The notes under the pieces are model-generated. The model searched no databases. It had not been told where the DNA came from and was given only the letters and a program-made list of their open reading frames with translations. The position numbers were made by a program, and so were the translations under genes. Below are positions 1 through 64,000 of a stretch of 64,000 bases of DNA, one piece after another. The stretch is from an uncultured archaeon. GTDB taxonomy: Archaea; Nanohalarchaeota; Nanosalinia; Nanosalinales; Nanoanaerosalinaceae. The first letter of the stretch is position 1. Every line of letters begins with the position of its first letter. The stretch is from positions 9,250-73,249 of the forward strand of contig CAZFEL010000005.1 in the NCBI GenBank assembly GCA_964517675.1. Reading direction: 5' to 3'.

Positions 1-2
1 CG

Positions 3-482
3 TGGGACGGGCTACTCGATACCGTCCTGCGGGAGCAGTACGAGCAGCACAAAGACTACATGGACGTCGAGACGATCTACGGCCGGGCACTCGATGAGTT
101 CGAGGACGCGGATGAGTTCGTCCAGGCAGTCCACGATGATGAGGACATGCTTGAGGATGGGATAACGACGACAGCCTCCCTGCTCGGTGCCTACATCGAG
201 GCCACCGCGGCCGATGAGCTCCAGTTCTACGAGGACAGCGACCGGGCCGATCAGCGGGGCGTGTTCGCGGCCCTGCTCGGTGTCTCGGTGGACCCCGACC
301 GCCACGTCAAAGAGTACCGCTCACGGATCGAGGGCCTCGAGGTCGACGGGACCGAATACGCGATCGAGCACAGCCTGCGACCGGAGGAGTACACCGACCA
401 GGTCCAGGGTATGTCGTTCCAGGGCAGTCTCGAGAACCACCTGGAGCTGTACCGGGAGCGGGCCACGGTTGAGGAGGTCTGA
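3..482 (+). CDS. Acidic hypothetical protein, 5'-truncated by window edge
   Basis: Frame is open from position 3 (WDGLLDTVLREQ...) to TGA at 482; D/E-rich like the other real genes. Confidence 0.7.
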   Translation, partial: WDGLLDTVLREQYEQHKDYMDVETIYGRALDEFEDADEFVQAVHDDEDMLEDGITTTASLLGAYIEATAADELQFYEDSDRADQRGVFAALLGVSVDPDRHVKEYRSRIEGLEVDGTEYAIEHSLRPEEYTDQVQGMSFQGSLENHLELYRERATVEEV

Positions 483-564
483 CAGAGACCTGGTTCTGGT
501 GTGGCCGGACCACCGGGCCCGACACTTTTATTACGATGTATTACCCAGCCTGGGCCAGATACTC

Positions 565-1536
565 ATGAGAGCGATCGTTCTCGCAGGAGGCCACGCGACG
601 CGGCTGTGGCCGATCACGCGGCACCGGGCCAAACCACTCCTCGACCTCGATGGCAGGCCGATCATCGATTACATCGTCGCCGACCTCGAGGACCGGGACG
701 ACATTGATGCGATCTATATCTCGACCAACAGGAAATTCGCCGACGACTTCCGCGAGTACATCGATGAGCACGGCTACGACCGGACCGAGGTCGTCATCGA
801 GGACCAGGCCTCAGAGGAGGAAAAACCCGGTACCATTGGGGCAATCATCCAGCTCCTCGACCGCATGGGCGCGGACGATGACTACCTCGTCATCGGCGGG
901 GACAACTACTACTCCTTCGACCTCGGGGACTTCCTCGAGACCGCAGGCGACAGGCCGGGGATCGCATGCTATGACGTCGGGTCCACGGAGGCAGCGACAT
1001 CGTTCGGCGTCGTCGAGACCACCGATGGCACCGTCACGGGGTTCGAGGAGAAACCATCGGATCCCGCCTCGACCCTCGCATCGATCGCGTGTTACTTCTT
1101 CCCCCAGGATGAGGTCTCCCTGTTCCACGAGTACGAGGACCACTTCAGGGACACCGACGTGCCAGAGGACCGGTACCTGGACGAACCCGGCCGCCTGATC
1201 GAGTGGGCCCACCGCCAGACCGACATCCTTGCGTACCCCTTCGAGGGCCACTGGTTCGATGTCGGGACCCGGGAGGGCTATCTCACCGCACAGGCCGCCC
1301 TTGCGGACGAGAACATCATCGATGGAGATGTCACCGGCACCGATGTCGGGGACAACGTCTACGTCATGGCCGGCGCGACCGTCCAGGATGCCGAGCTCGA
1401 GGACTGTATCATCTTCCCCGGCGCCACCGTCGAGGACTGCACCATCAGGGACTCGATCATCGACGAGGACGCCGACCTGCAGGGCCTGGACGTGGCAGAA
1501 TCACTGATCGGGAAACACTCCACCGTCAGGCGCTGA
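565..1536 (+). CDS. Sugar-phosphate nucleotidyltransferase (NTP transferase family) with C-terminal beta-helix repeats
   Basis: N-terminal MRAIVLAGGHATRLWP signature, EEKP motif, WFDVGT; ATG at 565 follows an AT-rich TATA-like element. Confidence 0.9.
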   Translation: MRAIVLAGGHATRLWPITRHRAKPLLDLDGRPIIDYIVADLEDRDDIDAIYISTNRKFADDFREYIDEHGYDRTEVVIEDQASEEEKPGTIGAIIQLLDRMGADDDYLVIGGDNYYSFDLGDFLETAGDRPGIACYDVGSTEAATSFGVVETTDGTVTGFEEKPSDPASTLASIACYFFPQDEVSLFHEYEDHFRDTDVPEDRYLDEPGRLIEWAHRQTDILAYPFEGHWFDVGTREGYLTAQAALADENIIDGDVTGTDVGDNVYVMAGATVQDAELEDCIIFPGATVEDCTIRDSIIDEDADLQGLDVAESLIGKHSTVRR

Positions 1537-1636
1537 TGACCGGTCATACCGGCGATCCGCCCCGACACCGACCGGTCTCGCAGCCACCCAAGGTATTAAA
1601 AAGGTCCGAACGGAACCCCGGTTCAGGTGCACTATA

Positions 1637-1855
1637 GTGCCAGAACAACCCAACCAGCAGCAGATGCTACAGGCTTTCCAGCAGAAGATCGGTAACCTGG
1701 AACTCACACTAAACGCACTTCTCGCAGTCCTCACGGAAAACGACGTCGTCGATCAGGACGAAGTCAACGAGAAGGCACAGGAGATCATCGAAGAAATCCA
1801 GGAGCAGCAGGGCGGACAGGGCGGCATGCCCGGTGGCGCTCCCGGCGCAGAGTAA
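1637..1855 (+). CDS. Small Gln/Gly-rich hypothetical protein
   Basis: 72-aa acidic helical ORF downstream of a TATTAAAA promoter-like element. Confidence 0.7.
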   Translation: MPEQPNQQQMLQAFQQKIGNLELTLNALLAVLTENDVVDQDEVNEKAQEIIEEIQEQQGGQGGMPGGAPGAE

Positions 1856-1919
1856 ATCTCCTGCCAGATCTTCCAGGGGTGGCGTAAGACCCACCACCTA
1901 TCCTCTCCTTTTCTCATCA

Positions 1920-2807
1920 CTACCTCAGTACATCCAGTCCATCGTAGACGTTGTTAGCGATCGAGCGCTTCAATGCGGCCACTGACTCACGGAACTCACG
2001 CTCTTTCAGGGCCTCCGCGACAGGATGGGCCGTCGAGGTCACCACTGCGAAGCCCCGCTCGATCCCCTCTAAAGCCGGCCCGTCACCGCCCGTGTACCCA
2101 TCGCGGAAGCCCTCCCGGACAGCGGTATAGGTCGCCCGGTCCAGCAGCTTCGCACTCGAGACGAACGTGATCAGGTCCGCTGCCGTGTCCCACTCATCCG
2201 CCCTATCGATCGTGTACTCCCAGTCGATTGATGCGTAGCCGTCATCCGTCACCAGGATGTTCTCCAGCCGGTTGTCCATCTTGACGATGTCCTGCTCATG
2301 CATCGCAGCCGTCAGCTCGCCCATGTCCCTCGCGGCCTCGTAGGCAGCCTCCGATTCGATATCGTCCACGTACACCGGGAACGGCTCTGCGTCCGTGATC
2401 TCCTTGAAGGCCATGTGCTCATCGTCACGGTACAGGACCGCCGGGATCTCCGCGTCCACTCCTGCCAGCTCCGCCACGGCGGTCTCCTCGTTGTCCATCC
2501 GCTCGTCCGTCTCCACGTAGTCCCTGACCTCCAGGTCAAGGTCCTTCAGGGCAGCCAGCCCCTCATCAGGGACACGTCGGACCGCATCCAGATTCTCCCG
2601 GAGCCTCCCGTACTGGGTCACCGCAAGAGACAGCCCCGGCTCGTCGTCGTACTCCTTCAGGATCGCAGCATCATCGATATCCCATTCCTCGAGGACGGCA
2701 TCATCTGTCACCCGGTAGACCTCGTTGGTCATCCCGCCGCCAAGCTCCTCGCTGCGGGCTTTCAGGTCATCAAGGTCGGTGTCCGCTGGCAGGCTGTACT
2801 CGTCCAT
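1920..2807 (-). CDS. Protein-kinase-like fold protein (Bud32/RIO/Kdo-like)
   Basis: Gly-rich GGGMTNEVY, catalytic-loop-like HEQDIVKMDNRLEN and metal-binding IDWE. Confidence 0.75.
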   Translation of the reverse strand: MDEYSLPADTDLDDLKARSEELGGGMTNEVYRVTDDAVLEEWDIDDAAILKEYDDEPGLSLAVTQYGRLRENLDAVRRVPDEGLAALKDLDLEVRDYVETDERMDNEETAVAELAGVDAEIPAVLYRDDEHMAFKEITDAEPFPVYVDDIESEAAYEAARDMGELTAAMHEQDIVKMDNRLENILVTDDGYASIDWEYTIDRADEWDTAADLITFVSSAKLLDRATYTAVREGFRDGYTGGDGPALEGIERGFAVVTSTAHPVAEALKEREFRESVAALKRSIANNVYDGLDVLR

Positions 2808-2854
2808 AAGTTGTCATTTAGGAGTGACACTAAAGAATGCTTCGGTCCAGACCA

Positions 2855-3547
2855 TCAGTCAGCCGCCCACGTCCCGTCCATCGTCTCCGTCCAGACAGAC
2901 GGATCCGGTGCCTCCTCGATGTAGCCCGGCTCGCGGTCGGGCTGGTCTAAGATGCGATCGAGCTCCGCCCCGCGGCGGTTGTCATCGCGCTGCTTCCGGG
3001 TCATCCGGACCCCATCAGGATCGTCCACCAGCCGGGCCAGCGTCGGACCGGGCTCGCGGTCCTGCCAGCCGGCCTCGTACCGGTCCTCGTCCCCGAGCAG
3101 GACGTATGGGTCGTTCTCCCATGCCCACAGCAGGTCCGCGAACGGCGTCATCCCCTCGTAGTGTTCGATGAGATCGTCCTCATCGAACCCGAACCGCTGC
3201 CAGGCGTTGCGGTGGGCGGTCGCGAGCTGCTCGTCGATGTAGCGTGATTCCTCGACGGCCTCCTCCAGTCGCTCCCAGTTGTCCGCCCGTGTCGAGTCTT
3301 CGAGTTCCTCCTGTGCGTACTCATGGGCTATCCGTGCCCCGGAGCCGGCACCGCCGTACCCGGAGGCGACCTCGTGGGCGAGCTCGTCCATCCGGGCGGG
3401 ATCGTGCTCGTACCTGAGGAACCGTCCGGTCTCTTCGAGAAGCTCCCTGACTGCCTCATTGTATTCGTGCTGGCAGTCCACCACCGTCTCGATCGTGTCC
3501 TCGAGGTTCTCCACGGAATCGTATGTGAAGACATCGACGTCGTCCAT
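2855..3547 (-). CDS. Acidic hypothetical protein
   Basis: 230-aa D/E-rich ORF co-oriented between the two kinase-like genes. Confidence 0.75.
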   Translation of the reverse strand: MDDVDVFTYDSVENLEDTIETVVDCQHEYNEAVRELLEETGRFLRYEHDPARMDELAHEVASGYGGAGSGARIAHEYAQEELEDSTRADNWERLEEAVEESRYIDEQLATAHRNAWQRFGFDEDDLIEHYEGMTPFADLLWAWENDPYVLLGDEDRYEAGWQDREPGPTLARLVDDPDGVRMTRKQRDDNRRGAELDRILDQPDREPGYIEEAPDPSVWTETMDGTWAAD

Positions 3548-3589
3548 CGTGGGTCCTGTGTCGGGCCCAAGAATGAAATAGATGATGGC

Positions 3590-4315
3590 TCAGACGGGGA
3601 GATGCTGGACGTGCTGGTCCAAGTCCTTCCGCCAGTTCTTCCACGTCCGCAGGGCCAGCCGCGGTGACCGCTCCACGATCAGGGCATAGCCCAGCATGCC
3701 GATGACGGTGAAAAGCATCCGGAAGCTCTTATCGATCCTGAACAGGCCGCTGTACCCGTGCTCGAGACCCTGGATGAAAAGAGCATAGTTCCGCTCCGGC
3801 AGGACCTTCGCCGTCGCCATCAGCGTGACCAGGTCCAGCTCCTTGAGGAACCCTGAAGCCTGTTCCCGGAACAGCTCATGGTCCACAGAGACCAGCTCAT
3901 CGTCGTCCACCATCGTGTTCCCGCACCGGCAGTCGACATAGGCACTGCCATGGCCGTGGAGCCTGTCCAGCTCCTGTCCCTTTTTCACCCCTATCTCATA
4001 GCACCGCTGTGGATCCGCGGCCTCGAGATACGACAGCAGCGGATCGCCATCGATCAACTCCATCTCGATGAAGTTTGTGTCATGCCTTATGATCTCGGGA
4101 TGAGGGATATCCAGGTCCGCGAGGATGTCTTTCGCACGGAGCTCGTTCTCAAGCCGGCGGCCCTTGGTGAGGAACTCGAAATTGAGGAACAGTATCTGGA
4201 GGATGTTGATCAGCACGACCGTCCACGAGCTGTCAGCGATGTACTTCACGACGGTCCCATCGTCGGTCTCCCATATGGCGTTGGTCAGTCCCTCACCGAT
4301 CGCTTTTTTCTGCAT
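3590..4315 (-). CDS. Second kinase-like protein, probably membrane-associated
   Basis: GEGLTNAIW, LHGHGSAYVDCRCGN, VDHE; two hydrophobic stretches; start re-assigned to MQKK at 4315. Confidence 0.7.
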   Translation of the reverse strand: MQKKAIGEGLTNAIWETDDGTVVKYIADSSWTVVLINILQILFLNFEFLTKGRRLENELRAKDILADLDIPHPEIIRHDTNFIEMELIDGDPLLSYLEAADPQRCYEIGVKKGQELDRLHGHGSAYVDCRCGNTMVDDDELVSVDHELFREQASGFLKELDLVTLMATAKVLPERNYALFIQGLEHGYSGLFRIDKSFRMLFTVIGMLGYALIVERSPRLALRTWKNWRKDLDQHVQHLPV

Positions 4316-5009
4316 CGCTTTCCTCCCTGCACGGACAGTACCGGCACATATCCGCCAGCACACCGTCCTGACACGACGGATTCCGCGCAGTACATACCTC
4401 CCGACCATGTTTGATAAGGTTGATGTGGAACTCGTACTTCCGCTCGTCCGGGACCTCCCTGTCGAGGATCTCATGGGCCTTCTCCCGTGAGACGTCTTCC
4501 GGCACCAGGCCGACGCGCTTACAGATCCGGTAGACATGGGTATCGACCGGGAACACCGGCATATCGAAGACAAAACACAGCGTCACCGCCGCCGTCTTCG
4601 GTCCCACCCCCGGGAACCGCTGGAGGTACTCCTTGGCCTCATCCACGTCCATATCGCGCACGTGATCGAGGCTGAACTCGCCCCGCTGTTCGTTCAGCAT
4701 CCGCAGGAACGTCTGGATCCTCTCTGCCTTCGTCGGTCCCAGACCTGACGGCCTGACGGCCTCGGCGACCTCCTCGTGGTCTGCGTCCAGGATCGCCTGG
4801 AACGAGTCGAACTGCTTGTCCAGCCGCTCTTTCGCCACGTCACGGTTGTCATCGTTGGTGTTCTGGGACAGGATCGTCGTGATCAGTGAATCGACCGGAT
4901 CGGACCGACCTGCCTGTTCCGGTATCCCGTACTCCTCCTTCAGGCGGTCCATGACCTCCTCCATCCGGCGGTGGTACTCGGCACCGTAGGTGATCTCCTC
5001 GCTATCCAT
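4293..5009 (-). CDS. nth: Endonuclease III (HhH-GPD DNA glycosylase/AP lyase)
   Basis: ILSQNTND, HhH GVGPKTA with catalytic Lys, VDTHV, C-terminal Cys cluster. Confidence 0.9.
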   Translation of the reverse strand: MDSEEITYGAEYHRRMEEVMDRLKEEYGIPEQAGRSDPVDSLITTILSQNTNDDNRDVAKERLDKQFDSFQAILDADHEEVAEAVRPSGLGPTKAERIQTFLRMLNEQRGEFSLDHVRDMDVDEAKEYLQRFPGVGPKTAAVTLCFVFDMPVFPVDTHVYRICKRVGLVPEDVSREKAHEILDREVPDERKYEFHINLIKHGREVCTARNPSCQDGVLADMCRYCPCREESDAEKSDR

Positions 5010-5270
5010 CACCGACCGATGCCCGCCTAACAGCTTTAAATCTGTGTCACAGGATGCCAGCAAACAGACAGCGGACACCGTATACTGCCGGAAAGAGCCG
5101 GCCACCGCATCCAGGACATTACAATCGTTAACCGCACGAGAAGGTAGTTTTATAAGAAGCATACCCGTACATTATTCTACTCTGTAGTCATACAGAAAAG
5201 CGATTCCGGGTCCAGACAGCGATATCCCGCACAGGCTACAGAGCATGACACCATGACTAAGGTGTGTGCG

Positions 5271-5555
5271 ATGGATATCGGAGAACTGGAGCCAGGAGTT
5301 GAAGAGTGCGAACTTGAAGCTGAAGTCAAAGAGATACACCGTCCCCGTGCGGTCTCGACCAAGTACGGCCAGAAGAAACTGACCACCGCCGTCCTCGCGG
5401 ACAAGACAGGTGAGATAGAGACGGTCCTCTGGGAGGACCAGATCGATCGCCTCGATGAAGGACAGGATGTCCGTATCAAAGGCGCCTACGTGCGGGAATG
5501 GGTCGATCACCTTCAACTCAACATACCGCGAAAAGGGAAGATAGAACCGCTATGA
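5271..5555 (+). CDS. ssb: Single OB-fold single-stranded DNA-binding protein
   Basis: LADKTGEIETVLW...GQDVRIKGAYVREW...LQLNI pattern typical of single-OB SSB/RPA. Confidence 0.85.
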   Translation: MDIGELEPGVEECELEAEVKEIHRPRAVSTKYGQKKLTTAVLADKTGEIETVLWEDQIDRLDEGQDVRIKGAYVREWVDHLQLNIPRKGKIEPL

Positions 5556-5592
5556 GGGCTGGGCAAAGATTTTATAGCCGCCGCCCGGTTTG

Positions 5593-6603
5593 ATGACCAT
5601 GGAACACGGCCAGGTCTCCACGGTTCTCACCGCAATATTCTTCCTCGGCAGCATCTGGATGCTCTGGCCGTTCTTCGGTGCGCTGCTCTTTGGCATGCTG
5701 ACCGCCTACATCCTCCTCTATCTTGAACAACGACTCAACGACCACCTCGAGAATCAGGTCATCAGCAACGCCGTTATCATAGTACTGATAACCGTCATCG
5801 TCGCTGGACTGCTCTATGGCGTCTCCTCAAGCGTCTCGACGTTCACCCGCAATATCGAACAGTTCATAACAACCATCTCGGGCAGTGCCTCCTACCTCAT
5901 CACCGTCTTCGATCTTCCAGGCTCACTTGCCAACGTCATCGATGCCATCCTCTCGGATATAAGCTCCCTCCTCCAGTCCACCCTGATCGGCGAGCTCAAG
6001 CGTGTCCCGAGCACCATTATCGATCTGACACTGTACGTCTTCGCAGTCTATTACTTCTACCGGGACGGCAAAGCATTGCGGACCAGGGTCTTCGGGCTCG
6101 TCGAACAGCTGGAGGAACGGAGACAGCACGTCGTCTTGACCCTTATCCGGAGCCTCGATGACCTCGCGCGGGGGGTCTTCCTCAACCGCCTCATCATCGC
6201 CCTCACCGTCACACTGCTGACAGGGACCGGGTACTTCCTCATGGGCATCGAGTTCTGGTGGGGCTGGGCCCTGGTGTCCGGTATGTTCTCCTTCGTCCCG
6301 TACTTCCAGCCATTCCTCGTGTACCTCCCGCTCGGCGGCCTCTACATGGCACTGGGGGACTTCTGGCTCGGGGTCATCATCATCGTCTACGGCATCCTGA
6401 TCCTGGACACCCTCCCGACCATCTTCATCAGACCCCATCTCGATACCCACAGGACGAAGGAACCGAACATCCTCCTGTTCCTCGGGTTCATAGCAGGCCC
6501 CATGGTCCTCGGGGCCAAAGGCATCATCCTCGGCCCGGTCATCCTCGTCCTCGCGAAGGACTTCTTCACAGAAATATTCAGCTACGATCAGGTACCTTCC
6601 TGA
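5593..6603 (+). CDS. AI-2E family transporter
   Basis: Polytopic membrane protein with FVPYF...P and LGFIAGPMVLGAKGIILGPVIL motifs. Confidence 0.85.
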   Translation: MTMEHGQVSTVLTAIFFLGSIWMLWPFFGALLFGMLTAYILLYLEQRLNDHLENQVISNAVIIVLITVIVAGLLYGVSSSVSTFTRNIEQFITTISGSASYLITVFDLPGSLANVIDAILSDISSLLQSTLIGELKRVPSTIIDLTLYVFAVYYFYRDGKALRTRVFGLVEQLEERRQHVVLTLIRSLDDLARGVFLNRLIIALTVTLLTGTGYFLMGIEFWWGWALVSGMFSFVPYFQPFLVYLPLGGLYMALGDFWLGVIIIVYGILILDTLPTIFIRPHLDTHRTKEPNILLFLGFIAGPMVLGAKGIILGPVILVLAKDFFTEIFSYDQVPS

Positions 6604-7036
6604 CCCCCATCCCACAGACAGGACACCGCTTTCCCTCGACATCGCGCCCGCAGTTCTCACACACCGTCTTCCAGGCGATCGAGTCCTCGATACCCTCCTT
6701 CAGGAACCCCTCACAGGACACATCGAGCTCCTCCGCCAGCGTCTGGATCGCATAATCATCCGTCACCAGCATCGCATCCTGACCGAGAGCCAGCGCAACC
6801 AGGGCCACGTCTGTCCCCGAGACATCGACACCTGTCCGCTCGACAGCCGCCTCGACACGTTCCCGGTCCTCCTCGGCCGGCTCCCTGATATCAACATCCA
6901 TCGTGTCGAACCGCCGACGGGCCTTGGTCGATGACAGCTCCGCCGTCACACCCGGGACCGTCATCATCTCCTCGAAGTCCAGCTCCATGCCGGCCCCGTG
7001 GATGATGACGTTCGCATCGATGACATGGACAGGCAT
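6578..7036 (-). CDS. nob1: Nob1-type PIN-domain RNase with Zn ribbon
   Basis: VIDANV, TDVALVALA, VTDDYAIQ, C-terminal CENCG...CPVCG. Confidence 0.85.
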   Translation of the reverse strand: MPVHVIDANVIIHGAGMELDFEEMMTVPGVTAELSSTKARRRFDTMDVDIREPAEEDRERVEAAVERTGVDVSGTDVALVALALGQDAMLVTDDYAIQTLAEELDVSCEGFLKEGIEDSIAWKTVCENCGRDVEGKRCPVCGMGVRKVPDRS

Positions 7037-7120
7037 GACCCCTACGTTGGGAGCAGGCATTGAAAAGGACTGGCCCCGAAGTATTTAAACGACAGAACAG
7101 CATCCGATACCAGTGACTGT

Positions 7121-7318
7121 ATGGAGATACCACGAGCACCACTCGAGCGTATCATGAGGAATGCTGGGGCCGACCGAGTATCAGAGGAAGCCGTCGAGAT
7201 TCTCAAAGATGCTGCAGAAGACGTAGCGGATGATATAGCACAAGAAGCTGTCGATAAATCGCGCGAAGAGGGACATTCGACGGTCAAACGCGTCGATGTC
7301 CGGCTCGCATCAGAGTAA
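7121..7318 (+). CDS. Archaeal histone (single HMf-type fold)
   Basis: IPRAPLERIMRNAGADRVSEEA...TVKRVDV matches the HMfA/B fold. Confidence 0.9.
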   Translation: MEIPRAPLERIMRNAGADRVSEEAVEILKDAAEDVADDIAQEAVDKSREEGHSTVKRVDVRLASE

Positions 7319-7351
7319 CAGCGACCTCGGGTACACTCGTTCTTCAGAGCG

Positions 7352-7984
7352 TCACGATCCACCGAGCTTCCGCTTCAGGGCATTCTTCGCACGGCGGGCG
7401 TACTCCCGTGCACCCTGCCAGACGATCTTGTCATAGATCGCGTGGACCCTGTTGCCGTACCTGTTCATGTAGGCCACATCCGTCACCCGGTACTTGTTCG
7501 GCGGGTTCGACCGCTCGCGCGGATAGCCCAGCGTGATGATCGCCATCGGCCGCAGCTCGGACGGGATATCGAGAAGCTCCGAGACACTGTCCTCGTTGAA
7601 CGCACCGACCCACGCCGCGCCGAGACCAAGTTCCTCCGCCATCAGAAGCATGTTCTGCATCGAGGCGGCCGTCTCCTGGATCATGTACAGGTTCGAGCCC
7701 CGCTCCTCGTACTTCGATTTCGCCTTCTCCTCGTCACCGAGGATCACGATACAGACCGGGGCCTCCCTGACGTGTTCCTGGTTGTAGGAGTACTGGGAGA
7801 GCTTCCGCTTGAGGGTATCGTCCTCTACGATGATGAACTCCCAGCTCTGCATGTTGCCGGCAGAAGGCGCCCAGCGTGCGGCCTCGAGAACCTTACCGAT
7901 CTTCTCACGGTCAATCGGCTCGTCCATGTACTTCTTCACCGAGACCCTGTTCTGCATCGTATCGAGCAGATCCTTCGCCGACAT
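7352..7984 (-). CDS. Nitroreductase family protein
   Basis: RVSVKKY, ARWAPSAGNMQSWEF, LGLGAAWVG, ITLGYP. Confidence 0.9.
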   Translation of the reverse strand: MSAKDLLDTMQNRVSVKKYMDEPIDREKIGKVLEAARWAPSAGNMQSWEFIIVEDDTLKRKLSQYSYNQEHVREAPVCIVILGDEEKAKSKYEERGSNLYMIQETAASMQNMLLMAEELGLGAAWVGAFNEDSVSELLDIPSELRPMAIITLGYPRERSNPPNKYRVTDVAYMNRYGNRVHAIYDKIVWQGAREYARRAKNALKRKLGGS

Positions 7985-8084
7985 ACATCGACAACCGGGC
8001 TCCACGTATTTAACGTTAAGCCGCCACCGGCCGCCCGCCATCCCGGCAGAAACGTTTTAACACTCCGAGGGCAAGCCCGTACCG

Positions 8085-9794
8085 ATGGAGTACGCCGATC
8101 TCGTCGACGTCTTCGATCGCCTCATCGCGACCCAGGCCAACCTCGAGAAGACCTCGATCCTGGCCGGGACCTTCGGAGAGGCAGCGACCGAGGACCTCGG
8201 CATCATCGCGCGGTTCTGCCGCGGGAAGATCTTTCCCTCCTGGGACGATCGCGAAATCGGCATGTCCTCCAGCCTTGCGAAAGACGCCATCGCCAAAAAC
8301 ACCGGCGCCAGCGAGGACGAGATCGACGACATGTGGCGCGAGACAGGAGACCTCGGTGATGCCGCAGAGGAACTGTCCTCACAGAGCAACCAGGGCCTCG
8401 GCCAGTTCGACCCCGATTTCACGAGCGAACTCACCATCCACGATGTCATGGAGACCTTCGAGGAGATCGAGGAGGCCAGCGGTGAGGGATCGATCGAGGC
8501 GAAGGTATCCGGCCTCGCGAGTATGCTCTCGAAGGCCTCTCCCCGCGAGGCGAAGTACCTCGTCAGGCTCGCCATCGGGGCGATGCGGCTCGGGGTCGGG
8601 GAAGGAACGGTCAGGGACGCACTCGCGGAGACCTTCCTCCCGAAGATGGACGAGGACGATGCTAAAGAGCTCATCGAGCACGCCTACGATGTCACCAACG
8701 ACTACGGCCTCGTCGCCCGCACCGCCAGACAGGACGGGGCCGACGGACTCTCCGAGCTCGAGATGGAGCTCGGCCGGCCGATCAAGGTCATGCTCGCCCA
8801 GAAAGCCGAATCGATGGAGGACGGCTTCGAGGACATCGCGGACGAGGATGGACGGGTCGGGATGGAGTACAAGTACGACGGCATGCGGACCCAGATACAC
8901 AAAAACGGCGACGATATCACGGTATTCACCCGGCGGCTCGAGGATGTCACCAAACAGTTCCCTGACCTCCTCGAGGCGGTCGAGGACCACATCGAGGCCA
9001 AGACGTGCATCATCGAGGGCGAGGCCGTGGCCTACGACCCGGAGGACGGGAGCCTGATACCGTTCCAGCAGCTGTCCCGCCGCATCAAGCGGAAGTACGA
9101 CATCAACGAGATGGTCGAGGAGATCCCTGTCGTGCTTTACCTCTTCGATATCACCTACCTCGACGGACAGACCCTGCTCCAGGACCCCCTCCGGGACCGC
9201 CTCGAGAAGCTGGATTCGGTCCTCGACACCGAGGAACAGATCATCGAGCGGGCCGCCTATATGGAGACGGACGACAAGGAACGAGCCAACGAGTTCTATC
9301 AGGCCGCCCTCTCGGAGGGTCATGAGGGACTGATGCTGAAGAACCTCGATGCCGGGTACAAGCCCGGCTCCCGGGTAGGGTACATGGTCAAGCTCAAACC
9401 GATCATGGAGACACTCGACCTCGTCATCAACCGGGCCAAGTGGAGCGAGGGACGGAAAAGCGACTGGCTCGGCCGGCTGTTCCTTGCCTGCCGCGACGGC
9501 GACCAGCTCAAAGAGATCGGCCGGATGTCGACCGGGTTCACCGACGAGGAGCTGGCCGACCTCACCGAGCGGCTGGAGGAGCTTATCATCGAAGAGGACG
9601 GCCGGGAGGTCGACCTCCGCCCCGAGGTCGTCGTCGAGGTCGCCTACGAGGAGATCCAGGAGTCACCAAAGTACTCCTCCGGGTTCGCCCTGCGGTTCCC
9701 GCGGTTCATCCAGGTGCGGGAGGACCTCGATCGGGACGATGTCGATGACATCGAGAAGGTCCGCCGGCTGTACGAGGACCAGGCCGATACCTGA
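8085..9794 (+). CDS. lig: ATP-dependent DNA ligase
   Basis: Motif I EYKYDGMRTQIH, EGEAV, EGLMLK, LRFPRF. Confidence 0.97.
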   Translation: MEYADLVDVFDRLIATQANLEKTSILAGTFGEAATEDLGIIARFCRGKIFPSWDDREIGMSSSLAKDAIAKNTGASEDEIDDMWRETGDLGDAAEELSSQSNQGLGQFDPDFTSELTIHDVMETFEEIEEASGEGSIEAKVSGLASMLSKASPREAKYLVRLAIGAMRLGVGEGTVRDALAETFLPKMDEDDAKELIEHAYDVTNDYGLVARTARQDGADGLSELEMELGRPIKVMLAQKAESMEDGFEDIADEDGRVGMEYKYDGMRTQIHKNGDDITVFTRRLEDVTKQFPDLLEAVEDHIEAKTCIIEGEAVAYDPEDGSLIPFQQLSRRIKRKYDINEMVEEIPVVLYLFDITYLDGQTLLQDPLRDRLEKLDSVLDTEEQIIERAAYMETDDKERANEFYQAALSEGHEGLMLKNLDAGYKPGSRVGYMVKLKPIMETLDLVINRAKWSEGRKSDWLGRLFLACRDGDQLKEIGRMSTGFTDEELADLTERLEELIIEEDGREVDLRPEVVVEVAYEEIQESPKYSSGFALRFPRFIQVREDLDRDDVDDIEKVRRLYEDQADT

Positions 9795-9973
9795 GACACG
9801 GGGATACACCTGACAGACGACACCATCTTTTTATACGTTAGAGTAGTAACTCTTTACACCGGCAAGTTTCCACTGCCCGATAACAAAACCCCGGAAAGTT
9901 ATTTAAAGGGGGCGCGGGCAATATAATACCGGAAGTTACGATAACACCACGACAACACAGGTGCTTCACAACA

Positions 9974-10792
9974 ATGGTCGCTAGCCAAGAGACTCTGGAT
10001 GCCCTCGAAGACGTAGGACTCAACATGTACGAACGAAAGATCTACGCCGCACTTATCTCGCGTGGCGTCTCCACAGCCGGAGAGCTATCCGAGATGACCG
10101 GCGTCCCACGATCACGATCGTATGACGTTCTCGAGTCACTCGCCGAGAAGGGCTTTGCCATCCTCAAGCCATCCAAGCCGATGCAGTACGTGGCAGTACC
10201 GCCCGAGGAGGCACTCGAGAACAAGAAAGATCTGTACAAGCAGGAACTCGAGGAGAAGATGGACAAGATCGACCGGTTCAAGGAGACCGAAGCGGTCAAC
10301 GAGCTCGAGGGCCTGTACAACGAGGGCGTCGAGCGGGTCGAGCCCGCCGATATGTCCGGCGCAGTCAAGGGACGATACAACGTCCACAAGCACGTCGGCA
10401 ACATGATCCAGGCCGCCGAGGACGAGGTCAAGATCATGACGACCGAAGAAGGCCTCAACAACATCGTCGATAACCACCACGAGCTACTCGAAGAGGCCAA
10501 GGAGGCAGGCGTCAACGTCCGTGTCGCTGCACCTGTCACGGACGACAACGAGGAAGCACACGACCAGCTCAGCGCGGTCGCCGATGTCAGACACGTCGGC
10601 GAGGAGCACCTCGAGCACACACCGGAAGGACGGTTCGTCATCGTGGACGACTCCAAGGTCGCGTTCTCGCTCACCCACGACGACATCCACCCAACACAGG
10701 ACACCGTCTTCTGGTCCGAATCCGACCACGCGGCATCACAGGCCCTCGGCCCGATGTTCGAGATGGTCTGGAACAACGGCCAGCAGCCGTAA
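9974..10792 (+). CDS. TrmB family transcriptional regulator
   Basis: VGLNMYERKIYAALI...VPRSRSYDVLESLAEKG wHTH plus C-terminal effector domain. Confidence 0.9.
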   Translation: MVASQETLDALEDVGLNMYERKIYAALISRGVSTAGELSEMTGVPRSRSYDVLESLAEKGFAILKPSKPMQYVAVPPEEALENKKDLYKQELEEKMDKIDRFKETEAVNELEGLYNEGVERVEPADMSGAVKGRYNVHKHVGNMIQAAEDEVKIMTTEEGLNNIVDNHHELLEEAKEAGVNVRVAAPVTDDNEEAHDQLSAVADVRHVGEEHLEHTPEGRFVIVDDSKVAFSLTHDDIHPTQDTVFWSESDHAASQALGPMFEMVWNNGQQP

Positions 10793-10800
10793 ACCACAGC

Positions 10801-10840
10801 TGAGGCCGTCAGGCCTCACCTCTCTTTCCTTTTCCCCCTC
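10801..10840 (+). terminator. Hairpin plus pyrimidine tract after trmB
   Basis: TGAGGCC-GTCA-GGCCTCA followed by CTCTCTTTCCTTTT. Confidence 0.5.
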
Positions 10841-10863
10841 TCCTCCATCGACGGTGATACCAG

Positions 10864-11463
10864 ATGACTGACTTCTGCATCCAGATTCCCTACACCGTCA
10901 GCGGCGATAAGCTCGAGGAACAGTTCCGCGAATACGCCGAAAACGGCACGGACGGCGACTTCAAGGTCCGGATCACAGACGAGAAGGTCCTCGACTATGA
11001 CCGGCTCCTCGAGAAAGCATCGGATCCCGCAGAGGTCGAGAAGCTCTCCGAGCTCAATGACAGGGACGAACGACAGCTCGAACAGAGCAGCGATAGCTAC
11101 GGTACACCCCCCGACCTCGCGGCCCCGCAGTGGTTCTTCGAGTACAAGGACGGCATCGAGGTCGAGGTACGCACCAAACGGACCGCCTCACTGAAGGACG
11201 CATTCTTCCCACTCAAGACGGAGTTCAGGATCGCACCGGACGAGGAGTACAGCACACTCAACGAGAACACCGGGCGGCTCTACGACGATGACGACATCGA
11301 GGCATTCGAAGACTTTGCAGAAGAGCTCATCGCGGACCTCGGGCTACCATACCACGGCGACGCCGTCACGGAAGATATCCCCGCAGACGACGATGCCGAC
11401 CATCTCCGTTTCAAAGGGCAGATGATGTACGGCAATCCATCTGGCCGCGATTTCCTGTTCTGA
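10864..11463 (+). CDS. Acidic hypothetical protein
   Basis: 199-aa D/E-rich ORF with GGTGA SD-like motif upstream. Confidence 0.75.
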   Translation: MTDFCIQIPYTVSGDKLEEQFREYAENGTDGDFKVRITDEKVLDYDRLLEKASDPAEVEKLSELNDRDERQLEQSSDSYGTPPDLAAPQWFFEYKDGIEVEVRTKRTASLKDAFFPLKTEFRIAPDEEYSTLNENTGRLYDDDDIEAFEDFAEELIADLGLPYHGDAVTEDIPADDDADHLRFKGQMMYGNPSGRDFLF

Positions 11464-12363
11464 TCACTCACTGACCAGGCCATCATCCGTGACCGCCGCA
11501 GATAGCTCACCGGACAGGGCACGGCCGATACCCTCGCCCACGCTCGCCGACAGCAGCGTCAGCAGGTCCATCGATGCATCCCGGCGGTACTCCTTGACCG
11601 TCACGTTCGACCCCAGTTCCGCCTCCAGATACTCGATGGCCTCCTCGCGGCTGCCGAGTGTGTCCACCAACCCCGCATCGTGTGCATCCGTACCGAGGAT
11701 CGGTTCACCGGTCGCATACGGTTCGACCTCCTCCCGGCTCATGTTCCGGCCCTCAGCGATCTGCTCGATGAAGCCGGTATGGATCGTATCCAGCTGGTCC
11801 TGGAGCAGCTCCCGTTCCTCCTCTGTCATGTTCTTCAGCGGCGAGCCGATATCCTTCAACTCCCCCGCCGTGACATTGACGTACTCGATACCGAGCTTGT
11901 CCAGCAGACCGGAGAACTCCATGTACGTCGAGGTCACACCGATGCTGCCGGTCACCGTCAAGGAATCCGCGACGATCTCATCACAGGCCGTCGCCGCCCA
12001 GTAGGCTCCTGATGCTGCCGTATCCTTCATCAGGCAGGCTGTCGGCCCCTCCAGGTCCTCTATCGCCCTGGTGATATCCTTCGAGGCAACGACCGATCCA
12101 CCCGGGGAGTTGATCACGATCAGGTAACCCTCATTGCCGTCCTGTCGTGCCTCATCAAGGCTCTGGCGGAACCCGTCCGGTGTCGTCCCGTCGGTCGAGA
12201 TCCCTGTCCCGGACTGGATCGTCCCTGCAAGGCGTATCTCAGCGACCTGCCCATCGGCGGTTATGTCTGTCTCGTTCGGACCGGTCCCACCCATCGCATA
12301 CACGACGGCCACACCGGCGATGACAAGGATCAGCGCATGCGTCCAGTCCAGATCGCGGAGCAT
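11464..12363 (-). CDS. sppA: Signal peptide peptidase SppA (S49)
   Basis: N-terminal TM, INSPGGSV, AASGAYW, TGSIGV, GELKD. Confidence 0.9.
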   Translation of the reverse strand: MLRDLDWTHALILVIAGVAVVYAMGGTGPNETDITADGQVAEIRLAGTIQSGTGISTDGTTPDGFRQSLDEARQDGNEGYLIVINSPGGSVVASKDITRAIEDLEGPTACLMKDTAASGAYWAATACDEIVADSLTVTGSIGVTSTYMEFSGLLDKLGIEYVNVTAGELKDIGSPLKNMTEEERELLQDQLDTIHTGFIEQIAEGRNMSREEVEPYATGEPILGTDAHDAGLVDTLGSREEAIEYLEAELGSNVTVKEYRRDASMDLLTLLSASVGEGIGRALSGELSAAVTDDGLVSE

Positions 12364-12421
12364 GGTCCACCGTTCCAGCGCGTCCTTTTTATCTTTATCC
12401 GACCCACCCTCATCCGGTACC

Positions 12422-13708
12422 ATGGACCGGATCGATGACTGGGCGGACCTGCTTGTCACACGCGCACTCGAACTCGAGGACGGCGATCTCGTCGAGATCA
12501 CCTTCGGCCACGAGGCCAGACCGCTAGCACAGGCGGTCTACCGGAAGGCACTCGAGGCCGGGGCCCACCCGATCTACAGCCTCGATGACAGCATCTTCTC
12601 CCGTGTCTTCTACGAGGAGGCAGACAAGAACCAGCTGACACACATCCCCGACCATCTCGAACAGAAGGTCAAGGACCTCGATGCCTCCCTCCGCATCCGG
12701 GCACCGTCCAACACCCGCGAGCTCGCGGACACCAATCCAGAGGCCATACAGACCGTCCAGAAAGCCCGCAAGCACCTCAAAGACGAGATCATCGAGAACA
12801 CGGCCTGGTCCCTCACCCAGTACCCGACCGAAGCACTGGCACAGGAGGCAGAGATGTCCCTCGAGGCCTACACCAGATTCGTCTTCGATGCCTGTGTCAA
12901 GGACTGGGCGGCCGAATCACGGAAGTACCAGGAGCTGAAAGACGTCGTCGACGCCGGCTCCGAGGTCCACATCGAGGGCCACCGGACCAACCTCACCTTC
13001 AGCATCGGTGAGAACAACAGCATCAACCGGGTCGGGGAACTCAGCGACGGGACCTCGAACGTCCCTGGCGGGGAGGTCTTCACTGCACCAGTCATCGCGT
13101 CCGTCGACGGCGAGATCTACTTCGAGCTACCCGCGGTCACCGGCGGCCGGGAGGTCAAAGGCGTCCATCTCGTCTTCGAGGACGGTGAGGTCACAGAGGC
13201 ATCGGCAGAGAAAAACGAAGACCTGCTCCACGAGCGCCTCGAGACCGACGAGGGCGCACGACGGCTCGGTGAGTTCGGTATCGGGACCAACTTCGACATC
13301 GACCGGTTCACCAGGAACATCCTGTTCGACGAGAAGATCGGCGGTACCATCCATCTCGCCCTCGGCAGTGCCTACCGTGACTGCTTCCAGCGCCAGATCG
13401 ACGTCGAGGCAATCGAGAGGAACGGCCTCGAGGACGAGCGCTTCGAGGAGCTGCTCGCAGATGCCAGGGAGGCCCTCCGAGACGGGGAGTTCGATGAACT
13501 CCAGGAGGAAGCAGACGAGCAGACGACTGCAGTCATCGATGCGATCAAGGAGGCATGGGATGCCCTCGAGGACGAAGAAAACGCCCAGGTGAACGAATCA
13601 TCCGTCCACTGGGACATGATCAAGGACCTCCGCGAAGGCGGCTCGATGAGCATCGATGGGCGGACCATCCTGAAAGACGGCGAGTTCGTCGGGATCGATA
13701 GCCTCTAA
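12422..13708 (+). CDS. M29 (AmpT/PepS-like) aminopeptidase
   Basis: NVPGGEVFTAP, LGEFGIG, FDEKIGGTIHLALG, HWDMI. Confidence 0.9.
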   Translation: MDRIDDWADLLVTRALELEDGDLVEITFGHEARPLAQAVYRKALEAGAHPIYSLDDSIFSRVFYEEADKNQLTHIPDHLEQKVKDLDASLRIRAPSNTRELADTNPEAIQTVQKARKHLKDEIIENTAWSLTQYPTEALAQEAEMSLEAYTRFVFDACVKDWAAESRKYQELKDVVDAGSEVHIEGHRTNLTFSIGENNSINRVGELSDGTSNVPGGEVFTAPVIASVDGEIYFELPAVTGGREVKGVHLVFEDGEVTEASAEKNEDLLHERLETDEGARRLGEFGIGTNFDIDRFTRNILFDEKIGGTIHLALGSAYRDCFQRQIDVEAIERNGLEDERFEELLADAREALRDGEFDELQEEADEQTTAVIDAIKEAWDALEDEENAQVNESSVHWDMIKDLREGGSMSIDGRTILKDGEFVGIDSL

Positions 13709-14256
13709 CGGTTCCGCAGCAGGGACGAAAGGGTCAGCGCGGAGCCCGCGGCAAGCACGAGACCGGTCATCGTCGCCCAGTCCAGCCCCTCCATCACACC
13801 GATGAACAGCAGCACCACCGCAAGCGGTGTCCCTGTGAAAAGCGGGACGAACATCATACCGAGTCGCTCCTTCGTCATCCTATCATCGACATAGATATCG
13901 GTCGCTGCAGCAGCATAGACCCGCACAGCCCACAGCCAGTACCCGGTCCCGGCGAGGACGAAAAGCACCAGGACAGCCATCCCGCTCCCGATAAGACCCC
14001 AGATGGAGGCGATCACCACGACCATCCCGGGCAGGACCGCTGCATAGGCAAAGACACGCCGGAACGTTTCACCGTCCTCGATCCGCGTGCTGATCAGTGG
14101 AACAGTGACATAGACCGCAGCTATCAGCGGGACAAAGAACCGCGGCGATCCCGCGATTGTCCGCGACCCGGCGAGAGCGTAGAATGCGATGACAGCCGCC
14201 ATCCCGATGACAGCCCGGCCATCGTTCACGGCTGCATCGATGTCGTCCAGGACCAT
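13705..14256 (-). CDS. Hypothetical membrane protein
   Basis: 183 aa with about six hydrophobic segments. Confidence 0.7.
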   Translation of the reverse strand: MVLDDIDAAVNDGRAVIGMAAVIAFYALAGSRTIAGSPRFFVPLIAAVYVTVPLISTRIEDGETFRRVFAYAAVLPGMVVVIASIWGLIGSGMAVLVLFVLAGTGYWLWAVRVYAAAATDIYVDDRMTKERLGMMFVPLFTGTPLAVVLLFIGVMEGLDWATMTGLVLAAGSALTLSSLLRNR

Positions 14257-14288
14257 GATACCTCATTGGGTGCCGGGCTTAAAACGTC

Positions 14289-14933
14289 TCAGGCCTCGAA
14301 CCGTTCATCCAGCAGCTCCTGGATGGTCGCCCAGACTTCCTCGATCGACGGGTTGCCATCGACCTCCGCGAGCATGTCCTTCTTCCGGTAGTACTGGACC
14401 AGCGGGGCGGTCTTGTCCCGGTAGGTCTCCAGGCGCTTCCGGACGACCTCCTCCTGGTCGTCCTCCCTCTGTTTCAGGCCGGAGCCACACTCCGTGCACG
14501 TCCCATCGTCCGCCGGCGGATCGAAGTCCATGTGGAAGGTCGCTCCACAGCCGGTACACGTCCGGCGACCTGTCAGCCGCTCGATGACGTTTCCTTCATC
14601 GACATTGAGGTAGATGACGAGCTCGATGTCCGCGATATCGTCCATGTACTCGGCCTGCGTCCGCGTCCGTGGGTACCCGTCCAGGATGAACCCGTCGTCG
14701 GTGTCCGGTTCCTCCAGGCGCTTCTGGAGGATCTCGACCATCATCTCGTCCGGGACGTACTCGCCCTCGTCGATGTACTCCCTAGGCGTGCCGTACTCCG
14801 TCTCCATGTCCTTGTTGGAACGGAGGATCTGCCCGGTGCTGATGTGGGGTATGGAGAACTGTTTGGCGATCTTGGTTGCCTGGGTGCCCTTGCCTGCCCC
14901 AGGCGGGCCGAGGATGATCAAATTCATTGGCAT
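14289..14933 (-). CDS. adk: Adenylate kinase (bacterial-type, Zn LID)
   Basis: GPPGAGKGTQA, HISTG, LDGYPRT, CTGCG...CTECG LID; start 14933 or 14927. Confidence 0.95.
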   Translation of the reverse strand: MPMNLIILGPPGAGKGTQATKIAKQFSIPHISTGQILRSNKDMETEYGTPREYIDEGEYVPDEMMVEILQKRLEEPDTDDGFILDGYPRTRTQAEYMDDIADIELVIYLNVDEGNVIERLTGRRTCTGCGATFHMDFDPPADDGTCTECGSGLKQREDDQEEVVRKRLETYRDKTAPLVQYYRKKDMLAEVDGNPSIEEVWATIQELLDERFEA

Positions 14934-15008
14934 TCGTCGGTACCCCTGTAGGGTATCCCTTCCTGCGGGACATCCATGTACGGACTATGAGGATATTAAA
15001 CCTTTCCC

Positions 15009-16346
15009 CTACACCAGGTGGAGGAACCGCGCGAGGAACCTGTACCAGTCGTCCTCGTCCTGGTCCGCATCGATGAACCGTGCCTCCGCCATCGGCGTGG
15101 TCAGGTCCGTCGGCACACCGCGTTCCCTGTTGTCCTCAACCAGGAACCGCTCCAGGACCTCCTCCGCATGGGTCTGGTCCCGCTCCACGATCGTCGTCAG
15201 CCGGTCACCTTCCACCCAGACGGTGTCGTACTTCGATGCGAACTCCTCCAGGTGGGTGCTGTTGTGGAATACACGCGGCCCGCTGTGTTTGACCCGTTCA
15301 GGGAGCTCGGCGAGCTGGAGATCGAAGACCAGCCGCACGACGGCATCGGTCACGAAGAAGGCCGAATCGAACAGCTGGAACTCGTTGTCCCGCAGCTCCT
15401 GGCGCATCCTATCCATCAGCCTCCTGAGCTGTGGATACAGGATATCATCCACCACATCAGGCCGCTCGAGCTCCATCACCACGACCTCACCGCGGGCCTC
15501 GAGTTCCTCCCGGACCCGCTCCCGGTCGATGTGGGGTTCCTCGGGGAAAAACGCCTCCCGATCAGGCTCCTGCAGGTACCGCCAGGCCGCATGGATGAAC
15601 CGGGCATAGTTCTCCGATGACAGCACCGAGGCGACATTGCGGTCCGGGTCCGTCGGGTCGATCACGACGAGGTCCTCATCGCTGAATTTCTCGACCAGCC
15701 GGTCCGGCAGCCCGTCCCCGTGGTGGTCCTCGACATCGATCACCGTCTCCTGCTCCCATCCGACCGCGGCCTCCAGCAGCTCCCGGAACCCCCCGTAGCG
15801 GGCGATCAGGATCTCACAGAGGTACCCCGAGAACCCCTCGACGCGGAGCGAGGAGCCGTACAGTCCACGACCTTTGAGGAAGGCCTTCAGCAGGACGACC
15901 TCCTTCCGCTCGTCGTCATCCAGTGTATCGTCGACCCAGTCCGTGTGCAGCGGTGTCCGATCGACCGAGGACCGGAGCTCGTCCGGCGCATCGATATCAT
16001 ACGCAGGGACGATCTCGACCTCGAACCCGTCGATCTCGCCTTTGGTGTACGGGTGCTCGGCGAACTCGACCACATACGTCCCGTCGAAGTACTCGAAGAC
16101 GTCCTCCCCGATCGCGAGACCCTCCTCTTCGAGCTCATCCTCTGTCGTATCCTTCCCGAAGAAGACGAAGATATCCAGGTCCTTGTCCCCGGAGATGAAC
16201 GTCCGCTTGGCCAGCGAGCCCATAAGCCGTGCATCACGGCCGTACTCATCATCGATGTAGTCCCGTATCCGCTCGAAGGCATCCCGGGCACGGCGGTGCT
16301 CATCGTCCGACGGCCACGCCTCCTCGAGAACCTCGTCCTCGACCAT
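15009..16346 (-). CDS. cca: Class I CCA-adding enzyme
   Basis: GSLAKRTFISGDKDLDIF, AEHPY, VDRTPLH, GFSGYLCE, DPTDPDRNVAS. Confidence 0.95.
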   Translation of the reverse strand: MVEDEVLEEAWPSDDEHRRARDAFERIRDYIDDEYGRDARLMGSLAKRTFISGDKDLDIFVFFGKDTTEDELEEEGLAIGEDVFEYFDGTYVVEFAEHPYTKGEIDGFEVEIVPAYDIDAPDELRSSVDRTPLHTDWVDDTLDDDERKEVVLLKAFLKGRGLYGSSLRVEGFSGYLCEILIARYGGFRELLEAAVGWEQETVIDVEDHHGDGLPDRLVEKFSDEDLVVIDPTDPDRNVASVLSSENYARFIHAAWRYLQEPDREAFFPEEPHIDRERVREELEARGEVVVMELERPDVVDDILYPQLRRLMDRMRQELRDNEFQLFDSAFFVTDAVVRLVFDLQLAELPERVKHSGPRVFHNSTHLEEFASKYDTVWVEGDRLTTIVERDQTHAEEVLERFLVEDNRERGVPTDLTTPMAEARFIDADQDEDDWYRFLARFLHLV

Positions 16347-16385
16347 GCCAGAAGATGGGGACGGGTGGATAAAATAGGTACCGGC

Positions 16386-16952
16386 TCAGTCCCCGGTCCT
16401 GTACAGCACGGAGACCCCTTCCTCATGGCCTCCGGCCTTCTCCAGGAGCGCATCCGTACCGGTCCGTGGCCCGTCCCTGTCGACGTATAACATCCGGTCC
16501 TGCATCAGGCGTCCCTCGACCGCGGTGTACAGGTCATCCGCGAGCTCGTCCGGGACATCATCGAAGGAGACGTACCGCTCCACGATGGCCTCACCGACGC
16601 TTTCGAACCCCGGTCCATCGTCCCCGGTCGGGACGACGATGTCGTACTGCTCCATCCCGTCCCCGTCCTCGAAGGCCACAAGGGCCGCGGCCGGTTCCTC
16701 CCCGAGGGTGGCATAGATAGCATCCGGCACGATGAGCTCCTCGTCCGGACCGTCCACTCTGTACCGGACCTCCTCATTCTCCGCCACGGAGGCGTTGTAC
16801 GAGGAGACCGCCCCCTCGATGACGGCGGTCAGGTCATGGGCCCGCCCGTCGACACGGACACCGCCGTACTCCTCCCCTCGTCCGACGGCATGGCCTGGGC
16901 CGGTGGCGTCTGCCTCGATATCTTCCAGTTCCTCGATCCAGGGCTCGGTCAT
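16386..16952 (-). CDS. Acidic hypothetical protein
   Basis: 188-aa D/E-rich ORF. Confidence 0.7.
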   Translation of the reverse strand: MTEPWIEELEDIEADATGPGHAVGRGEEYGGVRVDGRAHDLTAVIEGAVSSYNASVAENEEVRYRVDGPDEELIVPDAIYATLGEEPAAALVAFEDGDGMEQYDIVVPTGDDGPGFESVGEAIVERYVSFDDVPDELADDLYTAVEGRLMQDRMLYVDRDGPRTGTDALLEKAGGHEEGVSVLYRTGD

Positions 16953-17059
16953 GCCTGGTTAATGTTTCTTAAGGGATAAAAGCCTTGCGCTTAACGTCCG
17001 TTTCCCTCGATACGTGTTGACCGGTACGTTTTTTGTATCGCGGCCCTCTTTCCTTCTGT

Positions 17060-17533
17060 ATGCCATACGCGACCCATGCCCCCGGTGATGACGGGACGGA
17101 CGAACGGGTCTATGCGACCTCCTGGGACTTCACGTTCAGCGAGGTCCTGCGGGGCGCACTGGGAGGACGACGGCAGATCAACCGCGCCATCCTGGAGTAC
17201 GCGGAGGAGTTCGAGAAGGCAGCACGCGTCCTCGGTGCCGAGAAAAACGGCTCCTACGTGGATGCCTATGACCCGGTGACGGACACCGAGGCCGGGGTCG
17301 AGGACCCCGACGATCTCTACGATGTCCTGATCGATGACGTCGACGTGGAGGACATTGAGGTACAGTATGAGAAAGACGGTGCAGAGCTATCCTTCCGGTA
17401 CGAACGGGCCGCCAGCAAGCCGTTCACGGTCGAGGTCGAAGGCACAGACCTGCTCGGACTGATGGAACAAGAGCTCGGACGCGGTATGGGAGAGAAAGGG
17501 GAAAACGGAGGCCTGCTCGGCTTCCTGGGCTAG
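17060..17533 (+). CDS. Acidic hypothetical protein
   Basis: ATG at 17060, D/E-rich, convergent with eIF5A. Confidence 0.7.
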   Translation: MPYATHAPGDDGTDERVYATSWDFTFSEVLRGALGGRRQINRAILEYAEEFEKAARVLGAEKNGSYVDAYDPVTDTEAGVEDPDDLYDVLIDDVDVEDIEVQYEKDGAELSFRYERAASKPFTVEVEGTDLLGLMEQELGRGMGEKGENGGLLGFLG

Positions 17534-17916
17534 CCCTGATGCTTGCCCTTGACCATCTTGCGGTCGCCGATGACCCAGTAGTTGATCTCCTCGCCCTCTG
17601 AGATACTGAGATCATCCGGCATCTTCATCTCCTCGGTCTCGTAGGTATCCATATCCATGACCTGGGCGATGTCCCCGTCCAGCGAGACGATCTGGCCGAC
17701 CTTCTTATCGACATCGGGGGACATCAGCATCGTATCGCCCGGCTTGGTCACAGTCCGCGTCTGGTCATCGAAGACACCGACCGCCTGGATGCGGTACTTG
17801 GCCGCACCGTGCTTGCCAGGGGCTGACTTCTTCGTTTTACGTACCTTACAGGGTTCGTCCTCAAGGATGATGTAGTCTCCCTTCGAGACACTCTTGGCTT
17901 CGACCTGATGTGGCAT
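17530..17916 (-). CDS. eif5a: Translation factor aIF5A/eIF5A
   Basis: KSAPGKHGAAK hypusine-site motif. Confidence 0.95.
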   Translation of the reverse strand: MPHQVEAKSVSKGDYIILEDEPCKVRKTKKSAPGKHGAAKYRIQAVGVFDDQTRTVTKPGDTMLMSPDVDKKVGQIVSLDGDIAQVMDMDTYETEEMKMPDDLSISEGEEINYWVIGDRKMVKGKHQG

Positions 17917-18017
17917 GCGTTATTACCTCACTGATTACCTCCCGTCCGGTTCTTTTAAAGGTATTCAAGGGGTCGTGGCCGGGGAGATGCGAGAGCAACA
18001 GAGAGAAAAAGAGAGGA

Positions 18018-18303
18018 GATACGCCCTACGAACCCAGGGGTGTGGGGGAAAGGCGTTCTGTGTTGCCTTCCGGGCTCGTAAAGGCAAAGACGCCTGGCGG
18101 CCCACAGAGGGGCCGCCTGACGCGGGGATGAGGGCGACCTGCTGCAGGGAGGCCGTCCGCAGGACTCGGGGGAGACCTGCATCCGGCCATCTCCTGCCAG
18201 CGCGGGGATACCGCACTGTCGGGGGAAGCCTGTCGCCCTAATATAGGTTTCGTGGGGGGAACCATATCCGGTCAGCGGGCGTCCCTGCCTGAAAGGGCGT
18301 ATC
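18018..18303. ncRNA. Unassigned structured non-coding RNA candidate (about 286 nt)
   Basis: 10-bp terminal stem GATACGCCCT/AGGGCGTATC enclosing at least five hairpins; no acidic ORF in the roughly 500-bp gap; family not recognised. Confidence 0.55.
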
Positions 18304-18417
18304 CCGGCGGTCGTACCGCCATATAGGCCCGCGGGTGTTGGCCCGAGGCCGGTGTGGGGTTGCAGGCACATGGCCTGACTACCATGGGGCGGGCGTGGTG
18401 CCCGCCCTACCATAGGT

Positions 18418-19491
18418 TCATTGCTGTTTGATGACCTTCAGGCCGAGATCGTCCATGTCCTTCACATCGGCCTCCTCGCTGCCCTGTTCCTGGGGCCCGA
18501 GGACGTAGGGTGACTCGACACCGGTGATGATCGAGATGACCTGAACCTTGCCCTCCAGTTCCTCATTGATCCGGGCGCCCCAGATGACCTGGGCCTGTGG
18601 GTCCAGCTTCTCGATGACCGTCTGGCCGATGTCATTGATCTCATTGAGGGACAGTCCCTCGCCACCTTCGACGTGGACAAGGGCACCGTTCGATCCCTCG
18701 AAGTCGACATCCAGGAGCGGGTTGGACAGGGCCTCTGCGATGGCCTCCTTGCCCTTGTTCCTGGTGTCGGACTCTCCGTAGCCTACCACAGCGACACCTC
18801 CGGAATGCATGATGGCCTTGACGTCTGCGTAATCCAGGTTGACCAGGGACGGCTTCGAGATCGTCTCGGTGACGCCTTTGATCATCGTCGTGATCAGCTC
18901 ATCAGCGACACCGAACGCCTGGTCGAGGGGCATGTCCCCTGCGATGTCGATCAGCTTGTCGTTCTCGATGACGATCGCCGTATCGACGAACTCCCGGAGC
19001 CGGACAAGCCCGTCCTCCGCCTTGGATTTCCTCGCACCCTCGATCTGGAACGGCATCGTGACCGTCCCGATGACGATGCAGTCCTCGCTTTTCGCGATGT
19101 CGGCAAGGACAGGGATGGCACCGGTGCCGGTACCGCCTCCAAGACCCGCACAGAGGAACACCATATCAGCGTCAGCAAACAGAGAACGGAGCTCTGAGCG
19201 GTTCTCTTCGGCAGCCTTGGCGCCTTTCTCAGGATGGCCTCCGGCACCGAGTCCCCGGGTGAGGTCCTGTCCGATCAGGATCTTCCGGTCAGCGTTGGAC
19301 ATCTTCAGGTGCTGCTTGTCCGTGTTGACCGCAAGGGTCTCGGCACCGGCAACGTTTTTGTTCTGCATACGCGTTATCATGTTGTTGCCGGCTCCCCCGA
19401 TCCCGACGACAAGGATCTTGGCATCTTTTACGTCGTCAAACTGGTTTGTGTCGTGGTCTTCATCCGCCGCGTCTTCGATGATCGCATTCAT
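18418..19491 (-). CDS. ftsZ: Cell division protein FtsZ (FtsZ2-like)
   Basis: GIGGAGNN, NTDKQHL, GLGAGG, GGGTGTG tubulin signature, NLDYAD. Confidence 0.97.
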   Translation of the reverse strand: MNAIIEDAADEDHDTNQFDDVKDAKILVVGIGGAGNNMITRMQNKNVAGAETLAVNTDKQHLKMSNADRKILIGQDLTRGLGAGGHPEKGAKAAEENRSELRSLFADADMVFLCAGLGGGTGTGAIPVLADIAKSEDCIVIGTVTMPFQIEGARKSKAEDGLVRLREFVDTAIVIENDKLIDIAGDMPLDQAFGVADELITTMIKGVTETISKPSLVNLDYADVKAIMHSGGVAVVGYGESDTRNKGKEAIAEALSNPLLDVDFEGSNGALVHVEGGEGLSLNEINDIGQTVIEKLDPQAQVIWGARINEELEGKVQVISIITGVESPYVLGPQEQGSEEADVKDMDDLGLKVIKQQ

Positions 19492-19580
19492 TGTGCTATC
19501 TCCTCTCGGACAGGTGGACTCCACTACAACAATCTTTTTGTGTGTGGCACATCCACCTACTACTGCCCTTGGTCGGTTAG

Positions 19581-19776
19581 AAGAACTCTAATCGATCTAT
19601 ATTTCGATATGGTTGACTCTGGTTGATCAGAAGTTGCCCAACTCTGGTCGACGTACCCATTGATTCACGTCCTGGATCGTGCCCGCGATCCAAAGTGAAT
19701 CGAACCATGAAACGTTGTAAGCCCAAATCGGAAGTCCGATCAAGTTCGTGTGCCCGCACGAACCAATCGAGTTCTT
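19581..19776 (-). promoter_or_regulatory. Structured leader/ncRNA upstream of ftsZ with repeated YGGGCA-loop hairpins
   Basis: 8-bp closing stem 19581-19588/19769-19776; three hairpins with the same hexaloop; TTTATATA box about 25 nt upstream on the minus strand. Confidence 0.5.
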
Positions 19777-19912
19777 GCTATTTCCCTACTTCACATCCAC
19801 GATATATAAATGTTCTCTGTAGACCAACCCATGTTTTCGATCACATACGTTCTACCACAACATCTCTCTCCGGCCCACACAACTTAAAACAGTGGACCGC
19901 CATGACCTGCCC

Positions 19913-20194
19913 ATGGTCGAGAACGAGACACTCGAACAGGTCGCGGCCAACGCCCGGCTCGACCTGACCGAGGAAGAGAAAGAACGGTTCCGGCAGGACC
20001 TCGAGGACATCCTCGATGCCTTCGAGTCACTCGATGATATCGATACCGACGGGGTCGAACCCGCCTTCCACCCGATCGAGCTCCAGGACAGGGAACGGGA
20101 GGACCGTGAGGAGGACTGCCTCGACCAGGCACGTGCACTCGAGAACACGGAAAACAGCGAGGACGGATACTTCAAGGGGCCGCGGGCGACATGA
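19913..20194 (+). CDS. gatC: Asp/Glu-tRNA amidotransferase subunit C
   Basis: VAANARLDL...LEDILDAF...REDREE...GYFKGPR; overlaps gatA start. Confidence 0.9.
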   Translation: MVENETLEQVAANARLDLTEEEKERFRQDLEDILDAFESLDDIDTDGVEPAFHPIELQDREREDREEDCLDQARALENTENSEDGYFKGPRAT

Positions 20195-21594
20195 GACGGA
20201 CCACCGCGACCGACCAGATCGAGGGCGATACAAGCGTCTCGATGGACGACGTCCGGCAGCGGATCGAGGAGGTCAACGAAAAGCTCGATGCCGTCCGGGC
20301 GACGGACTGGGACCGGGACGCCTCAAATGGCCGTCTCGACGGGCTCCCCATCACCGCCAAAGACAACATCTGCGTCGAGGGCATGCCAGCGACGGCAGGC
20401 TCGAAGATACTCGAACCGTACGAGCCACCGTTCACCGCCACCGCCGCACAGCGGCTCGAGGACGAGGGCGGCCGGGTGATCGCGAAGACCAACCAGGACG
20501 AGTTCGGCTTCGGCACCTTCTCGATGAACTCCGCCTACGAGATACCCAAGAACCCACACGACACCGACAGAGTGACCGGGGGGTCCTCCGGCGGGGCAGC
20601 AGCACTGACAGCCGCACTCGACCGGCCCCACCTCGCCCTGGGCCAGTCCACCGGCGGGTCGATCTCCTGTCCAGCCGCGTTCTGCGGAGTCGTCGGCCTG
20701 ACACCGACCTACGGCCGGGTCTCACGGTACGGCCTGATCGATTACGCCAACTCCATGGACAAGATCGGGCCGATCGCACGGTCCGTCGAGGACGCGGCCC
20801 ACGGCCTCGAGATCATCGCCGGCGAGGATCCTGACGATTTCACCACCGCGGGCCGCGATGTCCCAGCATACAGCAACCTCCAGGGACGTCTCGATGGCAC
20901 CACGATCGGGGTCCCGACACAGTACATGAACTACGAAGGCGTCGATGAGCGGGTCCGGGAGGAGGTCTGGTCCTCGATCAAGCGGATGGAGGACCTCGGT
21001 GCGGAGGTCAAAGAGATATCCCTGCCGAAGATCGCCAAGAACTACGCATTGCCCGCATACTACATCACCGCCGTCGCGGAGGCCTCGACCAACCTGGCCC
21101 GGTACGCCGGGATGCGGTACGGTCTCGAGGGCAACCCCGAACGACAGAACTACGATGCGTACTTCTCAGGGATACGAAGTAAGGGGTTCGGCGAGGAGAC
21201 CAAACGGCGCATCCTGCTCGGTACCTTCGCCCGCCAGGCAGGCTACCGGGACGATTACTACATGAAGGCCCTCAAGGTCCGCCGTCTCGTGATCGATGAA
21301 TTCAAGCGCGGCTTCAAGGACGTCGACATGCTGGCGGCCCCCACCATGCCGATCCCGGCACCGACCCGGGACGAGGCGGACGATCTGCCACCGACGGAGG
21401 TCTACGCGATGGACACACTGACCGTCGGCCCGAACCTCGCCGGGATGCCCCAGCTTTCATTGCCCACAGGAACCGTTGACGGCATGCCGGTCGGACTCCA
21501 TCTGATAGGGGCACAGTTCGACGAGAAAAGCCTCATCCAGGCAGGCCTGGCATACGAACAACAGGAGGGCCTGATCGATCTCCCTGATATCTAG
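20191..21594 (+). CDS. gatA: Asp/Glu-tRNA amidotransferase subunit A
   Basis: AKDNI, KTNQDEFGFG, GGSSGGAA, STGGSISCPA, ETKRRILLGTF. Confidence 0.93.
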   Translation: MRRTTATDQIEGDTSVSMDDVRQRIEEVNEKLDAVRATDWDRDASNGRLDGLPITAKDNICVEGMPATAGSKILEPYEPPFTATAAQRLEDEGGRVIAKTNQDEFGFGTFSMNSAYEIPKNPHDTDRVTGGSSGGAAALTAALDRPHLALGQSTGGSISCPAAFCGVVGLTPTYGRVSRYGLIDYANSMDKIGPIARSVEDAAHGLEIIAGEDPDDFTTAGRDVPAYSNLQGRLDGTTIGVPTQYMNYEGVDERVREEVWSSIKRMEDLGAEVKEISLPKIAKNYALPAYYITAVAEASTNLARYAGMRYGLEGNPERQNYDAYFSGIRSKGFGEETKRRILLGTFARQAGYRDDYYMKALKVRRLVIDEFKRGFKDVDMLAAPTMPIPAPTRDEADDLPPTEVYAMDTLTVGPNLAGMPQLSLPTGTVDGMPVGLHLIGAQFDEKSLIQAGLAYEQQEGLIDLPDI

Positions 21595-22547
21595 AGATCG
21601 AGCCGCTCGCGCATCTCAGCCTCAATCATCTCCCCGCCCTTGTTCTTCCGGACGACCCCGGTGAGGTATGCCTCCTGCCCCTGCCGGTCCTCGATGCCCT
21701 CTGCCTCGAGGTACTTGATGTGGGGCATGACCTCCTCGTCCGGGCCGAACAGGTCGACGTTGCGGACTTCCCGCTCGGGATCGAAGGGGTCGGCCGGCTC
21801 GTAGGTGTAGGTCTTGAGTTCCTCATCGAGGGCACGACGGAGGTACTGCTCTGCCTCAGGATGGTCCTGCTCTGCCGCCCGCTCGAGGAGACCTTCGACC
21901 GTCTCGCCCTCTGCCTGCATCATGGTGCCGTAACCGTGGTGGTCTTCGTGGTCGGGACCGACCCGCTCGAGGTCCACCCCGGTCTCCTCGAGGGCCTCGT
22001 TGTAGGACGCCACGCCTTCGTCCATCTTGTCCTCGAACTGCTTCTTGTGGACGAGCTCGTGGACCATCATGCCGAATATCGCCGGCTTGTACTCTATCCG
22101 GGGCTCTCGTTCCCCGATCCGGACGACATCGTTGTGCCAGTCGTATGATCCGGTCGCATGGTCGAACCGGAGCTCGACATCCCGGGGCTCCTCGACCGCC
22201 TTGCCCTCATCCGTGAGATACGCGGCCGCCGCCCTCGCGACACCGCGGAGGACCTCCTCCTTGTAGACCGAGGAAATCTCATCCGACCAGACGGCCTCCG
22301 AGCGGACATCCCGAAACGTCTCGGCGGCCTCATCGGGCCGGTCCTCGCGGTAATGCTTGATGGCGTCCTGCCCGGCCTCCTGGACAGCATCCTCGAGACT
22401 GACAGGATCGTCGTATCCCTCCATCTCCGCGAGGGTCTCCTCCCGCATGTACTCGCGGAAGGACGCCGTGTCCCCGGCAAGGAAGCGGCTGTACGTATCG
22501 ACCTCCTCCTCGATAAGGTCCACGGTGCCGTCCGGGTGAGCTTTCAT
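21591..22547 (-). CDS. Acidic hypothetical protein with HExxH zincin-like motif
   Basis: GSYDW...VHELVHKKQFE. Confidence 0.7.
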   Translation of the reverse strand: MKAHPDGTVDLIEEEVDTYSRFLAGDTASFREYMREETLAEMEGYDDPVSLEDAVQEAGQDAIKHYREDRPDEAAETFRDVRSEAVWSDEISSVYKEEVLRGVARAAAAYLTDEGKAVEEPRDVELRFDHATGSYDWHNDVVRIGEREPRIEYKPAIFGMMVHELVHKKQFEDKMDEGVASYNEALEETGVDLERVGPDHEDHHGYGTMMQAEGETVEGLLERAAEQDHPEAEQYLRRALDEELKTYTYEPADPFDPEREVRNVDLFGPDEEVMPHIKYLEAEGIEDRQGQEAYLTGVVRKNKGGEMIEAEMRERLDL

Positions 22548-22693
22548 TGTACAAGCATATACCCGTTCTTTTCTTATAAATGTATCTATTATGGGGTAAA
22601 AAATTAACATCTGTTATCCACGCGGGCTCTCGCATTAACGTCGCGCCGGGCCAAGAGGAAGCCTTATAAGTAGTGACTTCGCAGTAACAACCG

Positions 22694-24319
22694 ATGTCCG
22701 GTGACAACCACGACCCGCTACAGGAGGTCCACGAGACACTCACCACGATGGGTGTAGACGCCCCCATGCCGCCGGAGGACGACATCAGGTACGACGATGA
22801 TACAGGCGACAGCGGGGACGCCGGGTACTCCGAGGCCACCGACAGCCTCCATCTCGATGAGGACGGTACCGCGACCACCGCGGGCCACGAACTGCTGCAT
22901 TACGCCCAGGCGGTGTACGGGGTCGGCCGGCCGCGACCGGACCACGGCCGCAGCGTCCAGGCGCTCAGACAGACCGCGGACAACCTCGAGGACGAGCTGG
23001 GCGAAGATATCCTTGAGAGCATGCTCCCGTACGGGGACGTGCTCAACGATACAGATGCCAAGATCGCCGCGATCATGTATGCCTCGGACGAGGATTTCGC
23101 CGAGACCTACGAGGAGACCGTCGGAAGCGGCGGTGACGCGAACGATTTCCTCGATGCCGTCCAGCAGGATACAGCCGCATACGAAAACAGGATGGACGCC
23201 GTGCTCGGACCTATCGGCAGGCGCGTCCAGCAGCTCGATCAGCTGCCACTGGACACCGAGGGAGAGACGGATGCGTTCTTCTACTCCCTGTGGGACACCA
23301 GCCAGGATGATGGACCCGTGACCGGGGAGGACATGTTCGATCAGATATACAGCGGCTGGGATGAGGACGAAGCCATCAGCCTCGCGGAGGCCCTCCAGGG
23401 CCGGGACGACGGCACAGCCGTCCTCGATGCGGTCGAGGCACGGATACAGGAATACGACAAGCGTCGCGAGGACGGCATGGCTCCCGAGGAGGCGGCCGGT
23501 TCGATCATCCAGGAGGGCCTCGAGCGGTTCGAGCTGACAGGCAGGGAACTCGGGCTCCGTGGAGAACAACGGGAGTACGTCGCCGGCATCGAGAAGCGTG
23601 ATTACACCGGCTTCGAGTCAGGTGACGAGCTCGTCGACCTGCTCGAGAAGGGTGACGCATTCCGGCAGGCACTCGACGATGTCCAGTCAGCGTTCAACGG
23701 GTTCGAATCGGCATACAGGAGCCTCCATCGCGACCAGGCGGAGCAGGACATCGACGGGGAAGATAAGTCCCACAAGATAGAACAGGACCGCCAGGACATG
23801 GAGATCATGCGAGAACGGATACACGATACCGTCGAGGAGGTCCGGGAGATCTCCGGGCTGCCTGGAGAGGACGCCTTCGTCGATGCCATCGAGACCCTCG
23901 TGACCTCCTACGTCGCCGTCCTCGATGAGCACGAGCACACCCGGGAGGACCTCGATACGGGGTACCTCGAGACCGGGGAGGGACGGGAGCTGATCACCCG
24001 GCTGCGGACCGCCGGCGATGATGACCTCGCGAACGCCCCTGTCTCGAACCCGATCTCGTCCTACATCACCGAGGACCTCGCCGAGGACGATGACCGCTTC
24101 GAGCTCAAGCTCGGGGACGAGGGCGCGATGGAGCATCTCTCGCGCCTGTTCGCGGGTGACAAGCTGGACGAGATCCTGGCGGACAACGGGCTCCCTGAGG
24201 AGGAGACAGAACGGATAGAACTCGACCGGCGGGTCGAGGACAGCGATATGCCGCCGGGCTATGTCAGGTGGCTCCACGACAACGAGCCCGGCGACCCGGA
24301 CGGGAAGATGTTCCAGTGA
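22694..24319 (+). CDS. Large acidic helical protein with N-terminal HExxH motif
   Basis: AGYSEAT...GHELLHYAQ; divergent from the previous gene. Confidence 0.75.
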   Translation: MSGDNHDPLQEVHETLTTMGVDAPMPPEDDIRYDDDTGDSGDAGYSEATDSLHLDEDGTATTAGHELLHYAQAVYGVGRPRPDHGRSVQALRQTADNLEDELGEDILESMLPYGDVLNDTDAKIAAIMYASDEDFAETYEETVGSGGDANDFLDAVQQDTAAYENRMDAVLGPIGRRVQQLDQLPLDTEGETDAFFYSLWDTSQDDGPVTGEDMFDQIYSGWDEDEAISLAEALQGRDDGTAVLDAVEARIQEYDKRREDGMAPEEAAGSIIQEGLERFELTGRELGLRGEQREYVAGIEKRDYTGFESGDELVDLLEKGDAFRQALDDVQSAFNGFESAYRSLHRDQAEQDIDGEDKSHKIEQDRQDMEIMRERIHDTVEEVREISGLPGEDAFVDAIETLVTSYVAVLDEHEHTREDLDTGYLETGEGRELITRLRTAGDDDLANAPVSNPISSYITEDLAEDDDRFELKLGDEGAMEHLSRLFAGDKLDEILADNGLPEEETERIELDRRVEDSDMPPGYVRWLHDNEPGDPDGKMFQ

Positions 24320-25093
24320 TCAGCCCTCCCGCCGGTTCGCCAGCCGGTCCCACAGCCACGTCGGGAGCAGGACCTTCAGCTTCGGACCAAGCCACGCTTC
24401 GGGCGTGATCGTGTAACGCGGTGAGGGACTGTCCGTCTCGACGGCCTTGATCAGTGTCTGCGCGGCCTTCTCAGGAGCGATCCCGCCGACGTCCTGATCG
24501 AGTTTCCCGCGGTACCGGTCCGCGTACCGCGATCCCGGCAGGTACCGCTTCAGGTTCATCGCCCCGGCCTCGTTGAACCCCGTCCTGACCGCACCCGGCT
24601 CGATGATCACGACATCGACCGGCTCATCCATCAGCTCCATCCGCAGGGCATCGCTCGCCGCCTCGACGGCGTGTTTGGATGCGGCATAGGCCCCCCAGAA
24701 CGGGCCGACGATCCTCCCTGCGACGGAGGAGACGTTGATGATCCGGCCGTCATTGTCCCGCACCGATGGCAGGGCGGCCTTCGTCACCGCGAGGAGGCCG
24801 AACAGGTTGGTCTCGAAGTGCTTTTCTACATCCTCAACGGACATGTCCTCGATGGCACCGAGAGCCTGGTGGCCGGCACAGTTGATCAGGACCTCGATGT
24901 CCTCGTCCGCAAGGACCTCCTGTACTCTGTCCTGGTCGTAGACATCGCCCTGATAGGTCCGCACTTCCTCGGGCAGGTCCTCGAGGTACTCCTGTTCGAT
25001 ATCGAGGACGGTCACGTCATGACCCCGCTCGAGCAGACCCTCGGCGGTCGCTTTTCCGATCCCGTGGCCGCCACCGGTGATGAACACGTGCAT
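24320..25093 (-). CDS. SDR family oxidoreductase
   Basis: TGGGHGIG, NCAG, NVSS, YAASK. Confidence 0.93.
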   Translation of the reverse strand: MHVFITGGGHGIGKATAEGLLERGHDVTVLDIEQEYLEDLPEEVRTYQGDVYDQDRVQEVLADEDIEVLINCAGHQALGAIEDMSVEDVEKHFETNLFGLLAVTKAALPSVRDNDGRIINVSSVAGRIVGPFWGAYAASKHAVEAASDALRMELMDEPVDVVIIEPGAVRTGFNEAGAMNLKRYLPGSRYADRYRGKLDQDVGGIAPEKAAQTLIKAVETDSPSPRYTITPEAWLGPKLKVLLPTWLWDRLANRREG

Positions 25094-25175
25094 ATCCTGT
25101 AGTTGTGAGCAGGTGCTGAAAAAGCGACGGGCCGAGACAGATTTTTAACCCTTCCCGGGAAGTCTGGACTGACCC

Positions 25176-26588
25176 ATGGGCGATGGCGTGACGATCGGAC
25201 TGGAGACCCACGTGCAGCTCGATACCGACACGAAGCTGTTCTGTGGGTGCTCGGCGGATCTCGGCGATGACCCGAACACCCACACCTGCGAGATCTGTCT
25301 GGGCATGCCGGGGTCGAAGCCACGCACCAACCGGCGGGTTATCGAGTACGCGGCCAAGGCAGCGATGGCGCTGAACTGCCCGATCAACGACGAGGTCCGG
25401 TTCTCCCGGAAGACATATTTTTACCCGGACATGGCGAAGAACTTCCAGATAACCCAGTACGAGATCCCGATCGGCGGTCGAGGCCAGGTCCGGACCCGGC
25501 TCCGCGGACAGGAGAAAGAGATCGGTATCAAGCGCGTCCACATCGAGGAAGATCCCGCACGGATCGTCCACAAAGGCGGGGACATCGCCTCCTCGGACTA
25601 CACCCTTATCGATTACAACCGGGCCGGGATGCCCCTGATCGAGGTCGTCACCGAGCCTGACTTCAACTCCCCGGAGGAGGCACGGGCCTTCCTCCAGAAA
25701 CTGACCCAGATCCTTGAGTACCTCGGCGTCTATGATCCGGCCTCCGATCTCTCGATCAAGTCCGACGCCAACATCTCGATCGACGGCGGGGAGCGAGTGG
25801 AGGTCAAAAACATCACCGGCACCAAAGGCATCGAGCAGGCCCTGAAGTACGAGATCACCCGGCAGCGGAACCTCAAAAAGCGAGGACAGGACATCGAGCG
25901 CGAGACCCGCTCATACAGCTCCTCCCAGGAGATCACGACATCCCTGCGACAGAAGGAGATGGAAGAGGAGTACGGCTATATCTTCGAGCCAGACCTGACG
26001 AAGATCAGCGTCGATGCGGACCAGAAAGACGAGATACGCGAGACGATCCCCGAGCTGCCGGACGAGAAGTTCGACCGGTTCCGCAAAGAGTACGGGCTCG
26101 AGGACGAGCTCGTCGAGTCCCTGGTCACCGACCCGGAGCTGGCCGAGGCCTTCGAGGAGCTGGCCGGGGACCATGACACGGACCTGGTCGCGGCCTGGCT
26201 GACAGGCGAGCTGAAAAAGACACTGAACTACAACGGTATCGCATACTCACGATCGGGCCTCCAGACAGCCTGGCTCGATCATATCATCGGCCTCCTCGAA
26301 GACAACGAGATCAGCGACCGGAACGCAGAGATGCTGCTCCGGGAGCTTATCGAGGACCCCCGCGACCCACAGGAGGTCATCGAACAGCAGGACCTTCTCC
26401 AGGCGGAAGAGGACGAGATCAAAGAGATCGTCACGGCCGTCCTCGAGGACCACGAGGACGCGGTCCAGGACTACCGCGACGGCAAGGAGGATGCTATCAA
26501 CTTCCTGGTTGGCCAGATCATGCAGGAGAGCAACGGGAAGGCGGACCCGAAGGAAGCCCGCCAGATGCTGATGGAGGAACTCGAGTGA
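25176..26588 (+). CDS. gatB: Asp/Glu-tRNA amidotransferase subunit B
   Basis: IGLETHVQL, RKTYFYPD, HIEED, DYNRAGMPLIEVVTEP, EVKN, Yqey tail. Confidence 0.97.
   Translation: MGDGVTIGLETHVQLDTDTKLFCGCSADLGDDPNTHTCEICLGMPGSKPRTNRRVIEYAAKAAMALNCPINDEVRFSRKTYFYPDMAKNFQITQYEIPIGGRGQVRTRLRGQEKEIGIKRVHIEEDPARIVHKGGDIASSDYTLIDYNRAGMPLIEVVTEPDFNSPEEARAFLQKLTQILEYLGVYDPASDLSIKSDANISIDGGERVEVKNITGTKGIEQALKYEITRQRNLKKRGQDIERETRSYSSSQEITTSLRQKEMEEEYGYIFEPDLTKISVDADQKDEIRETIPELPDEKFDRFRKEYGLEDELVESLVTDPELAEAFEELAGDHDTDLVAAWLTGELKKTLNYNGIAYSRSGLQTAWLDHIIGLLEDNEISDRNAEMLLRELIEDPRDPQEVIEQQDLLQAEEDEIKEIVTAVLEDHEDAVQDYRDGKEDAINFLVGQIMQESNGKADPKEARQMLMEELE
26435..26483 (+). repeat. 49-bp perfect direct repeat, copy 1 (copy 2 at 27346-27394)
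   Basis: GGCCGTCCTCGAGGACCACGAGGACGCGGTCCAGGACTACCGCGACGGC is identical in gatB and the downstream gene. Confidence 0.95.
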
Positions 26589-27502
26589 TGGATGCGGATG
26601 ATCTCCTCAACAGGCATGGCATCGAGTACATGTTGATCGAGCAGGACAGACCGACCCGGAAGTGCCAGGACTCCGCCGAGGAGCGAGGGGTCTCGGAGAC
26701 CCAGATCGTCAAGAGCCTGATTCTCAGACACGATGGAGAATGCGTCCACTGCCTCCTCCCCGGCGACCGGGACGTAGACGAGGAGAACTTCGACGGCGAT
26801 ATCGAGATGGTTTCCGATGCGGAGGTCAAAGAGCTCACCGGCTGTGAACCTGGGACCGTTCACCCGTTCGCCTCCGACTGCCGGCTCATCATCGATGAGC
26901 ATCTGATGGAAGAGGACAAGCTCTCCTTTACCGCCGGGGACCCGTACCGCGGTATCATCATCTCCCGGGACCAGTTCCTCGAGGCCGTTCAGCGAGAGTT
27001 CGAGGTCGATGACATAAGCAGCAAGGAACCGTCCGAGGCCGAGCGGTACGCCAACGAGCACGGGATCACGCCGGGCGAGGCGAAAGACCTCCTCGACCAT
27101 GACGATGAAGACCTGTTCGAGGACCTGGCCTCACGGCTCGGGACAGGCGCTGCCTCCACGTACATCCGGTTCATGGAACGGGCAGAGAAAAGCGAAGACG
27201 AAACCAATGACCTGACCGCAGGGGAACTCGAGAAAGTCATCGAGGGAAGCTCATCAGAGGAACAGACACGGTCCGCCATCGTCTCGCTGCTGCAGGGAGA
27301 GGAACCTGATTTGGACGACGATATCGACCTTGACGCGACCATCGAGGCCGTCCTCGAGGACCACGAGGACGCGGTCCAGGACTACCGCGACGGCGAGGAC
27401 AGTGCCCTCAATCATCTGATCGGGCAGGTCATGAGAGCAAGCAGTGGGAGGGCAGACCCTGAAGAGGCACGGGAACGGCTCCTCGAGGAGATGCCGTCAT
27501 GA
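26588..27502 (+). CDS. YbaK/ProX-type aminoacyl-tRNA deacylase domain fused to a GatB helical + Yqey tRNA-binding region
   Basis: N-term QIVKSLIL, GTVHPF, FTAGDP; C-term LEDHEDAVQDYRDG...LIGQVM..S.GRADP; TGATG overlap with gatB. Confidence 0.85.
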   Translation: MDADDLLNRHGIEYMLIEQDRPTRKCQDSAEERGVSETQIVKSLILRHDGECVHCLLPGDRDVDEENFDGDIEMVSDAEVKELTGCEPGTVHPFASDCRLIIDEHLMEEDKLSFTAGDPYRGIIISRDQFLEAVQREFEVDDISSKEPSEAERYANEHGITPGEAKDLLDHDDEDLFEDLASRLGTGAASTYIRFMERAEKSEDETNDLTAGELEKVIEGSSSEEQTRSAIVSLLQGEEPDLDDDIDLDATIEAVLEDHEDAVQDYRDGEDSALNHLIGQVMRASSGRADPEEARERLLEEMPS

Positions 27503-28507
27503 GACGAAGCTCTTGATGTGATCGCGTATCTCTCTCAGTTCTTTCCGCGTCAGGACCCCACCGACCGCTGTCGGGATCCAGAACGACATGACCCTGAACA
27601 GCAACACCACCGCCGCTGCCTCCTCGATACCGACACCGACCCCGCGGTAGGAAGCCGCCATCGTCGCCTCGAAGGCCCCGACCCCACCAGGCAGCATGCT
27701 CGCGGCACCGATCCATGTCGCGGTGATGAATCCGATAACGACCGATCCAAGGGCTATCTCGGTCTCAAGGGACAGGAACAGCACATAGACCGTGACCGCC
27801 ATGATCACCATCCCCAGGAGGTTACAGAAGACCGGGAACGCGAGCTTCGACCTGTGATTCCTGGCATACCGGACGCCATCCGCGATCTCATCAGCTATCC
27901 GACGCATCCGAGGCCCCGCCGGCCGGACCAGCCGTCCGAACAGCGATTCCAGCCGCCGGACCAGCTGGCGGAGCCGATCGATCTCGGAGACCAGATAGCC
28001 CGTGTACACGATACCAGCAACAACGACCGCAGTCAGGATCCCCGGGACGATGAGGGAACGGCGCGTGACCTCCCCCTGGACGAACAGGATGAACCCGAAG
28101 ACGACGATGATCAGGGTGGAGACCGCATTAGCGACGTTTTTCAGGATGAGAGTGCGCTTCGAGACCTTCGAATCGACCCCTTCCCTGCGGAAGTGATAAT
28201 CGAGGACCGCGAGCCCACTGACACCCATGCTGGGGATCGTGTTCCCGACGAACTGGGATTTCAGGGTCGCACCGACAAGTCCATGGAACCCCATCGAGTA
28301 CCCGAACGTGCCTAACAGGACCTGATAGACGTAGGCATTGATCACGATCCCCGCCACGACGAGGAAGGCAGCAAGCACGAGAAAGCCAGGACGAGCATCG
28401 AAGACAATGGCGAGGACCCGCTCCAACGGGAGGAAATGATCGAGTGCGACCAGCGCGATCAGTGTCAGGGCCACCAGGATGCCGAAGTTCTTCAGTCTGG
28501 CCTTCAT
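27497..28507 (-). CDS. Lysylphosphatidylglycerol synthase TM / UPF0104 flippase-like membrane protein
   Basis: QFVGNTIPSMG, LPGGVGAFEA, LLFRVMSFWIP. Confidence 0.85.
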   Translation of the reverse strand: MKARLKNFGILVALTLIALVALDHFLPLERVLAIVFDARPGFLVLAAFLVVAGIVINAYVYQVLLGTFGYSMGFHGLVGATLKSQFVGNTIPSMGVSGLAVLDYHFRREGVDSKVSKRTLILKNVANAVSTLIIVVFGFILFVQGEVTRRSLIVPGILTAVVVAGIVYTGYLVSEIDRLRQLVRRLESLFGRLVRPAGPRMRRIADEIADGVRYARNHRSKLAFPVFCNLLGMVIMAVTVYVLFLSLETEIALGSVVIGFITATWIGAASMLPGGVGAFEATMAASYRGVGVGIEEAAAVVLLFRVMSFWIPTAVGGVLTRKELREIRDHIKSFVS

Positions 28508-29172
28508 CGGATCACCTTACGGAGATCATGGAGCCCGGCAAGCTCGTAGGTCGGCTCGGTCCGGAGCTCATAGTCTTCCCTGTGACGGCGGCGGATGAAC
28601 GCCGAATCCAGTCCCGCCCGCTCGGCGGCCTCCACATCGACCCAGCTGTCCCCGACATAGAGGACCTCCTCTGTCCCGATATCGTCCATCGCCTTCCTGA
28701 GATAATGGGTATCCGGTTTCAGGCGACCCAGGTCGGTCCAGTCCTCGCCCCGGCCACGGACCGTCTTGAAGAGATAATCGACATCGAACCGCTGGAGGAC
28801 AAAGGAGACGAACCGTTGCTGGTTGTTGCTGACCACGCCAAGATCGAAGCTGTCGTACAGCATCTCGACGGCGTTGACATCCGTGTACAGGGCCTTCTCC
28901 CCGCGTCGGATGACCTCCTTCTGGTACTCCAGTGAGCGACGCTCGCGCCTGCGCCAGAACTCCGCGACGTCGATCCCGTAGCTCTCACAGATCGCACGCT
29001 TCCGCGAGGGATCACCGAGGGATGCCAGCTCCTGGACATCCTCGCCATCCGGGTCCTGGATACCGAACCCGGCCAGCAGCGTCCGGACCTCCTCCGTGAA
29101 CCTGCGGGCGGGGTCGTACTCGACCTCGAGTAACACCCCATCATGGTCGAACAGGATTGCGTCGTAGGACAT
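28504..29172 (-). CDS. HAD-superfamily hydrolase
   Basis: FDHDGVL, VVSN, KPD, YVGDSWVD. Confidence 0.9.
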   Translation of the reverse strand: MSYDAILFDHDGVLLEVEYDPARRFTEEVRTLLAGFGIQDPDGEDVQELASLGDPSRKRAICESYGIDVAEFWRRRERRSLEYQKEVIRRGEKALYTDVNAVEMLYDSFDLGVVSNNQQRFVSFVLQRFDVDYLFKTVRGRGEDWTDLGRLKPDTHYLRKAMDDIGTEEVLYVGDSWVDVEAAERAGLDSAFIRRRHREDYELRTEPTYELAGLHDLRKVIR

Positions 29173-29231
29173 GTCGCTATAGCTCCAATACTGCCGCGGA
29201 CTTAAAAGCGTGGCTCCAGAGGTCCTGCCGG

Positions 29232-29717
29232 TCAGTCTGTCCGACGGTACCGCACGATGTCGAACCGATCGCGTTCCTCCCGGCCAATCTCTTTCCATGA
29301 TCGTTCATCCCAGTCAGGGAACCGGGTGTCCCCCTCATAGGACTCATGGAGCTCCGAGAGGATCATCGTATCGGCATGCTCGAGGAACTGCTCATAGATC
29401 GAGGCCCCGCCGATGACGAAGACCTCCTCGTCCAGTTCTCCCGCGGTCTCGATCGCTTCCTCGATCCCGTGGACGTTGATCACGTCGTCCGGCAGGTCGA
29501 GGTCCTCGTGGCTGAGGACGATGTTGGTCCGGCCCGGAAGCGGTCCACCGAGGCCGTCCTCGATGTCCTCCCATGTGGTCTGTCCCATGACGACAGGATG
29601 ACCCGCAGTGGTCTCGCGGAAGTGTTCCTGGTCTTCCGGCAGGTCCCACGGTATCGAGCCACCCCGCCCGATGACCCTGTTTGCCGCGACCGCCGCGATG
29701 AGGATGATCTCTGTCAT
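29232..29717 (-). CDS. folA: Dihydrofolate reductase
   Basis: IAAVAANRVIG, IPWDLPED, MGQTTW, LPGRTNIV, IGGASIY, GDTRFP. Confidence 0.95.
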   Translation of the reverse strand: MTEIILIAAVAANRVIGRGGSIPWDLPEDQEHFRETTAGHPVVMGQTTWEDIEDGLGGPLPGRTNIVLSHEDLDLPDDVINVHGIEEAIETAGELDEEVFVIGGASIYEQFLEHADTMILSELHESYEGDTRFPDWDERSWKEIGREERDRFDIVRYRRTD

Positions 29718-30721
29718 TCTGCCACAGCGAACCTGATCGGTCCATGGCTCTGGTAGTCCTCCAGGTTTATGTCATCGACGGTCAGGTCCTCCATCGGTCT
29801 GCCCTCGACCACGATCGATGGGCGGTCATAGGGCTCCCGGGACAGCTGCTCGAGGAGCCCCGGGACGTGGTCGTGGTTTTTCTCGCCATCAGGCTCGGCC
29901 GGGGCCTCCTCAAGGAGCCAGTCTTTCACCCGGCGGTACCCATCTCGTCCATCGACACCCACCAGCCGGTCCTGGAGTTCATCCAAGCGGTCCGCATAAA
30001 ATCCGGCGCGATCGCCTTTCCCGCAGTACACGTGGGCGTCCACGATCGTGTGCCCGAAGGCCCCGATCTCCAGGCCTGTCCGCTCCGCGATGTAGTGGGT
30101 GAGGGCAGAATAGGACGCGATGTTGAACGGCACCCCCACCGCGATGTCCCCGGAGCGCTGGGTCAGATGGGTGTTGAGCCGTCCGTCCTGGACGTTGAGG
30201 GCGAAGGTGTAATGGCACGGCGGCAGCCGCGAGACCGCAGCATTGGCCGGGTGCCAGGCACTGACAACCATCCTGCGGGAGCGGGGCTCGTCCCGGAGCG
30301 TGTCGATGACATAGCGGAGCTGGTCGAAGGTCCTGCCCTGGGGCTCCTCGTTCACCCAGCGGTGATCGTCCGCCGGCCAGGCCTCACCATCGAGGCTGCC
30401 CTCGGGCAGCGGGAACCGACGCCAGAACCGGCCATAGGCAGTCTCGAGCATCCCGTCCTCATCACTCCATGCGTCCCAGATCGAGGTCTCCTTCCGGAGC
30501 TCCCTGATGTGTTCTTTCCCGGAGAGATACCACAGCAGCTCGTGGACCAGGGCCGACCAGCGGTTCCCGTCCATCTGCTTCGTCGTCAGAAGCGGGAACC
30601 CCTGCTGGAGGTCGATGCGGTAGGACCGAGAAAACGTCGCGATGGTATCGACCGCGGTCCGGTTGGGTTTGTGCGAGCCGTTGCAGAGTGCGTCCGTGAC
30701 GAGGTCGTGGTACTGGTCCAT
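29714..30721 (-). CDS. thyA: Thymidylate synthase ThyA
   Basis: FPLLTTK, ELLWYL, SRRMVVSAW, LPPCH, QRSGD, GVPFNIASY, DAHVY. Confidence 0.95.
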   Translation of the reverse strand: MDQYHDLVTDALCNGSHKPNRTAVDTIATFSRSYRIDLQQGFPLLTTKQMDGNRWSALVHELLWYLSGKEHIRELRKETSIWDAWSDEDGMLETAYGRFWRRFPLPEGSLDGEAWPADDHRWVNEEPQGRTFDQLRYVIDTLRDEPRSRRMVVSAWHPANAAVSRLPPCHYTFALNVQDGRLNTHLTQRSGDIAVGVPFNIASYSALTHYIAERTGLEIGAFGHTIVDAHVYCGKGDRAGFYADRLDELQDRLVGVDGRDGYRRVKDWLLEEAPAEPDGEKNHDHVPGLLEQLSREPYDRPSIVVEGRPMEDLTVDDINLEDYQSHGPIRFAVAE

Positions 30722-30729
30722 CGTATCAC

Positions 30730-31977
30730 CTAGTAACGGATGTCTGTATCATCGTAGATCGGGTGGGTTTCACACAGCTCCGTGACCTCCTTTCGTACCG
30801 CATCCGTCTCGCCGTCGAGGCCGCGGTCGATCAGGTCCCCGATCCGGCAGAACTGCTGTTCCTCCAGTCCACGCGTGGTCAGGGCCGGGACCCCGATGCG
30901 GATGCCGGAGGTCACCCGTGGCGGGCGGTCGTCGTACGGTATCATGTTCTTGTTGACGACGATACCAGCCTCCTCGAGGCGCTTCTCTGCCTCTTTCCCT
31001 GTCATCTCCCGGGAGGTCATGTCCGCCAGCACGAGGTGGGTATCGGTCCCCCCGCTGACCAGCCGGATGCCGTGGTCCCGGAGCCGCTCCGCCAGGGCAT
31101 CGGCGTTGGCACGGATCTGGCGCTGGTAGGCCTCGAAGTCCTCCTCCTGGGCCAGTCCGAAGGAGACCGCCTTGGCCGCGACCTGGTGCATCAGCGGGCC
31201 GCCCTGGCTGTGCGGGAAGACACCGTGGTCGATGTCATCGGCGAGGTCGTCCTGGCACATGATCATCCCGCCCCGGGCGCCCCGGAGGGTCTTGTGGGTC
31301 GTCGTGGTGACGATGTCACAGGCCGGGAACGGGTCCGGGTGGATGCCAGCAGCGACCAGCCCGGCGATGTGGGCGATATCCGCCATCAGGTACGCATCCG
31401 TGGCATCCGCGGCCTCCCGGAACGCCTCGAAAGGCACCTCCCGGGGGTACGCGGAGAAGCCACAGACGATGAGGTCCGGATCGGTCTCCTCGGCGGCAGC
31501 GATGATGTCCCCGTGCTCGAACCGCTCGGTCCGTTCGTTGATCGCGTAGGTCTCGAAGTCGAAGAGGTTCCCGGAGAAGTTGACCCCGTGGCCATGGCTG
31601 AGATGGCCGCCGTGGTCCAGGACCGGGCCGAGGACGGTATCGCCGGCCTCGAGGACGGAGAAATACGCCGCGAAGTTGGCCTGGGAGCCCGAATGGGGCT
31701 GGACGTTGACGTGGTCCGCCCCGAAGAGCTCGGCCCCACGGTCCCGTGCCAAATCCTCGATCGCATCGTGGTGCTGACAGCCGGCGTAGTACCGCTCGCC
31801 AGGATAGCCTTCCGCATACTTGTTGGTCAGGATCGATCCCTGGGCCTGGAGGACCTCCTGGGGGACGAAGTTCTCGGAGGCGATCATCTCGAGGCCGCCC
31901 CGCTCCTGTCTGTCCTTCTCGTTTTTGAGTATGTCATGTATCTCGGGGTCTGCGTGTCGTAGGTCTCTGTGTTCCAT
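30730..31977 (-). CDS. glyA: Serine hydroxymethyltransferase
   Basis: MIASENF, NKYAEGYPG, HGGHLSHG, TTTHKTLRGARGG, SGIRIG. Confidence 0.97.
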   Translation of the reverse strand: MEHRDLRHADPEIHDILKNEKDRQERGGLEMIASENFVPQEVLQAQGSILTNKYAEGYPGERYYAGCQHHDAIEDLARDRGAELFGADHVNVQPHSGSQANFAAYFSVLEAGDTVLGPVLDHGGHLSHGHGVNFSGNLFDFETYAINERTERFEHGDIIAAAEETDPDLIVCGFSAYPREVPFEAFREAADATDAYLMADIAHIAGLVAAGIHPDPFPACDIVTTTTHKTLRGARGGMIMCQDDLADDIDHGVFPHSQGGPLMHQVAAKAVSFGLAQEEDFEAYQRQIRANADALAERLRDHGIRLVSGGTDTHLVLADMTSREMTGKEAEKRLEEAGIVVNKNMIPYDDRPPRVTSGIRIGVPALTTRGLEEQQFCRIGDLIDRGLDGETDAVRKEVTELCETHPIYDDTDIRY

Positions 31978-32328
31978 GCTCGTTCCTCGCTGGCCGGGGG
32001 AGATAGGATGGAAGGGAAAAAATCGGATGGTATCGCGGCGGTATCAGGCGGGATCGTCGGGCGGGCGGTGCCCGCGGTCGGTGGCCTGTGCGGGCATGAT
32101 GTGGCGTCCTCCCTCCGTGCCGAGAACGGGATGGTACCGCGGGTTTGGTCCGTCAGGTGCCGCCGTCCGCCGGTGTTCCGTGGTCTGGACCATCGTGTCG
32201 TACCTGTACATCAATAGTGTCGTACCCGTGAAGTATGTTGGACGACAGTAGATGTCACCACTGTGCGCACACCGGTCCGGCCACAAAGCATAAATGGGTC
32301 AGCCCCGCTGGGGTTACTACGACAGTGT

Positions 32329-32475
32329 GCCCGGGTGGCCGGATCCGGCGAACCGTCTGCGGTTCGACCGGTCGAGAAACCGCCAGGTTTTGACGGAGCC
32401 ACCCGGCGACAGCACCCACACAATGCCCGGGTGGGGGAGAACACGCACCTATCGGTGCTCAATCCGCTCACCCGG
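32329..32475 (+). repeat. Two hairpins, each beginning with the tRNA-Ser 5' decamer GCCCGGGTGG
   Basis: Decamer at 32329, 32425 and 32501; stems 32331-32339/32398-32406 and 32427-32433/32469-32475. Confidence 0.7.
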
Positions 32476-32500
32476 AAAAATTCACAAGGAAAAGAGCAAT

Positions 32501-32690
32501 GCCCGGGTGGCGGAGTCTGGCCCATCGCGGCGGATTCGAGCCTTGTATCGTCCTCGAACGCTGACGGTCGCAACCACGACCGGATGATCTCACGAGGAAC
32601 CCGTCACGTCCCTATATCAACGTCACAGGGGCGGCAAGCTAATTATCCGTTGGGCGTGAGCCCTCGCAGGTTCAAATCCTGCCCCGGGCG
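32501..32690 (+). tRNA. tRNA-Ser(CGA) with 104-nt intron at position 37/38
   Basis: Acceptor GCCCGGG/CCCGGGC, G73, anticodon stem GCGGA/TCCGT, long variable arm, T-arm GCAGG-TTCAAAT-CCTGC; CCA not encoded. Confidence 0.92.
32541..32644 (+). other. tRNA intron with relaxed bulge-helix-bulge junction and internal K-turn
   Basis: CTTG/CAAG outer helix, TTCG/CTAA central helix (one mismatch), CTGA-CGGTCG..CGACCG-GAT-GA. Confidence 0.8.
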
Positions 32691-32778
32691 CTCGCAGTTT
32701 CGCGAGGAGAAACAGACGGTTCGCTCCGCGAACCGACTAGAAAGATTCGCCTTCTCGCCGAGAAGCCTCGTATCAGAC

Positions 32779-32794
32779 CCTGCCCCGGGCGCTC
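32779..32794 (+). repeat. Duplicated tRNA-Ser 3' end (att-like); a more degenerate copy lies at 32921-32939
   Basis: CCTGCCCCGGGCGCTC is identical to 32678-32693; GTTCAACTCCTGCCCCTGG matches the T-arm at 17/19. Confidence 0.85.
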
Positions 32795-32991
32795 CAAGTC
32801 TTCCGGAGTACTCCCAAATCACAGATCTGGTGCGGACCTAGCACCCTCCGGTTGCGAGTAAAAGAGAAGGGCTGTCCTCCGGACACCCCGACAGAACGTT
32901 CCTCCCGCGTGACTGTAGGCGTTCAACTCCTGCCCCTGGTTTCAGTCTGGTACACAACTATAATATAGCCGCATCAAGCACCCATGTAATA

Positions 32992-34926
32992 GTGCCTGTC
33001 ATAACGTACCGCGGTATTACGCTGACCGTACTGGCCCTCCTTGCGGTAACAGGGATAGCTGCTCCGGTTACTGCAGGCAGTAGTGTTGGAGAAAGTGTTT
33101 ATGCAGAAGATATCGACGGAACACAATCCCGTACGACACAGCGCGTGACGTTCCCTGTACGGATGGAGAATCAGAGCATCGCCGAGTTCTCAGTCGATAC
33201 ATCAGATCTTCCAGACGGTATCAGCATTACAGAGGCACAGGTATCGATCTCTGGTAGATGGACAGGGACGGTGAAAAGCTCCAGCCAAGACCGCACCGTG
33301 GTCACGGTCGATAGCGGCGGTGCCAACGGGCAGGTCGGTGTTGAGATCGTATTCGAACTGAATATTGTGGAAAGAACATCTACAACACCGGTAACGTATA
33401 CAGTGACCGCCGCAGAGAGCGGCGACATCACGGACACGACATTCAGAGTAAAGAAGGAACAAAAACCAGACGATAGAAACCAGACGGCAGATGATACCGG
33501 TCAAACCGAAAATGCCCAGGCCGTCGTCTATATCCGCGTCCTAGATCCTGAAGGCAACCCGATTCCACCGGAAGAAGCTGAAGTCGGAGCCAAGAGCAGA
33601 TACAGGACATGGGGTGGAGGCCCGGTAGTGAATGGAACCATCCGGGTCAGCGCTCCACCCGGCACCCGGACGCTCTTTGCAGATGCCGACGGCTACGCTA
33701 CCGGGAAGCTACACGACGTGACCGTGGAGAAAGGAACACGGGAAGAGCCGTACGACATCAAGCTCCGAGACGGCGGTACGTATAAAGGCGTGGTTCGTGG
33801 AACGAACGGCGAGCCTGTTCAAGGTGCAACAGTGCCGATAGAAGATACAGAAGGGTTCGTATATCTCCCAAAGACGGATGCCAATGGCCGGTACACAATA
33901 ACCCTCGCCAGCGGATCCTACAGCGCTCGCGTCCGGAAACAGGGCCGTGGTGTCAGCGATGAAGGGGATGTTTTCACCATCAGCTCTCCGGACGATGTCG
34001 TAACGAACGACTTCACGATCAAAACCCCCTCCATCATATCCGGAAGCCTCCGACACATAAACGGCACTAAACCCAACATGGATGCTTTCAACCTACAGAC
34101 CGAAACAACTGGCGGCCTTGTATGGGTCGAGATTGGTCCCAGTGCGGCCGGAGATAGCCAAGAGGAAAAGTACACCCCACAGGACCTTTCCGCCTTTGGC
34201 GTGGATGAGACCACCACGTTCGAAATAACAGTAACTGTCAACAACTTCGAGCCCGACTCCCTGCTCTGGGCTGCCCGTGACATCAAGTGGGAGACAGAAC
34301 ACACACCAGACGGTAATGTCAATATTACAGTCCGGACGAAACCTGTCCACATGGAGATGATCGACGGCGTGCATAGAGGGCCGACCGCCGATGCCAGCAA
34401 CGTCAACTGGCCGTCAGATGATGGTGCAGATACCAGCTACGAGCAGGTCGTCCAGTTCGGCATCATCGAGATGGGTGGTCTCCCCCCGGACGTCAGACAG
34501 GCCCTTCAAGGGATGAGTGCGACCACGAACGCACAGACATTCGGGTTCCCACAAATAGATGACGGCGAACTATCCATCTATCTTGGCGCCCCTAGCAGAC
34601 AGGTGGACGGCGACCAGCACACCGGCTTTTACAGGGTCTTCCTTCCTGATCGCTTGCTGAAGAAATGGGATATAGACAACCCGAAGCACGACCTCCAGAC
34701 AATGTGGAAAGGAAACGACACATCATTCACCGTTGAAGAGGTCGATAATGGGGCCTATATCAAGATTGATCCGATCACCTATTCGGACGGCACGATGACA
34801 GTCCGCTCCACGACATACAGCAAATCACTTCTGGACCGACTCCCGAGCATCCGCAGCATCACCTACACTGCCGGACAACTGTGGCGCGACCTCCGCATCC
34901 GGGCAGCGTTGCATCTCCCTCTGTAG
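32992..34926 (+). CDS. Secreted/surface protein with Ig-like carboxypeptidase-regulatory-type repeats
   Basis: Signal peptide, Thr/Gly/Val-rich beta content, GEPVQGATV...TDANGRYTITLASGSY; visibly lower GC than the flanks. Confidence 0.75.
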   Translation: MPVITYRGITLTVLALLAVTGIAAPVTAGSSVGESVYAEDIDGTQSRTTQRVTFPVRMENQSIAEFSVDTSDLPDGISITEAQVSISGRWTGTVKSSSQDRTVVTVDSGGANGQVGVEIVFELNIVERTSTTPVTYTVTAAESGDITDTTFRVKKEQKPDDRNQTADDTGQTENAQAVVYIRVLDPEGNPIPPEEAEVGAKSRYRTWGGGPVVNGTIRVSAPPGTRTLFADADGYATGKLHDVTVEKGTREEPYDIKLRDGGTYKGVVRGTNGEPVQGATVPIEDTEGFVYLPKTDANGRYTITLASGSYSARVRKQGRGVSDEGDVFTISSPDDVVTNDFTIKTPSIISGSLRHINGTKPNMDAFNLQTETTGGLVWVEIGPSAAGDSQEEKYTPQDLSAFGVDETTTFEITVTVNNFEPDSLLWAARDIKWETEHTPDGNVNITVRTKPVHMEMIDGVHRGPTADASNVNWPSDDGADTSYEQVVQFGIIEMGGLPPDVRQALQGMSATTNAQTFGFPQIDDGELSIYLGAPSRQVDGDQHTGFYRVFLPDRLLKKWDIDNPKHDLQTMWKGNDTSFTVEEVDNGAYIKIDPITYSDGTMTVRSTTYSKSLLDRLPSIRSITYTAGQLWRDLRIRAALHLPL

Positions 34927-35230
34927 ATAGACAACGGTCGCATACCTACCTTTTCACAATCGGCATGCACCGTAGGAGATTCATCGACAGCTTGTGATGA
35001 ACGCGACGAGAAGCGAGAAAGGGAACCCAGGACCGGGCTGATCGTCGTAAACGTCTCCACTGAACGTACCCCTCTGCACAGAGGCAGCGAAGCTAGAAAC
35101 GCTAAGGAGCGCTACCCTGCTAACACTGTGTCCGAAGCTGCTGGCGCAATCGCCAACCCCATACCGGACTCACGCAGCTTGTATAACTAACCCTCTGACA
35201 CGCTCCTCAGCGACACCCGTCCTGTTGCGT

Positions 35231-35632
35231 TCAGCAGAACTCGCAGGTATCGTTATGCTCTTCCTCTGCGTCCTGTGCCTGTTCGTGGTGCTCCATCTCT
35301 CCGCTCCCGGTCTCCAAGTCGAGCCCTGCCTGCTTCCACCGGGCCTTGCCGCCCTTGAAATCGGTGACGTTCGTGAAGCCGAGGTCATGGAACTTCTCAT
35401 CCGCCTTCACACTGGCCTGGCAAACGTAGCTGGCACAGTAGAGGACAATATCCTCATCCGTGTCCAGTTCGTCCTCGGCCCGGTCCTCAATCTCGTTGAG
35501 CGGCATACTGATGGCGCCGGGGATGTGTCCGTCCTCGTACTGGTCCTGACCGAGCACCTCGATGAGCGTGAAATCGTCGTTGTTCTCCCGTTTTTCCAAC
35601 AGTGTCTCCAGGGTGATGAATTCTGTGCGCAT
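35231..35632 (-). CDS. Rhodanese-like domain protein
   Basis: YEDGHIPGA, VLYCAS, FKGGKARW; C-terminal CEFC. Confidence 0.85.
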   Translation of the reverse strand: MRTEFITLETLLEKRENNDDFTLIEVLGQDQYEDGHIPGAISMPLNEIEDRAEDELDTDEDIVLYCASYVCQASVKADEKFHDLGFTNVTDFKGGKARWKQAGLDLETGSGEMEHHEQAQDAEEEHNDTCEFC

Positions 35633-35666
35633 GGTGGTTCACGTATCAACATTCTCCTCCATCAGT

Positions 35667-36197
35667 TTATAAGCCCGGGTCGATCCTCTCGACGGTACAG
35701 GTCTGGCTGCGTCCGGTATATTCCAGCGCACCCAGCATAATGGCGATGCTAACTGCCTGGACTCCCAGCCCGTTGAACGGCAGCAGTGCGACACCGCCGG
35801 ACAGCCCAAGCAACGTCAGGACGCCCGCACCGCAGCTCGCGCATCCCGCAGCGGAGAACCCGACAAGGCTGCCTCCCACACCGGAGAGCGATCCAGTCAC
35901 CGTATAGCTCGCGAGGAGGGAGAGACCCGTGGTAACGGTGACGATACCGGCAAGTACTGCGATGACGGCCGGGAACACGAGACCGAGCACGCCGTGCGTC
36001 GCGTACTGGTTCCAGATGAGCAACGGCAGCATCTCCGTCCACAGGTAGGTGACATCAGCCATCAGCAGCTGCATCGAATACGTTGGCCGGGTGAGCAGAA
36101 GGAACAGGACGAACACGACCATACTCACTGCCGTGGTAGCGGTGGTCCGTTTCCAGTTCCGGGTCACCTGCCGCAGCGACGCCTTGATGCCGTCCAT
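35667..36197 (-). CDS. Membrane protein with CxxC (GCASCG)
   Basis: Several TM segments, AAGCASCGAG. Confidence 0.75.
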   Translation of the reverse strand: MDGIKASLRQVTRNWKRTTATTAVSMVVFVLFLLLTRPTYSMQLLMADVTYLWTEMLPLLIWNQYATHGVLGLVFPAVIAVLAGIVTVTTGLSLLASYTVTGSLSGVGGSLVGFSAAGCASCGAGVLTLLGLSGGVALLPFNGLGVQAVSIAIMLGALEYTGRSQTCTVERIDPGL

Positions 36198-37070
36198 TCA
36201 ACTCACCTGTCGGATAGCGTTCCGGAACTGCGACACAGGCTGTGGCCCGACCAGTTTCACAGAGTTGCCTGTCTCCTGGTTGTAGATGATGAACGACGGG
36301 GTGCCACGGATCCCCTGCTTCCGGCCCTCATCCAGGTCCTCCTGCACTTCTCCGCTGTACGTATCCTGGTTCAACGCGGTCCGCACCTTCTCAACGTCGA
36401 TCCCATCGATCTGACCGGTGAGTTCCAGGATGTTCTGCTGTGACGCCCAGCCGGACCCTTCCCTGCCCTGGTTGTCGTATATGTGTGCATGCCATTCCCA
36501 GAAGGCTTGCGGGTCGCTGTCCTTGACCTGGTCCCACACCGCCTGTGAGGCCTGCGCAGGTATCGGTGACTTCGGGGTGATGACCGGGAAGTTCTTCTTC
36601 ACGAACATGGCCTCGCCGGCATCGATGACCTGCTGTCTCAGCCGTGGGAAGGAACGCTGCTCAAACGCGCGGCAGGACGGGCACGTGTAGTCGCCGAAAT
36701 AGTAGATCGTCGTCGAGGCGCTGGAATCGCCGAGTACAGGATCATCCGTCGACAGGCTGATACCGCTGCCGGTAGCCGCACCTGTCCCCCCCGTGCTCCC
36801 GCTGCTACCGCCAAACGCAAACAAAGCGCCGACACCGAGGAGTGCAACCAGACCAGCCACAAGATACGTCTTGTTGATACCGAGCACTGCATTAGCGAGA
36901 TCGCTCCGGTGCGTCTTCCGGTGGTCCTGCAGCAGTTCATCCGAGCCGAACCGTTCGCCGCAGTCCGGACACTCCGACAGCTTGCTGTGGTCATAGTCCT
37001 CCATATGCTGTTCCAGAGCCTCTTCGGAGCCGAAGGATGTGCCGCATTTCTCACAGTCGTGTCCGCCCAT
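36198..37070 (-). CDS. DsbA-like thioredoxin-fold protein with two N-terminal C2H2-type zinc fingers and a TM helix
   Basis: CEKC..F..EEALEQH and CPDC..F..DELLQDH; GDYTCPSC active site; GTPSF cis-Pro loop. Confidence 0.85.
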   Translation of the reverse strand: MGGHDCEKCGTSFGSEEALEQHMEDYDHSKLSECPDCGERFGSDELLQDHRKTHRSDLANAVLGINKTYLVAGLVALLGVGALFAFGGSSGSTGGTGAATGSGISLSTDDPVLGDSSASTTIYYFGDYTCPSCRAFEQRSFPRLRQQVIDAGEAMFVKKNFPVITPKSPIPAQASQAVWDQVKDSDPQAFWEWHAHIYDNQGREGSGWASQQNILELTGQIDGIDVEKVRTALNQDTYSGEVQEDLDEGRKQGIRGTPSFIIYNQETGNSVKLVGPQPVSQFRNAIRQVS

Positions 37071-37076
37071 TGGTTC

Positions 37077-37319
37077 TCACAGCTGTTGTCGTACGTCGTC
37101 CACGATGCGTTCGATAACGGTATCAGGGTCATAATCGTCCTCGCCGCTGTGGAAGACGTGGTCGCCGTCCACGCTGACGATGACCACCCCACCGTGTCCT
37201 GGAGTCAGAGAGACCTGATCAACGTCCTCCTCGACAGCGGCAAGGATTGCTTCCTGGATATTGACCGCTTGGTCCCGCATCCCACAGGGGACGCAGTATT
37301 CGATGTCGATAGTGCTCAT
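37077..37319 (-). CDS. SelT/SelW/SelH (Rdx) family protein
   Basis: IEYCVPCG, LTPGHGGV. Confidence 0.85.
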   Translation of the reverse strand: MSTIDIEYCVPCGMRDQAVNIQEAILAAVEEDVDQVSLTPGHGGVVIVSVDGDHVFHSGEDDYDPDTVIERIVDDVRQQL

Positions 37320-37389
37320 GAGGTATCACGTAGATACTTAATAGTTAACAGTTACTTTTTATACTGGTCAGATACCGGACAGTGAACCC

Positions 37390-37405
37390 GTTACCCTGTG
37401 GTAAC
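37390..37405. promoter_or_regulatory. Inverted repeat, candidate HxlR-family operator
   Basis: GTTACC-CTGT-GGTAAC immediately before the regulator ATG in the divergent promoter region. Confidence 0.45.
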
Positions 37406-37407
37406 CC

Positions 37408-37758
37408 ATGAGCGCTGAACAACCCTGTATGGAGATGGACTGCCAGGGCGCAGACTGGTGTGCAATCACCTGCGCAGCCAGCCTGGTTGGGCGGAAGTGG
37501 CATCCGGTCATCATCCACCGCCTCCTGGTGTATGGCCCGCTCCGGTTCAACGAGCTGAAAGCGGAGATCGACGGCATCACCAACAAGGTACTGTCCAGCA
37601 ACCTAGAAGCACTTGAAGACAACGGCCTCCTCAACCGGGAGATTGCGAACGAGAAACCGGTCCGGGTCGAATACTCTCTTACTGAACTGGGAACCTCCCT
37701 TGAACCGGTCATCACCGCCCTACAGGAGTGGGGCGAGGAACACCTCACACCACCGTAG
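37408..37758 (+). CDS. HxlR/DUF24 family winged-helix regulator with N-terminal cysteines
   Basis: LVGRKWHPVII, RFNELK, ITNKVLSSNL, RVEYSLTELG. Confidence 0.9.
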   Translation: MSAEQPCMEMDCQGADWCAITCAASLVGRKWHPVIIHRLLVYGPLRFNELKAEIDGITNKVLSSNLEALEDNGLLNREIANEKPVRVEYSLTELGTSLEPVITALQEWGEEHLTPP

Positions 37759-37892
37759 AAGACAGCCGGTCCACGGTTCAGTAGCGGAACGCTCCTCACA
37801 ATCGTGATCGTGCTCCGAACCTGCCCTGCCACCAACTACCGTAGGACCGTACGGACGAGTACACAGATGCGGGCCGGCCGACCGGCCCCCGC

Positions 37893-38591
37893 TCAGCCCG
37901 AGCTCACGTCCTTGCCGTACTCCATGATCGTCTCTCGTTTGACGAACATCCCAAGGCTCACCGTCGCCACAACAGCACCTATCCCCAGGAACCAGCCATA
38001 GCCATGGACCGCCAGCGTGTCCCCTGTCGTCACCAGGATCAGGAACCCCGGCAGCCGCAACACCGTCCCCCAGATGACCAGCCACCGGAAATCAAGGTCC
38101 GACAGCCCGGCTATCAGGCAGATCGCATCGTCCGGGAACCCCGGCAGCAGGATCAACAGCGCAAACGGCACCATCCCGTGCTCCTCTGCCAGCCCATCGA
38201 ACCTGTCCAGGGTCGTCTCATCCACGAACCGCTTGACCACCAGCCTGCCATACCGTCTCGCGATGAATATTCCCAGGAATGTCCCGATCGCGGCCCCTAT
38301 CATCACATAGACGGTTCCCCGGAGCACACCGAACGACAGCCCGGCAGCCACACCGACCACCTGGCCTGGCACCGGCGCGAACAGGACCTGGGAGACCTGC
38401 ACACCGATCATCGCCAGCGGCGCCAGCGCCCCGAACCCCTGGACGAACACGCGCAACTTCTCAGGATCATAGAACAACGAAAGGTACGGCTGTATATAGG
38501 GATAGACCATCGCCGCAAGCACAGTACTCACCAGCAGACCAGCAACAAGCTCCAATCGCCATACCCGGCCAAGACGCTCCCGCAGCGACAT
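37893..38591 (-). CDS. TVP38/TMEM64 (VTT/DedA) family membrane protein
   Basis: QVLFAPVPGQ, FGVLRGT, LLPGFPDD. Confidence 0.85.
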   Translation of the reverse strand: MSLRERLGRVWRLELVAGLLVSTVLAAMVYPYIQPYLSLFYDPEKLRVFVQGFGALAPLAMIGVQVSQVLFAPVPGQVVGVAAGLSFGVLRGTVYVMIGAAIGTFLGIFIARRYGRLVVKRFVDETTLDRFDGLAEEHGMVPFALLILLPGFPDDAICLIAGLSDLDFRWLVIWGTVLRLPGFLILVTTGDTLAVHGYGWFLGIGAVVATVSLGMFVKRETIMEYGKDVSSG

Positions 38592-38739
38592 AGCCTCAGG
38601 AGCGTCCGCCACGTTTATATGCGCCCGGCCTCACTCCCCCGCCACCGGATAATTAGATCATGCCCCGCCCGGAGACCACAATGCCAGACCACAGCCTCCC
38701 CGATATGTGGGAGATCGCCGACACAGGGGAAACACGGAC

Positions 38740-39068
38740 AGACCCGTCATGAACACCATGGGCGCCGAGGGGCTCTGCAAGTTGATGGAGGAAAAGGACA
38801 ACCGTAGCTGCAACTTCAAGAGCGTCCTCGCCTACATCGACCAGGACGGCGACATCCACACCTTCAACTGCAACGACACCGGCACATGGCCGTCGAGCCG
38901 ACCGGCGAGCAGCGCGACCAGTGGGGCAACATCATGCGGCTGCACCAGCCCGACGGCTTCGACACGACCCTTGCCGCGATGAGCGACGACGAGTTCAGCA
39001 GCTACGAGGACCGGATGGAGTCCGAGGAACACTACGTCAAGTTCGCCGAATGGTCCACGGACCGATAA
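38740..39068 (+). pseudogene. Truncated, frameshifted Ham1/RdgB NTP pyrophosphatase remnant
   Basis: MGAEGLCKLMEEKDNRSCNFKSVLAY in one frame, HQPDGFDTTLAAM in another; N-terminal half missing. Confidence 0.55.
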
Positions 39069-39083
39069 CTATCTCCTGAGCCG

Positions 39084-40091
39084 TTACAGCGAGCGCTTGA
39101 CCTCGCCCCAGAGGTCAGACACTTTCTCACCGGGCTTGACCTCGGCGTAGGTCTCGTTCAGGTACTGCCTGTGGTCGTTGCCGCCCGCCTCCACGTCGAC
39201 GTGGTACAGCTCATCGTCGCCGGACAGGTCGTCCACGTATCGGGTCGTCTCCTTGACGATCGTGTCCTCCTCCAAGCCCTGGACCAGGCCCGCGTAGATC
39301 AGTGTCACACCTGCCTGGCCGTACCATGACTCCTTCCGGTCGAAGTACGGGTCCTCCTTGACCACGACGTCAGCGTACGGCTCGGCGCCGCTGCCCGTCG
39401 CCACACCCAGGTCCGCGCGGAGCAGGGGCTGCCTGTCCGAGCCGCTATCACCCGAGTACAGCATCGGTCTGTCCGAACCGTTCGTCCGCTGCAGCGCCTC
39501 CTCGTACCTGATCGGCTTCTTCGCGTTGCCGCAACCCTTGTCGATGCCCTGCTGGGCCCAGTTCTGCAGCGAGCCAACCACGTGCAGGTCGTTGTCCGGG
39601 TCCAGGCCGACATCGGCCGCCTCAATCAGGTCTGACCCCACATAGAACGTGCGGAGGAATGTCTGATCGCCTGCGGACAGCACGATCGGGTGGCTCCCCG
39701 TCTCCGCCAGGTCGTTGATGAAGACGGGAAACCCGTCGCGGAACTGCTCGTCGTAGCCGTCGTCCAGCGCCTCTCCCGCCAGCTCTTCGACGTCCTGTTC
39801 ATCGATATCACCGTATTCCATCCGGCGCTCAGCGATGAAGATTGCCAGCTCCTCCGCGTCCGAGTGGCCTTCCCCCACCCGGTAGACACCGTCTTCCGGC
39901 TCGAGGGGATCGTCACCGTCGCGTAGCCGCCGGACCTCGTCGACGAACGCCTCTGTATCCTCGAAGCCCAGATTGTCATAGAAGTAATCCTTCCCGATGT
40001 CACCCGGATGGACGTTACCGTCGTGGTCGAACACCGTATAGATTCTATCGACCTCGATGGCGAACGCGTCATCGTCTGGCTGTGCTATCAT
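39084..40091 (-). CDS. Divergent HAD-like hydrolase
   Basis: VFDHDGN (motif I), VLSAG (motif II), YSGDSGSD (motif IV). Confidence 0.7.
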   Translation of the reverse strand: MIAQPDDDAFAIEVDRIYTVFDHDGNVHPGDIGKDYFYDNLGFEDTEAFVDEVRRLRDGDDPLEPEDGVYRVGEGHSDAEELAIFIAERRMEYGDIDEQDVEELAGEALDDGYDEQFRDGFPVFINDLAETGSHPIVLSAGDQTFLRTFYVGSDLIEAADVGLDPDNDLHVVGSLQNWAQQGIDKGCGNAKKPIRYEEALQRTNGSDRPMLYSGDSGSDRQPLLRADLGVATGSGAEPYADVVVKEDPYFDRKESWYGQAGVTLIYAGLVQGLEEDTIVKETTRYVDDLSGDDELYHVDVEAGGNDHRQYLNETYAEVKPGEKVSDLWGEVKRSL

Positions 40092-40233
40092 GGGTGTCGC
40101 CTGTTGTCACCAGAATGTGACTACTTTTCTTATAAATTGTTGGGGTGGCAGAGCACAGCCGCCAGTGACGTCCGTGAACTGCTTGATACCATCATGGCCA
40201 ACATACTTTAAACTCACCGCCCGAGAGACGACC

Positions 40234-41034
40234 ATGGACCTGAGCCAGGACGAGATGCAGCAGTTCCAGGAGAAAATCTTCGACTTCTACGAGGTAAACG
40301 GCAGATACCTTCCCTGGCGGGAGACCACCGACCCATACAGGATCCTGGTCAGCGAGATCATGCTCCAGCAGACCCAGGTCAGCAGGGTCGTGCCCAAATA
40401 CAAGGACTGGATGGAGCGGTGGCCGACCCCGGAAGACCTCGCGGAGGCCGACCTCCAGGACGTGCTTTCCTACTGGAAGGGCCTCGGGTACAACAACCGC
40501 GCCAAGCGGCTCAGGAACGCCGCCCAGCTGATCGTCGAGGACTACGACGGTCAGGTCCCGGAGGACAGTGACGAGCTCCAGGAACTACCCGGCGTCGGGC
40601 CCTACACCGCCCACGCGATCATGATCTTCGCCCACAACGCCGACGAGGTAACAGTCGATGCGAACATCCGCAGGATCCTCATCCACGAATTCGACCTCGA
40701 TGAGGACGTCAGCGATGACGAACTGTACGACATCGCCGAGCAGCTCTTCCCCGAGGGCCGGAGCCGGGAATGGCACAACGCCCTGATGGATTATGGCGCC
40801 CTTGAGAAGACCTCCCAAGAGACCGGTATCTCCCCGAAGACAACACAGTCCACCTTCGAGGGCTCTCGTCGATACTACCGCAGCAAGATCCTCGATGCAC
40901 TGCTGGAGGAAGAAAGGAACCAGGAATGGCTCGAAGACAACATTGAGACCGACGAGGTCAGGGATATCCTCGCGGACCTCGAGGACGAAGGCATGGTCAC
41001 CCAGGACGGGGCCGTCTACCGGATTGACGAGTGA
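40234..41034 (+). CDS. mutY: Short MutY-like adenine DNA glycosylase without FeS motif
   Basis: LPWRET.DPYRILVSEIMLQQTQV, GLGY..RA, LPGVGPYTA, VDANIRR. Confidence 0.85.
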   Translation: MDLSQDEMQQFQEKIFDFYEVNGRYLPWRETTDPYRILVSEIMLQQTQVSRVVPKYKDWMERWPTPEDLAEADLQDVLSYWKGLGYNNRAKRLRNAAQLIVEDYDGQVPEDSDELQELPGVGPYTAHAIMIFAHNADEVTVDANIRRILIHEFDLDEDVSDDELYDIAEQLFPEGRSREWHNALMDYGALEKTSQETGISPKTTQSTFEGSRRYYRSKILDALLEEERNQEWLEDNIETDEVRDILADLEDEGMVTQDGAVYRIDE

Positions 41035-42489
41035 CTACAGCCGCCGCGTCCTGCCCGGCATCGAGCGGACCATCGCATCATCCTTAGCGACCGGCTGGAG
41101 GTACGTCCCTTTCGCCTCACGTTCCCACCAGTCACCGGTCTCCTGCCAGGTCTCGATGTCTGTGAACTCGTACCTGAACAGCCGGGCACGGATCCGCTCC
41201 GGCGGGTCACCGTCGAACGGATCCTCAGCCAGCAGGGTCCTGATGTCCTCGTCCCCGTCCAGCAGCTTCTCGACCATCCTGAGGAACCACGGGTTCCGGT
41301 ACGGCGAGGACATCGCGGCGAACCACATCTGCCAGTCCAGGCGGAGATGATACGGCGCCCACTGGGGCAGCAGCCGGGAGACATCCGTGGGCTTGCCCTT
41401 GAACCTGTAGGCCTCCCAGTCAGCCTCGTCCGGCTCCTCCGACATCGTGGCCTCGAGGACGATCTCCGAGCGCTCCTTCGTGATGTGGCCGAAGGCACCG
41501 TAGGTGTTGACCAGGTGTACGGGGTCGAAGCTGGCGTTCATCCGCTGGCCCGAGGAGATCATGTTCCTGACCGGGTAATAGCTCAGCGCCACCACGAGCA
41601 GGCCCAGCCCGTAGACCCCAAGCTGGTGGACCGGGCCGGGCGGTACCGTAGCCGGGGCACCAAGCGGTAGGGCAGATAGCATCCCGTCCGACAGCGTCGA
41701 GACCGCCAGGACCGCCGTCAGCATGTTGAGCCATGAGAAGTTCCCCGACAGCATCAACCAGCCCTGGAACCCGATCGTCGCCAGTCCCGCAAATCCTGCA
41801 ATGGGCTGGGGGGCGAAGTACAGGAACGGGACCACCAGCTCGACGATATGGTTGATCAGCACCTCGAGACGGTGGACCGGTCGGGGCAGCTTGGCGACGA
41901 ACCACGACAGCGGGTTCGGCATCGGCTGGGTCTCGTAGTGGTACTGCATACAGGTCAGATCTCGCCAGCACGGGTCACCACGGATCTTGATCAGTCCAGC
42001 CCCAAACATCACCCTGAACAGCAGCCAGCGGAGCAGCCAGACCACGATCTCCGGTGCGGCCGTCCCGGCCCCGCCGAGGAAGATCGCGAGGAACCCTGTC
42101 TCAAGCAGCAGGGACTCCCAGCCGAACCCATAGAACGTCCGCCCGACATTGACGAAGGACAGGTACAGCAGCCACAGCAGCCCCCAGACCGCGACGACAG
42201 CCGCCATCCCGAGCCGGGAGGGCAGACCGAGGAAAGCGAGCAGGGAAAGACCCACACCGGACCAGGCCGCGACAGCGACCGCCCTGTCTGTCGGGACGAG
42301 ATGGAACAGGCTCGGTGCCTCCCTGAAGCCGACACTGTCCACCAGCTCCGTGAACGGCAGCAGGCCATCCTCGCCGTTGAGCGGTCGGAACTGGAAGGCA
42401 GCGACCAGGAACGCGATCAGGTATATGCCGGCCAGTCCCCGCTGGAAGACGAACCGGACCAGCCAGTAAGCGGACTCCTCCCACAGCAT
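41035..42489 (-). CDS. Lipase maturation factor (LMF1) family membrane protein
   Basis: FGWESLLLETG, RVMFGAGLIK, HYETQPMPN, PYHLRLDWQMWFAAM. Confidence 0.9.
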   Translation of the reverse strand: MLWEESAYWLVRFVFQRGLAGIYLIAFLVAAFQFRPLNGEDGLLPFTELVDSVGFREAPSLFHLVPTDRAVAVAAWSGVGLSLLAFLGLPSRLGMAAVVAVWGLLWLLYLSFVNVGRTFYGFGWESLLLETGFLAIFLGGAGTAAPEIVVWLLRWLLFRVMFGAGLIKIRGDPCWRDLTCMQYHYETQPMPNPLSWFVAKLPRPVHRLEVLINHIVELVVPFLYFAPQPIAGFAGLATIGFQGWLMLSGNFSWLNMLTAVLAVSTLSDGMLSALPLGAPATVPPGPVHQLGVYGLGLLVVALSYYPVRNMISSGQRMNASFDPVHLVNTYGAFGHITKERSEIVLEATMSEEPDEADWEAYRFKGKPTDVSRLLPQWAPYHLRLDWQMWFAAMSSPYRNPWFLRMVEKLLDGDEDIRTLLAEDPFDGDPPERIRARLFRYEFTDIETWQETGDWWEREAKGTYLQPVAKDDAMVRSMPGRTRRL

Positions 42490-42573
42490 GGTCTAGATGG
42501 GGTGACATCGGCTTAAACCGTTCACGGTCGGGCCCTCTTTTGCTTTTGTCCCGCCGGCCACCAGCAACCGACC

Positions 42574-43004
42574 ATGGGAGATGACACAGACGAAGAGGGA
42601 CAACGGTTCGCCCACGAGTCCCCGGCCCTGCTGATATAGGTCCTCGGCGTCGACCCGAGGACGGACACCCCAACAGCTACAGGCTACTACGGGCCGATGG
42701 CTGCCATCCTGGTGCTGATCGCAGTCCTGTTCGATCCGATGCGAGGGTCGAGGCGGGATCCGTCTCATCGGGCCAGATAGAGGATCATCCGTTCCGCAAG
42801 GGCATCCAGGGCACCCTGCTGTTGACAGCCGGTGTAGCGACCATGATAGCCGAGCCACTCGTCCTGAGCCTGCTCTCGGTCATCGGGGTCGAGATCACAG
42901 AGGACCGGCCGGCCGAGAAGCGGGAGACTCAGAGTAACAGATCGTTCCTCGTCCCGGTCACAGGATCGTCCGCGAACGGGTTGCCCTCCTCGAGATCATC
43001 GTAG
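42574..43004 (+). pseudogene. Possible decayed small membrane-protein gene
   Basis: MGDDTDEEG... interrupted by TAG, continues as a hydrophobic frame (AAILVLIAVLF), then shifts frame (GTLLLTAGVATMI). Confidence 0.35.
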
Positions 43005-43219
43005 GTATCAGTGGTCTCTGTCGCCTCGATGGACGGTTCCTCATAGGAGCGCTCCTCGAGGGATGCCTCGATGCTGCCTGTCTCCTCGATATCGGTAAAG
43101 ACCGCATCGACGTTCTCGTAGGAGACATCACCGACCGGTTCCCGTACAGGACCGACGACGTTCTCATCGATGATGTTCCTATCTGTGTCATGGCCGCGAG
43201 GTGTATCGTAGCGTGTCAT
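42929..43219 (-). CDS. Small acidic hypothetical protein
   Basis: 96-aa D/E/T-rich ORF with a TTTTAAAT box upstream. Confidence 0.6.
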   Translation of the reverse strand: MTRYDTPRGHDTDRNIIDENVVGPVREPVGDVSYENVDAVFTDIEETGSIEASLEERSYEEPSIEATETTDTYDDLEEGNPFADDPVTGTRNDLLL

Positions 43220-43300
43220 GAGTATCGGAGTTGTTACATCCCAGTCATTATTTAAAAGAGCTCCGGTCCGTTTTTAGGCCACCACCCCTATTATTGTCCT

Positions 43301-43435
43301 ATGTCAGACGACAGCAACAAGCGGGGCAGACTGGAACGGGCGGTATCGTTCACGAAGGGGCTCTTCGATGTCGGCAAGGGCATCAAGGAGATCCATCACG
43401 CCCTCTCCAGGGACAAGAAAGCGGACAAGGACTGA
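43301..43435 (+). CDS. 44-aa small protein absent from the ORF track
   Basis: MSDDSNKRGRLERAVSFTKGLFDVGKGIKEIHHALSRDKKADKD; its stop abuts the nrtR stop. Confidence 0.55.
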   Translation: MSDDSNKRGRLERAVSFTKGLFDVGKGIKEIHHALSRDKKADKD

Positions 43436-44122
43436 TCAGAGGATCTCTACGATCTCGTCCTCTTCCTTGTTCGGGCGATACAGCTTCGCAGGTCGGTGGG
43501 AGACGTTCTCGGTCTTCTCACCCGTGTATTCGACCAGATCGAGTTTTTTCACCTTCCTGCGGAAGTTCCGCTTGTCGAACTCACGATCGAACACGACCTC
43601 ATAGACATCCTGGAGATCGGACATCGTGAACCGCTCCGGCAGGAAGGAAAAGACCGCCGGCGTGTACTCCATCTTCCATCGCAGCCGCTTTTTGGCGTAC
43701 TCGATGATGTCCTCGTGGTCGAAAGCGACATCCGGCAGATCGTAGGCCGAGTGCCAGGCCACATCGGCCGCATCCTCCAAGTCCACGTCCTCGTGGTTGA
43801 CCAGGGCGTAGTACCCGACCGTGATGACCCGTGTCCGTGGATCCCTGTCCGGGTCACCGAAGGTATACAGCTGCTCGAGGTAGACATCGGTCACACCGGT
43901 CTTTTCCTCCAGCACCCGGGTCGCTGCCGTCTCAAGGGACTCATCCATATCGATGAACCCGCCCGGAAGCCCCCAGTCGCCCCCGAACGGAGGCTCCGAC
44001 CGGCGCACAAGCAGCAGCTTCAGGTCATCTTCCTTGACTGTAAAGATGATCGTGTCCACTGTAACGGACGGGTGCTCGAACTCGGAGGGATCGTAGTCCT
44101 CCGGGACCTCATCTGCCGGCAT
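43436..44122 (-). CDS. nrtR: NrtR-type Nudix-related transcriptional regulator
   Basis: SVTVD, degenerate Nudix box GGF..DESLETAATRVLEEKTG, LEQLYTFG.PDRDPR, C-terminal wHTH DKRNFRRK...RPAKLY. Confidence 0.9.
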   Translation of the reverse strand: MPADEVPEDYDPSEFEHPSVTVDTIIFTVKEDDLKLLLVRRSEPPFGGDWGLPGGFIDMDESLETAATRVLEEKTGVTDVYLEQLYTFGDPDRDPRTRVITVGYYALVNHEDVDLEDAADVAWHSAYDLPDVAFDHEDIIEYAKKRLRWKMEYTPAVFSFLPERFTMSDLQDVYEVVFDREFDKRNFRRKVKKLDLVEYTGEKTENVSHRPAKLYRPNKEEDEIVEIL

Positions 44123-44125
44123 ACC

Positions 44126-44146
44126 TTCGTGTACGTCTGACACCAA
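44126..44146. promoter_or_regulatory. NrtR-like operator between TATA box and nrtR start
   Basis: TTcGTGTacgtctgACACcAA, same consensus as the two boxes at 49669-49711. Confidence 0.8.
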
Positions 44147-44160
44147 TTTAAAACCGTCGG

Positions 44161-45021
44161 TCAGTCCCCGCTCACCACCCGCAGCGGACTATCGGCCGGC
44201 CGCACCGTCGCCGTCGCGCCACGGGGGAACTCGAACAGCAGGTCCTCGCGGTCCCCATCCAGCGAGATGATGCCGTCCACGTTCATCGTCGAGCGGATCT
44301 CGAGTTCCTCTCCTGGCTCGAGGACACCGCTGTTCAGCTCCTGGTCCTCGTCCCTTATCGGCTCCCGCTCGATGTACCGGAGCTCATCCGCATCCACCGG
44401 GAACGCTCCATCGCTTCCCGGGATGTTGTTGTACCAGCCCGTCGAACCGGCCCCGCTCGTCACGACCAGACCGCTGTTCATGTGTTCTTCCTCTCGTTCA
44501 CCATCAGAGACAGTGTACCGAGCCACCTCCATGCTGTGCCTGTCCGCGATGAAGACCTCATTCAGCGCATAGGCTGTCTTCCCGCCGTACTCCAGCTCGG
44601 CCCGGGTCCACTCCTCGATCTCCGGGTCCTCAAGGGCCACATCGAAGGCAGCATCGATCTCATCGGCACCGTACTGGCACAGCGCACCGTGGCTGCCCGG
44701 GTCCGACCGGACCGGTAGCAGCGGGGTCTCGCCGTTGATGTAGTGGGACGTATCCAGGACCGTGCCATCGCCACCGACGCTGACAACCATGTCATAGCCC
44801 TCGACGGCCTCGTCCGGATCATCGGGGATCTCGACCTCATCGTAGGGCAGGTCCTCGTCCTCGAGGCGGTCACGGACAGCCTCGACGGTATTGTAGTGGT
44901 TCTGGTGGCCCTCCAGGATCGGCTCGTACTCGTCCTCCGGCAGTTCTTTGGCAGGATCGTCCATGTCCTCGCGGTAATGGTCCAAGGCGGTCCGCTTTCT
45001 GGCCAGCAGGACCTCATCCAT
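44161..45021 (-). CDS. nadK: NAD kinase
   Basis: VGGDGTVL, LNE, SGAGSTGW, LDG. Confidence 0.9.
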   Translation of the reverse strand: MDEVLLARKRTALDHYREDMDDPAKELPEDEYEPILEGHQNHYNTVEAVRDRLEDEDLPYDEVEIPDDPDEAVEGYDMVVSVGGDGTVLDTSHYINGETPLLPVRSDPGSHGALCQYGADEIDAAFDVALEDPEIEEWTRAELEYGGKTAYALNEVFIADRHSMEVARYTVSDGEREEEHMNSGLVVTSGAGSTGWYNNIPGSDGAFPVDADELRYIEREPIRDEDQELNSGVLEPGEELEIRSTMNVDGIISLDGDREDLLFEFPRGATATVRPADSPLRVVSGD

Positions 45022-46717
45022 CGAGATCGCCCTCCCAGCCGTTGATGATGGGTTCGCGGAAGTCTCGGCCGAAGGCACGGTCGCTGACCGCTATCACCGG
45101 TGGTGCCTGAACCCGCTTGAACGAGGAACCCTGGAACCGCTCGAATGTATCCATGACAGTCTCTTTGAACCGCTGGCGGTCGTACTCCTCGTGGATGTCC
45201 TCATCGAAGGCCTCCGGCAGCTCGTGGTCCTGGAACCGCTCGAGGAGATCGCCCGGGGACAGCCTGTCCTCGAGGAAGGACTGCACGATCGGGGCCACAA
45301 CATCGTACTCAAACGGGTCCTTTTGGTCCTCGGACAGCTCCGCGGACGGCGGGATCTCGAAGACGTCCTCCGGGATCGGAGCATCGTACCGCTCGTTGAC
45401 GTGCCGTGCCACATCGTATACCTCCGGTTTCGGCAGGTCACCGAGGATGGCCAGGCCGCCTGTCATGTCACCGTACAGCGTCGCATAGCCCAGTGCCAGC
45501 TCGGTCTCGTTGCCGTTCGAGACCAGCATGCCACCGGTCTCGTTCGAGGCCAGCATCGCCAGCATCCCGCGGGTCCTCGCATACACGTTCTCCCGGGAGA
45601 CATTGTCCTCTATCGGACCGTTCGCATCCTCGTAGGTCTCCAGTGTTTCCTCGTAGATCCCCTGGACCGGCATCTCGCGGTACTCCACACCCAGGTTCTC
45701 GGCCAGCTCCTCGGCGGCGTCTTTCGTCGTCGCGGAGTTGACCTCAGAGGGCATGCTGTACGCGATGACGTTGTCCGCGCCGACGGCCTCGACGGCGACG
45801 GCAAGTCCCAGGGAGGAATCGATCCCGCCCGAGATCGGCTCGATGATCGCATTGAATCCGGTCTTGTCCATGTAATCCTGTAGCCCGTAGGCCAGGGCAT
45901 CGAAGAGCTCGGCCTCCCGCGACCGCTCCGGCAGATCGATAGCCTCACCGTCCTCGAAGACGGCCTCGACGGTGTCCTCGCCGAACTGCTCGCCGGCAGC
46001 GATGACATCGCCGTCCGCATCCACGACCAGGCTCTCCCCGTCGAAGACGAGGACATTACCACCGACATCGGCCGCCCCGGCGGTGTTCGCATAGAGGAAC
46101 GGCACCTCGTGGTCCCCGACATGGCCTTGGATGGTCTTGAGGCGATCCTCCCGCTTCCCAACCTCGTATGGGGAGGCGTTGATGTTGACGATAACGTCCG
46201 CACCGTCTTCCGCCAGCTCATCGACCGGTGACCGGTCATAGGCCTCATCCCACATGTCCTCACAGATCGAGACACCGAGAGAGACCGCCTCCCCGTCGAT
46301 CTCGAGATCGATCGGGGCAGTCTCGTCGCCGGCATCGAAGAATCGGTCATCATCGAAGTACCGGTACGACGGCAGCAGGGATTTCTCGACGGTTTCTTTG
46401 ACCTCCCCCTCGTACAGCACCGCGGCAGCGTTGTACAGGCCGTCGTCATCCGCGTACCGGCCGTCGTCGACGAACCCGACCACGACGGCTGTATCATCCG
46501 CGTACTCAGCTATCTCGTCCAGCGCGGCCAGGTTCTGCTCGATGAATGCATCATCCTCGACCATATCCCCGACGGTATAGCCCGTCACCGCCATCTCCGG
46601 GAACACAAGGACGTCGGCATCGTCTTCCACCTCCAGGGTCGCGATGATCTCCTCGGTGTTGCCCGCGATGTCCCCGGTCACCGGGTTCATCTGGGCCATG
46701 CGGTAGGTCACTGTCAT
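45014..46717 (-). CDS. nadE: Glutamine-dependent NAD+ synthetase (nitrilase + synthetase domains)
   Basis: FPEM/K/ICEDMW glutaminase triad, ISGGIDSS, ENVYARTRG, GYATLYGD, PSAEL. Confidence 0.95.
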   Translation of the reverse strand: MTVTYRMAQMNPVTGDIAGNTEEIIATLEVEDDADVLVFPEMAVTGYTVGDMVEDDAFIEQNLAALDEIAEYADDTAVVVGFVDDGRYADDDGLYNAAAVLYEGEVKETVEKSLLPSYRYFDDDRFFDAGDETAPIDLEIDGEAVSLGVSICEDMWDEAYDRSPVDELAEDGADVIVNINASPYEVGKREDRLKTIQGHVGDHEVPFLYANTAGAADVGGNVLVFDGESLVVDADGDVIAAGEQFGEDTVEAVFEDGEAIDLPERSREAELFDALAYGLQDYMDKTGFNAIIEPISGGIDSSLGLAVAVEAVGADNVIAYSMPSEVNSATTKDAAEELAENLGVEYREMPVQGIYEETLETYEDANGPIEDNVSRENVYARTRGMLAMLASNETGGMLVSNGNETELALGYATLYGDMTGGLAILGDLPKPEVYDVARHVNERYDAPIPEDVFEIPPSAELSEDQKDPFEYDVVAPIVQSFLEDRLSPGDLLERFQDHELPEAFDEDIHEEYDRQRFKETVMDTFERFQGSSFKRVQAPPVIAVSDRAFGRDFREPIINGWEGDLDG

Positions 46718-46741
46718 ACACCGGGAATCGGGACGGGAGCC

Positions 46742-47410
46742 CTAAATTCCTTGCCCCCGCCCGTCGTGCTGTTTCAGGTCATCGTAGACCCTGCCGTCGA
46801 GGATCTCATCCGTCTCGAGGAACATCGCACCGCGGTCCTGCCAGTCCTCGAAGGCATCGTCACGCTCGTCCTCATCGAGGTGCTGGATCGCGTCCCCGGC
46901 CACGTAGACCTCGGTGTCTTCCTCGAGGAAATGATCCATCGCCTGGTCGAGACAGATCTCGGTGACGACACCGTAGACCACGACCGCGTCCGGGTCGACC
47001 GCGTCCATGTAGCCATCGAGGTTGACGTTGTCCCTGACATCCGGGGACCGCTTCTCGAAGATGACCTGGCGGCTGTTTTCGTTCGCGGCCACGATCTCAT
47101 CCAGCTGTTCAGCCGTCTTCTCGTCATCGACAGGCACGTAGATCGGGTCCCGGTCGGTCGCCTCGATCTTCTCCTGGCCTGGCATCCCGTCCACACAGTG
47201 GGGCGGGTAGACCTCAAACTCCTCGTCCCCTGTCACGTGAGCATCGACCGAGCCGGCCATGTACAGGCCCTCGTCAATGCCGTACTCAGTCAGGACCTCA
47301 AGTGCGTCCTCACGCTCGTCTGCGCCCGGAACATAGAGTTTTCCGTCTGGTTTGACGAAGTCATACTGCGTGTCGACGTCCCAGAACAGGACATCGTTGT
47401 CTGCTGTCAT
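46742..47410 (-). CDS. pncA: Nicotinamidase (isochorismatase family)
   Basis: DVDTQYDF..PDGKL.V, PPHCV, FEK, GVVTEIC; NAD operon context. Confidence 0.85.
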   Translation of the reverse strand: MTADNDVLFWDVDTQYDFVKPDGKLYVPGADEREDALEVLTEYGIDEGLYMAGSVDAHVTGDEEFEVYPPHCVDGMPGQEKIEATDRDPIYVPVDDEKTAEQLDEIVAANENSRQVIFEKRSPDVRDNVNLDGYMDAVDPDAVVVYGVVTEICLDQAMDHFLEEDTEVYVAGDAIQHLDEDERDDAFEDWQDRGAMFLETDEILDGRVYDDLKQHDGRGQGI

Positions 47411-48012
47411 TCGTGGTTCACCTCGTAGTCTTCATACCCACCATCAGGGAGACCTCCTGCCGCCCGGTACTGCTCGAAGGTCTCGACGATCTCATCCTCG
47501 CCGAGGTACGCGACCGGGTCATCCGCCTCGAGGAGCCCATCCCAGTCCTGTTCATCCAGCTCGAGCGGGGAATCAGGGTTCCAGGGTCCGAACCCGCTGA
47601 TGTCGATCGGGTCCTCGTCCTCCCGACGGAGGTACCGCTCAAGTTCGCAGGAGGTCTCGTGTCGCTGCTGTTGTTCCCGCGCCTGTTCATACAGGTCTTC
47701 CGGGACGTCCTCGCCTGCCTGCTCGCGGGCGGCGACCTCGACCCGGGCCTGCCCCAGGTAGGACTCGACCGCCTCCTCGGGCTCTGCGTCCATGGCCCAG
47801 ATCACGTCCCACTCGCGCTCGTGGACGCGGAAGGTATCGCTGAAATACTGCATGCCGATGCTCTCGGCCTGCTCCCGGCTCAGGCCGTACTCGTCCCGCA
47901 GCCGGCCACGGAAGGCCTCCGTGTACACGCTTTCCTTCCGGCCACGGGCCATCCAGTCCGCCTCGTACGGGTGTGTCAGGTCAACGGCGATCGCATCGTC
48001 ATCGTCTGTCAT
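47407..48012 (-). CDS. Acidic hypothetical protein inside the NAD operon
   Basis: 201 aa; 4-bp overlap with pncA. Confidence 0.75.
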   Translation of the reverse strand: MTDDDDAIAVDLTHPYEADWMARGRKESVYTEAFRGRLRDEYGLSREQAESIGMQYFSDTFRVHEREWDVIWAMDAEPEEAVESYLGQARVEVAAREQAGEDVPEDLYEQAREQQQRHETSCELERYLRREDEDPIDISGFGPWNPDSPLELDEQDWDGLLEADDPVAYLGEDEIVETFEQYRAAGGLPDGGYEDYEVNHE

Positions 48013-48022
48013 GGTAGCATCC

Positions 48023-48430
48023 TCAGCTCGGGACCGGATAGGTTATCTCCGGCGGTTCCTCATCGAGGTCCTGTAGTCGGTCGGCGACGTTCTCGACGTG
48101 GTCCCGGGTCCCGCGGTACGGCATCTCGAGGTACTCTTCAGGACTGACGGCGCCGTCCCAGTCGTTGAACCCGTCCCCGGACTCGATGCCGTCCGGGGTC
48201 AGTCGCTCCTCGTACTCGAAGGACATCCGGCCGCGCTCAGAGACCTCGAGCAGTCTCACCGGGTCATCGATCTCGTCCTGAAGCTCATCGAGGGCACCGA
48301 CAACGGTCGCGCGGTACTGCTGCCAGGTTTCCTTCCGCTGTTCATTTACCTCCTGGTAGACCGCATCGATCGCCTCCAGACGGGCCTCCTGGCGGTCGAT
48401 CTCCGGGTTGTATGCATCCAGATTGTCCAT
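48023..48430 (-). CDS. Acidic hypothetical protein inside the NAD operon
   Basis: 135 aa; begins 1 bp after the pncB stop. Confidence 0.75.
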   Translation of the reverse strand: MDNLDAYNPEIDRQEARLEAIDAVYQEVNEQRKETWQQYRATVVGALDELQDEIDDPVRLLEVSERGRMSFEYEERLTPDGIESGDGFNDWDGAVSPEEYLEMPYRGTRDHVENVADRLQDLDEEPPEITYPVPS

Positions 48431-48431
48431 C

Positions 48432-49658
48432 TCAGATCACCTGCTCCATGTGCTCGTCGATGTAGGTTTCGATCTCGGCAGGGTCCTGCTCGCGGCCGGT
48501 CTTTGCCATCGGCTCGCCGTCGACCTCGTAGATGTCGGCGGTACAGTGGATACCATCATCGAAGCTGCCGGCACCGACCCCGTGGAAGAGGTCATAGGAC
48601 TCACCGAACCGCTCCTCGGACTCCTGCCGGTACGTTTCCTGGGCCTCGACGAAGGCCCCGGCCTTGTCCGGGTCCCCGAAGCCACTGGAGAGGATGATCT
48701 CGGTGTTGTCACCGTATCCCTCCTCAATCAGCCGGTCGCGGAGCGCCTTGACCCCGGAGATGCGGACCCCTGTGCCGGTCTCGTACTCCCCAGCCTCCAG
48801 GTCGTCCGGCCGTCCGCCCTGCATGATGTTTTCCCCGCATGTATCCACGCGGAACTTCGCCGTCCAGTCATCGTCCCCGCGGGTCGCCTCGAAGTACGCC
48901 GCGATCTGGAGTGCCTCATCGATCTCCCGATTGAACGTATCGATCAGCGTCGTCCGGGGGATCTCCTCGTCCATGTGCGTATCGAACAGCTCCGCGGTCG
49001 CCCGGGTCGCGTCCTCGCGACCGTAGTCCTCGGAGCCAGCCAGGGTCAAGGTGAGGAAATGCGGCGTCGTGCCGACCCCCTCCGCCCCGATGTTCGAGGA
49101 CCCGACATCCGTCGAGGTCTGGACCGCTCCCGCGTCCAGGACCGCCTCTGCCAGCTCCTGGTCTTTCGACCAGTGGTAATGCCGGGCGCCAAAGTACAGG
49201 AACGGCACATCGGCCTCGTCATAGATCTCCCCGACCTTCTCGGCCGCCTCGAGCATGTCCTCATACTCAGGCGTCTCGAAGCTGTTTTTCTCGGAAAGGT
49301 GGTGGGACATCACGCCAAGGTACATCGTCTCCAGCTCCGTGACGTCGGTCGCATTGCCCCTGATGACCATCAAGGGCTCTTTGGTCTCGAAGGTATTCTT
49401 CTCCGTGAGGTATAGCTCGCCGCCGTTCTCGGAGAAATCCGGTTTCGCGTACTCCTCGAAGACTGCCTGGGCCTCCGATAGGGCCTCATCCGGGATCGTG
49501 CCCTCGCCGCGGGCGAAGACCTTGATCGAGACCTCCGGATCGATGTCGGCGCCCTCGAGGATCTCCCTGGTCCGCATGAAGTACTTATCCGTGTAGGGTT
49601 TGTGGTCCTCGGGCAGCTTGGCCCTGTATTCGTCCACCAGGTCGTCGTGGTCTGTCAT
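48432..49658 (-). CDS. pncB: Nicotinate phosphoribosyltransferase-like protein (type II PRTase)
   Basis: YTDKYF.RT..IL, ETMYLG, FGARHYH, GTTPH, LIDTF, RVDT, IILSSGF, GVGAGS. Confidence 0.8.
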   Translation of the reverse strand: MTDHDDLVDEYRAKLPEDHKPYTDKYFMRTREILEGADIDPEVSIKVFARGEGTIPDEALSEAQAVFEEYAKPDFSENGGELYLTEKNTFETKEPLMVIRGNATDVTELETMYLGVMSHHLSEKNSFETPEYEDMLEAAEKVGEIYDEADVPFLYFGARHYHWSKDQELAEAVLDAGAVQTSTDVGSSNIGAEGVGTTPHFLTLTLAGSEDYGREDATRATAELFDTHMDEEIPRTTLIDTFNREIDEALQIAAYFEATRGDDDWTAKFRVDTCGENIMQGGRPDDLEAGEYETGTGVRISGVKALRDRLIEEGYGDNTEIILSSGFGDPDKAGAFVEAQETYRQESEERFGESYDLFHGVGAGSFDDGIHCTADIYEVDGEPMAKTGREQDPAEIETYIDEHMEQVI

Positions 49659-49668
49659 CATGATCACC

Positions 49669-49711
49669 TTCGTGTGTATTAAACACTAACTTGGTGTTAC
49701 ATGTACACGAA
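49669..49711. promoter_or_regulatory. Tandem NrtR-like operators in the pncB operon promoter
   Basis: TTcGTGTgtattaaACACtAA (49669-49689) and TTgGTGTtacatgtACACgAA (49691-49711); TATA box at 49715-49722. Confidence 0.85.
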
Positions 49712-49785
49712 AGATTTATATAGGTAATTGTAGATCCAACACGAAGATTAACGGGTACGATCCCGCGACCAACAGAGCGGATCAT

Positions 49786-50513
49786 TCAGTCCGGCTCCCA
49801 GTCCACAACATCGACGTCCACCGCATCGAGCTGGCCGAAGCTCCTGATAACCAGGAAAGCGAACCCGATCTTGGCCGCTACATCGAAGACAAAGAACAGG
49901 GCCGAGGACGTCGTGAACCCGAAAACAGCATAGCCATCAGTGCTGAGGACCCACGCGAACGGATAGGCGAACCACACCAGGACGAGATAGTTACGCAACC
50001 GCATGAAGAGCTTCTTCGTCCTCCCGGGACGCTCATCAGCAGCCCTGGTCGCCTTCGCAACCATCAGATACAACAAGAGGGGCGAAAAGGAACGAAGATG
50101 CGATGAACGCCATGTGCTTGACCGTGCCAGCGGTCACCGTCGCGATGAACCCTGTCAGGATCATGAGGAAGTCAAGCACCATCATCCATCCCGCCAGGGC
50201 GGTCCGCTGAGTCAGCATGATGACACCGAGGACGAGGATCGGGGTGGTGATGCTCCACTCGAAATACCTGAGCCAGACGACCTCACGCCCACCTGCGGAC
50301 ATGATACCCAGCCCGAGCGAGATGAAAAATACGACACAGCAGCAATAAGAGGGACCATCACGGTGGGCGGCGTAGAAATCCTTGTAGCTCAGCCCTGTCG
50401 AGAACTCGCCCAGGCCTTCCTCGGTGTGTCTGTGCCTGTAGATGATGTAGAAGCCGCCGTCAGGAACAGGACAAACCGGCGAAATGGATTGTGCTGGCGA
50501 TCATTACAGCCAT
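49786..50513 (-). pseudogene. Frameshifted type-1 microbial rhodopsin
   Basis: Helix C WLRYFEWSITTP, helix F LRN...WFAYP, helix G FDVAAKIGF (Schiff-base Lys); about five indels needed to restore the frame. Confidence 0.85.
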
Positions 50514-50603
50514 GCCCCAACGTTGCCCACACTGCGATTTAAAGGCGCCGTCAGCACGGATTCCAAGCGCATTTATGTCAGCACCCACTGTCCTGGAAGA
50601 CTG

Positions 50604-51163
50604 ATGGATGAGGAAACACTCAAAAGCGGGATTGAGGAAGCACTGGAGGACGACGGTATCACCCTGGTGAAGACCTCCTCCAGCCGGTACCAGTCGACCA
50701 ACCTCACCATCATGGAGGCCCTCGTCAACGACCACGGGCTCCCCGGTGTCTATGTCACCGTCAACAAGCCCTACACCACCATCACCAGACTCCTCGATGA
50801 TAATGACATCGACCCCACCCGTCTCTTTTTCATCGATGCCATCAGCAAGGACATGAACGCCAAGCGGAAGGATGAGGACAACGTCATCTTCGTCGAGTCC
50901 CCGCAGCGGCTCACAGACACCTCGATCGTCATGACCGAGGCCGTCCAGGGCATGACGGATAAGGAAAAATTCGTCTTCTTCGATTCCATGTCCGTCCTCA
51001 CCATCTACAACGAGAGCAAACGGTCACCAAGTTCGCACACTACCTCACAGGCAAGATGCGCACATGGAACGTCGCAGGCGTCATCATCTCAGTCGAAGAC
51101 AAGATGAACGACGAGCTCATCGCCCACCTGGTCCAGTTCGTCGACAACGTCATCCAGGTCTGA
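50604..51163 (+). pseudogene. Inactive KaiC/RecA-fold protein, copy 1, with a 1-nt frameshift near 51020
   Basis: GVYVTVNKPY, FFIDAIS, FFDSMSVL; the frame is restored by one extra A in AAA. Confidence 0.7.
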
Positions 51164-51238
51164 TCGTGACACTGGCGGACAACGGCGGGCAGCACCGACC
51201 AAGCTGATTTATGTCCGCCCCCGAATAGGTACATAATC

Positions 51239-51802
51239 ATGGACGGCAAGGAACTCGAGAACAAGATCGAGAAGGCACCCGAGCAACCGGGTATAACACT
51301 GCTCAAGACCTCCTCCGAGGACTACCAGGCAGTCAACATGGCGATCATGCGGTCCTTGGTTACGGACCATGACCTTCCAGGCATCTATGTCACCGTCAAC
51401 AAGCCGTACGGAACGATAACCAACGTCCTCGAAGAGAACGACATCGATGCATCGAAGATCTTCTTCATCGACGCCATCAGCGAGGACCTGAACGAGGAAC
51501 CGCCCGAGCGTCGGAAGAACGTCATGTTCGTGGACTCACCGAAGAACCTGACCGATATCTCGATCATCCTCTCGGAGGCCATCGATAACATGCCCGAGGA
51601 CGAGAAGTTCGTCTTCTTCGATTCCATGTCCGTCCTCACCATCTACAACGACAAAGAAGCCGTCACCAAGTTCGCACACTACCTCACAGGCAAGATGCGC
51701 ACATGGAACGTCGCAGGCGTCATCATCTCAGTCGAAGACGAGATGGAACACGATGTCCTCACCCATCTCACACAGCTCTGCGACAACGTCATCGACGTAT
51801 AG
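51239..51802 (+). CDS. Inactive KaiC/RecA-fold protein, copy 2
   Basis: Same motifs, no Walker A; 78 bp identical to copy 1 (51023-51100 = 51662-51739). Confidence 0.8.
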   Translation: MDGKELENKIEKAPEQPGITLLKTSSEDYQAVNMAIMRSLVTDHDLPGIYVTVNKPYGTITNVLEENDIDASKIFFIDAISEDLNEEPPERRKNVMFVDSPKNLTDISIILSEAIDNMPEDEKFVFFDSMSVLTIYNDKEAVTKFAHYLTGKMRTWNVAGVIISVEDEMEHDVLTHLTQLCDNVIDV

Positions 51803-51816
51803 ACAGAGGGACAACA

Positions 51817-52014
51817 ATGACAGACGATCTGGATGAACTGGCAGATGCTGTCGAAGACTGGAAACAGACCAAATACCATCTCGAGCGGCTCGTCCAGTCC
51901 GTCTTCGGCTCCGATGTGGACCCGGAGGCGTTCCGCGAGGAGTTCGTCGAGGACGATCACCCGATAGATCCGAAACTGTTCGACCTCATCACGGACATCG
52001 CCGATCAGAGATGA
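51817..52014 (+). CDS. Small acidic hypothetical protein
   Basis: 65 aa; ATGA overlap with phr. Confidence 0.7.
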   Translation: MTDDLDELADAVEDWKQTKYHLERLVQSVFGSDVDPEAFREEFVEDDHPIDPKLFDLITDIADQR

Positions 52015-53426
52015 CAGCGATCGTCTGGCTCCGCCGGTCGCTCCGCATCGAGGACAACACGGCCCTTGTGGAGGCAGCACAGGACCACGATGAGGTCATC
52101 CCTTTCTATGTCATCGATACCGACCTCTTCGAGCGCTCGACCATGGGATACCCGCGCGTCCGGTTCTGGCACGATGCCCTCCAGGACCTGAAAACGCGGC
52201 TCCAGGACAGCGGCAGTGACCTCCTTATCAGGCACGGCCGTCCCATCGAGAAGCTCCAGGAGATCGTCCACGAGACAGGGGCCGAGGCGGTCCACCACAA
52301 CCGTGACTATACACCGTACGCGCGGGAACGGGACCGGCAGGCCGATGTCGCACTCGATGTCCCGGTCCACTCGCACAAAGACACCGTCATGTACGAGAAA
52401 GACGAGATCATGACCAACAGCGGCACACCGTACAAAGTATACAGCTACTACCGTGACAAATGGTTCGACAGGGATACCCCACGGCCACGAGACGTCCCGT
52501 CGTTCTCCACCCCGGACATAGACAGCGAGGCAGTACCTGACCTCGAGCAGCTCGGGTTCGAGCGACCTGACGGCCTCGAGTGGATATGGGACGCCTCCCG
52601 CGATGGAGCGATGGACCGGGTGGAAGCGTTCAAGGACAAGATCGCCGCTTACGACAGCAAACGCGACTACCCGGCCGACGATGCCACCTCGAAGCTGTCA
52701 CCGCACCTGAAGTTCGGTACCATCTCGCCGCGGGAGGTCTTCTGGGAGGCCGAGCGGATGCGGCCACGGGTCGACGACGAGGAGGGAATCCGGACCTGGC
52801 AGGAAGAACTTGCATGGCGGGAGTTCTACATCCAGGCCCTGTGGCACTGGCCGGAGACCGTCGAGGAGCCGTTCCTGGACCAGTACAGCGGTATTGCGTG
52901 GCACTGGGATGAGGACCACCAGCGGATGTGGGAGCAGTTCCTCGAGGGCCGGACCGGGTACCCCTTCGTCGATGCCGCGATGCGCCAGCTCAGGCGGACC
53001 GGCTGGATGCACAACCGCGCACGGATGGTCGTGGCGAGTTTCGCCGCCAAGGACCTCCACGTCGACTGGCAGAAGCTCCACCTCCACTTCAAGGAGTGGT
53101 TCGTCGACGCCGAGCTGTCAGCGATGGTCGGTGGCATCCAGTGGGCCTACTCCCTCGGCACAGACGCCCAGCCGTACTTCCGCGTGTTCAACCCATGGAC
53201 CCAGGGCGAGAAGTACGACCCCGACGGCGAGTACATCCGCGAGTATGTCCCGGAGCTCCGCGATGTCCCGGACGAGTACATCCACAGACCCTACACGATG
53301 CCGGCCGACGTCCAGGACGAAGTCGGCTGTGACCTCGGGACCGATTACCCCCTGCCCATCGTCGACCACGACGAGGCACGGGAGACCGCGGTCGAACTGT
53401 TCGAGGCCGAACGCGATGACAGTTAG
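52011..53426 (+). CDS. phr: Class I CPD photolyase/cryptochrome family
   Basis: WLRRSLRIEDN, TSKLSPHLKFG, ELAWREF, GRTGYPFVDAAMRQL, GWMHNRARM, RVFNP. Confidence 0.95.
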   Translation: MTAIVWLRRSLRIEDNTALVEAAQDHDEVIPFYVIDTDLFERSTMGYPRVRFWHDALQDLKTRLQDSGSDLLIRHGRPIEKLQEIVHETGAEAVHHNRDYTPYARERDRQADVALDVPVHSHKDTVMYEKDEIMTNSGTPYKVYSYYRDKWFDRDTPRPRDVPSFSTPDIDSEAVPDLEQLGFERPDGLEWIWDASRDGAMDRVEAFKDKIAAYDSKRDYPADDATSKLSPHLKFGTISPREVFWEAERMRPRVDDEEGIRTWQEELAWREFYIQALWHWPETVEEPFLDQYSGIAWHWDEDHQRMWEQFLEGRTGYPFVDAAMRQLRRTGWMHNRARMVVASFAAKDLHVDWQKLHLHFKEWFVDAELSAMVGGIQWAYSLGTDAQPYFRVFNPWTQGEKYDPDGEYIREYVPELRDVPDEYIHRPYTMPADVQDEVGCDLGTDYPLPIVDHDEARETAVELFEAERDDS

Positions 53427-53511
53427 CTGCGATATCTGTGGAGAACCCATGAACGAGCACGCCTGCGAGCTCAAGTGCCCGAACTACGGCCATATCAGAG
53501 ACTGTCGATAA
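53416..53511 (+). CDS. Tiny CPxCG-like zinc-finger protein, possibly degenerate
   Basis: MTVSCDICGEPMNEHACELKCPNYGHIRDCR; the Cys expected in CPNC is Tyr. Confidence 0.45.
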   Translation: MTVSCDICGEPMNEHACELKCPNYGHIRDCR

Positions 53512-53571
53512 ATCAAAGATTTATCTCGACTCGACTGAAATCTACGATTTCAGGACTGCTCGGATCCGTGA

Positions 53572-54084
53572 TCACTCCGGTTCCCGGGTCAGCTTCTGGT
53601 CCGCGGACGGTTCGACCTCGATCTCCGCTCCCGGAAACGTCGACGAGATCTCCCTGTCCTGGAGCTCGTACAGGAAGATCCCGGTCGCGGTGACCTCCGA
53701 ATGGGGCTGGTTGCCAACAGCGAGATTGTGATCGACCAGCTCATAGACCTCACGCGGGACCTTCTGCGAGCCGACCGCGACCAGTATATCCTCGGCCTCT
53801 CGCACCGCATCCATCTTCTCGCGGAACGGCAGGCCGTACATCGTCAGGTGGACCGAGGTACCCTCGAAGTCCCTGATAACCCTCCGGTAGTCCTCCCGGT
53901 GGGTGATGTCGAGCTCCCCGCCCCACCGGTCCCGGACATCCTCTAAGCTCTCCACCATGTTGTCGTCTTTCTCACCGGAGTAGATCACCCGGTCAGCACC
54001 GAACTGGCGGGCGGTCAGTCCGACATGGGACGAGATCCGGTCATCCCTGCCGCGCCTATGCCCGAGACGGAGGACCGTTATCAT
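53572..54084 (-). CDS. trm56: tRNA (cytidine56-2'-O)-methyltransferase
   Basis: LRLGHR..RD.RISSHVGLTARQFGA, VHLTMYG, VGSQKVP, VGNQPHSEV. Confidence 0.95.
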   Translation of the reverse strand: MITVLRLGHRRGRDDRISSHVGLTARQFGADRVIYSGEKDDNMVESLEDVRDRWGGELDITHREDYRRVIRDFEGTSVHLTMYGLPFREKMDAVREAEDILVAVGSQKVPREVYELVDHNLAVGNQPHSEVTATGIFLYELQDREISSTFPGAEIEVEPSADQKLTREPE

Positions 54085-54110
54085 GCACTCCGCAGCGAGA
54101 ACGAGGCTTT

Positions 54111-54680
54111 TCAATCCCTTGGTCCCGTCACCAGCACCACGGCACCGGCCAGCAGGACGAGGACGACGAGGTGGACGGGCTGGACACCTGGAGCCTGGAC
54201 GCCCTGGACGCCCCTGTCGATCGTCAGCTGCATATCCATATCGAAGCGCTCGCCGGTCTCCCTGTTCTGGACATGGACCGTCAGCGAGCCGCCACAGGTC
54301 GAGCGGTAGCAGGTGCTCGGGGCGAACGTCAGCGAGATACCGCGGGTCGAGCGCCCCTCCACCGTGAACCGTGCACGGTCTCCGGTCACCCTATCCACGT
54401 TCCTGAACTCCGTGTAGACACCTGCATCACCGCTTGTCGAGGTCCAGATCTCGTACGTATCGGTCCTGATGCCCTCGTTCTGGACCCGGGCCACCCGTGT
54501 CCGGGTCGTCCCGATCTCGAGGTCGAGGTCGGACGTGTTGAACTCGATGGTATCCCCCTCACCGAATGTCTCGGCTAAGGTCTGCCGATCCCACGGCTCA
54601 CGCTCCGGCTCCATCATCGTCCCCGCAGCGGCTGTCGAGAACACGAGGAGACAGCACACCGCGATCGGGAGACGGGACAT
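54111..54680 (-). CDS. Secreted, C-terminally membrane-anchored hypothetical protein
   Basis: Signal peptide, beta-rich body, C-terminal hydrophobic helix. Confidence 0.7.
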   Translation of the reverse strand: MSRLPIAVCCLLVFSTAAAGTMMEPEREPWDRQTLAETFGEGDTIEFNTSDLDLEIGTTRTRVARVQNEGIRTDTYEIWTSTSGDAGVYTEFRNVDRVTGDRARFTVEGRSTRGISLTFAPSTCYRSTCGGSLTVHVQNRETGERFDMDMQLTIDRGVQGVQAPGVQPVHLVVLVLLAGAVVLVTGPRD

Positions 54681-54793
54681 AGACAGATATCGTATGCGGG
54701 CGGACACGATATTAAACTTTCCCGCCAGCATGGCTACCGGAAGTATCGGAACCTCTGGAAGCTTTTTTATCCCTTCTCAGCCAACAGAGGTAC

Positions 54794-56305
54794 ATGACGG
54801 AACCGGTCGGCACCATCATCTCGACAGAGGAGACCCCGACGGCCGAGGAGTTCACCTTCGTCCTCGAAGAACCGATCAAGAAAGAACAGTTCATCGAGTT
54901 CGATACAGAGGAGGGTCGGGCCATCGCGCGGGTCTCATCCGTCCGGAAGACGAACCTCTTTTTCAACCAGGCCGAATCCGTCTCCGAGTCCAACAGGCAG
55001 GGTATCTCCCTGCAGGATCACTTCCCCACCGAGGACAGGGAGTACCTGGTCGGTGAGGGCCGGGTCATGGGCGTGTATCGTGACGATGGCATGATCCAGC
55101 GGCCGTACTTCCCTGCCTCACCCGGTACCGACATCCACGTCGCGGACCGGGACCGGCTGGCGGATTTCCTTGGACTGGACCAGGAAAGCGGGCTCCACAT
55201 CGGGGACATCCAGCACCAGGACCTCGAGGCCCGCCTGAACATGACCAAGCTCTTCCAGAAACACCTCGCGATCCTGGCCCAGTCCGGGGCTGGCAAATCC
55301 TACCTCGCCTCCGTGATGCTCGAAGAACTGCTCGACCGCGACCAGGAGGACGGCCAGATGGCGGTCGTGGCACTGGACCCGCACGGCGAGTACGCCGGCT
55401 TCGCGGAGGACCCCGAATACGGTGACAGGGTCGAGGTCTACGACGGGACCGATATCCAGATCGGACTCTCGAACCTCTCGGCCGGCAAGTTCGACCAGTA
55501 CTTCACCGACGTCACCTCCCCCCAGAAGCGGGAGATCAACAAGATCCTCGATGACATGGACGAGGAGATGCACAAGGGCGGCGGTGTCTACGGGCTGGAC
55601 GAGCTCCAGCGACGGGTCGAGGAGGCCGACATGCCCAAAAAGACCAAACAGATCTGGATCGACCGGCTGAACAAGATGCAGTACATGGACCTGTTCAAGC
55701 GGTACGACAACCCCTCCCTGGACCGCGTCGAGTCCGGCAAGATGATCGTCCTCGATCTGTCGGACATCGTCGGCTACCGGAAGAAACAGATCATCGCAGC
55801 GTACTTCGCGGACAAGCTGTTCAAGGCCCGCCGTGGTGGCGATATCCCACCATACTTCTTCCTCGTTGAGGAGGCACACAACTTCGCACCCGAGAACGTC
55901 TCCTCAGATCATGCGATCGCCCGCGGTGTCATCCAGCGGATCGCACGGGAGGGACGGAAGTTCCACGCCTCCCTTGGGCTCATCTCACAGCGGCCGGTCG
56001 GGCTCTCGACGACTGCCCTGTCCCAGTGCAACACCCACATCATCCTCCGGGTGACGAACCCGAACGATCTCGACAGGATCAAGCAAAGCTCCGAGGGCAT
56101 CACCTCCGATGTCATCTCCTCGATACCCGGTCTCCGGGTCGGGGAATGCATCGTCGTCGGTGAGGCCGTCGACTATCCGGCCTTCGTCTCGGTGCGGGAG
56201 CGGAACTCCCAGGAGTTCGAGACAGGTCAGGGCCTCGAGGAGGCGGCTGCAGAATATGCGGACGAACAGGACCTCGAGGACGACGACATCGACGCGTTCA
56301 TGTGA
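54794..56305 (+). CDS. herA: HerA-family ATPase/helicase with HAS barrel
   Basis: HLAILAQSGAGKS, DPHGEY, VEEAHNF, REGRKF, SQRP. Confidence 0.9.
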   Translation: MTEPVGTIISTEETPTAEEFTFVLEEPIKKEQFIEFDTEEGRAIARVSSVRKTNLFFNQAESVSESNRQGISLQDHFPTEDREYLVGEGRVMGVYRDDGMIQRPYFPASPGTDIHVADRDRLADFLGLDQESGLHIGDIQHQDLEARLNMTKLFQKHLAILAQSGAGKSYLASVMLEELLDRDQEDGQMAVVALDPHGEYAGFAEDPEYGDRVEVYDGTDIQIGLSNLSAGKFDQYFTDVTSPQKREINKILDDMDEEMHKGGGVYGLDELQRRVEEADMPKKTKQIWIDRLNKMQYMDLFKRYDNPSLDRVESGKMIVLDLSDIVGYRKKQIIAAYFADKLFKARRGGDIPPYFFLVEEAHNFAPENVSSDHAIARGVIQRIAREGRKFHASLGLISQRPVGLSTTALSQCNTHIILRVTNPNDLDRIKQSSEGITSDVISSIPGLRVGECIVVGEAVDYPAFVSVRERNSQEFETGQGLEEAAAEYADEQDLEDDDIDAFM

Positions 56306-56313
56306 CCGGCTCC

Positions 56314-56784
56314 TCAGTTGACCTCGACCTGGAAGACATGGGTCACATTGCCCCTGTCCCAGTTCGCCTGTGTCACAAGGAAGTAGGCCCCCTCCCCAAG
56401 CGAGAACGACATATTCTCCTCATACCTCTGATCCGACAGTTCCTGTCCCTCGCTGTCCCGCACCTCGATCGTCAGGTTCGCTGGGTCGGTGTAGTTCACA
56501 GGGTAGAACCGGTATGATGCAGCAGGACCGACATCAGTCGAGAGGACCGCAAGCTGGGTGCTGATCTGGTCCGGATCGAGCTTGTCGACACAGGCCGTCC
56601 CGTTGTCGGATTCCCAGCAGAAATCTCCCTCCAGCCCGCGGACGATCTCTCCCTCGACCTCCATCAGCATGGCAGGTGGCTGGACCGGGTCGGATTCCTC
56701 TATATCATAGGACGAGGTGAAAATGGCCGCAGCTATGACCGCCGTGGTAAGGACCGATATGATGACGATCTTCTCGTTCCGCAT
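56314..56784 (-). CDS. Membrane-anchored/secreted hypothetical protein
   Basis: N-terminal TM helix, acidic beta-rich body. Confidence 0.7.
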   Translation of the reverse strand: MRNEKIVIISVLTTAVIAAAIFTSSYDIEESDPVQPPAMLMEVEGEIVRGLEGDFCWESDNGTACVDKLDPDQISTQLAVLSTDVGPAASYRFYPVNYTDPANLTIEVRDSEGQELSDQRYEENMSFSLGEGAYFLVTQANWDRGNVTHVFQVEVN

Positions 56785-56814
56785 GGGCTATCAGTCGGCT
56801 GCGGCACAGAGGGA

Positions 56815-57414
56815 TTACCGTGCTCCGTCTGCCTCACGTTCCCTGCGCTGTCGATCCCTGACCGCGAGCACGCTGGAATCGTTCTCATAGGCGGCTACGA
56901 TCTCCTCGGCCAGTGCCTCGGACGCATCCACGTCGTTGGCCAGCCGGTTGCCGTATGCCCCTTGGGCGAGATGCCTGAGAGCGAGATCGACACGTCGCAT
57001 CGGGGAGACGATGACGGCCTGCCGTGCGATCACGCCACCGCGCTGGTAGGAGATGACCTCCTCCTTCGGGGCGGAGTTCTTGATCGCACCGACAAGCACC
57101 TGGATCGGGTTCTCGCCGGTCTCCTCCTCGGTGAGCTCGAAGGTATCCTCGATCGTCTCCCAGAGCTTCTCGGACTTACCGACATTGGAACCGGACGAGA
57201 TCTTGTGCTTGTTGCCCTTGTGTCCCGCGACGTAGAGACGGTTGAGAAGTCGCTCGACGATCTGGACATCCGCCTTGTAGAACTGCTGGTCGGAATGCCG
57301 TCCGCGGGAGCGGGGAGCCATGATATTCTCGAGGTTGATGACACGCCGGAGGCCTTCATCGTTGATCTCTGCCTCCTGGCAGTCCCACCGGTCGAACAGC
57401 TTGACGTCTTCCAT
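56815..57414 (-). CDS. rps7: 30S ribosomal protein uS7
   Basis: KLFDRW, NPIQVLV.AI.NSAPKEE, SPMRRVDLAL. Confidence 0.95.
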   Translation of the reverse strand: MEDVKLFDRWDCQEAEINDEGLRRVINLENIMAPRSRGRHSDQQFYKADVQIVERLLNRLYVAGHKGNKHKISSGSNVGKSEKLWETIEDTFELTEEETGENPIQVLVGAIKNSAPKEEVISYQRGGVIARQAVIVSPMRRVDLALRHLAQGAYGNRLANDVDASEALAEEIVAAYENDSSVLAVRDRQRREREADGAR

Positions 57415-57420
57415 GCTATC

Positions 57421-57843
57421 TTACCTCGTCGGCTTCTGCTTGTTACCGGCAACAAGCTCCTTGAGAGATACACCGTTTACCTTCACGACCTGGTACCTGA
57501 CCGTCGGGATATCCCCCTTCGGTCCGTTGTCCGCGCCACCGATGCCCTCGACGAGGATCTCGTCGTGCTCGTCGATGTGCTCGATGGCCTCATCACCAGG
57601 GACGAACGCCGTCAGCTGCTTACCGTTCTTGATGAGCTGTACACGTACGCACTTCCGGAGAGCTGAGTTGGGCTGTTTCGCCTCGATGACTCGTTTCTCG
57701 AGGACGATGCCCCGCGCCTGAGGTGAGCCCTCAAGCGGGTCAGCCTGCTCTTTGAGATTCAGCTGCTTCCTCTTGTATTCGATATCGTTCCATCTAAACC
57801 GCTGCCGTCGCTGCTTTAGCTTTCGTCCGTTGTAAAGACCCAT
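57421..57843 (-). CDS. rps12: 30S ribosomal protein uS12
   Basis: [26 protein letters not shown]. Confidence 0.97.
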
Positions 57844-57915
57844 TGTATCACGCTTCGTCCGGTATTATGCCGTGCAGACACGTTCCACGACAAGCTTTAT
57901 AAATATGTCAAGACC

Positions 57916-58344
57916 TTACTCGACCTTCACGTCATCGACATCGAACTCCCGCTTGAGGAACCGCTTGATGATGTCGATATTCTTCCCGTCCTTCCCAACG
58001 ACGCGGGACCAGTCGTTCCGGTCGACACCGATCTTCACGACCTTGTTCTCCCCGGACCGGTCATACCGCACCGAGTTGACATCCGCGGGGACCAGGTTCT
58101 CGACGAACTCCTTCAGACTGTCGGAGTACTCGTACACCTTCACGTCCTTGTTCAGGTTGCGCTGGACCTTTTTGATGGTCTCACCGCCCTTGCCGATCGC
58201 GAGGCCGACTTTCCCCTCCTCGACGACGAAGAACGCCTTGTCATCCTGCGTGATGGCATCCATGACCTCCACGCCGGTGACCTCCTCGAAGAGATTGATA
58301 CTGCGGATGGTGTCCGTGTCGAACTTGATACTCATCTCAGACAT
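57916..58344 (-). CDS. nusA: Archaeal NusA (KH domains)
   Basis: GLAIGKGGETIK, VVGKDGKNI. Confidence 0.93.
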   Translation of the reverse strand: MSEMSIKFDTDTIRSINLFEEVTGVEVMDAITQDDKAFFVVEEGKVGLAIGKGGETIKKVQRNLNKDVKVYEYSDSLKEFVENLVPADVNSVRYDRSGENKVVKIGVDRNDWSRVVGKDGKNIDIIKRFLKREFDVDDVKVE

Positions 58345-58353
58345 GTGTTCTCA

Positions 58354-58623
58354 CTATAGCCCGGTCACTTTTTTAATACCTACCGTCGAGGCGGCAAAGG
58401 GCTTCCCACAGAGGGAGCCCAGGTCCGCATTTGTCCCGTCGAAGACCTCAACGGAGACATCGGCATCATCTGCCGCATCCCGGACCTTCTCGCCAAGTTC
58501 ATCGGGGATGTTTGCTGCGAGAACGACCTGGTCAAGATCAGCCATCTGCTTGATCGTCTGCTTCGTGCCGACGACCAGGCGGTCCTTCTCGGCCGCCTGC
58601 TGCAGTTGTTCCTTGAAATCCAT
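58354..58623 (-). CDS. rpl30e: 50S ribosomal protein eL30
   Basis: LVVGTKQTIK, FDGTNADLGSLCGKPF; conserved operon position. Confidence 0.92.
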   Translation of the reverse strand: MDFKEQLQQAAEKDRLVVGTKQTIKQMADLDQVVLAANIPDELGEKVRDAADDADVSVEVFDGTNADLGSLCGKPFAASTVGIKKVTGL

Positions 58624-58628
58624 TGTCT

Positions 58629-60029
58629 CTAATCCTCCATGCTATCTTCTATCCAGCTTTTTAAGGTTTTTCTATCCTTGTTCTCCTTCTCTGCGGACAG
58701 GAGCTGCCCCAGATCGACGTCGTGCTCATCGACGTACTGCTTGATCTCCTTGATCGTCATCTCAGCGAGCTCCTCATAATCGACGTCGGCGGACATGCCG
58801 TCTCCGTCCGTCTCGTCCGCCTCACCTTCGGCCTCGGCCTCTTCCTCTTGTTCCTTCTCAGCCATACGCTGTTCCTTCCGCTCGCGGAGCTTTTCGCGTT
58901 TCTCCTCGATCTTCTCGAGGACCGACTCGGGAGCCTTCGCGGGCTTGGCCTGGAGCTCGAGCTTGCCGGTACCGGCCGGGATGACCTGGCCCAGGATGAT
59001 GTTCTCGACCACAGAGTTGAGCGGATCGTTCTCACCGTCGATCGCGGCCGTGGTGAGGTGCTTTTTCGTCTCCTCGAAGGATGCCCGTGCAAGGACCGAG
59101 TTCTTCCCGCCGCAGATGCCGTAACGGGTCGCCCCCTGGATGTCGCCTTCCTTCGTCATCGTGTCCGCGATCAGCATCAGCCAGCGGACATCGACCGACA
59201 TGCCCTGTTCCTCCAGGATCTTCTGGAGTTCCTCGAGGATCAGGTTCCGGGTCGCCTCGACGCCGAAGACCTTCTCGAACTCGAACAGGTCATTGCACCG
59301 GGTCCGGGTCTCATCGACTTTCTCCAGCTTCAGGGTCTTGCGCATGTTGATACCGGCGGTCTGGACGCGCCACTCACCGTCTTCCTCAAAGATGACGACG
59401 TCCTCGACACCCTTGAATCCCTGCAGTCGGATGTCCGTTGCCTTCTTTTTGATATCCTGCAGATCAGTCAGATCGTAATCATCTGCCTCAGGATAGATCG
59501 TGATCTCCGTCCCATCGCGCTTGACGACGGTCTTGGACAGCTTGTCCTTCAGCTTCGCCACGATGTCGTCTTTCTCGACACGGTACTCCTCGAGAACGTC
59601 CTCGTCCAGGACGAAACGGAGCTCGAGGCTCATCAGGTCCAGCGTGTCCTCGCTGAACACGTCATCGAAGGTGACCTCCTTGATCTTCGCAGCCACGTCT
59701 TTCGCGTCCTCCTTGGTCTGGTAGTCCTCGTGGAGGTAGATGTTCATGACAGGGGTCTTCGGGTTCCGCCGCGCATTGACGACCTCGATCATGCGGGGAA
59801 GGCCCTGTGTGATCGATACCTTCGCAGCACCGGCGCTGTGGTACGTCTCCATGGTCATCTGGGTCGCCGGCTCGGAGATGGACTGGGCGCCGACGGTACC
59901 TATCGCCTCCCCCGGCTCGAACAGCATCTCTCTGTAGCGTTCCTTCAGTTCGTCAGCATCGTCCCGCCCCTGGTACTTCGGGGGAAGTTCGATGTCCTCA
60001 TCACCCATCCTCAGTCTGTTCTCTACCAT
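58629..60029 (-). CDS. rpoA2: RNA polymerase subunit Rpo1C (A'') with acidic C-terminal extension
   Basis: [41 protein letters not shown]. Confidence 0.95.
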
Positions 60030-60038
60030 TGTCATCAC

Positions 60039-62465
60039 CTACTCATCGATCAGCTCTCCCCTGTCAGACTTCTGCGGATCGATGCCGTCCTCTCCTGCCG
60101 TGAACTGGACGATCGTTCCATCCGCAGCCCTGACAGACCTGTCGTACTCGACAGACAGGTCCTGCAGTGCATTCGAGATACGCCGGTACATGTACCCGGA
60201 CGTACGTGTCCTCAGTGACTGGTCCATCAGACCCTCACGGCCCGACATGACCTCGTAGAACATCTCATCCGGATCGAGCCCGCCGTAGATCGAGGAATCG
60301 ACGAACCCTCGTGCCCTGGCCGATAGGTCGTCCTTCTGGAAGTGAGGCAGGCTCCGGTCCTTGAACCCGCGGCTGATGCGTTTCCCGCGGACGGTCTCCT
60401 GCCCGAGCAGGCCGGCCATCACTGAGAGGTTCGTCATCGAACCACGCGCACCGGACTCTGCCATCACGCGGGCCGAGGTCATCGGTACGTCCTCGTCGAC
60501 GATCTTCTCGACCTCCGTCGAGATACCACGGAGGGTGCTTGTCATCTTGGCCTCGAAGGTCTCTTTGACCGTCTTGCCGGTCATGGCCTCGATGTTGCCC
60601 TGGCGGTAGTCCTCAAGGATCTCCTGGGCCTCTTTTTGGCCCTTGCTGATCTCCTCATCGATCTCGGCGCGGCCTTCCCCAGAGACCTCAAGATCCGAGG
60701 TACTGATCGAGAAGCCTCGCCGGTCGAGGTAGATCGCACCCAGGTTCGTCGCAGTGTTGAGGAACTCGACCGCGACCTCCTGGGGCTCGTTGAGCACGAG
60801 CTGGTTGATGATCTCCCCACCGTAGTCAGCGACCATGTCCTCACCGATGACGCCTTCCTTTAGCTCACCGTCCTCGATCAGGACATCGCCGTTGTCGACG
60901 TTGACCGACTCGGGGAGGAACAGCGAGATGATCTCCTTCCCGCTGACCGTCTCCTTGTCCGGGAGGTCCTTGTCATACTGGCCCGCGGCCACGAGGAGAT
61001 CGAACGCATCCTCGCGGTCGATCTCGTCCTCCTTCGAGAGGAGGAACAGACCCGAGATGTGGTCCTGCATCATGCCGATGATCGGACCACCGAACTTCGG
61101 GGACTTGATATGGTTCTGGACCTGAAGCAGCTCCTCTGCCTCCGCGCGGGCCTCCTCCGTCTGGGGGATATGCAGGTTCATCTCGTCACCGTCGAAGTCG
61201 GCGTTGTACGGCGGACAGACGGCCAGGTTGAGCCGGAACGTACGGTACGGCATCACCTTGACCTTGTGCGCCATCATCGAGAGGCGGTGGAGCGACGGCT
61301 GCCTGTTAAACAGCACCGTGTCATCGTCGACGATGTGCCGCTCGACAGTGTAGCCCGGCTCCAGTTCGTCTATGATATCCTGCTGGTTGTTCTCAGTTAC
61401 CTTCTTGCGCGATCCATCAGGCCGGAAGACGTAGTTCGCACCGGGGTGGGTCTCGGGTCCGTTCCTGATCCATTCCTCGACCTCCTCAATGTTGTCCTCT
61501 TTGACCTTGACCGGGATCGTGAGCTGCTTCGCGATCTCGTACGGGACACCGACCTCGTTGATACCGATGTTCGGGTCCGGCGAGATCACGGTACGCGCAG
61601 AGAAGTTCGCACGCTTCCCGATCAGGTTCTGCCTGAACCGGCCCTCCTTCCCCTTCAGCCGCTCGATGAGTGACTTGAGGGAACGACCGGAACGGTGACG
61701 TGCAGGAGGCACGCCCGACAGATCGTTATCGAACATGGTGGCGACGTGGTACTGCAGCAGCTCCCAGAGATCGTCGATGATGAAATCAGGCGCCTCGATC
61801 TCGATGTTGTTCCGCAACCGCTGGTTGATCCGGATGACATCGACCAGCTTGTGGGTCAGGTCATCCTCCGAGCGCTGACCGTTCTCCAGCGTGATCGACG
61901 GCCGGATCGTCACCGGCGGCACGAGGACCTCATCGATGACCAGCCACTCAGGCCGGCCACCCGAGACACCAAGCTTGGCCGCTGTCTCGTCCGGGATCTT
62001 CTCCAGGCGCTCCTGGATGTCCTCGGGGGTGAGCTGCTCGTCGCCCTCGTAGTAGCTGTACGGTTTCTCGATACTGACATCCTGCTGCTCTGCCTCACAC
62101 TCGGGGCAGGTCGTCTTCCTGTTGGACTTCCGCAGGGACCGGTCCTCGTCCTTCATCAGCAGTGCCTGACACTCCCGGCAGGTGAACCGGATCAGATTGC
62201 GGATCTTTTTCGCGTACAGGACATTGACGACCGGCTTCGACAGCTTGATGTGGCCGAAATGACCCTTGCAGTCCCGCATGCGTCCACCACACGTGCCACA
62301 GACCATACCGGGGTCGAGCACACCGAGTGATGGATCCATCACACCGTCCTCGACGGGATAGCCGTCGGCGTCGTACACCTCAGCCTTCGTGATACGCTTC
62401 ACAGAGAGGTTTTCGACCTTCTCAGGATCCATGAGTCCGAACTTCAGTTCGCTAATCTCTCGCAT
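60039..62465 (-). CDS. rpoA1: RNA polymerase subunit Rpo1N (A')
   Basis: CGTCG..C.GHFGHI, GRFRQNLIGKR, FNRQPSLH, YNADFDGDEM. Confidence 0.97.
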   Translation of the reverse strand: MREISELKFGLMDPEKVENLSVKRITKAEVYDADGYPVEDGVMDPSLGVLDPGMVCGTCGGRMRDCKGHFGHIKLSKPVVNVLYAKKIRNLIRFTCRECQALLMKDEDRSLRKSNRKTTCPECEAEQQDVSIEKPYSYYEGDEQLTPEDIQERLEKIPDETAAKLGVSGGRPEWLVIDEVLVPPVTIRPSITLENGQRSEDDLTHKLVDVIRINQRLRNNIEIEAPDFIIDDLWELLQYHVATMFDNDLSGVPPARHRSGRSLKSLIERLKGKEGRFRQNLIGKRANFSARTVISPDPNIGINEVGVPYEIAKQLTIPVKVKEDNIEEVEEWIRNGPETHPGANYVFRPDGSRKKVTENNQQDIIDELEPGYTVERHIVDDDTVLFNRQPSLHRLSMMAHKVKVMPYRTFRLNLAVCPPYNADFDGDEMNLHIPQTEEARAEAEELLQVQNHIKSPKFGGPIIGMMQDHISGLFLLSKEDEIDREDAFDLLVAAGQYDKDLPDKETVSGKEIISLFLPESVNVDNGDVLIEDGELKEGVIGEDMVADYGGEIINQLVLNEPQEVAVEFLNTATNLGAIYLDRRGFSISTSDLEVSGEGRAEIDEEISKGQKEAQEILEDYRQGNIEAMTGKTVKETFEAKMTSTLRGISTEVEKIVDEDVPMTSARVMAESGARGSMTNLSVMAGLLGQETVRGKRISRGFKDRSLPHFQKDDLSARARGFVDSSIYGGLDPDEMFYEVMSGREGLMDQSLRTRTSGYMYRRISNALQDLSVEYDRSVRAADGTIVQFTAGEDGIDPQKSDRGELIDE

Positions 62466-62471
62466 GGTGGA

Positions 62472-63998
62472 TCACCTGTCCTCCTCGACCTGGAGGGTCG
62501 GATCTATCATCAGCGACTTGAGCTCGTTCAGCAGCAGGAGGAACGCCTGCGGCACCTTGATCTCGCTGACATCGCTGTCATCACAGTTTGGACAGTAGGT
62601 AACGTCCTCGTTCCGGTCATAGATTCCGATCTCGCCGCAGTCATCACAGACAAACGCCTGCGTGGAGTCGGAACCGAACCGCTCCTTCAGCAGCATCGCT
62701 GAACCGTGGCCGACCAGGACGTCCTTTTCCATCTCTCCCAGCCGGAGGCCTCCCTCGCGGGCACGGCCTGCGGTCGGCTGCTTGGTCAGCAGCGTGACAG
62801 GACCACGCGACCTGGCGTGTATCTTGTCCTCGACCATGTGAGAGAGCTTCAGGTAGTAGCCAGGACCGATGAAGATCTCCGCATCCATCTTCTGTCCCGT
62901 GACACCGTTGTACATCTGCTCCTTGCCGTCGTACCGGAAGCCAAGCTCCTTCAATGTGTCACGGAGCTCATCCTCGTCTTCCGAGTGGAAGGCCGTACCA
63001 TCGACCTCCTCGCCCCGGAGCGCACCGGCCTTGCCACCGATGATCTCGATGAGCTGAGACACTGTCATACGGCTCGGGATCGCGTGTGTCGACAGGACGA
63101 TATCCGGTGTCACGCCCTCACCCGTGAACGGCATGTCTTCCTCAGGAGAGATCAGACCGATGACACCCTTCTGTCCGTGCCGGGTCGCGAACTTGTCACC
63201 CAGCTCGGGGATGCGCTCGGTCCGCATCTTCGTCTTGATAAGCTTGTTCCCTTCCTCCGTCTCGGTCAGCAGGACCTTGTCCACGATACCCTGCTCGCCG
63301 TGACGGACGGTCTTCGAGGTCTCACGCTCTGCGGCCAGCCCCATCTTGACCTCCTCGGAGCTGCCCAGGAACTTCGGCGGTGAGGTCTTCCCGACGATCA
63401 CGTCGCCTTCCTCGACCTCGGTCTCGGGGTTGACGATACCATCCTCATCCAGCTTCGCGTACGTGTCCTCGGACTTATAGCCCCGGGTGTCCTTGTCCGG
63501 GATCTGGATGGAGTCTTTCTGTCCTCCCCAGTACCGGCGAGACTCGGTCGTCTCCGTCCGGAAGTGATGCGACCGTGCAAGGCCGCGCTCGATGGAGGAC
63601 TTGTTGAAGATCACAGCATCCTCGATGTTGTATCCTTCGAAGCTCGAGATCGCGATGACCATGTTCTGCCCGATCGGATGGTTCTCGATCATCTTGTCAT
63701 ACGTCCGGGTCTCCACGATCGGGGACTGGGGGTAGTTCATCACGTCAGCGTTCGTATCGTACCGGGTGTGGAAGTTCCGCATGAACATCCCGAGACCCTG
63801 TCCTGCCATCTTGGCACCGTAGTTGACACGGTCACCTCGGTTGTGCTCGGGGTACACGACCGTCGACGCAGAGATACCGTGGGTCGTGGTCGGGTCCAGT
63901 TCCATGTGGGTGTGCTCGTCGGTCACCTCATCGCGGTCCATCGCTACGTAGGCGTCCTCTTCCTCTTGGGCGTCCAGGTACTCGACGACACCCTCCTC
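62472..63998 (-). CDS. rpoB: RNA polymerase subunit Rpo2 (B/B') C-terminal part, 5'-truncated by window edge
   Basis: GYNIEDA, GDKFATRHGQKG, HMVEDKIHAR, GGLRLGEME, C-terminal Zn ribbon. Confidence 0.97.
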   Translation of the reverse strand, partial: EEGVVEYLDAQEEEDAYVAMDRDEVTDEHTHMELDPTTTHGISASTVVYPEHNRGDRVNYGAKMAGQGLGMFMRNFHTRYDTNADVMNYPQSPIVETRTYDKMIENHPIGQNMVIAISSFEGYNIEDAVIFNKSSIERGLARSHHFRTETTESRRYWGGQKDSIQIPDKDTRGYKSEDTYAKLDEDGIVNPETEVEEGDVIVGKTSPPKFLGSSEEVKMGLAAERETSKTVRHGEQGIVDKVLLTETEEGNKLIKTKMRTERIPELGDKFATRHGQKGVIGLISPEEDMPFTGEGVTPDIVLSTHAIPSRMTVSQLIEIIGGKAGALRGEEVDGTAFHSEDEDELRDTLKELGFRYDGKEQMYNGVTGQKMDAEIFIGPGYYLKLSHMVEDKIHARSRGPVTLLTKQPTAGRAREGGLRLGEMEKDVLVGHGSAMLLKERFGSDSTQAFVCDDCGEIGIYDRNEDVTYCPNCDDSDVSEIKVPQAFLLLLNELKSLMIDPTLQVEEDR

Positions 63999-64000
63999 GA

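Follow-up and report, generated by a model that had tools for sequence, protein, structure and literature searches.

A conserved, covarying RNA with C-run loops lies directly behind ftsZ in nanohaloarchaea

The gap between ftsZ and eIF5A in the window, the whole 64-kb stretch of DNA analysed here, holds a real, conserved and highly folded RNA behind ftsZ. The element covers about 17999-18417 on the minus strand, the strand of ftsZ and eIF5A, and its approximately 420 nt begin at the stop codon of ftsZ and end in a T-rich tract just ahead of a separate eIF5A promoter. It has a covarying structure read from one defined strand, conserved loops and an exclusive link to the 3′ end of ftsZ, and in related archaea a G5 run in the ftsZ Shine-Dalgarno (SD) region co-occurs with a C5 loop behind the gene. 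The element is likely the ftsZ 3′UTR, possibly processed into a stable RNA. Our best explanation, with a probability of about 45%, is that this 3′UTR RNA acts through pairing of its C-runs with G-runs and thereby sets ftsZ expression. To our knowledge, the regulation of FtsZ and the timing of division in archaea, especially in the tiny symbiotic DPANN lineages, are largely unexplained, and we know of almost no conserved regulatory RNAs defined for DPANN archaea.

The segment 18010-18310 had a predicted fold of -162 kcal/mol for 301 nt, and its folding energy gave a z-score of -7.8 on the minus strand versus -3.7 on the plus strand, with no shuffle equalling the native fold. The sense strand is 38% C and 28% G, with 10 runs of at least four C and no run of at least four G. 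The 10 C-runs were conserved, and most of them were unpaired in the predicted fold. The minus strand could be assigned as the sense strand because three G.U pairs in the P2 helix (GGCAGGGACGCC/GGCGUCUUUGCC) would turn into A.C mismatches if read from the plus strand; in the related locus L001 the same helix is perfect G-C. Four small hairpins follow the stop codon, and behind them lies a core, closed by P1 and P2, that contains three arms and a 3′ hairpin and is multi-branched rather than rod-like (Table 1). A protein-coding gap was rejected, since the four ORFs in it had no Pfam match and indels relative to L001 were not multiples of three and broke the reading frame; the predicted products were basic and proline-rich. 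A repeat or mobile element was ruled out because the window contains a single copy.

Table 1. Features of the RNA behind ftsZ and of the flanking genes, in window coordinates
Feature	Position	Strand	Remark
Hairpin H0, GGGCGGGC ACCAC GCCCGCCC	18387..18407	-	GC-rich, 10 nt past the ftsZ stop codon
Hairpin H1, CAGGC-CAUGU-GCCUG, then single-stranded CAACCCCACAC	18352..18377	-	First C-run
Hairpins H2 (GGCCUCGGG...CCCGCGGGCC) and H3 (GGCGGU ACG ACCGCC)	18306..18350	-	
P1, 5′ strand, GGGAUACGCCC	18295..18305	-	Partner 18016-18026; the terminal stem of the earlier note, extended
P1, 3′ strand, GGGCGUAUCUC	18016..18026	-	
P2, 5′ strand, GGCAGGGACGCC	18278..18289	-	Long-range, partner 18083-18094; G.U to G-C changes
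P2, 3′ strand, GGCGUCUUUGCC	18083..18094	-	
Arm A hairpin, AUAUGGUU-CCCCCCACGA-AACCUAUAU	18241..18267	-	
Arm B, GGGCGAC...GUCGCCC	18132..18238	-	Helices with compensatory changes
Arm B, unpaired C-run CUUCCCCCGAC	18218-18228	-	
Arm B, hairpin CAGUGCGG-UAUCC-CCGCGCUG	18198-18218	-	
Arm B, hairpin GCAGGUCUC-CCCC-GAGUCCUGC	18159-18180	-	
Junction CAUCCCCGCGUCA and arm C hairpin GGCGGCCC-CUCUGU-GGGCCGCC	18096..18130	-	Junction conserved
3′ hairpin D, ACGAGCCC...GGGUUCGU	18028..18079	-	Large loop with CCUUUCCCCCACACCCC (18037-18053); three compensatory pairs
Pyrimidine/T-rich tail CUCCUCUCUUUUUCUCUCUG	17999..18018	-	T-rich tract behind the element in every relative
ftsZ coding sequence	18418..19491	-	Likely start ATG at 19491, 357 aa as in relatives
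ftsZ SD region GAGAGGAGAUA	19497..19507	-	5 nt ahead of the ATG
TATA-like ACAAAAAGATTG upstream of ftsZ	19530-19541	-	
G5 run in the ftsZ codons for GG of GIGGAG, mRNA AUCGGGGGAGCC	19394..19398	-	Candidate partner
eIF5A TATA box TTTAAAAG	17952..17959	-	Downstream of the T-tract, conserved in relatives
eIF5A	17530-17916	-	

An earlier note on this DNA had drawn a multi-hairpin RNA of about 290 nt inside a perfect 10-bp terminal stem (18018-18027/18294-18303). The stem is there, but conservation begins at the ftsZ stop (18417) and takes in 18304-18417 as well. The note had not committed itself to a strand. The inner pairing GGCGGCCC/GGGCCGCC, the AGGGCGAC/GTCGCCCT arm, the duplicated CGCCCTA...GTGGGGG unit, the pyrimidine tract behind the stem on the minus strand and the hairpin at 18387-18407, with its CTACCAT(G/A)GG direct repeats, were all found as the note had described them. 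Its TTGCCTT/AAGGCAA pairing can be drawn in the window, but the local hairpin is not conserved, AAGGCAA being deleted in L001; the conserved alternative is the long-range helix of 18278-18289 with 18083-18094.

The RNA also covaries among ftsZ-linked relatives; covariation was a check that the same note had named. In an alignment of three close sequences, the window and two relatives, among them a 70%-identical one (Ca. Asbonarchaeum), 92% of the cells could pair, compared to about 40% when the partners were slid. Compensatory double changes occurred at 17 pairs versus 5.6 ± 2.0 in shuffles (none of 500 reached the observed number) and at 0-3 pairs after sliding. Beyond the changes listed in Table 1, H2 showed three compensatory pairs relative to L001, P1 showed one compensatory and three one-sided changes relative to its relatives, and in L001 a compensatory change had turned one G-C pair of the arm C hairpin into A-U. 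A terminal helix equivalent to P1, adjoining the T-tract, was present in every subfamily.

The loops behaved differently from the stems. The window and L001 share identical loop sequences on altered stems, and the C-run loops were the most conserved parts of the element. At the position of H0, which is followed by a conserved CCAUG(G/U)UAG, the loci L001, L081 and L087 have a hairpin with a different stem sequence. The arrangement of H1, a hairpin followed by CAACCCCC(C)AC, was retained in L001 and L081, and the arm A loop motif UUCCCCCCAC was invariant in L086 and L001. The junction and arm C together form a module, CCCUNAYCCCCGCGUCAGG-hairpin, that was recognisable in L081 too. The loop motif of hairpin D, CCUUYCCCCC(C)ACAC, was also displayed in L081, L003 and L027, there on stems that differ considerably, and recurred as CUUUCCCCCUGCC in L002 and L170. 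Across the family, MAFFT aligned the loop motif only and not the stems; the motif was retained while hairpins turned over quickly.

In 20 nanohaloarchaeal elements, 83% of the C-run positions were unpaired in the predicted fold, compared to 46% of all positions, and 42 of 99 hairpins had at least four consecutive C in the loop. The loop consensus was UUCCCCC(C)ACA, with YCCCCCGA as a further form, so that one short motif was repeated across many unpaired loops, as is found in multi-site decoy RNAs. Poly-C tracts reached 9-11 nt in L016 and L023. These features bear on the idea of a passive 3′-end structure, in which a GC-rich 3′UTR and terminator shield the ftsZ mRNA from 3′ exonucleases and the C-runs are incidental. 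The very stable fold, the T-tract that is always present at the end and the poor conservation of the architecture between subfamilies would fit such a structure. However, the C-run loops stayed the same while the stems drifted, and C5 runs are otherwise depleted: TYCCCCC was found 13 times in the genome versus 34 expected, with 4 of the 13 inside the element. The runs persisted even where the genome has 37-42% GC and such tracts are extremely rare, and the 3′ flanks of other genes were without them. We therefore consider a passive role improbable.

The association with ftsZ became apparent when the loci were anchored on that gene. A homologue search anchored on eIF5A found DNA similarity to the gap in L001 and L086 only, and the element looked narrowly distributed until the loci were re-anchored on ftsZ. 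The related loci came from an ftsZ-anchored metagenome scan and from exact-protein look-ups, the latter supplying the closest relatives. In every nanohaloarchaeal locus fetched, a multi-hairpin C-loop region lay directly 3′ of ftsZ, whatever gene came next. This fast-evolving element was 150-430 nt long, started about 10-25 nt past the ftsZ stop and ended at the T-tract; the P1-closed cores ranged from 106 to 292 nt and differed in hairpin number and order between sister lineages. At least two C5 runs within 300 nt past the stop were found for 16 of 17 ftsZ genes, while only 2 of 245 other ORFs had as many in their 3′ flank, both of them artefacts. In Woesearchaeota-type relatives the element was reduced to one hairpin past the ftsZ stop, its loop made of C5-6. 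No conserved promoter was seen for the element, and the TATA-like CCTATATGG (18319-18327) inside the element was not conserved among them. The tail CUCCUCUCUUUUUCUCUCUG is a likely archaeal oligo-T terminator. From this arrangement we infer that the element is co-transcribed with ftsZ.

The earlier note had also offered a switch-like leader for eIF5A. The RNA does precede eIF5A on their common strand, both in the window and in several relatives. However, the terminator-like T-rich tract intervenes, and the TATA box TTTAAAAG downstream of that tract indicates that eIF5A has its own promoter. L001 has an additional ORF of about 105 aa between the RNA and eIF5A, nanohaloarchaea with histone-eIF5A synteny have no such RNA upstream of eIF5A, and ftsZ keeps its C-loop RNA in front of unrelated genes where eIF5A was not seen downstream. 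A leader or riboswitch for eIF5A is thus contradicted, and we give it next to no credence.

A second proposal of that note, a highly divergent housekeeping RNA that merely adjoins ftsZ, fared no better. Archaeal SRP RNA has a long helix 5, a helix 6 and a helix 8 with a GNAR tetraloop and an AGG/AGCA symmetric loop, and archaeal RNase P RNA has a P4 pseudoknot formed by CR-I and CR-V. The P1-closed core of about 290 nt with its terminal 5′/3′ helix resembles SRP RNA, and the CCCGGAAGG segment (18066-18074) is loosely like the helix 8 apex. Against this, the segment was deleted in L001, as was the sole GGAA-containing segment, CCCGGAAGGCAAC (within 18062-18074), there was no long helix 5, and the pyrimidine-rich sense strand was without the purine motifs CR-I (GAGGAAAGUCC) and CR-V (ACAGAA..GGCUUA). 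Sister lineages differed in the helices of the core and in its length (106-292 nt), the element ranged from a single hairpin in other DPANN archaea to about 430 nt, and it was always attached to ftsZ. The covariance models RNaseP_arch and Archaea_SRP gave no match to the window at the gathering score, nor to 17850-18480 at E ≤ 10 on either strand; the note had not found the signatures of either RNA. An SRP or RNase P RNA is accordingly hard to credit at all. A search of both strands against Rfam 15 gave no significant match to the element, and the window and 20 related loci yielded nothing beyond tRNAs at the gathering score. The remaining suggestion of the note, a new class of non-coding RNA, was supported: the element is structured, covarying, syntenically conserved and absent from Rfam 15.

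Selection on the DNA itself, through origin G-strings, a recombination site or phase-variable poly-C tracts, was also considered. The plus-strand motifs read GTGGGGG(G)AA, which we take to resemble the G-strings of archaeal ORB elements, and the 9-11-nt poly-C tracts mentioned above could point the same way. However, the motifs all have one orientation, neither an AT-rich unwinding region nor a neighbouring orc1/cdc6 gene was present, and the motifs lie in loops of covarying hairpins. The covarying stems, together with G.U pairs that are valid on one strand only, indicate selection on RNA, and a DNA-level element is very improbable.

An indication of a pairing partner came from outside the nanohaloarchaea. 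In 20 Woesearchaeota-type loci, a G5 run was present at -22 to -4 of 19 ftsZ genes compared to 0 of about 100 other real ORFs, so that ftsZ alone has a G5-6 SD in loci where a C5-6 hairpin loop follows its stop codon. When 67 loci were counted with kinship ignored, 20 had both the G-run and the C-run, 29 had neither, 13 had the C-run only and 5 the G-run only (Fisher p = 1.3e-4), and the opposite-polarity controls occurred in 4/67 and 3/67. Since the C5-6 loop matches an SD that is private to ftsZ, it would mimic the anti-SD and compete with the ribosome. The multiplication of this module in nanohaloarchaea suggests a multivalent or trans action.

For the window, we propose that the ftsZ transcript would extend 3′ as the folded minus-strand RNA of about 420 nt, whose scaffold would hold about eight to ten C-runs single-stranded. 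The RNA is without any G-run that could sequester them. The C-runs might pair with G-rich partners, chiefly the ftsZ mRNA, and this pairing may set the translation or stability of ftsZ. That the RNA works by base pairing, and that it has a target in the genome of the window, is deduced from sequence. The candidate partner is the G5 run at 19394-19398, which matches the loops at 18218-18228 and 18163-18175 over 8-9 complementary nt. It involves GGG at one synonymous glycine site, used in 9 of 12 ftsZ genes of the clade of the window, where this triplet accounts for just 3-17% of glycine codons. The run was missing in subfamily C, no covariation of complementarity beyond C5:G5 was seen in L002 and L170, and an AT-rich nanohaloarchaeal clade had no G5 run anywhere in the ftsZ mRNA.

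The nanohaloarchaeal ftsZ SD is GAGGAGAUA, without a G-run. The C-runs of the window had no complementarity to its ftsZ SD GAGAGGAGAUA; only UAUCUCCUCUC (18011-18021), which overlaps the tail, is an exact reverse complement of the SD region, and this 11-nt complementarity was not kept in L001 or L081. In RNAduplex comparisons of the ftsZ 5′UTR with the 3′ RNA at nine nanohaloarchaeal loci, pairing was no better than in shuffles (z from -1.2 to +1.3). In a crude set of about 50 gene calls from the window, no G-run SD was convincing, and many genes looked leaderless. A G6-7 run in the 3′UTR of a 94-aa gene was rejected as a target, as it occurred at 3 of 19 loci only and the gene is absent from the window. 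The ftsZ ORF as listed starts with a GTG at 19524.

The main rival to pairing is a scaffold or sponge, in which the C-runs bind a poly(C)-binding protein, for example one with a KH domain, and the bound protein stabilises or localises the ftsZ mRNA or is itself titrated. We judge this rather unlikely, though it has several points in its favour: there are 8-10 similar loop motifs per RNA and the hairpins turn over fast, a pattern that decoy RNAs typically show, the nanohaloarchaea yielded no convincing conserved partner RNA, and the conserved flanks (UU before the C-run and ACA after it) exceed the needs of a G5 partner. The element would then resemble the C-rich 3′UTR element of alpha-globin, which is bound by alphaCP. 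However, no candidate protein was found, and at the loci compared no gene consistently adjoined the element as an RNA-binding-protein candidate. A scaffold also leaves unexplained why ftsZ alone has a G5-6 SD together with a single C5-6 loop in Woesearchaeota-type loci. One loop would be sufficient for cis control, and eight to ten fit a sponge or protein scaffold at least as well.

If C-run/G-run pairing is accepted, a wider reading can be put forward, more tentatively: Woesearchaeota/Nanoarchaeota and Nanohaloarchaeota would share a dedicated and so far undescribed post-transcriptional control of ftsZ, in which the mRNA has a private, orthogonal pair made of a ribosome-binding site with a G-run and, in the gene's own 3′UTR, an anti-SD mimic with a C-run. 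In nanohaloarchaea the module would have expanded to a 150-430-nt RNA with many C-loops, perhaps set free as a stable regulator that links ftsZ expression with further G-run targets or titrates a factor. If this is true, no earlier family of conserved cis-regulatory RNAs would have been tied to cell division in archaea. The pairing model, if true, would extend 3′UTR/5′UTR anti-SD control from Staphylococcus to archaea and provide a marker RNA family for genome annotation. In at least two DPANN phyla the element goes with one and the same essential gene, and the proposed sequence logic, C-runs against G-runs, is simple and mutable. With its clear boundaries, it is directly testable in the available nanohaloarchaeon-haloarchaeon co-cultures.

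A literature search found no description of an ftsZ 3′UTR or a C-loop RNA in archaea. The closest known system is the icaR 3′UTR of S. aureus, in which a UCCCC motif complementary to the gene's own SD controls translation and decay (PMC3868564). The Woesearchaeota-type ftsZ genes resemble it in layout, since a G5-6 SD precedes their start and a C5-6 loop follows their stop; for the window, the position of the element between the ftsZ stop and the T-tract would fit such a 3′UTR. Unlike the bacterial icaR, the element is archaeal and without sequence homology to it, the ftsZ SD in the lineage of the window is without a G-run, and about 10 C-runs would be displayed on a 420-nt scaffold. Conserved hairpin loops, several in each RNA, that present C-runs for pairing with G-rich or SD sequences of mRNAs are also found in 6C, with its C-rich loops (PMC6486639), in RsaE/RoxS and other Rsa RNAs (PMC2790875) and in sX13. 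In contrast to the element, which is physically attached to ftsZ, these bacterial sRNAs are encoded in trans and measure 60-120 nt. The window scored 15.5 bits against sX13 (RF02232; E = 1.9, gathering score 50) and did not match 6C (RF01066) at E ≤ 10, so the element is a member of neither family.

DicF, a prophage-encoded trans sRNA, represses ftsZ translation in E. coli by Hfq-dependent pairing with the ribosome-binding region. The RNA control of division through pairing with the ftsZ mRNA that we propose would be similar, but DicF has no C-run motif, no homology to the element and no linkage to ftsZ. In reporter genes of Haloferax volcanii, 3′UTRs and 5′UTRs reportedly determine translational regulation jointly, according to Brenneis and Soppa in 2009. 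This interplay is an archaeal precedent, but no motif or structure was defined and there is no connection to ftsZ or DPANN archaea. CsrB/RsmZ are 100-350-nt multi-hairpin decoys that are encoded by independent genes and present a GGA motif in many loops to their partner CsrA; we know of no CsrA in archaea. The motif of the element is instead a C-run, and it is attached to ftsZ, but as in CsrB/RsmZ a short motif is repeated in many loops and the number of hairpins changes fast between lineages.

The 3′ end of ftsZ in the window carries a conserved, structured RNA, and this element is real. The window has a GC content of 61% and comes from a nanohaloarchaeon (DPANN); the best matches of its eIF5A and FtsZ were Candidatus Nanohaloarchaea MAGs, and the nearest species-level genome was Ca. 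Asbonarchaeum danakilense (locus L001), with 87% identity for eIF5A and 93% for FtsZ. Most of the stems and repeats listed in the earlier note were found where it had placed them (I1, I3, I4, I6, I14, I19, D6, D7, D10). The minus-strand fold reached −162.5 kcal/mol (z = −7.8), far beyond chance, and the plus-strand fold was weaker relative to chance (z = −3.7). The counterpart in L001 was 70% identical (nhmmer E = 3e-36), and that in a second relative, L086, was near-identical to the window. When the three sequences were aligned, the C-rich loops were invariant and the stems changed with compensation. RNAalifold predicted 127 pairs, and the 17 with double compensatory changes compared to 5.6 ± 2.0 in shuffles (0/500) and 0–3 when slid, bearing out on three sequences the covariation proposed as a check. 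In a counting test on the same alignment, 92% of the cells paired compared to about 40% with slid partners. In a long-range helix, G·U pairs of the window were G–C pairs in L001, and therefore the sense strand is the minus strand. This helix superseded the local TTGCCTT/AAGGCAA hairpin proposed earlier, which was partly deleted in L001. The conserved region starts at the ftsZ stop codon, and the sense strand of the element, which is single-copy within the window, contains ten runs of at least four C and no run of at least four G.

Features of the ftsZ–eIF5A locus and of the tRNA region (window positions)
Feature	Position	Strand	Sequence	Remark
eIF5A	17530–17916	minus		
Gap between ftsZ and eIF5A	17917–18417			501 nt
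eIF5A TATA box	17952–17959	minus	TTTAAAAG	conserved; after T-tract
3′ end of conservation	17999–18018	minus		pyrimidine and T-rich tract
Tail	18011–18021		UAUCUCCUCUC	
Long-range helix	18278–18289 / 18083–18094	minus	GGCAGGGACGCC / GGCGUCUUUGCC	
C-loop	18163–18173		UCUCCCCCGAG	hairpin 18159–18180
C-loop	18218–18228		CUUCCCCCGAC	
5′ order of element (H0 and H1, first hairpins after ftsZ stop)	H0 18387–18407	minus	CAACCCCACAC (with H1)	H0, CCAUG, H1 plus sequence
Candidate partner, G5 run	19394–19398		mRNA AUCGGGGGAGCC	ftsZ codons, GG of GIGGAG
ftsZ	ATG 19491	minus		probable start
ftsZ Shine-Dalgarno (SD)	19497–19507	minus	GAGAGGAGAUA	without G-run
Motif upstream of ftsZ TATA box	~19555–19585	minus	TTCTAACCGAC...GGGCAGTAGTAGG	
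Duplicate of tRNA 5′ start	32421–32433		ATGCCCGGGTGG	
tRNA	32501–32690	plus		~108-nt intron, long variable arm
Duplicate of tRNA 3′ end	32779–32795		CCTGCCCCGGGCGCTC	

The check for a known RNA with Rfam 15 over the whole window returned nothing for the element at the gathering score. Scanning the gap at E ≤ 10 gave noise only, with sX13 as the best thematic match (15.5 bits, E = 1.9), and 20 related ftsZ loci gave no family for their 3′ elements. The ORFs of the gap had zero Pfam matches. RNase P RNA and SRP RNA were rejected as identities, and the element was found neither in Rfam nor in a search of the accessible literature. The alternative that the RNA is a leader of eIF5A did not hold, as its T-tract is followed by a conserved TATA box and the eIF5A SD. 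This reading was also rejected because in L001 an extra ORF of ~105 aa separates the RNA from the eIF5A promoter, and because no such RNA lies upstream of eIF5A in the nanohaloarchaeal clade with the histone–eIF5A order. The extra ORF (L001:3640–3970), which is absent from the window, has a coiled-coil N-terminus and two hydrophobic segments and looks like a membrane protein.

Every nanohaloarchaeal ftsZ locus fetched had a multi-hairpin region of 150–430 nt directly after the ftsZ stop on the sense strand, with 2–6 runs of at least five C and a T-tract at its end; background sequence had no more than 0.3 of these runs per 350 nt. The element was carried by the loci with ftsZ–eIF5A synteny (L001–L003, L016, L023, L027, L081/82, L086–88, L170, L175) and by an AT-rich clade (L090–L097, among the matches listed in an ftsZ-anchored metagenome scan), where the gene downstream of ftsZ differs. 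At least two C5 runs were found in the 300-nt 3′ flank of 16 of 17 ftsZ genes; of the 245 remaining ORFs in these loci that were 150 aa or longer, 228 had none, 15 had one and two had at least two (both artefacts). The motif TYCCCCC was depleted in the window, with 13 copies where 34 were expected; the element itself contained four of these copies. Between the same-strand genes 9974–10792 and 10864–11463, a C5 run also occurs in a pyrimidine tract (CUCUUUCCUUUUCCCCCUCUCCUCC, 10820–10850, plus strand), which resembles the tail of the element but is a single unstructured instance.

Common to the elements were a terminal helix adjoining the T-tract, 2–7 hairpins or junctions exposing C-runs, and a loop consensus. 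Loops of the window's clade follow UUCCCCC(C)ACA(C), those of the AT-rich clade CCCCUCCCCCC. The subfamilies differed in stems, hairpin number and size, with cores closed by the terminal helix P1 spanning 106–292 nt. When 20 elements were folded in silico, 83% of the positions in C-runs were left unpaired, compared to 46% of all positions, and 42 of 99 hairpins had a C-run in the loop.

A simpler arrangement was found among the scan matches listed, in loci whose FtsZ was 54–60% identical to the query and whose nearest named proteins were from Ca. Woesearchaeota and Nanoarchaeota archaea. Most had one C5–6-loop hairpin just past the ftsZ stop, then a second hairpin and a T-run, and their ftsZ had a G5–6 run 7–13 nt before the ATG, at the SD position; other genes in these loci had, for example, GAGGUG-type SDs. 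When positions −22 to −4 were compared across 20 of these loci, a G5 run preceded 19 ftsZ genes, two spurious antisense ORFs and none of ~100 other ORFs. Among 67 loci, 20 had both G-run and C-run, 29 neither, 13 only the C-run and five only the G-run (Fisher p = 1.3e-4, kinship ignored), and opposite-polarity controls gave 4/67 and 3/67. The layout is the same as in the S. aureus icaR mRNA, in which a UCCCC motif of the 3′UTR pairs with the SD of the same transcript (PMC3868564), and the loops of the ftsZ 3′ element match the C-rich-loop logic of bacterial sRNAs (6C; PMC6486639). Control of ftsZ by C-run/G-run pairing is thus well supported in these simple DPANN relatives. In L104 and L111–L114, the second (terminator) hairpin, ~60–100 nt past the ftsZ stop, holds a perfect GAGGUGA that looks like an SD but is not followed by a start codon, so several of these 3′UTRs combine a C-run with an SD-like sequence.

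Because position and motif are homologous, the window RNA would be an expanded nanohaloarchaeal form of the same ftsZ 3′UTR element, whose C-runs would pair with G-runs and control ftsZ. For the window genome we only infer such control. The tail is an exact complement of the ftsZ SD that is not kept in relatives, and predicted duplexes between the SD region and the 3′ RNA were not significant. A candidate partner is a G5 run in the ftsZ codons for GIGGAG. The GGG codon at this site was kept in 9 of 12 clade genes, although GGG makes up only 3–17% of glycine codons. Its share was the highest of 35 invariant glycine columns, and genomes with a GC3 of 39–47% are included. Both C-loops in the table have 8–9 nt of complementarity to the G5 site, as do loops in L001 and L081. 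Subfamily C lacks this complementarity, in L002 and L170 it stops at C5:G5, and the AT-rich clade has zero G5 runs in its ftsZ mRNA. Since the loops are many, serious alternatives to pairing with ftsZ are that the RNA acts in trans or as a sponge, or that a poly(C)-binding protein is the partner of the C-loops. In another nanohaloarchaeal clade, the 3′UTR of a conserved 94-aa gene, absent from the window, has a G5–7 run just before a T-rich terminator in three of 19 loci with the gene (L021:6870–6930, L022:6970–7030, L068:7540–7590), which could be a C-loop partner.

The mechanical ORF of ftsZ begins at GTG 19524 (minus strand), but the 357-aa relatives and the placement of the SD point instead to the ATG as the start. 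This SD is preceded on the minus strand by a small hairpin (GUGGAGUCCAC), probably within a short 5′UTR. Both nanohaloarchaeal clades conserve the motif that precedes the ftsZ TATA box (window, L001, L081, L087, L090–L097). Its version in the AT-rich relatives is TTCTAAGGTAGAATTA, and a transcription factor of ftsZ may bind there.

The tRNA in the table scored 33.5 bits in a permissive Rfam scan and was missed by ARAGORN and by the gathering-threshold scan. Both of its ends are duplicated, and 32421–32800 (plus strand) may hold a second tRNA copy, either with an intron or degenerate. No convincing ORF was seen in the ~1 kb around it (31978–32991). From an unquantified impression of ~50 crude gene calls, several window genes have a TATA-like box ~30 nt before the ATG without an SD, which suggests leaderless transcripts; few genes have clear SDs, ftsZ and eIF5A being two of them.

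Follow-up and report, generated by a model that had tools for sequence, protein, structure and literature searches.

Short hairpins, two to five at a time, with variable stems and shared UUGG(G)C tips, are arrayed upstream of ftsZ in about 100 archaeal loci. The existence of this array, its conservation, its covariation, its anatomy and its exclusive association with ftsZ were all observed directly in the sequences compared, which extend from hypersaline Nanohaloarchaea (38–65% GC) to relatives of a Woesearchaeota MAG that are low in GC and come from many habitats. No prior description of such a hairpin array was found in the full-text literature, and the array is best explained as a cis-regulatory module through which DPANN archaea would control ftsZ, lineage-wide and so far undescribed.

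The window, that is, the whole stretch of 64,000 nucleotides that was analysed, stems from a nanohaloarchaeon and carries ftsZ divergently to gatC, which is followed by gatA. Its FtsZ is 92% identical to that of the Ca. Asbonarchaeum danakilense locus; the exact window FtsZ was found, among public assemblies, on metagenome contigs only. The region between ftsZ and gatC has a GC content of 0.477 vs 0.607 for the whole window and is indeed AT-richer, as the first-pass annotation had stated, and the cumulative GC skew falls smoothly past 19.7 kb. Two ORFs lie in or reach into this region (19577–19759, minus strand, and 19623–19967, plus strand), neither of which has a Pfam match, and the alignment of the region among relatives shows indels throughout, breaking any reading frame. 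Therefore, no CdrS-like ORF precedes ftsZ, in agreement with that annotation. The features of the locus are as follows, with RNA letters given in the sense of ftsZ:

18418–19491, minus strand: ftsZ coding sequence, 357 amino acids (Pfam Tubulin 3.6e-45, FtsZ_C 2.4e-30)
19500–19503, minus strand: Shine-Dalgarno-like GGAG, from the sequence, 8 nt before the ftsZ ATG
19513–19557, minus strand: inverted repeat GGUGGA...UCCACC with an inner helix, enclosing the A-box (fold)
19534–19541, minus strand: A-box ACAAAAAG, candidate proximal promoter "P2" (conservation and likeness to the gatC box)
19564–19569, minus strand: extra AGGGCA motif with no clear hairpin (sequence)
19577–19588, minus strand: 3′ arm of the closing helix, GAGUUCUU at 19588–19581, overlapping the conserved UUCUAA (19582–19577)
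19628–19646, minus strand: motif hairpin C, CAGAGU-UGGGCA-ACUUCUG, 6 bp with one bulged U
19663–19669 and 19695–19701, minus strand: outer helix GAUUCAC/GUGAAUC of hairpin B, the whole of which spans 19663–19701 (sequence and fold)
19673–19692, minus strand: motif hairpin B, inner part, UGGAUCG-CGGGCA-CGAUCCA, perfect 7-bp stem
19727–19740, minus strand: small hairpin without the motif, AUCGG-ACUU-CCGAU (sequence and fold)
19744–19763, minus strand: motif hairpin A, GUUCGUG-CGGGCA-CACGAAC, perfect 7-bp stem
19770–19777, minus strand: 5′ arm of the closing helix, AAGAACUC, pairing with 19581–19588
19803–19818, minus strand: distal promoter-like box "P1", AGAGAACA (BRE-like, 19818–19811) followed by TTTATATA (19810–19803)
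19884–20194, plus strand: gatC with its own box, TTAAAAC at 19884–19890, 23 nt before the ATG (coding sequence 19913–20194; Pfam GatC 2.3e-19)

The three YGGGCA hairpins of the first-pass annotation, which had read them on the plus strand (A, GTTCGTG-tgcccg-CACGAAC; B, TGGATCG-tgcccg-CGATCCA; C, CAGAAGT-tgccca-ACTCTG), are all present, two of them perfect over 7 bp and the third, C, imperfect because of its bulge. Its fourth hairpin (ATCGG-aagt-CCGAT on the plus strand) was also found, lacks the motif and is kept in sequence in the closest relative, locus L001. The 8-bp closing stem, AAGAACTC (19581–19588) with GAGTTCTT (19770–19777), appears in the minimum-energy folds of both strands and is partly retained in L001 (AGAACT/AGTTCT); the fold of the window places the hairpins within one closed multibranch domain. 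At the position of the extra AGGGCA motif, four relatives (L001, L002, L004 and L005) have GGGC. Both copies of the 9-bp direct repeat CACATCCAC exist (19548–19556 and 19792–19800); the repeat is missing from L001 and may therefore be due to chance. For the hairpins themselves, chance is excluded: when YGGGCA/TGCCCR hexaloops on perfect stems of at least 7 bp were counted on both strands of the 64-kb window, two were found, vs a mean of 0.000 and a maximum of 0 in 300 dinucleotide-preserving shuffles. No further YGGGCA stem-loops were found elsewhere in the window.

Across related loci, the hairpins concentrate in front of ftsZ. In 57 related genome loci, 128 strict hairpins fall within the leaders of ftsZ (about 300–310 nt) vs 2 elsewhere (both strands, about 350 kb), and in 80 metagenome contigs related to a Woesearchaeota MAG, hereafter the Woesearchaeota-like set, 96 hairpins with the loop UUGGCG fall within the leaders vs 4 elsewhere. 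The loop varies by lineage, being YGGGCA in that of the window, UUGGGC(G) in most Nanohaloarchaea and UUGGCG in the relatives of the Woesearchaeota MAG. An unbiased census, in which every perfect hairpin of at least 6 bp was listed, recovers the same motifs: UUGGCG makes up 42 of 216 hairpins in the Woesearchaeota-like set, where the runner-up loop occurs 4 times, and UUGGGC, GGGC and UUUGGGCG dominate in Nanohaloarchaea. The divergent neighbour is gatC in 51 Nanohaloarchaeal loci and a GatD gene (Pfam GatD_N) in many Woesearchaeota-like contigs. The array still adjoins ftsZ where gatC is displaced and lies 0.9–1.9 kb away (L053, L017) and where the upstream gene is another one or is co-directional (L074, L095, L123, L124, L089, L134), and there are gatD-ftsZ pairs without an array (L101, L104, L107). 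In addition, core Nanohaloarchaea show hardly any variation in TTCTA(A/T)GGTAGA, and TTCTAAG-like sequences occur in Woesearchaeota-like contigs.

The covariation within one locus pointed out by the first-pass annotation now extends across about 100 loci. Taking every TTGGCG in the leaders, whatever its flanks, and scoring 8 flanking positions, the flanks pair in 76.3% of cells vs 42.9 ± 1.7% in 500 shuffles, none of which came as high, and 35–48% in slid controls, with all four Watson-Crick pair types at every position. The YGGGCA set gives 61.0% vs 40.8%, and the two hairpin sets contain 48 and 34 distinct loop-proximal arms. The comparison with L001 shows the same at the level of single hairpins. 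The counterpart of A has another stem around the same motif (UCCUG-UUGGGCG-CAGGA), while both helices of B differ by compensatory changes, from GGAUCG/CGAUCC in the window to GAAUCG/CGAUUC for the inner helix and from GAUUCA/UGAAUC to GGUUCA/UGAACC for the outer one. C has its core (GAAGU-UGGGCA-ACUUC) and the sequence that follows on the 3′ side in common with L001, from which it differs at the outermost two positions of the 5′ arm.

The array (19628–19763) lies between two promoter-like boxes, the distal box (19803–19818) and the A-box (19534–19541). The minus-strand TATA-like box TTTATATA of the first-pass annotation does sit at 19803–19810, suitably spaced from the closing stem downstream of it, with a predicted start at about 19780. 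Nearly all Nanohaloarchaeal loci have an (A/G)AA(C/G)A-TTTATAAA box that precedes the ftsZ ATG by 220–325 nt, and a similar box is kept in Woesearchaeota-like contigs whose upstream gene is co-directional with ftsZ. We infer that this distal box is a promoter pointing to ftsZ: it has a purine-rich 5′ flank in that direction, and the BRE-TATA order is established for archaeal promoters. Just upstream of it, TGAACAG direct repeats with a 10-nt period are present in more than 30 genomes. The A-box, TTAAAAAGGTT, is nearly invariant across Nanohaloarchaea and shares the form of the gatC box, in which, for 28 of 40 genomes, 21–23 nt separate the end of the A-run from the start codon of gatC; by this likeness in sequence, it is probably a second, proximal promoter of ftsZ downstream of the array. 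Therefore, ftsZ need not depend on the leader. A proximal promoter following an untranscribed and unconserved region had been named as the picture that would speak against a leader; the proximal promoter is likely, and the region is strongly conserved and has a promoter-like box of its own. The direction of these TATA-like boxes must be interpreted cautiously because they are near-palindromic, the "canonical BRE-TATA" grammar and the grammar of the gatC/gatD boxes giving opposite directions.

Structure is also present around the A-box itself. In 35 core Nanohaloarchaea, the equivalent of the inverted repeat that encloses it (Y:Z) pairs in 74% of cells vs 66 ± 1.4% in shuffles, none of 500 of which reached the observed value; both sides change in 5 of 7 pairs. 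Since this repeat straddles the A-box and covaries, transcription from upstream of the A-box would be required. Regarding the rest of this 3′ module, RNAalifold on the last 100 nt or so of the leader returned no consensus structure, and among other helices defined by hand, X:Y is conserved without covariation and Z:Y′ is weak, so that an attenuator-like 1:2 / 2:3 / 3:4 switch is put forward as a suggestion only. A covariance model of the core-Nanohaloarchaeal module (R1) matches core members only and retrieves neither the lineage of the window nor the Woesearchaeota-like contigs. The homology of the 3′ module across lineages is based on short motifs recognized by eye (TTCTAA; AAAG-A/G-TT).

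Several properties of the arrays bear on the strand that acts. Their stems are about 97% Watson-Crick, with no excess of G·U on the sense strand. Exceptions of the G·U type and of the A·C type stand at 19:16 and 8:12 in Nanohaloarchaea and at 3:22 and 4:18 in the Woesearchaeota-like set, the latter placing the wobble pairs on the antisense strand; since these counts are contradictory, neutral in the former and antisense in the latter, they were not used for strand assignment. The window array folds with −71.6 kcal/mol on the antisense vs −66.1 kcal/mol on the sense strand. In 43 of 46 and 21 of 25 arrays, it is the antisense strand that has the lower fold z-score, but raw energies are similar; the z-scores were rejected as evidence because the gap is largely one of base composition, the sense background being rich in G+U. 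On the sense strand, the arrays of the AT-rich clade contain 23 T-runs of at least 5 in 1.87 kb, where the coding sequence of ftsZ has 0.37 per kb, and the runs in the arrays should terminate archaeal transcription. A-runs precede the first hairpin in 18 of 26 arrays of this clade, which on the antisense strand equals a hairpin followed by a T-run of at least 5. Nanohaloarchaea show one T-run of at least 5 on the sense strand in 4.3 kb of arrays and one of at least 4 in the 5.3 kb between array and ftsZ ATG. The interpretation of the first-pass annotation (an RNA leader or sRNA, or a DNA hairpin array) is supported in part: a conserved, ftsZ-linked stem-loop array stands, and an RNA of the ftsZ strand finds no support in wobble pairs.

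Quite possibly, if short of probably, the array forms the 5′ part of a long ftsZ leader made from the distal promoter, in which the repeated loops bind a trans-acting factor. Under this model, ftsZ would be served by tandem promoters, the distal box and the proximal A-box, and transcripts from the former would begin with a leader of some 290 nt whose 5′ domain is the array. The identical loops would offer multivalent docking sites to a single trans-acting partner, most simply a cooperative or oligomeric RNA-binding protein, and the degree to which the array is occupied would determine how stable the long mRNA is or how well it is translated, possibly via the alternative base pairing near the A-box and the ribosome-binding site. 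Where transcripts start, which strand is active, what the partner is and what the regulation achieves are what we infer. A leader is supported by the array staying with ftsZ, and not with the neighbour, when synteny changes, and sense transcription by the BRE-TATA order of the distal box, by its persistence without a divergent gene, by the TGAACAG repeats just upstream of it, by the covarying inverted repeat around the A-box and by the lack of sense T-runs in Nanohaloarchaeal arrays and in the stretch to the ATG. Nevertheless, the missing wobble signature, the antisense fold, better by about 5 kcal/mol, and the T-runs of the AT-rich clade weaken it. Further points against it are the probable proximal promoter, the uncertain direction of the TATA-like boxes and, for the 3′ module, the lack of an RNAalifold consensus and the restriction of model R1 to core members.

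These same observations lend weight to an antisense or two-strand RNA, with loops UGCCCG, GCCCAA or CGCCAA, that would regulate ftsZ as a cis-antisense RNA, possibly with loop-loop "kissing" of complementary hairpins as a first step, as in plasmid copy control. The wobble pairs of the Woesearchaeota-like set, the more stable antisense fold in the window and the T-runs that follow the last antisense hairpin in most AT-rich arrays all agree with it, and the near-absence of non-Watson-Crick pairs is the expected outcome of selection on both strands together. Moreover, read on the other strand, the A-box is T-rich and then A-rich, like a canonical archaeal TATA box, and UUGG, in the sense loop, conforms to the YUNR U-turn known from kissing loops, a resemblance only. 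We nevertheless regard this reading as fairly unlikely. The gatC box, the clade's example of known direction, makes the A-box point to ftsZ; Nanohaloarchaea show no other evident antisense promoter and also nearly lack T-runs between array and ATG; their wobble counts are neutral, the z-score difference is largely compositional, and a cis-antisense pair does not need identical loops from hairpin to hairpin or across phyla. A special form of it, in which boxes placed face to face (the distal box and a reversed A-box) yield transcripts of the array from both strands and kissing between UUGG(G)C and (G)CCAA gates ftsZ, seems quite unlikely, even though such a switch would explain the pure Watson-Crick stems, the absent sense wobble bias and the loops that fit a U-turn.

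The array could also act as DNA, as palindromes in an untranscribed spacer between divergent promoters (the distal box toward gatC, the A-box toward ftsZ) that form hairpins or cruciforms under negative supercoiling caused by transcription or on DNA that is transiently single-stranded, where a loop-recognising protein would control one or both promoters. Almost purely Watson-Crick stems with no consistent strand bias, T-runs on both strands of AT-rich arrays, as if read-through were unselected either way, and promoter-like boxes on both sides fit such a view, as does the distal box, which on the gatC strand has the "A-run, K, N, TT" form of the gatC box. We consider it unlikely, since the arms are mostly of 5–8 bp with 6-nt loops, which by the established energetics of DNA would be short for cruciform extrusion, and hairpins this short are typical of RNA-protein sites. 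In addition, a factor binding double-stranded DNA does not need variable palindromic flanks around a fixed asymmetric centre, and where the distal box is kept with a co-directional upstream gene, there is nothing to transcribe the opposite way. If the distal promoter instead made a separate small sense RNA, ending before or at the proximal promoter and titrating an RNA-binding protein in trans as a sponge, in the manner of CsrB/RsmZ, while ftsZ is transcribed from the proximal box alone, the several hairpins with one loop motif and the proximal promoter-like box would be accounted for, and T-runs inside AT-rich arrays could end the transcript. This is improbable: the array keeps one place and one orientation beside ftsZ in some 100 loci of two lineages, which argues for action in cis, the motif is near no other genes in the 64-kb window or in the 600–620 kb or so of the loci, so that no targets are seen, Nanohaloarchaea have essentially no T-runs between array and ftsZ, and the inverted repeat across the A-box covaries. 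A role of the array on the plus strand, as leader or attenuator for the tRNA-amidotransferase genes that diverge from ftsZ (gatCA, or gatD in Woesearchaeota-like contigs), was suggested by their frequency as neighbours, by the CCA of the plus-strand loops and by the occurrence of hairpin-plus-T-run configurations; it is largely refuted by synteny, the array following ftsZ when these genes are displaced, replaced or co-directional and being absent from some gatD-ftsZ pairs, while gatC owns a box close to its start codon, and its probability is very small indeed. Smaller still, practically negligible, is that of a chance palindrome cluster or a mobile repeat of the MITE, REP or BIME type, for which the 8-bp inverted repeat bounding the hairpin set in the window might speak; it is refuted by the shuffles, by rarity elsewhere (no second copy in the window and, over about 620 kb from 137 related loci, 2 + 4 strays) and by the fixed position and orientation to ftsZ across two lineages.

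Very little is known of the control of ftsZ in archaea, and nothing of the timing of division in DPANN archaea, which are ultra-small symbionts. An element exclusive to ftsZ with a simple, mutable anatomy of fixed loop and free stems is an experimental handle, and it could mark ftsZ regulation in metatranscriptomes of uncultured lineages. To our knowledge, conserved cis-regulatory nucleic-acid structures are rare in archaea; therefore, a new one at a central division gene should interest both RNA biologists and archaeal cell biologists.

Known classes of element were compared with the array. Rfam 15 gave 0 matches in the window at the gathering score; with E up to 10 over 17400–20400, the sole match on the region was a sub-threshold SraC_RyeA (27.9 bits vs 37; 19478–19608), and twenty related loci gave one tRNA, located elsewhere. 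An archaeal replication origin, which would have inverted ORB or mini-ORB repeats around an AT-rich unwinding element, usually beside orc1/cdc6, and a skew switch, was rejected, as the repeats have one orientation, the neighbours are gatC and ftsZ, the GC skew is smooth at 19.7 kb and the loop motif does not resemble ORB; CRISPR and small-ORF readings were likewise rejected. An intrinsic terminator or attenuator does not fit the window and the Nanohaloarchaea, given the scarcity of sense T-runs in their arrays. The AT-rich clade, for its part, has T-runs within arrays and, on the antisense strand, after them.

T-boxes are bacterial, precede aminoacyl-tRNA synthetase genes and pair a UGGN bulge with the NCCA 3′ end of a tRNA. 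The array recalls them in its loop core, UGG plus a lineage-specific base, and in the tRNA-amidotransferase gene that is its usual neighbour, whereas it has no Stem I, specifier or terminator/antiterminator, and two of the three window loops are CGGG. A T-box leader was rejected, there being no Rfam match, an archaeal ftsZ downstream and no T-run terminator in the window leader. The speculative variant in which UGGN loops capture the NCCA 3′ ends of uncharged tRNAs, coupling division to tRNA charging, is very improbable.

RNA control of ftsZ has precedents in the DicF and antisense StfZ RNAs of E. coli. Kissing-loop systems (R1 CopA/CopT, ColE1 RNA I/RNA II) share with the array palindromes that fold on both strands and U-turn-like loops; when compared point by point, the array has hairpins on both strands, wobbles that are neutral or antisense, and a UUGG that fits YUNR, while an antisense promoter would be arguable on only one reading of the near-palindromic A-box. 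In contrast, cis-antisense pairing needs no identical loops, and the antisense promoter and transcript are hypothetical here. The cdrS-ftsZ2 operon of Halobacteria is similar as a dedicated regulatory device immediately upstream of an archaeal ftsZ; however, CdrS is encoded by a small ribbon-helix-helix gene co-transcribed with ftsZ2, whereas the array region is non-coding, and an operon of this type was excluded by the ORFs and the alignment described above.

Multivalent protein-binding RNAs are also among the close parallels. In Csr/Rsm systems (CsrA leaders, CsrB/RsmZ), several stem-loops display a short G-rich motif for multivalent protein binding, as the array would do, and translation is controlled in this way; their motif is A(N)GGA and their protein the bacterial CsrA, whereas the array is tied in cis to one gene with no other targets seen, and its loop consensus, U-U-G-G-(G)-C, has no GGA, which speaks against an RNA of that type. 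The iron-responsive element (IRE) of animal mRNAs has a CAGUGN hexaloop and a C bulge five base pairs below it and is eukaryotic; the array, archaeal and putatively RNA, has UUGG(G)C loops (YGGGCA, UUGGGC or UUGGCG) and no conserved bulge, and is thus not an IRE-like element. Nevertheless, the IRE/IRP system resembles it in overall design, with a fixed hexaloop on arbitrary stems, repeated within one untranslated region, whose copies bind the same protein.

All the sequence features that the first-pass annotation had listed upstream of ftsZ are in place in the window. This includes the higher AT content of the region, the 421-nt ftsZ/gatC spacer having a GC content of 0.477 against 0.607 for the window, and the absence of a CdrS-like ORF, the ORFs overlapping the intergenic region carrying no Pfam domain.

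Features of the ftsZ locus (window positions; sense denotes the ftsZ strand, minus in the window)
18418-19491, minus: ftsZ (Pfam Tubulin and FtsZ_C)
19581-19588 with 19770-19777: closing helix, 8 bp
19628-19646: third hairpin, C, loop UGGGCA, one bulge
19673-19692: perfect 7-bp hairpin, B, loop TGCCCG on the plus strand (sense CGGGCA); a second helix extends it to 19663-19701
19727-19740: small hairpin without the motif
19744-19763: perfect 7-bp hairpin, A, plus-strand loop TGCCCG (sense CGGGCA)
19803-19810, minus: TTTATATA
19884-19890, plus: A-rich box of gatC
from 19913, plus: gatC-gatA, divergent to ftsZ (Pfam; box and genes 19884-21594)

Two perfect hairpins of the YGGGCA type occur in the whole window, both strands considered, against a mean of 0.000 in 300 dinucleotide-preserving shuffles. 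Rfam searches of the array region retrieved no family in the window or in 20 related loci, and the 64-kb window contains no Rfam family at gathering score and no tRNA gene (ARAGORN). A sub-threshold match to SraC/RyeA, an enterobacterial sRNA, at 19478-19608 on the minus strand (27.9 bits, gathering score 37, E = 0.013) spans the ftsZ start and the hairpin of the proximal A-rich box (A-box) and, given the host, is almost certainly due to chance. The previously noted 9-bp direct repeat CACATCCAC is real, with one copy beside each promoter-like box (19548-19556 and 19792-19800), but L001, the closest relative of the window, lacks it, and it is for this reason probably fortuitous.

On the other side of ftsZ, between its stop (18418) and the eIF5A start (17916), a GC-rich stretch of about 480 nt (17930-18410, minus) is devoid of any plausible ORF. 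Its fold energy is -234.5 kcal/mol (z = -6.6 vs dinucleotide shuffles), and it shares 70% identity over 413 nt with the post-ftsZ stretch of L001 and contains CCCGGAAGG...ACAGAAC. Rfam gives no match with the E-value limit relaxed to 10, and the stretch is possibly a structured RNA, both large and divergent.

The close relatives of the window by FtsZ are all Nanohaloarchaea, including Ca. Asbonarchaeum danakilense (92% identity), and the exact window FtsZ sequence was found on metagenome contigs only. A scan covered 57 genome loci, each about 7 kb long, and required a stem of 5 or more Watson-Crick pairs closing one of the loops YGGGCR, UUGGGC, UUUGGGCG or KUGGGA; it recovered 128 hairpins within about 310 nt upstream of ftsZ vs 2 elsewhere on both strands. 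Nearly every genome has two to five motif hairpins, in one shared orientation relative to ftsZ and at about -90 to -280, with the logo U(77%)-Y-G-G-G-C(81%)-R; compensatory changes in hairpins A and B already separate the window from L001. A contig labelled "MAG: Colwellia polaris" (JBLGBK010000009.1, L026) also displays a nanohaloarchaeal FtsZ (76% identity), gatC and the full hairpin array, and is evidently mis-binned.

The sole Woesearchaeota MAG among the matches (L051; FtsZ 57% identity) showed similar hairpins, and its FtsZ was therefore used to gather 80 metagenome contigs (69-76% identity to L051, GC 0.28-0.53). Most of these Woesearchaeota-like contigs present the same kind of array with the loop UUGGCG, strict hairpins numbering 96 upstream of ftsZ vs 4 elsewhere. 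In an unbiased list of 216 perfect hairpins (at least 6 bp) from these leaders, UUGGCG is the loop of 42, any other loop occurring at most 4 times, and the motif logo is U(85%)-U-G-G-C(64%)-G(56%)-A. Some contigs are array-free (for example L084, L086, L090, L106, L113-L115, L126, L128, L130 and L137) and show just one promoter-like box, some 80 nt ahead of the ATG. Variant loop motifs (AAGGCGG, UUGGUU, GUGGCG) occupy the same place in L111, L117, L133, L135, L136 and L094, so that GG, mostly with a U in front, is kept, and the base or bases following it vary from one lineage to another.

Covariation was assessed on the 85 distinct 22-mers given by every TTGGCG occurrence in the Woesearchaeota-like leaders, whatever the flanks. 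Over the eight flanking positions, 76.3% of cells are paired, against 42.9 ± 1.7% in shuffles (0/500 as high) and 35-48% in slid controls, with a covariation score of 0.736 vs 0.190 and AU, UA, GC and CG each present at every position. The 82 Nanohaloarchaeal YGGGCA instances likewise show 61.0% pairing vs 40.8 ± 1.7%. The loop is thus constrained in sequence and the stems to pairing alone, a combination that rules out a double-strand-binding dimer reading half-sites. A single-stranded nucleic acid of some kind must fold into the hairpins.

The divergent neighbour of ftsZ is gatC in 51 Nanohaloarchaeal loci and a GatD gene (Pfam GatD_N) in many Woesearchaeota-like contigs, so that in two lineages a tRNA-dependent amidotransferase gene (gatC-gatA or gatD) is the divergent partner of ftsZ (L001-L058, L067, L068, L070, L071, L075, L087, L092, L094, L118, L125, L136). 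Three synteny observations argue against the array being a plus-strand leader of these genes. It adjoins ftsZ even with gatC 0.9-1.9 kb away (L053, L017) and where the neighbour is different or co-directional (L074, L095, L123, L124, L089, L134), and some gatD-ftsZ pairs have no array (L101, L104, L107). Therefore, the element belongs to ftsZ.

Upstream of the array, 220-325 nt from the ATG, lies a strongly conserved distal box, (A/G)AA(C/G)A-TTTATAAA, whose window version is AGAGAACA-TTTATATA. Archaeal promoters present a purine-rich BRE followed by TATA, and the box has this order when read towards ftsZ; it persists in contigs whose upstream gene is co-directional with ftsZ. In more than 30 core Nanohaloarchaeal loci, two or three TGAACAG direct repeats with a 10-nt period, all in ftsZ orientation, precede it (-311 and -301 in L016; -342, -332 and -313 in L019). 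Located between the gatC box and the distal box, some 20-60 nt ahead of the TTTATAAA of the latter in L011-L057, and absent from the window lineage, they look like transcription-factor sites.

Downstream of the array, TTCTA(A/T)GGTAGA is nearly invariant (TTCTAA at 19577-19582 in the window). The A-box follows the form TTAAAAAGGTT, read in the window as ACAAAAAGATT on the minus strand with a ACAAAAAG core at 19534-19541. The A-rich gatC box, tACAAAAAGcTT, has an A-run that stops 21-23 nt ahead of the start codon of gatC in 28/40 genomes (23 nt in the window), a spacing that implies that this clade has a TATA box of the A-run type and gatC mRNAs without a leader. As the A-box has the same form, it is probably a proximal ftsZ promoter, from which the leader would be some 7-23 nt long (about 21 nt in the window, including GGAG at 19500-19503). 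An inverted repeat straddling the A-box is paired in 74.3% of cells vs 66.1 ± 1.4% in shuffles (0/500) and 25-37% when slid, with both-side changes in 5/7 pairs and AU, GU and GC at one position; two conserved alternative helices beside it are putative and unproven. RNAalifold gave no single consensus structure for this 3' module, between the array and the ATG, and a covariance model of its core-Nanohaloarchaeal form retrieves neither the window lineage nor the Woesearchaeota-like contigs. Therefore, cross-lineage homology is secure for the hairpin array and only suggestive for the 3' module.

The element is an array of short hairpins, conserved and specific to ftsZ, whose UUGG(G)C tip is invariant; it lies between two promoter-like boxes and is common to two deep DPANN lineages. 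We tentatively favour a reading in which ftsZ would be under tandem promoters, the structured 5' domain of the distal transcripts would be the array, whose repeated loops would draw one trans-acting partner setting translation or stability of the ftsZ mRNA. With 5-8 bp and 6-nt loops, the hairpins are of a size typical of RNA-protein sites and ill suited to cruciforms, which argues for this leader over a DNA-level hairpin element between divergent promoters, an alternative we consider quite unlikely. The distal box is moreover kept even where only the ftsZ direction can be served, the inverted repeat spanning the proximal box depends on transcription that starts further upstream, and the identity of the loops in all hairpins and both lineages calls for a shared reader. 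The least probable of the alternatives still in play is a separate small RNA of the sponge type, which would leave the array outside the ftsZ mRNA.

Nevertheless, these two alternatives and an antisense or two-strand (kissing) RNA mechanism, itself unlikely, stay alive because the sense-strand wobble signature is missing. In a sense RNA, G·U pairs are expected to outnumber A·C mismatches; this excess was not seen, the array stems being about 97% Watson-Crick. G·U-type vs A·C-type exceptions are 19:16 (internal), 36:24 (terminal) and 8:12 in Nanohaloarchaea, and 3:22, 10:25 and 4:18 in the Woesearchaeota-like set, where the wobble pairs therefore sit on the antisense strand. In the window, the fold energy of the array is -66.1 kcal/mol in sense (z = -3.1) and -71.6 kcal/mol in antisense (z = -5.4), a z-score gap that across loci is mostly due to the G+U-rich sense composition. 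In the AT-rich Woesearchaeota-like clade, sense-strand T-runs of at least 5 reach 12 per kb in the arrays vs 0.37 per kb in the ftsZ CDS, and A-runs lie within 45 nt before the array in 18/26, that is, a hairpin followed by a T-run on the other strand. Nanohaloarchaeal arrays have no such runs on either strand, and their array-to-ATG stretch avoids T-runs. The TATA-like boxes are near-palindromic, the "canonical" grammar and that of the gatC/gatD boxes giving opposite directions.

Two further identities were set aside: a mobile repeat, as the array hairpins have no dispersed copies across the window and the related loci scanned, and a replication origin, as the locus has no origin-like features. 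The array lacks the GGA motif of Csr/Rsm RNAs, the CAGUGN loop of IREs and the T-box architecture, and its region lacks the CdrS-like ORF of a CdrS-type operon. Since these defining features are absent and full-text literature searches gave no description of the element, we rate it as a candidate new family of repeated-hairpin regulatory element. Its logic may resemble that of kissing-loop antisense systems, and it shares with IREs and Csr/Rsm RNAs the repetition of a fixed loop on free stems.

What the first reader, a model, noticed from the sequence alone, without database searches (positions are those of the whole stretch)
26588..27502. YbaK-type trans-editing domain fused to the GatB tRNA-binding module, coupled to gatB
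Seen: residues 1-140 carry YbaK/ProX hallmarks (QIVKSL with the conserved Lys, GTVHPF loop, FTAG). The remaining part parallels the GatB C-terminal half (ERYANEHGIT..LFEDLA vs DRFRKEYGLE..AFEELA; near-identical Yqey tail). The start overlaps the gatB stop (TGATG). Established: INS/YbaK-superfamily proteins hydrolyse mischarged aminoacyl-tRNAs, and the GatB helical/Yqey region recognises the tRNA elbow in the transamidation pathway. Inference: a deacylase that has acquired tRNA(Asn)/tRNA(Gln) specificity, i.e. a quality-control arm that removes unamidated Asp-tRNA(Asn)/Glu-tRNA(Gln) or other mischarged species. I do not know this architecture from characterised proteins.
Basis: partly seen in the sequence, partly recalled or inferred. 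Interest (0 to 1): 0.8.

Follow-up and report, generated by a model that had tools for sequence, protein, structure and literature searches.

The report
Editing deacylase carrying GatB's tRNA-binding arm
A nanohaloarchaeal gene immediately after gatB encodes a tRNA proofreading (YbaK/ProX-type) domain attached to a copy of GatB's tRNA-binding arm, a conserved but unstudied design that probably polices the tRNAs of the indirect asparagine/glutamine charging pathway.

Summary
ORF 26588-27502 (304 aa) has an INS/YbaK-superfamily editing domain (res 1-140; invariant Lys42, GTVHP loop). It is followed by a module colinear with GatB's whole helical and YqeY-tail region (hhalign 99.9%, GatB 292-470), so the editing domain sits exactly where GatB's catalytic cradle domain would be. 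Its ATG shares one base with the gatB stop codon.

The protein is conserved full-length across Nanohaloarchaea, with gatB directly upstream in 26 of 27 informative species loci. The tail is an old paralogue (about 42% identity to the genome's own GatB), not "near-identical".

New context:
- Other DPANN archaea carry a ProX-like domain inside or in front of a complete GatB.
- The same two-module family occurs, unlinked to gatB, in Thermoplasmata- and Hydrothermarchaeaceae-labelled MAGs and in algae.

No paper describing either architecture was found.

Most likely it is an elbow-anchored aminoacyl-tRNA deacylase acting on GatB's tRNAs (tRNA-Asn, possibly tRNA-Gln). The substrate is inferred, not shown. 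A general ProRS-type error editor using the tail only as a tRNA handle is nearly as likely. It is a new variant of a known kind, of moderate to high interest.

The parts
19913..20194 (+). gatC (GatC subunit). Its stop overlaps the gatA ATG (ATGA).
   Evidence: tblastn with nanohaloarchaeal GatC, E 2e-21. Pfam GatC E 2e-19. ORF table.
20191..21594 (+). gatA (amidase subunit), 467 aa.
   Evidence: Pfam Amidase E 3e-112. tblastn E 1e-145.
25142..25148 (+). TATA-box-like TTTTTAA, 28-34 nt upstream of the gatB ATG. Putative promoter of the gatB-fusion unit.
   Evidence: Read directly from the sequence. Function is inferred. No comparable element lies in the last 90 nt of gatB.
25176..26588 (+). gatB, complete (cradle, helical and tail domains), 470 aa.
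   Evidence: GatB_N 318 bits and GatB_Yqey 134 bits. NCBIfam gatB equivalog 573 bits against a 338-bit cut-off.
26573..26577 (+). GGAGG Shine-Dalgarno-like motif, 10 nt before the fusion ATG and inside the gatB 3' end.
   Evidence: Sequence. Translational coupling is inferred.
26588..27502 (+). Two-module protein, 304 aa: editing domain plus GatB helical/tail module.
26588..27007 (+). Residues 1-140: INS/YbaK-superfamily (ProX-like) aminoacyl-tRNA editing domain.
   Evidence: PF04073 E 5e-19. PDB profile hits APE2540 1wdv E 1e-14 and ProXp-x 2cx5 E 8e-9. Foldseek hits 1dbu, 1wdv and 2cx5 with target TM 0.81-0.84. pLDDT mostly 83-98.
26711..26713 (+). Codon of Lys42, the conserved editing-site lysine.
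   Evidence: Invariant in 58 homologues. Aligned to the K of IVKTLIV in APE2540.
26852..26866 (+). G89-T-V-H-P93, the GXXXP loop of the editing site.
   Evidence: Invariant in 58 homologues. His92 is specific to this family: 100% in Nanohaloarchaea and eukaryotes, 17% in free-standing relatives, and Pro in GatB-linked DPANN domains.
27017..27292 (+). Residues about 144-235: counterpart of the GatB helical domain. Invariant Arg198.
   Evidence: hhalign colinear with GatB from residue 292. The NCBIfam GatE hit spans res 147-302. Helices are predicted in the AF2 model.
27293..27499 (+). Residues about 236-304: YqeY-type tail domain. The D-loop pocket equivalents I278, M282, G287, A289 and P291 lie at nt 27419-27460.
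   Evidence: PF02637 E 1e-14. 55% identity to the genome's own GatB tail. Aligned to S. aureus GatB 404-472. Pocket residues as defined in PMC2811023. G279, M282 and G287 are invariant.

Best explanation
The gene encodes a two-module trans-acting aminoacyl-tRNA deacylase.

Shown:
- The N-terminal 140 residues are an intact INS/YbaK-superfamily editing domain with the catalytic-site lysine and the GXXXP loop.
- The C-terminal 160 residues are a full copy of GatB's helical and tail domains. The editing domain therefore sits in the position that the cradle (kinase/transamidase) domain holds in GatB.
- The gene is transcriptionally and probably translationally coupled to gatB, and this pairing is conserved across Nanohaloarchaea.

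Inferred:
- The tail docks on the tRNA elbow/D-loop as it does in GatB, and the helical domain acts as the spacer.
- The aminoacylated CCA end is thereby delivered to the editing pocket instead of the amidation pocket.
- The enzyme thus samples the same tRNAs as GatCAB: tRNA(Asn), and tRNA(Gln) if GatCAB serves both.
- It hydrolyses species that should not reach the ribosome. These would be unamidated Asp-tRNA(Asn)/Glu-tRNA(Gln) that escape or exceed GatCAB capacity, or an aminoacyl form that GatCAB cannot convert.
- Co-expression with gatB would balance repair (amidation) against discard (hydrolysis).
For: Architecture and fold. The C-module matches GatB 292-470 at 99.9% probability.

Conservation:
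- Active-site residues are invariant in 58 homologues.
- Tail-pocket residues are kept. [quoted passage not shown]

Linkage to gatB:
- The gatB-fusion pair is conserved in 26 of 27 informative species loci, while the surrounding genes vary.
- gatC and gatA are present in the window, so the pathway is complete.
- Independent Rosetta-stone evidence: ProX-like domains are inserted in, or N-terminal to, a complete GatB in gatCAB operons of other DPANN. These account for 19 of the 120 best hits.
- They form a separate clade in the domain tree.
- In QJJ-9 the gatCAB genes are gone from the locus next to ftsZ. The remaining gene there has lost both the tail and the lysine (K to R) (compared).

Precedents:
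- A YqeY/GatB-type tail works in cis as a tRNA(Gln) affinity enhancer in D. radiodurans GlnRS (PMC1865053).
- Hydrolysis of excess Glu-tRNA(Gln) is an accepted safeguard in H. pylori (PMC3241645).
Against: - No activity or tRNA-binding data exist.
- The same two-module family occurs without gatB linkage in Thermoplasmata- and Hydrothermarchaeaceae-labelled MAGs. There it lies downstream of an IF-2B-family gene.
- It also occurs in algae, including Guillardia theta. A GatCAB-bound role therefore cannot be universal.
- The editing domain's nearest solved relatives are APE2540 and ProXp-x. ProXp-x acts on Abu/Ala-type errors.
- Hydrolysing an obligatory pathway intermediate is costly.
- The fusion tail differs systematically from the GatB tail. 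It has a conserved G-x-D-S-A motif and has lost the Pro of GKADP in most members, so its tRNA preference may have drifted.
- The QJJ-9 observation is a single case, and I could not check the rest of that genome.
Confidence: 0.4

Rival explanations
1. It is a general error-editing factor of the ProX/ProXp-x type. It would clear Ala-, Abu-, Cys-, Ser- or Thr-tRNAs made by an INS-less archaeal ProRS or by other synthetases. In this reading the borrowed GatB tail is only a non-specific tRNA-elbow handle that raises affinity, as the C-terminal domain of plant ProXp-ala does. The position next to gatB would reflect history or convenience of co-expression, not a shared substrate.
For: - The nearest solved relatives of the catalytic domain are APE2540 (E 1e-14) and ProXp-x 2cx5.
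- Family members in other archaea and in algae are unlinked to gatB.
- The plant ProXp-ala CTD enhances tRNA binding without changing the target (PMC9425024).
- The YqeY domain of D. radiodurans GlnRS is described as an affinity enhancer.
- Archaeal ProRS lacks an editing insertion (established knowledge).
Against: - The gatB-fusion adjacency is kept across a whole class, although the proteins have diverged to about 33% identity and the flanks have been rearranged.
- Independent cis unions of a ProX-like domain with a complete GatB exist in other DPANN.
- Both known functional contexts of this tail type involve tRNA(Gln)/tRNA(Asn).
- The family has its own active-site signature (Cys26, His54, His92), which most free-standing relatives lack.
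Confidence: 0.35
2. The protein is not primarily a hydrolase. It would bind the aminoacylated 3' end and the elbow of tRNA(Asn)/tRNA(Gln). In doing so it would shield or hand over the labile Asp/Glu-tRNA intermediate, acting as a transamidosome-like chaperone, or it would compete with GatB as a regulator.
For: - It occupies the same tRNA surface as GatB by homology.
- It is co-expressed with gatB.
- The conserved lysine of this superfamily serves substrate binding and positioning (title of a work cited; otherwise my own knowledge of the field), so its conservation does not prove hydrolysis.
Against: - The full editing-site signature (Lys, GXXXP loop, SxTxG) is invariant, as in active deacylases.
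- No INS-superfamily member is known to act purely as a binder (own knowledge).
- The protein lacks the cradle domain, which in GatB is the part that contacts GatA and GatC.
Confidence: 0.1
3. The fusion is an assembly or annotation artefact, or a decaying remnant of a gatB duplication.
For: A 153-nt direct repeat (74% identity) links the 3' ends of gatB and the ORF.
Against: - 58 full-length homologues come from independent assemblies, including complete genomes.
- There are 26 invariant columns.
- The AF2 model is confident, with mean pLDDT 87.
- The fusion tail is an old paralogue. Identity to the genome's own GatB tail is 42%, against 40% to the GatB tails of other genomes.
Confidence: 0.02

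Closest known systems
Free-standing INS-superfamily trans-editing factors: APE2540 (PDB 1WDV), ProXp-x/TTHA1699 (2CX5), YbaK (1DBU)
   Same: Same fold (Foldseek target TM 0.81-0.84). Same conserved lysine and GXXXP loop. Presumably the same ester-hydrolysis chemistry.
   Different: Those proteins are single-domain and recognise at most the acceptor end (review PMC11295145). This one carries a 160-residue tRNA-binding module. It scores far below the YbaK equivalog cut-off (39 vs 153 bits). It also has its own Cys26/His54/His92 signature.
GatB subunit of GatCAB (helical and YqeY-like tail domains)
   Same: The C-module is colinear with GatB 292-470. The D-loop pocket residues are kept. It is encoded immediately downstream of gatB.
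   Different: It has no cradle (catalytic) domain, so it is not an amidotransferase subunit (53 vs 338 bits on the gatB model). The Lys-rich KxGKxK motif reads RDGEDS here. That motif is also degenerate in the nanohaloarchaeal GatB itself.
Deinococcus radiodurans GlnRS with a C-terminal YqeY extension (PDB 2HZ7; PMC1865053)
   Same: A GatB/YqeY-type tail is appended in cis to another tRNA enzyme, where it raises tRNA affinity. The tail matches our profile at E 1.5e-8.
   Different: The partner domain there is a synthetase, not an editing domain.
Plant ProXp-ala with its C-terminal domain (PMC9425024)
   Same: An INS-superfamily trans-editing enzyme whose appended helical C-terminal domain improves tRNA binding.
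   Different: The plant CTD is described as a dimerising helix behind a disordered linker, with no homology to translation factors. Here the module is demonstrably GatB-derived. I could not test homology between the two because no plant sequence was at hand.
Archaeal free-standing ThrRS editing protein (ThrRS-ed)
   Same: A trans-editing protein that keeps a tRNA-binding domain copied from the enzyme it assists, here hydrolytic domain plus anticodon-binding domain (review).
   Different: It has a different editing fold (DTD-like) and a different tRNA-binding domain. It serves ThrRS rather than an amidotransferase.
Helicobacter pylori GluRS2 hydrolysing excess Glu-tRNA(Gln) (PMC3241645)
   Same: A functional precedent for discarding the misacylated intermediate of the indirect pathway.
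   Different: There the activity resides in the synthetase itself. No dedicated editing domain is involved.

Membership tests
INS/YbaK superfamily (Pfam PF04073 tRNA_edit) | Sequence match above the curated threshold | tested here: met
   69 bits against a 25.5-bit cut-off, E 5e-19, res 21-131.
INS/YbaK superfamily (Pfam PF04073 tRNA_edit) | YbaK-type alpha/beta fold | tested here: met
   AF2 model with pLDDT mostly 83-98 over res 1-140. Foldseek hits 1dbu, 1wdv and 2cx5 at E about 1e-10, target TM 0.81-0.84.
INS/YbaK superfamily (Pfam PF04073 tRNA_edit) | Conserved editing-site lysine and GXXXP loop | tested here: met
   K42 and G89-T-V-H-P93 are invariant in 58 homologues. They align to APE2540 IVKTLIV / GGVPP.
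INS/YbaK superfamily (Pfam PF04073 tRNA_edit) | Hydrolysis of a mischarged aminoacyl-tRNA | not testable with these tools
   Needs a deacylation assay.
YbaK sensu stricto (Cys-tRNA(Pro) deacylase, TIGR00011) | Score above the equivalog cut-off | tested here: not met
   39 bits against a 153-bit cut-off. The database label 'YbaK/EbsC family' therefore holds only at superfamily level.
ProXp-x (TTHA1699-like Abu-tRNA deacylase) | Closest-family relationship of the catalytic domain | tested here: inconclusive
   2cx5 matches at E 8e-9 and 23% identity. APE2540 matches better. The NJ tree has weak support. No family-specific model was available.
GatB (Asp/Glu-tRNA amidotransferase subunit B) | GatB_N cradle/catalytic domain | tested here: not met
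   No PF02934 hit. The gatB equivalog scores 53 bits against a 338-bit cut-off.
GatB (Asp/Glu-tRNA amidotransferase subunit B) | Helical plus YqeY-like tail module (PF02637) | tested here: met
   54.9 bits against a 27-bit cut-off. hhalign 99.9% over GatB 292-470. Foldseek hit 3ip4_B over 173 columns.
GatB (Asp/Glu-tRNA amidotransferase subunit B) | Tail hydrophobic pocket (S. aureus V448/449, M452, G457, A459, P461) and Lys-rich KxGKxK motif | tested here: inconclusive
   The pocket is kept in the window protein (I278, M282, G287, A289, P291). M282 and G287 are invariant family-wide, but the Pro is variable. The Lys-rich motif is lost (RDGEDS), though it is retained in non-halophilic members P0067 and P0068.
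GatB (Asp/Glu-tRNA amidotransferase subunit B) | Binding of the tRNA(Asn)/tRNA(Gln) elbow | not testable with these tools
   Needs binding assays or a complex structure.

The most novel reading that the evidence does not exclude
tRNA-dependent amidotransferases may have a dedicated hydrolytic proofreading arm that has gone unnoticed. It would be built into GatB itself in several DPANN lineages, as a ProX-like domain inserted in the Zn loop or fused N-terminally. In Nanohaloarchaea it would be supplied in trans by a protein that swaps GatB's cradle domain for the editing domain on the same tRNA-binding scaffold. Indirect Asn/Gln-tRNA synthesis would then have a 'repair or discard' decision comparable to aaRS editing.
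Probability: 0.3. Interest if true: 0.85.

Novelty: new variant of a known kind. Interest (0 to 1): 0.66.

Why it matters
Free-standing editing factors of the YbaK/ProX superfamily are described as single-domain proteins that read only the acceptor end of tRNA. The indirect Asn/Gln pathway is thought to protect the genetic code by channelling and by elongation-factor rejection, not by hydrolytic editing.

A conserved editing domain mounted on GatB's own tRNA-recognition arm, together with complete GatB proteins that carry such a domain in cis, points to an editing step tied to the amidotransferase. It also provides a natural example of retargeting an editing domain by swapping tRNA-binding modules.

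The idea is directly testable with recombinant proteins. It would also refine the annotation of several hundred 'YbaK/EbsC family' and 'GatB' entries.

Tried and rejected
1. Recent duplication or gene conversion of the gatB 3' end: rejected.
   - Over the last 70 aa, the fusion tail is 42% identical to its own GatB tail on average and 40% identical to the GatB tails of other genomes.
   - Fusion tails are 50% identical to each other, and GatB tails 65%.
   - The window's own pair is only modestly elevated (50%, rank 1).
2. Common origin of the nanohaloarchaeal editing domain and the DPANN GatB-linked domain: not supported.
   - They fall in separate NJ clades, but bootstraps are weak.
   - The first tree run had a numerical fault and was discarded.
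3. Arg33 as a special carboxylate-binding residue shared with the GatB-linked domains: rejected. It is present in 75% of free-standing relatives.
4. Homology of the plant ProXp-ala CTD to this module: could not be tested. No plant sequence was available, and the paper's supplement holds no sequences. None of the 150 listed hits of the exhaustive profile search showed that architecture.
5. tRNA genes near the loci as a clue to the target: only unrelated tRNA-Arg, Leu, Glu, Gly and Ile genes were found.
7. Literature searches for YbaK+YqeY, Nanohaloarchaea+GatB, trans-editing+GatB and GatB+YbaK+fusion found no description of the architecture.
Full report
**Observation**

The + strand ORF from ATG 26588 to the stop at 27500-27502 encodes 304 aa. 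gatB (25176-26588, 470 aa) ends with TGA 26586-26588, which shares base 26588 with the ATG. A GGAGG lies 10 nt upstream, at 26573-26577. An in-frame GTG at 26585 is less likely to be the start, because homologues begin M-x-A-D.

Pfam finds two domains:
- tRNA_edit (PF04073), res 21-131, E 5e-19.
- GatB_Yqey (PF02637), res 213-301, E 1e-14.

NCBIfam gives only sub-threshold hits to gatB, gatE and YbaK_EbsC models. The protein is therefore neither a GatB nor a YbaK sensu stricto.

BLASTP against the neighbouring GatB gives 55% identity over the last 69 residues. At DNA level a 153-nt repeat is 74% identical.

**Anatomy**

A profile of 67 C-terminal modules aligns to a GatB alignment over 160 columns. 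This covers window-GatB residues 292-470, with probability 99.9% and E 6e-32. The alignment starts at the cradle/helical boundary defined for S. aureus GatB: cradle 1-294, helical 295-407, tail 412-475 (PMC2811023). The editing domain therefore replaces the cradle domain on an otherwise complete GatB tRNA-binding arm.

The AF2 model is confident (mean pLDDT 87). The pTM of 0.59 indicates that the orientation between domains is uncertain. Foldseek matches the N-domain to YbaK, APE2540 and ProX structures with target TM 0.81-0.84. It matches the C-part to GatB (3ip4_B, 173 columns).

Conserved residues:
- In 58 full-length homologues K42, G89-T-V-H-P93, S113, T115, G117, R198, G269, G279, M282 and G287 are invariant.
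- Mapped onto S. aureus GatB, I278, M282, G287, A289 and P291 correspond to the hydrophobic pocket proposed to read the tRNA D-loop.
- The Lys-rich KxGKxK motif reads RDGEDS here. It is also degenerate in nanohaloarchaeal GatB, but it is kept in the non-halophilic family members P0067 and P0068.

**Distribution and synteny**

All 58 close homologues carry both domains. The named ones are Nanohaloarchaea, annotated only as "YbaK/EbsC family protein". A scan of species-representative genomes found 29 loci, all nanohaloarchaeal apart from one evidently mis-binned contig. The closest is Ca. Asbonarchaeum danakilense, at 54% identity.

gatB lies upstream on the same strand in 26 of 27 informative loci:
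- In 16 loci the two genes overlap or lie at most 21 nt apart.
- In 1 locus they are 54 nt apart.
- In 9 loci they are 300-470 nt apart.
- Two further loci start at a contig edge.
- QJJ-5 is the exception.

The flanking genes differ between genomes. In the window, gatC (19913-20194) and gatA (20191-21594) lie 3.6 kb upstream as a separate overlapping pair. gatB has its own TATA-like element at 25142-25148. The unit is thus a two-gene gatB-fusion operon, and the downstream gene is convergent.

**Age of the tail**

Over the last 70 residues, fusion tails are on average 42% identical to their own GatB tail and 40% identical to the GatB tails of other genomes. Fusion tails are 50% identical to each other, and GatB tails 65%. 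The module is an old, faster-evolving paralogue rather than a recent copy.

**Wider context found with the exhaustive profile search**

(a) GatB with a cis editing domain. Non-halophilic DPANN, including Diapherotrites, carry complete GatB proteins of 615-705 aa with a ProX-like domain.
- In some the domain is inserted between the CxC and CxxC halves of the cradle Zn loop. In others it is fused N-terminally.
- One example sits in a gatC-gatA-gatB operon beside a bacterial-type AspRS, and was recovered from two independent assemblies.
- These domains keep the lysine and a G-L-V-P-P loop.
- They form their own clade together with a free-standing Diapherotrites protein.

(b) The same two-module family outside Nanohaloarchaea.
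- It occurs in MAGs labelled Thermoplasmata and Hydrothermarchaeaceae. There it lies downstream of an IF-2B-family gene or stands alone, never next to gatB.
- It also occurs in unicellular eukaryotes. One contig carries kinesin, SNAPC1 and Kelch genes. The nearest short relative is a Guillardia theta protein.
- The eukaryotic C-terminal region matches the fusion C-module at 99.7% and GatB 295-469 at 98.2%.

(c) A degenerate relative. In nanohaloarchaeon QJJ-9, the gene next to ftsZ is a 141-aa tail-less relative with Lys replaced by Arg. In other genomes this position is followed by gatC, gatA, gatB and the fusion, but in QJJ-9 the gat genes are absent from the locus. This is a single, suggestive case of joint loss.

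**Mechanism**

What is shown:
- An intact editing site.
- An intact GatB-type tRNA arm.
- Operon coupling to gatB.
- Repeated physical union of ProX-like domains with GatB.

What is inferred:
- The tail anchors the tRNA elbow and the helical domain spans the acceptor/T arm.
- The aminoacyl-CCA end enters the editing pocket.
- The enzyme therefore works on GatB's tRNAs and hydrolyses Asp/Glu-tRNA(Asn/Gln) that is not amidated, or some form GatCAB cannot fix.

Two precedents exist for the elements of this model. One is the cis affinity-enhancing YqeY domain of D. radiodurans GlnRS. The other is hydrolysis of excess Glu-tRNA(Gln) by H. pylori GluRS2.

I put this model at about 0.4. The main rival, at about 0.35, is a general ProX/ProXp-x-like editor using the tail as a generic handle. 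That rival is supported by:
- the catalytic domain's nearest relatives;
- the gatB-unlinked family members in other archaea and algae;
- the plant ProXp-ala CTD analogy.

The family-specific Cys26/His54/His92 signature shows that the pocket differs from both free-standing relatives and the DPANN cis domains. It does not identify the substrate.

**Comparison with the known, and novelty**

The protein is a member of the INS/YbaK superfamily, with sequence, fold and motifs all met. It carries a bona fide GatB helical/tail module. It fails the tests for YbaK proper and for GatB.

A 2024 review lists INS-superfamily trans-editing factors as single-domain proteins lacking dedicated RNA-binding domains. 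The listed exceptions are the plant ProXp-ala CTD and the ProRS fusions. Five literature searches found no description of a YbaK-GatB/YqeY union.

I class the finding as a new variant of a known kind. It is real, conserved and testable, but its substrate is unresolved.

Noticed in passing
L033 6001-7932 and L034 6001-7932; proteins P0074, P0208, P0215, P0221, P0222, P0232, P0227, P0356 (insertion type); P0209-P0211, P0076 (N-terminal type): Complete GatB proteins of non-halophilic DPANN (Diapherotrites and relatives) carry a ProX/YbaK-type editing domain in cis. It is either inserted between the CxC and CxxC halves of the cradle-domain Zn loop or fused N-terminally. One example sits in a gatC-gatA-gatB operon beside a bacterial-type AspRS. 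No paper describing this was found.
   Followed up: partly
Proteins P0078, P0082, P0083, P0084, P0354, P0350, P0080; locus L036 410-1474: The same two-module family (editing domain plus GatB helical/tail) exists in unicellular eukaryotes. One contig carries kinesin, SNAPC1 and Kelch genes, and a short relative is Guillardia theta XP_005829093.1. Some gene models have a long Ala/Arg-rich N-terminal extension that could be a targeting peptide or a gene-calling artefact.
   Followed up: partly
L035 7001-7936, L037 6001-6927, L038 5473-6420: Non-halophilic archaeal members (Thermoplasmata- and Hydrothermarchaeaceae-labelled MAGs) keep the Lys-rich GatB tail motif. They are not next to gatB. In two MAGs the gene directly follows an IF-2B-family gene.
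   Followed up: partly
L039 6001-6426 (Nanohaloarchaeota QJJ-9): A 141-aa tail-less relative with the catalytic Lys replaced by Arg sits beside ftsZ, at a locus where other genomes have gatC, gatA, gatB and the fusion. This may be joint loss or decay. The rest of that genome could not be checked.
   Followed up: partly
window 21591-22610 (-) and 22694-24319 (+): Two sizeable ORFs between gatA and gatB (339 aa, and a very acidic 541 aa) have no Pfam match at E <= 1e-4.
   Followed up: no
window 29232-31977 (-): A compact folate/thymidylate cluster with overlapping genes: dihydrofolate reductase, thymidylate synthase and serine hydroxymethyltransferase. It is preceded by a HAD hydrolase and an LPG_synthase_TM-family membrane protein (27497-28507), whose 3' end overlaps the fusion gene's stop convergently.
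   Followed up: no
L018 (JBLGBK010000009.1): A contig in a MAG labelled Colwellia polaris carries a typical nanohaloarchaeal gatB-fusion pair. The contig is probably mis-binned.
   Followed up: no
L001 5561-6004; L021 about 4900-5340: A 147-aa predicted membrane ORF lies between gatB and the fusion gene in Ca. Nanohalococcus occultus. A 41%-identical copy lies just after the fusion gene in another genome. Nine loci have a 300-470-nt gap at this position.
   Followed up: partly
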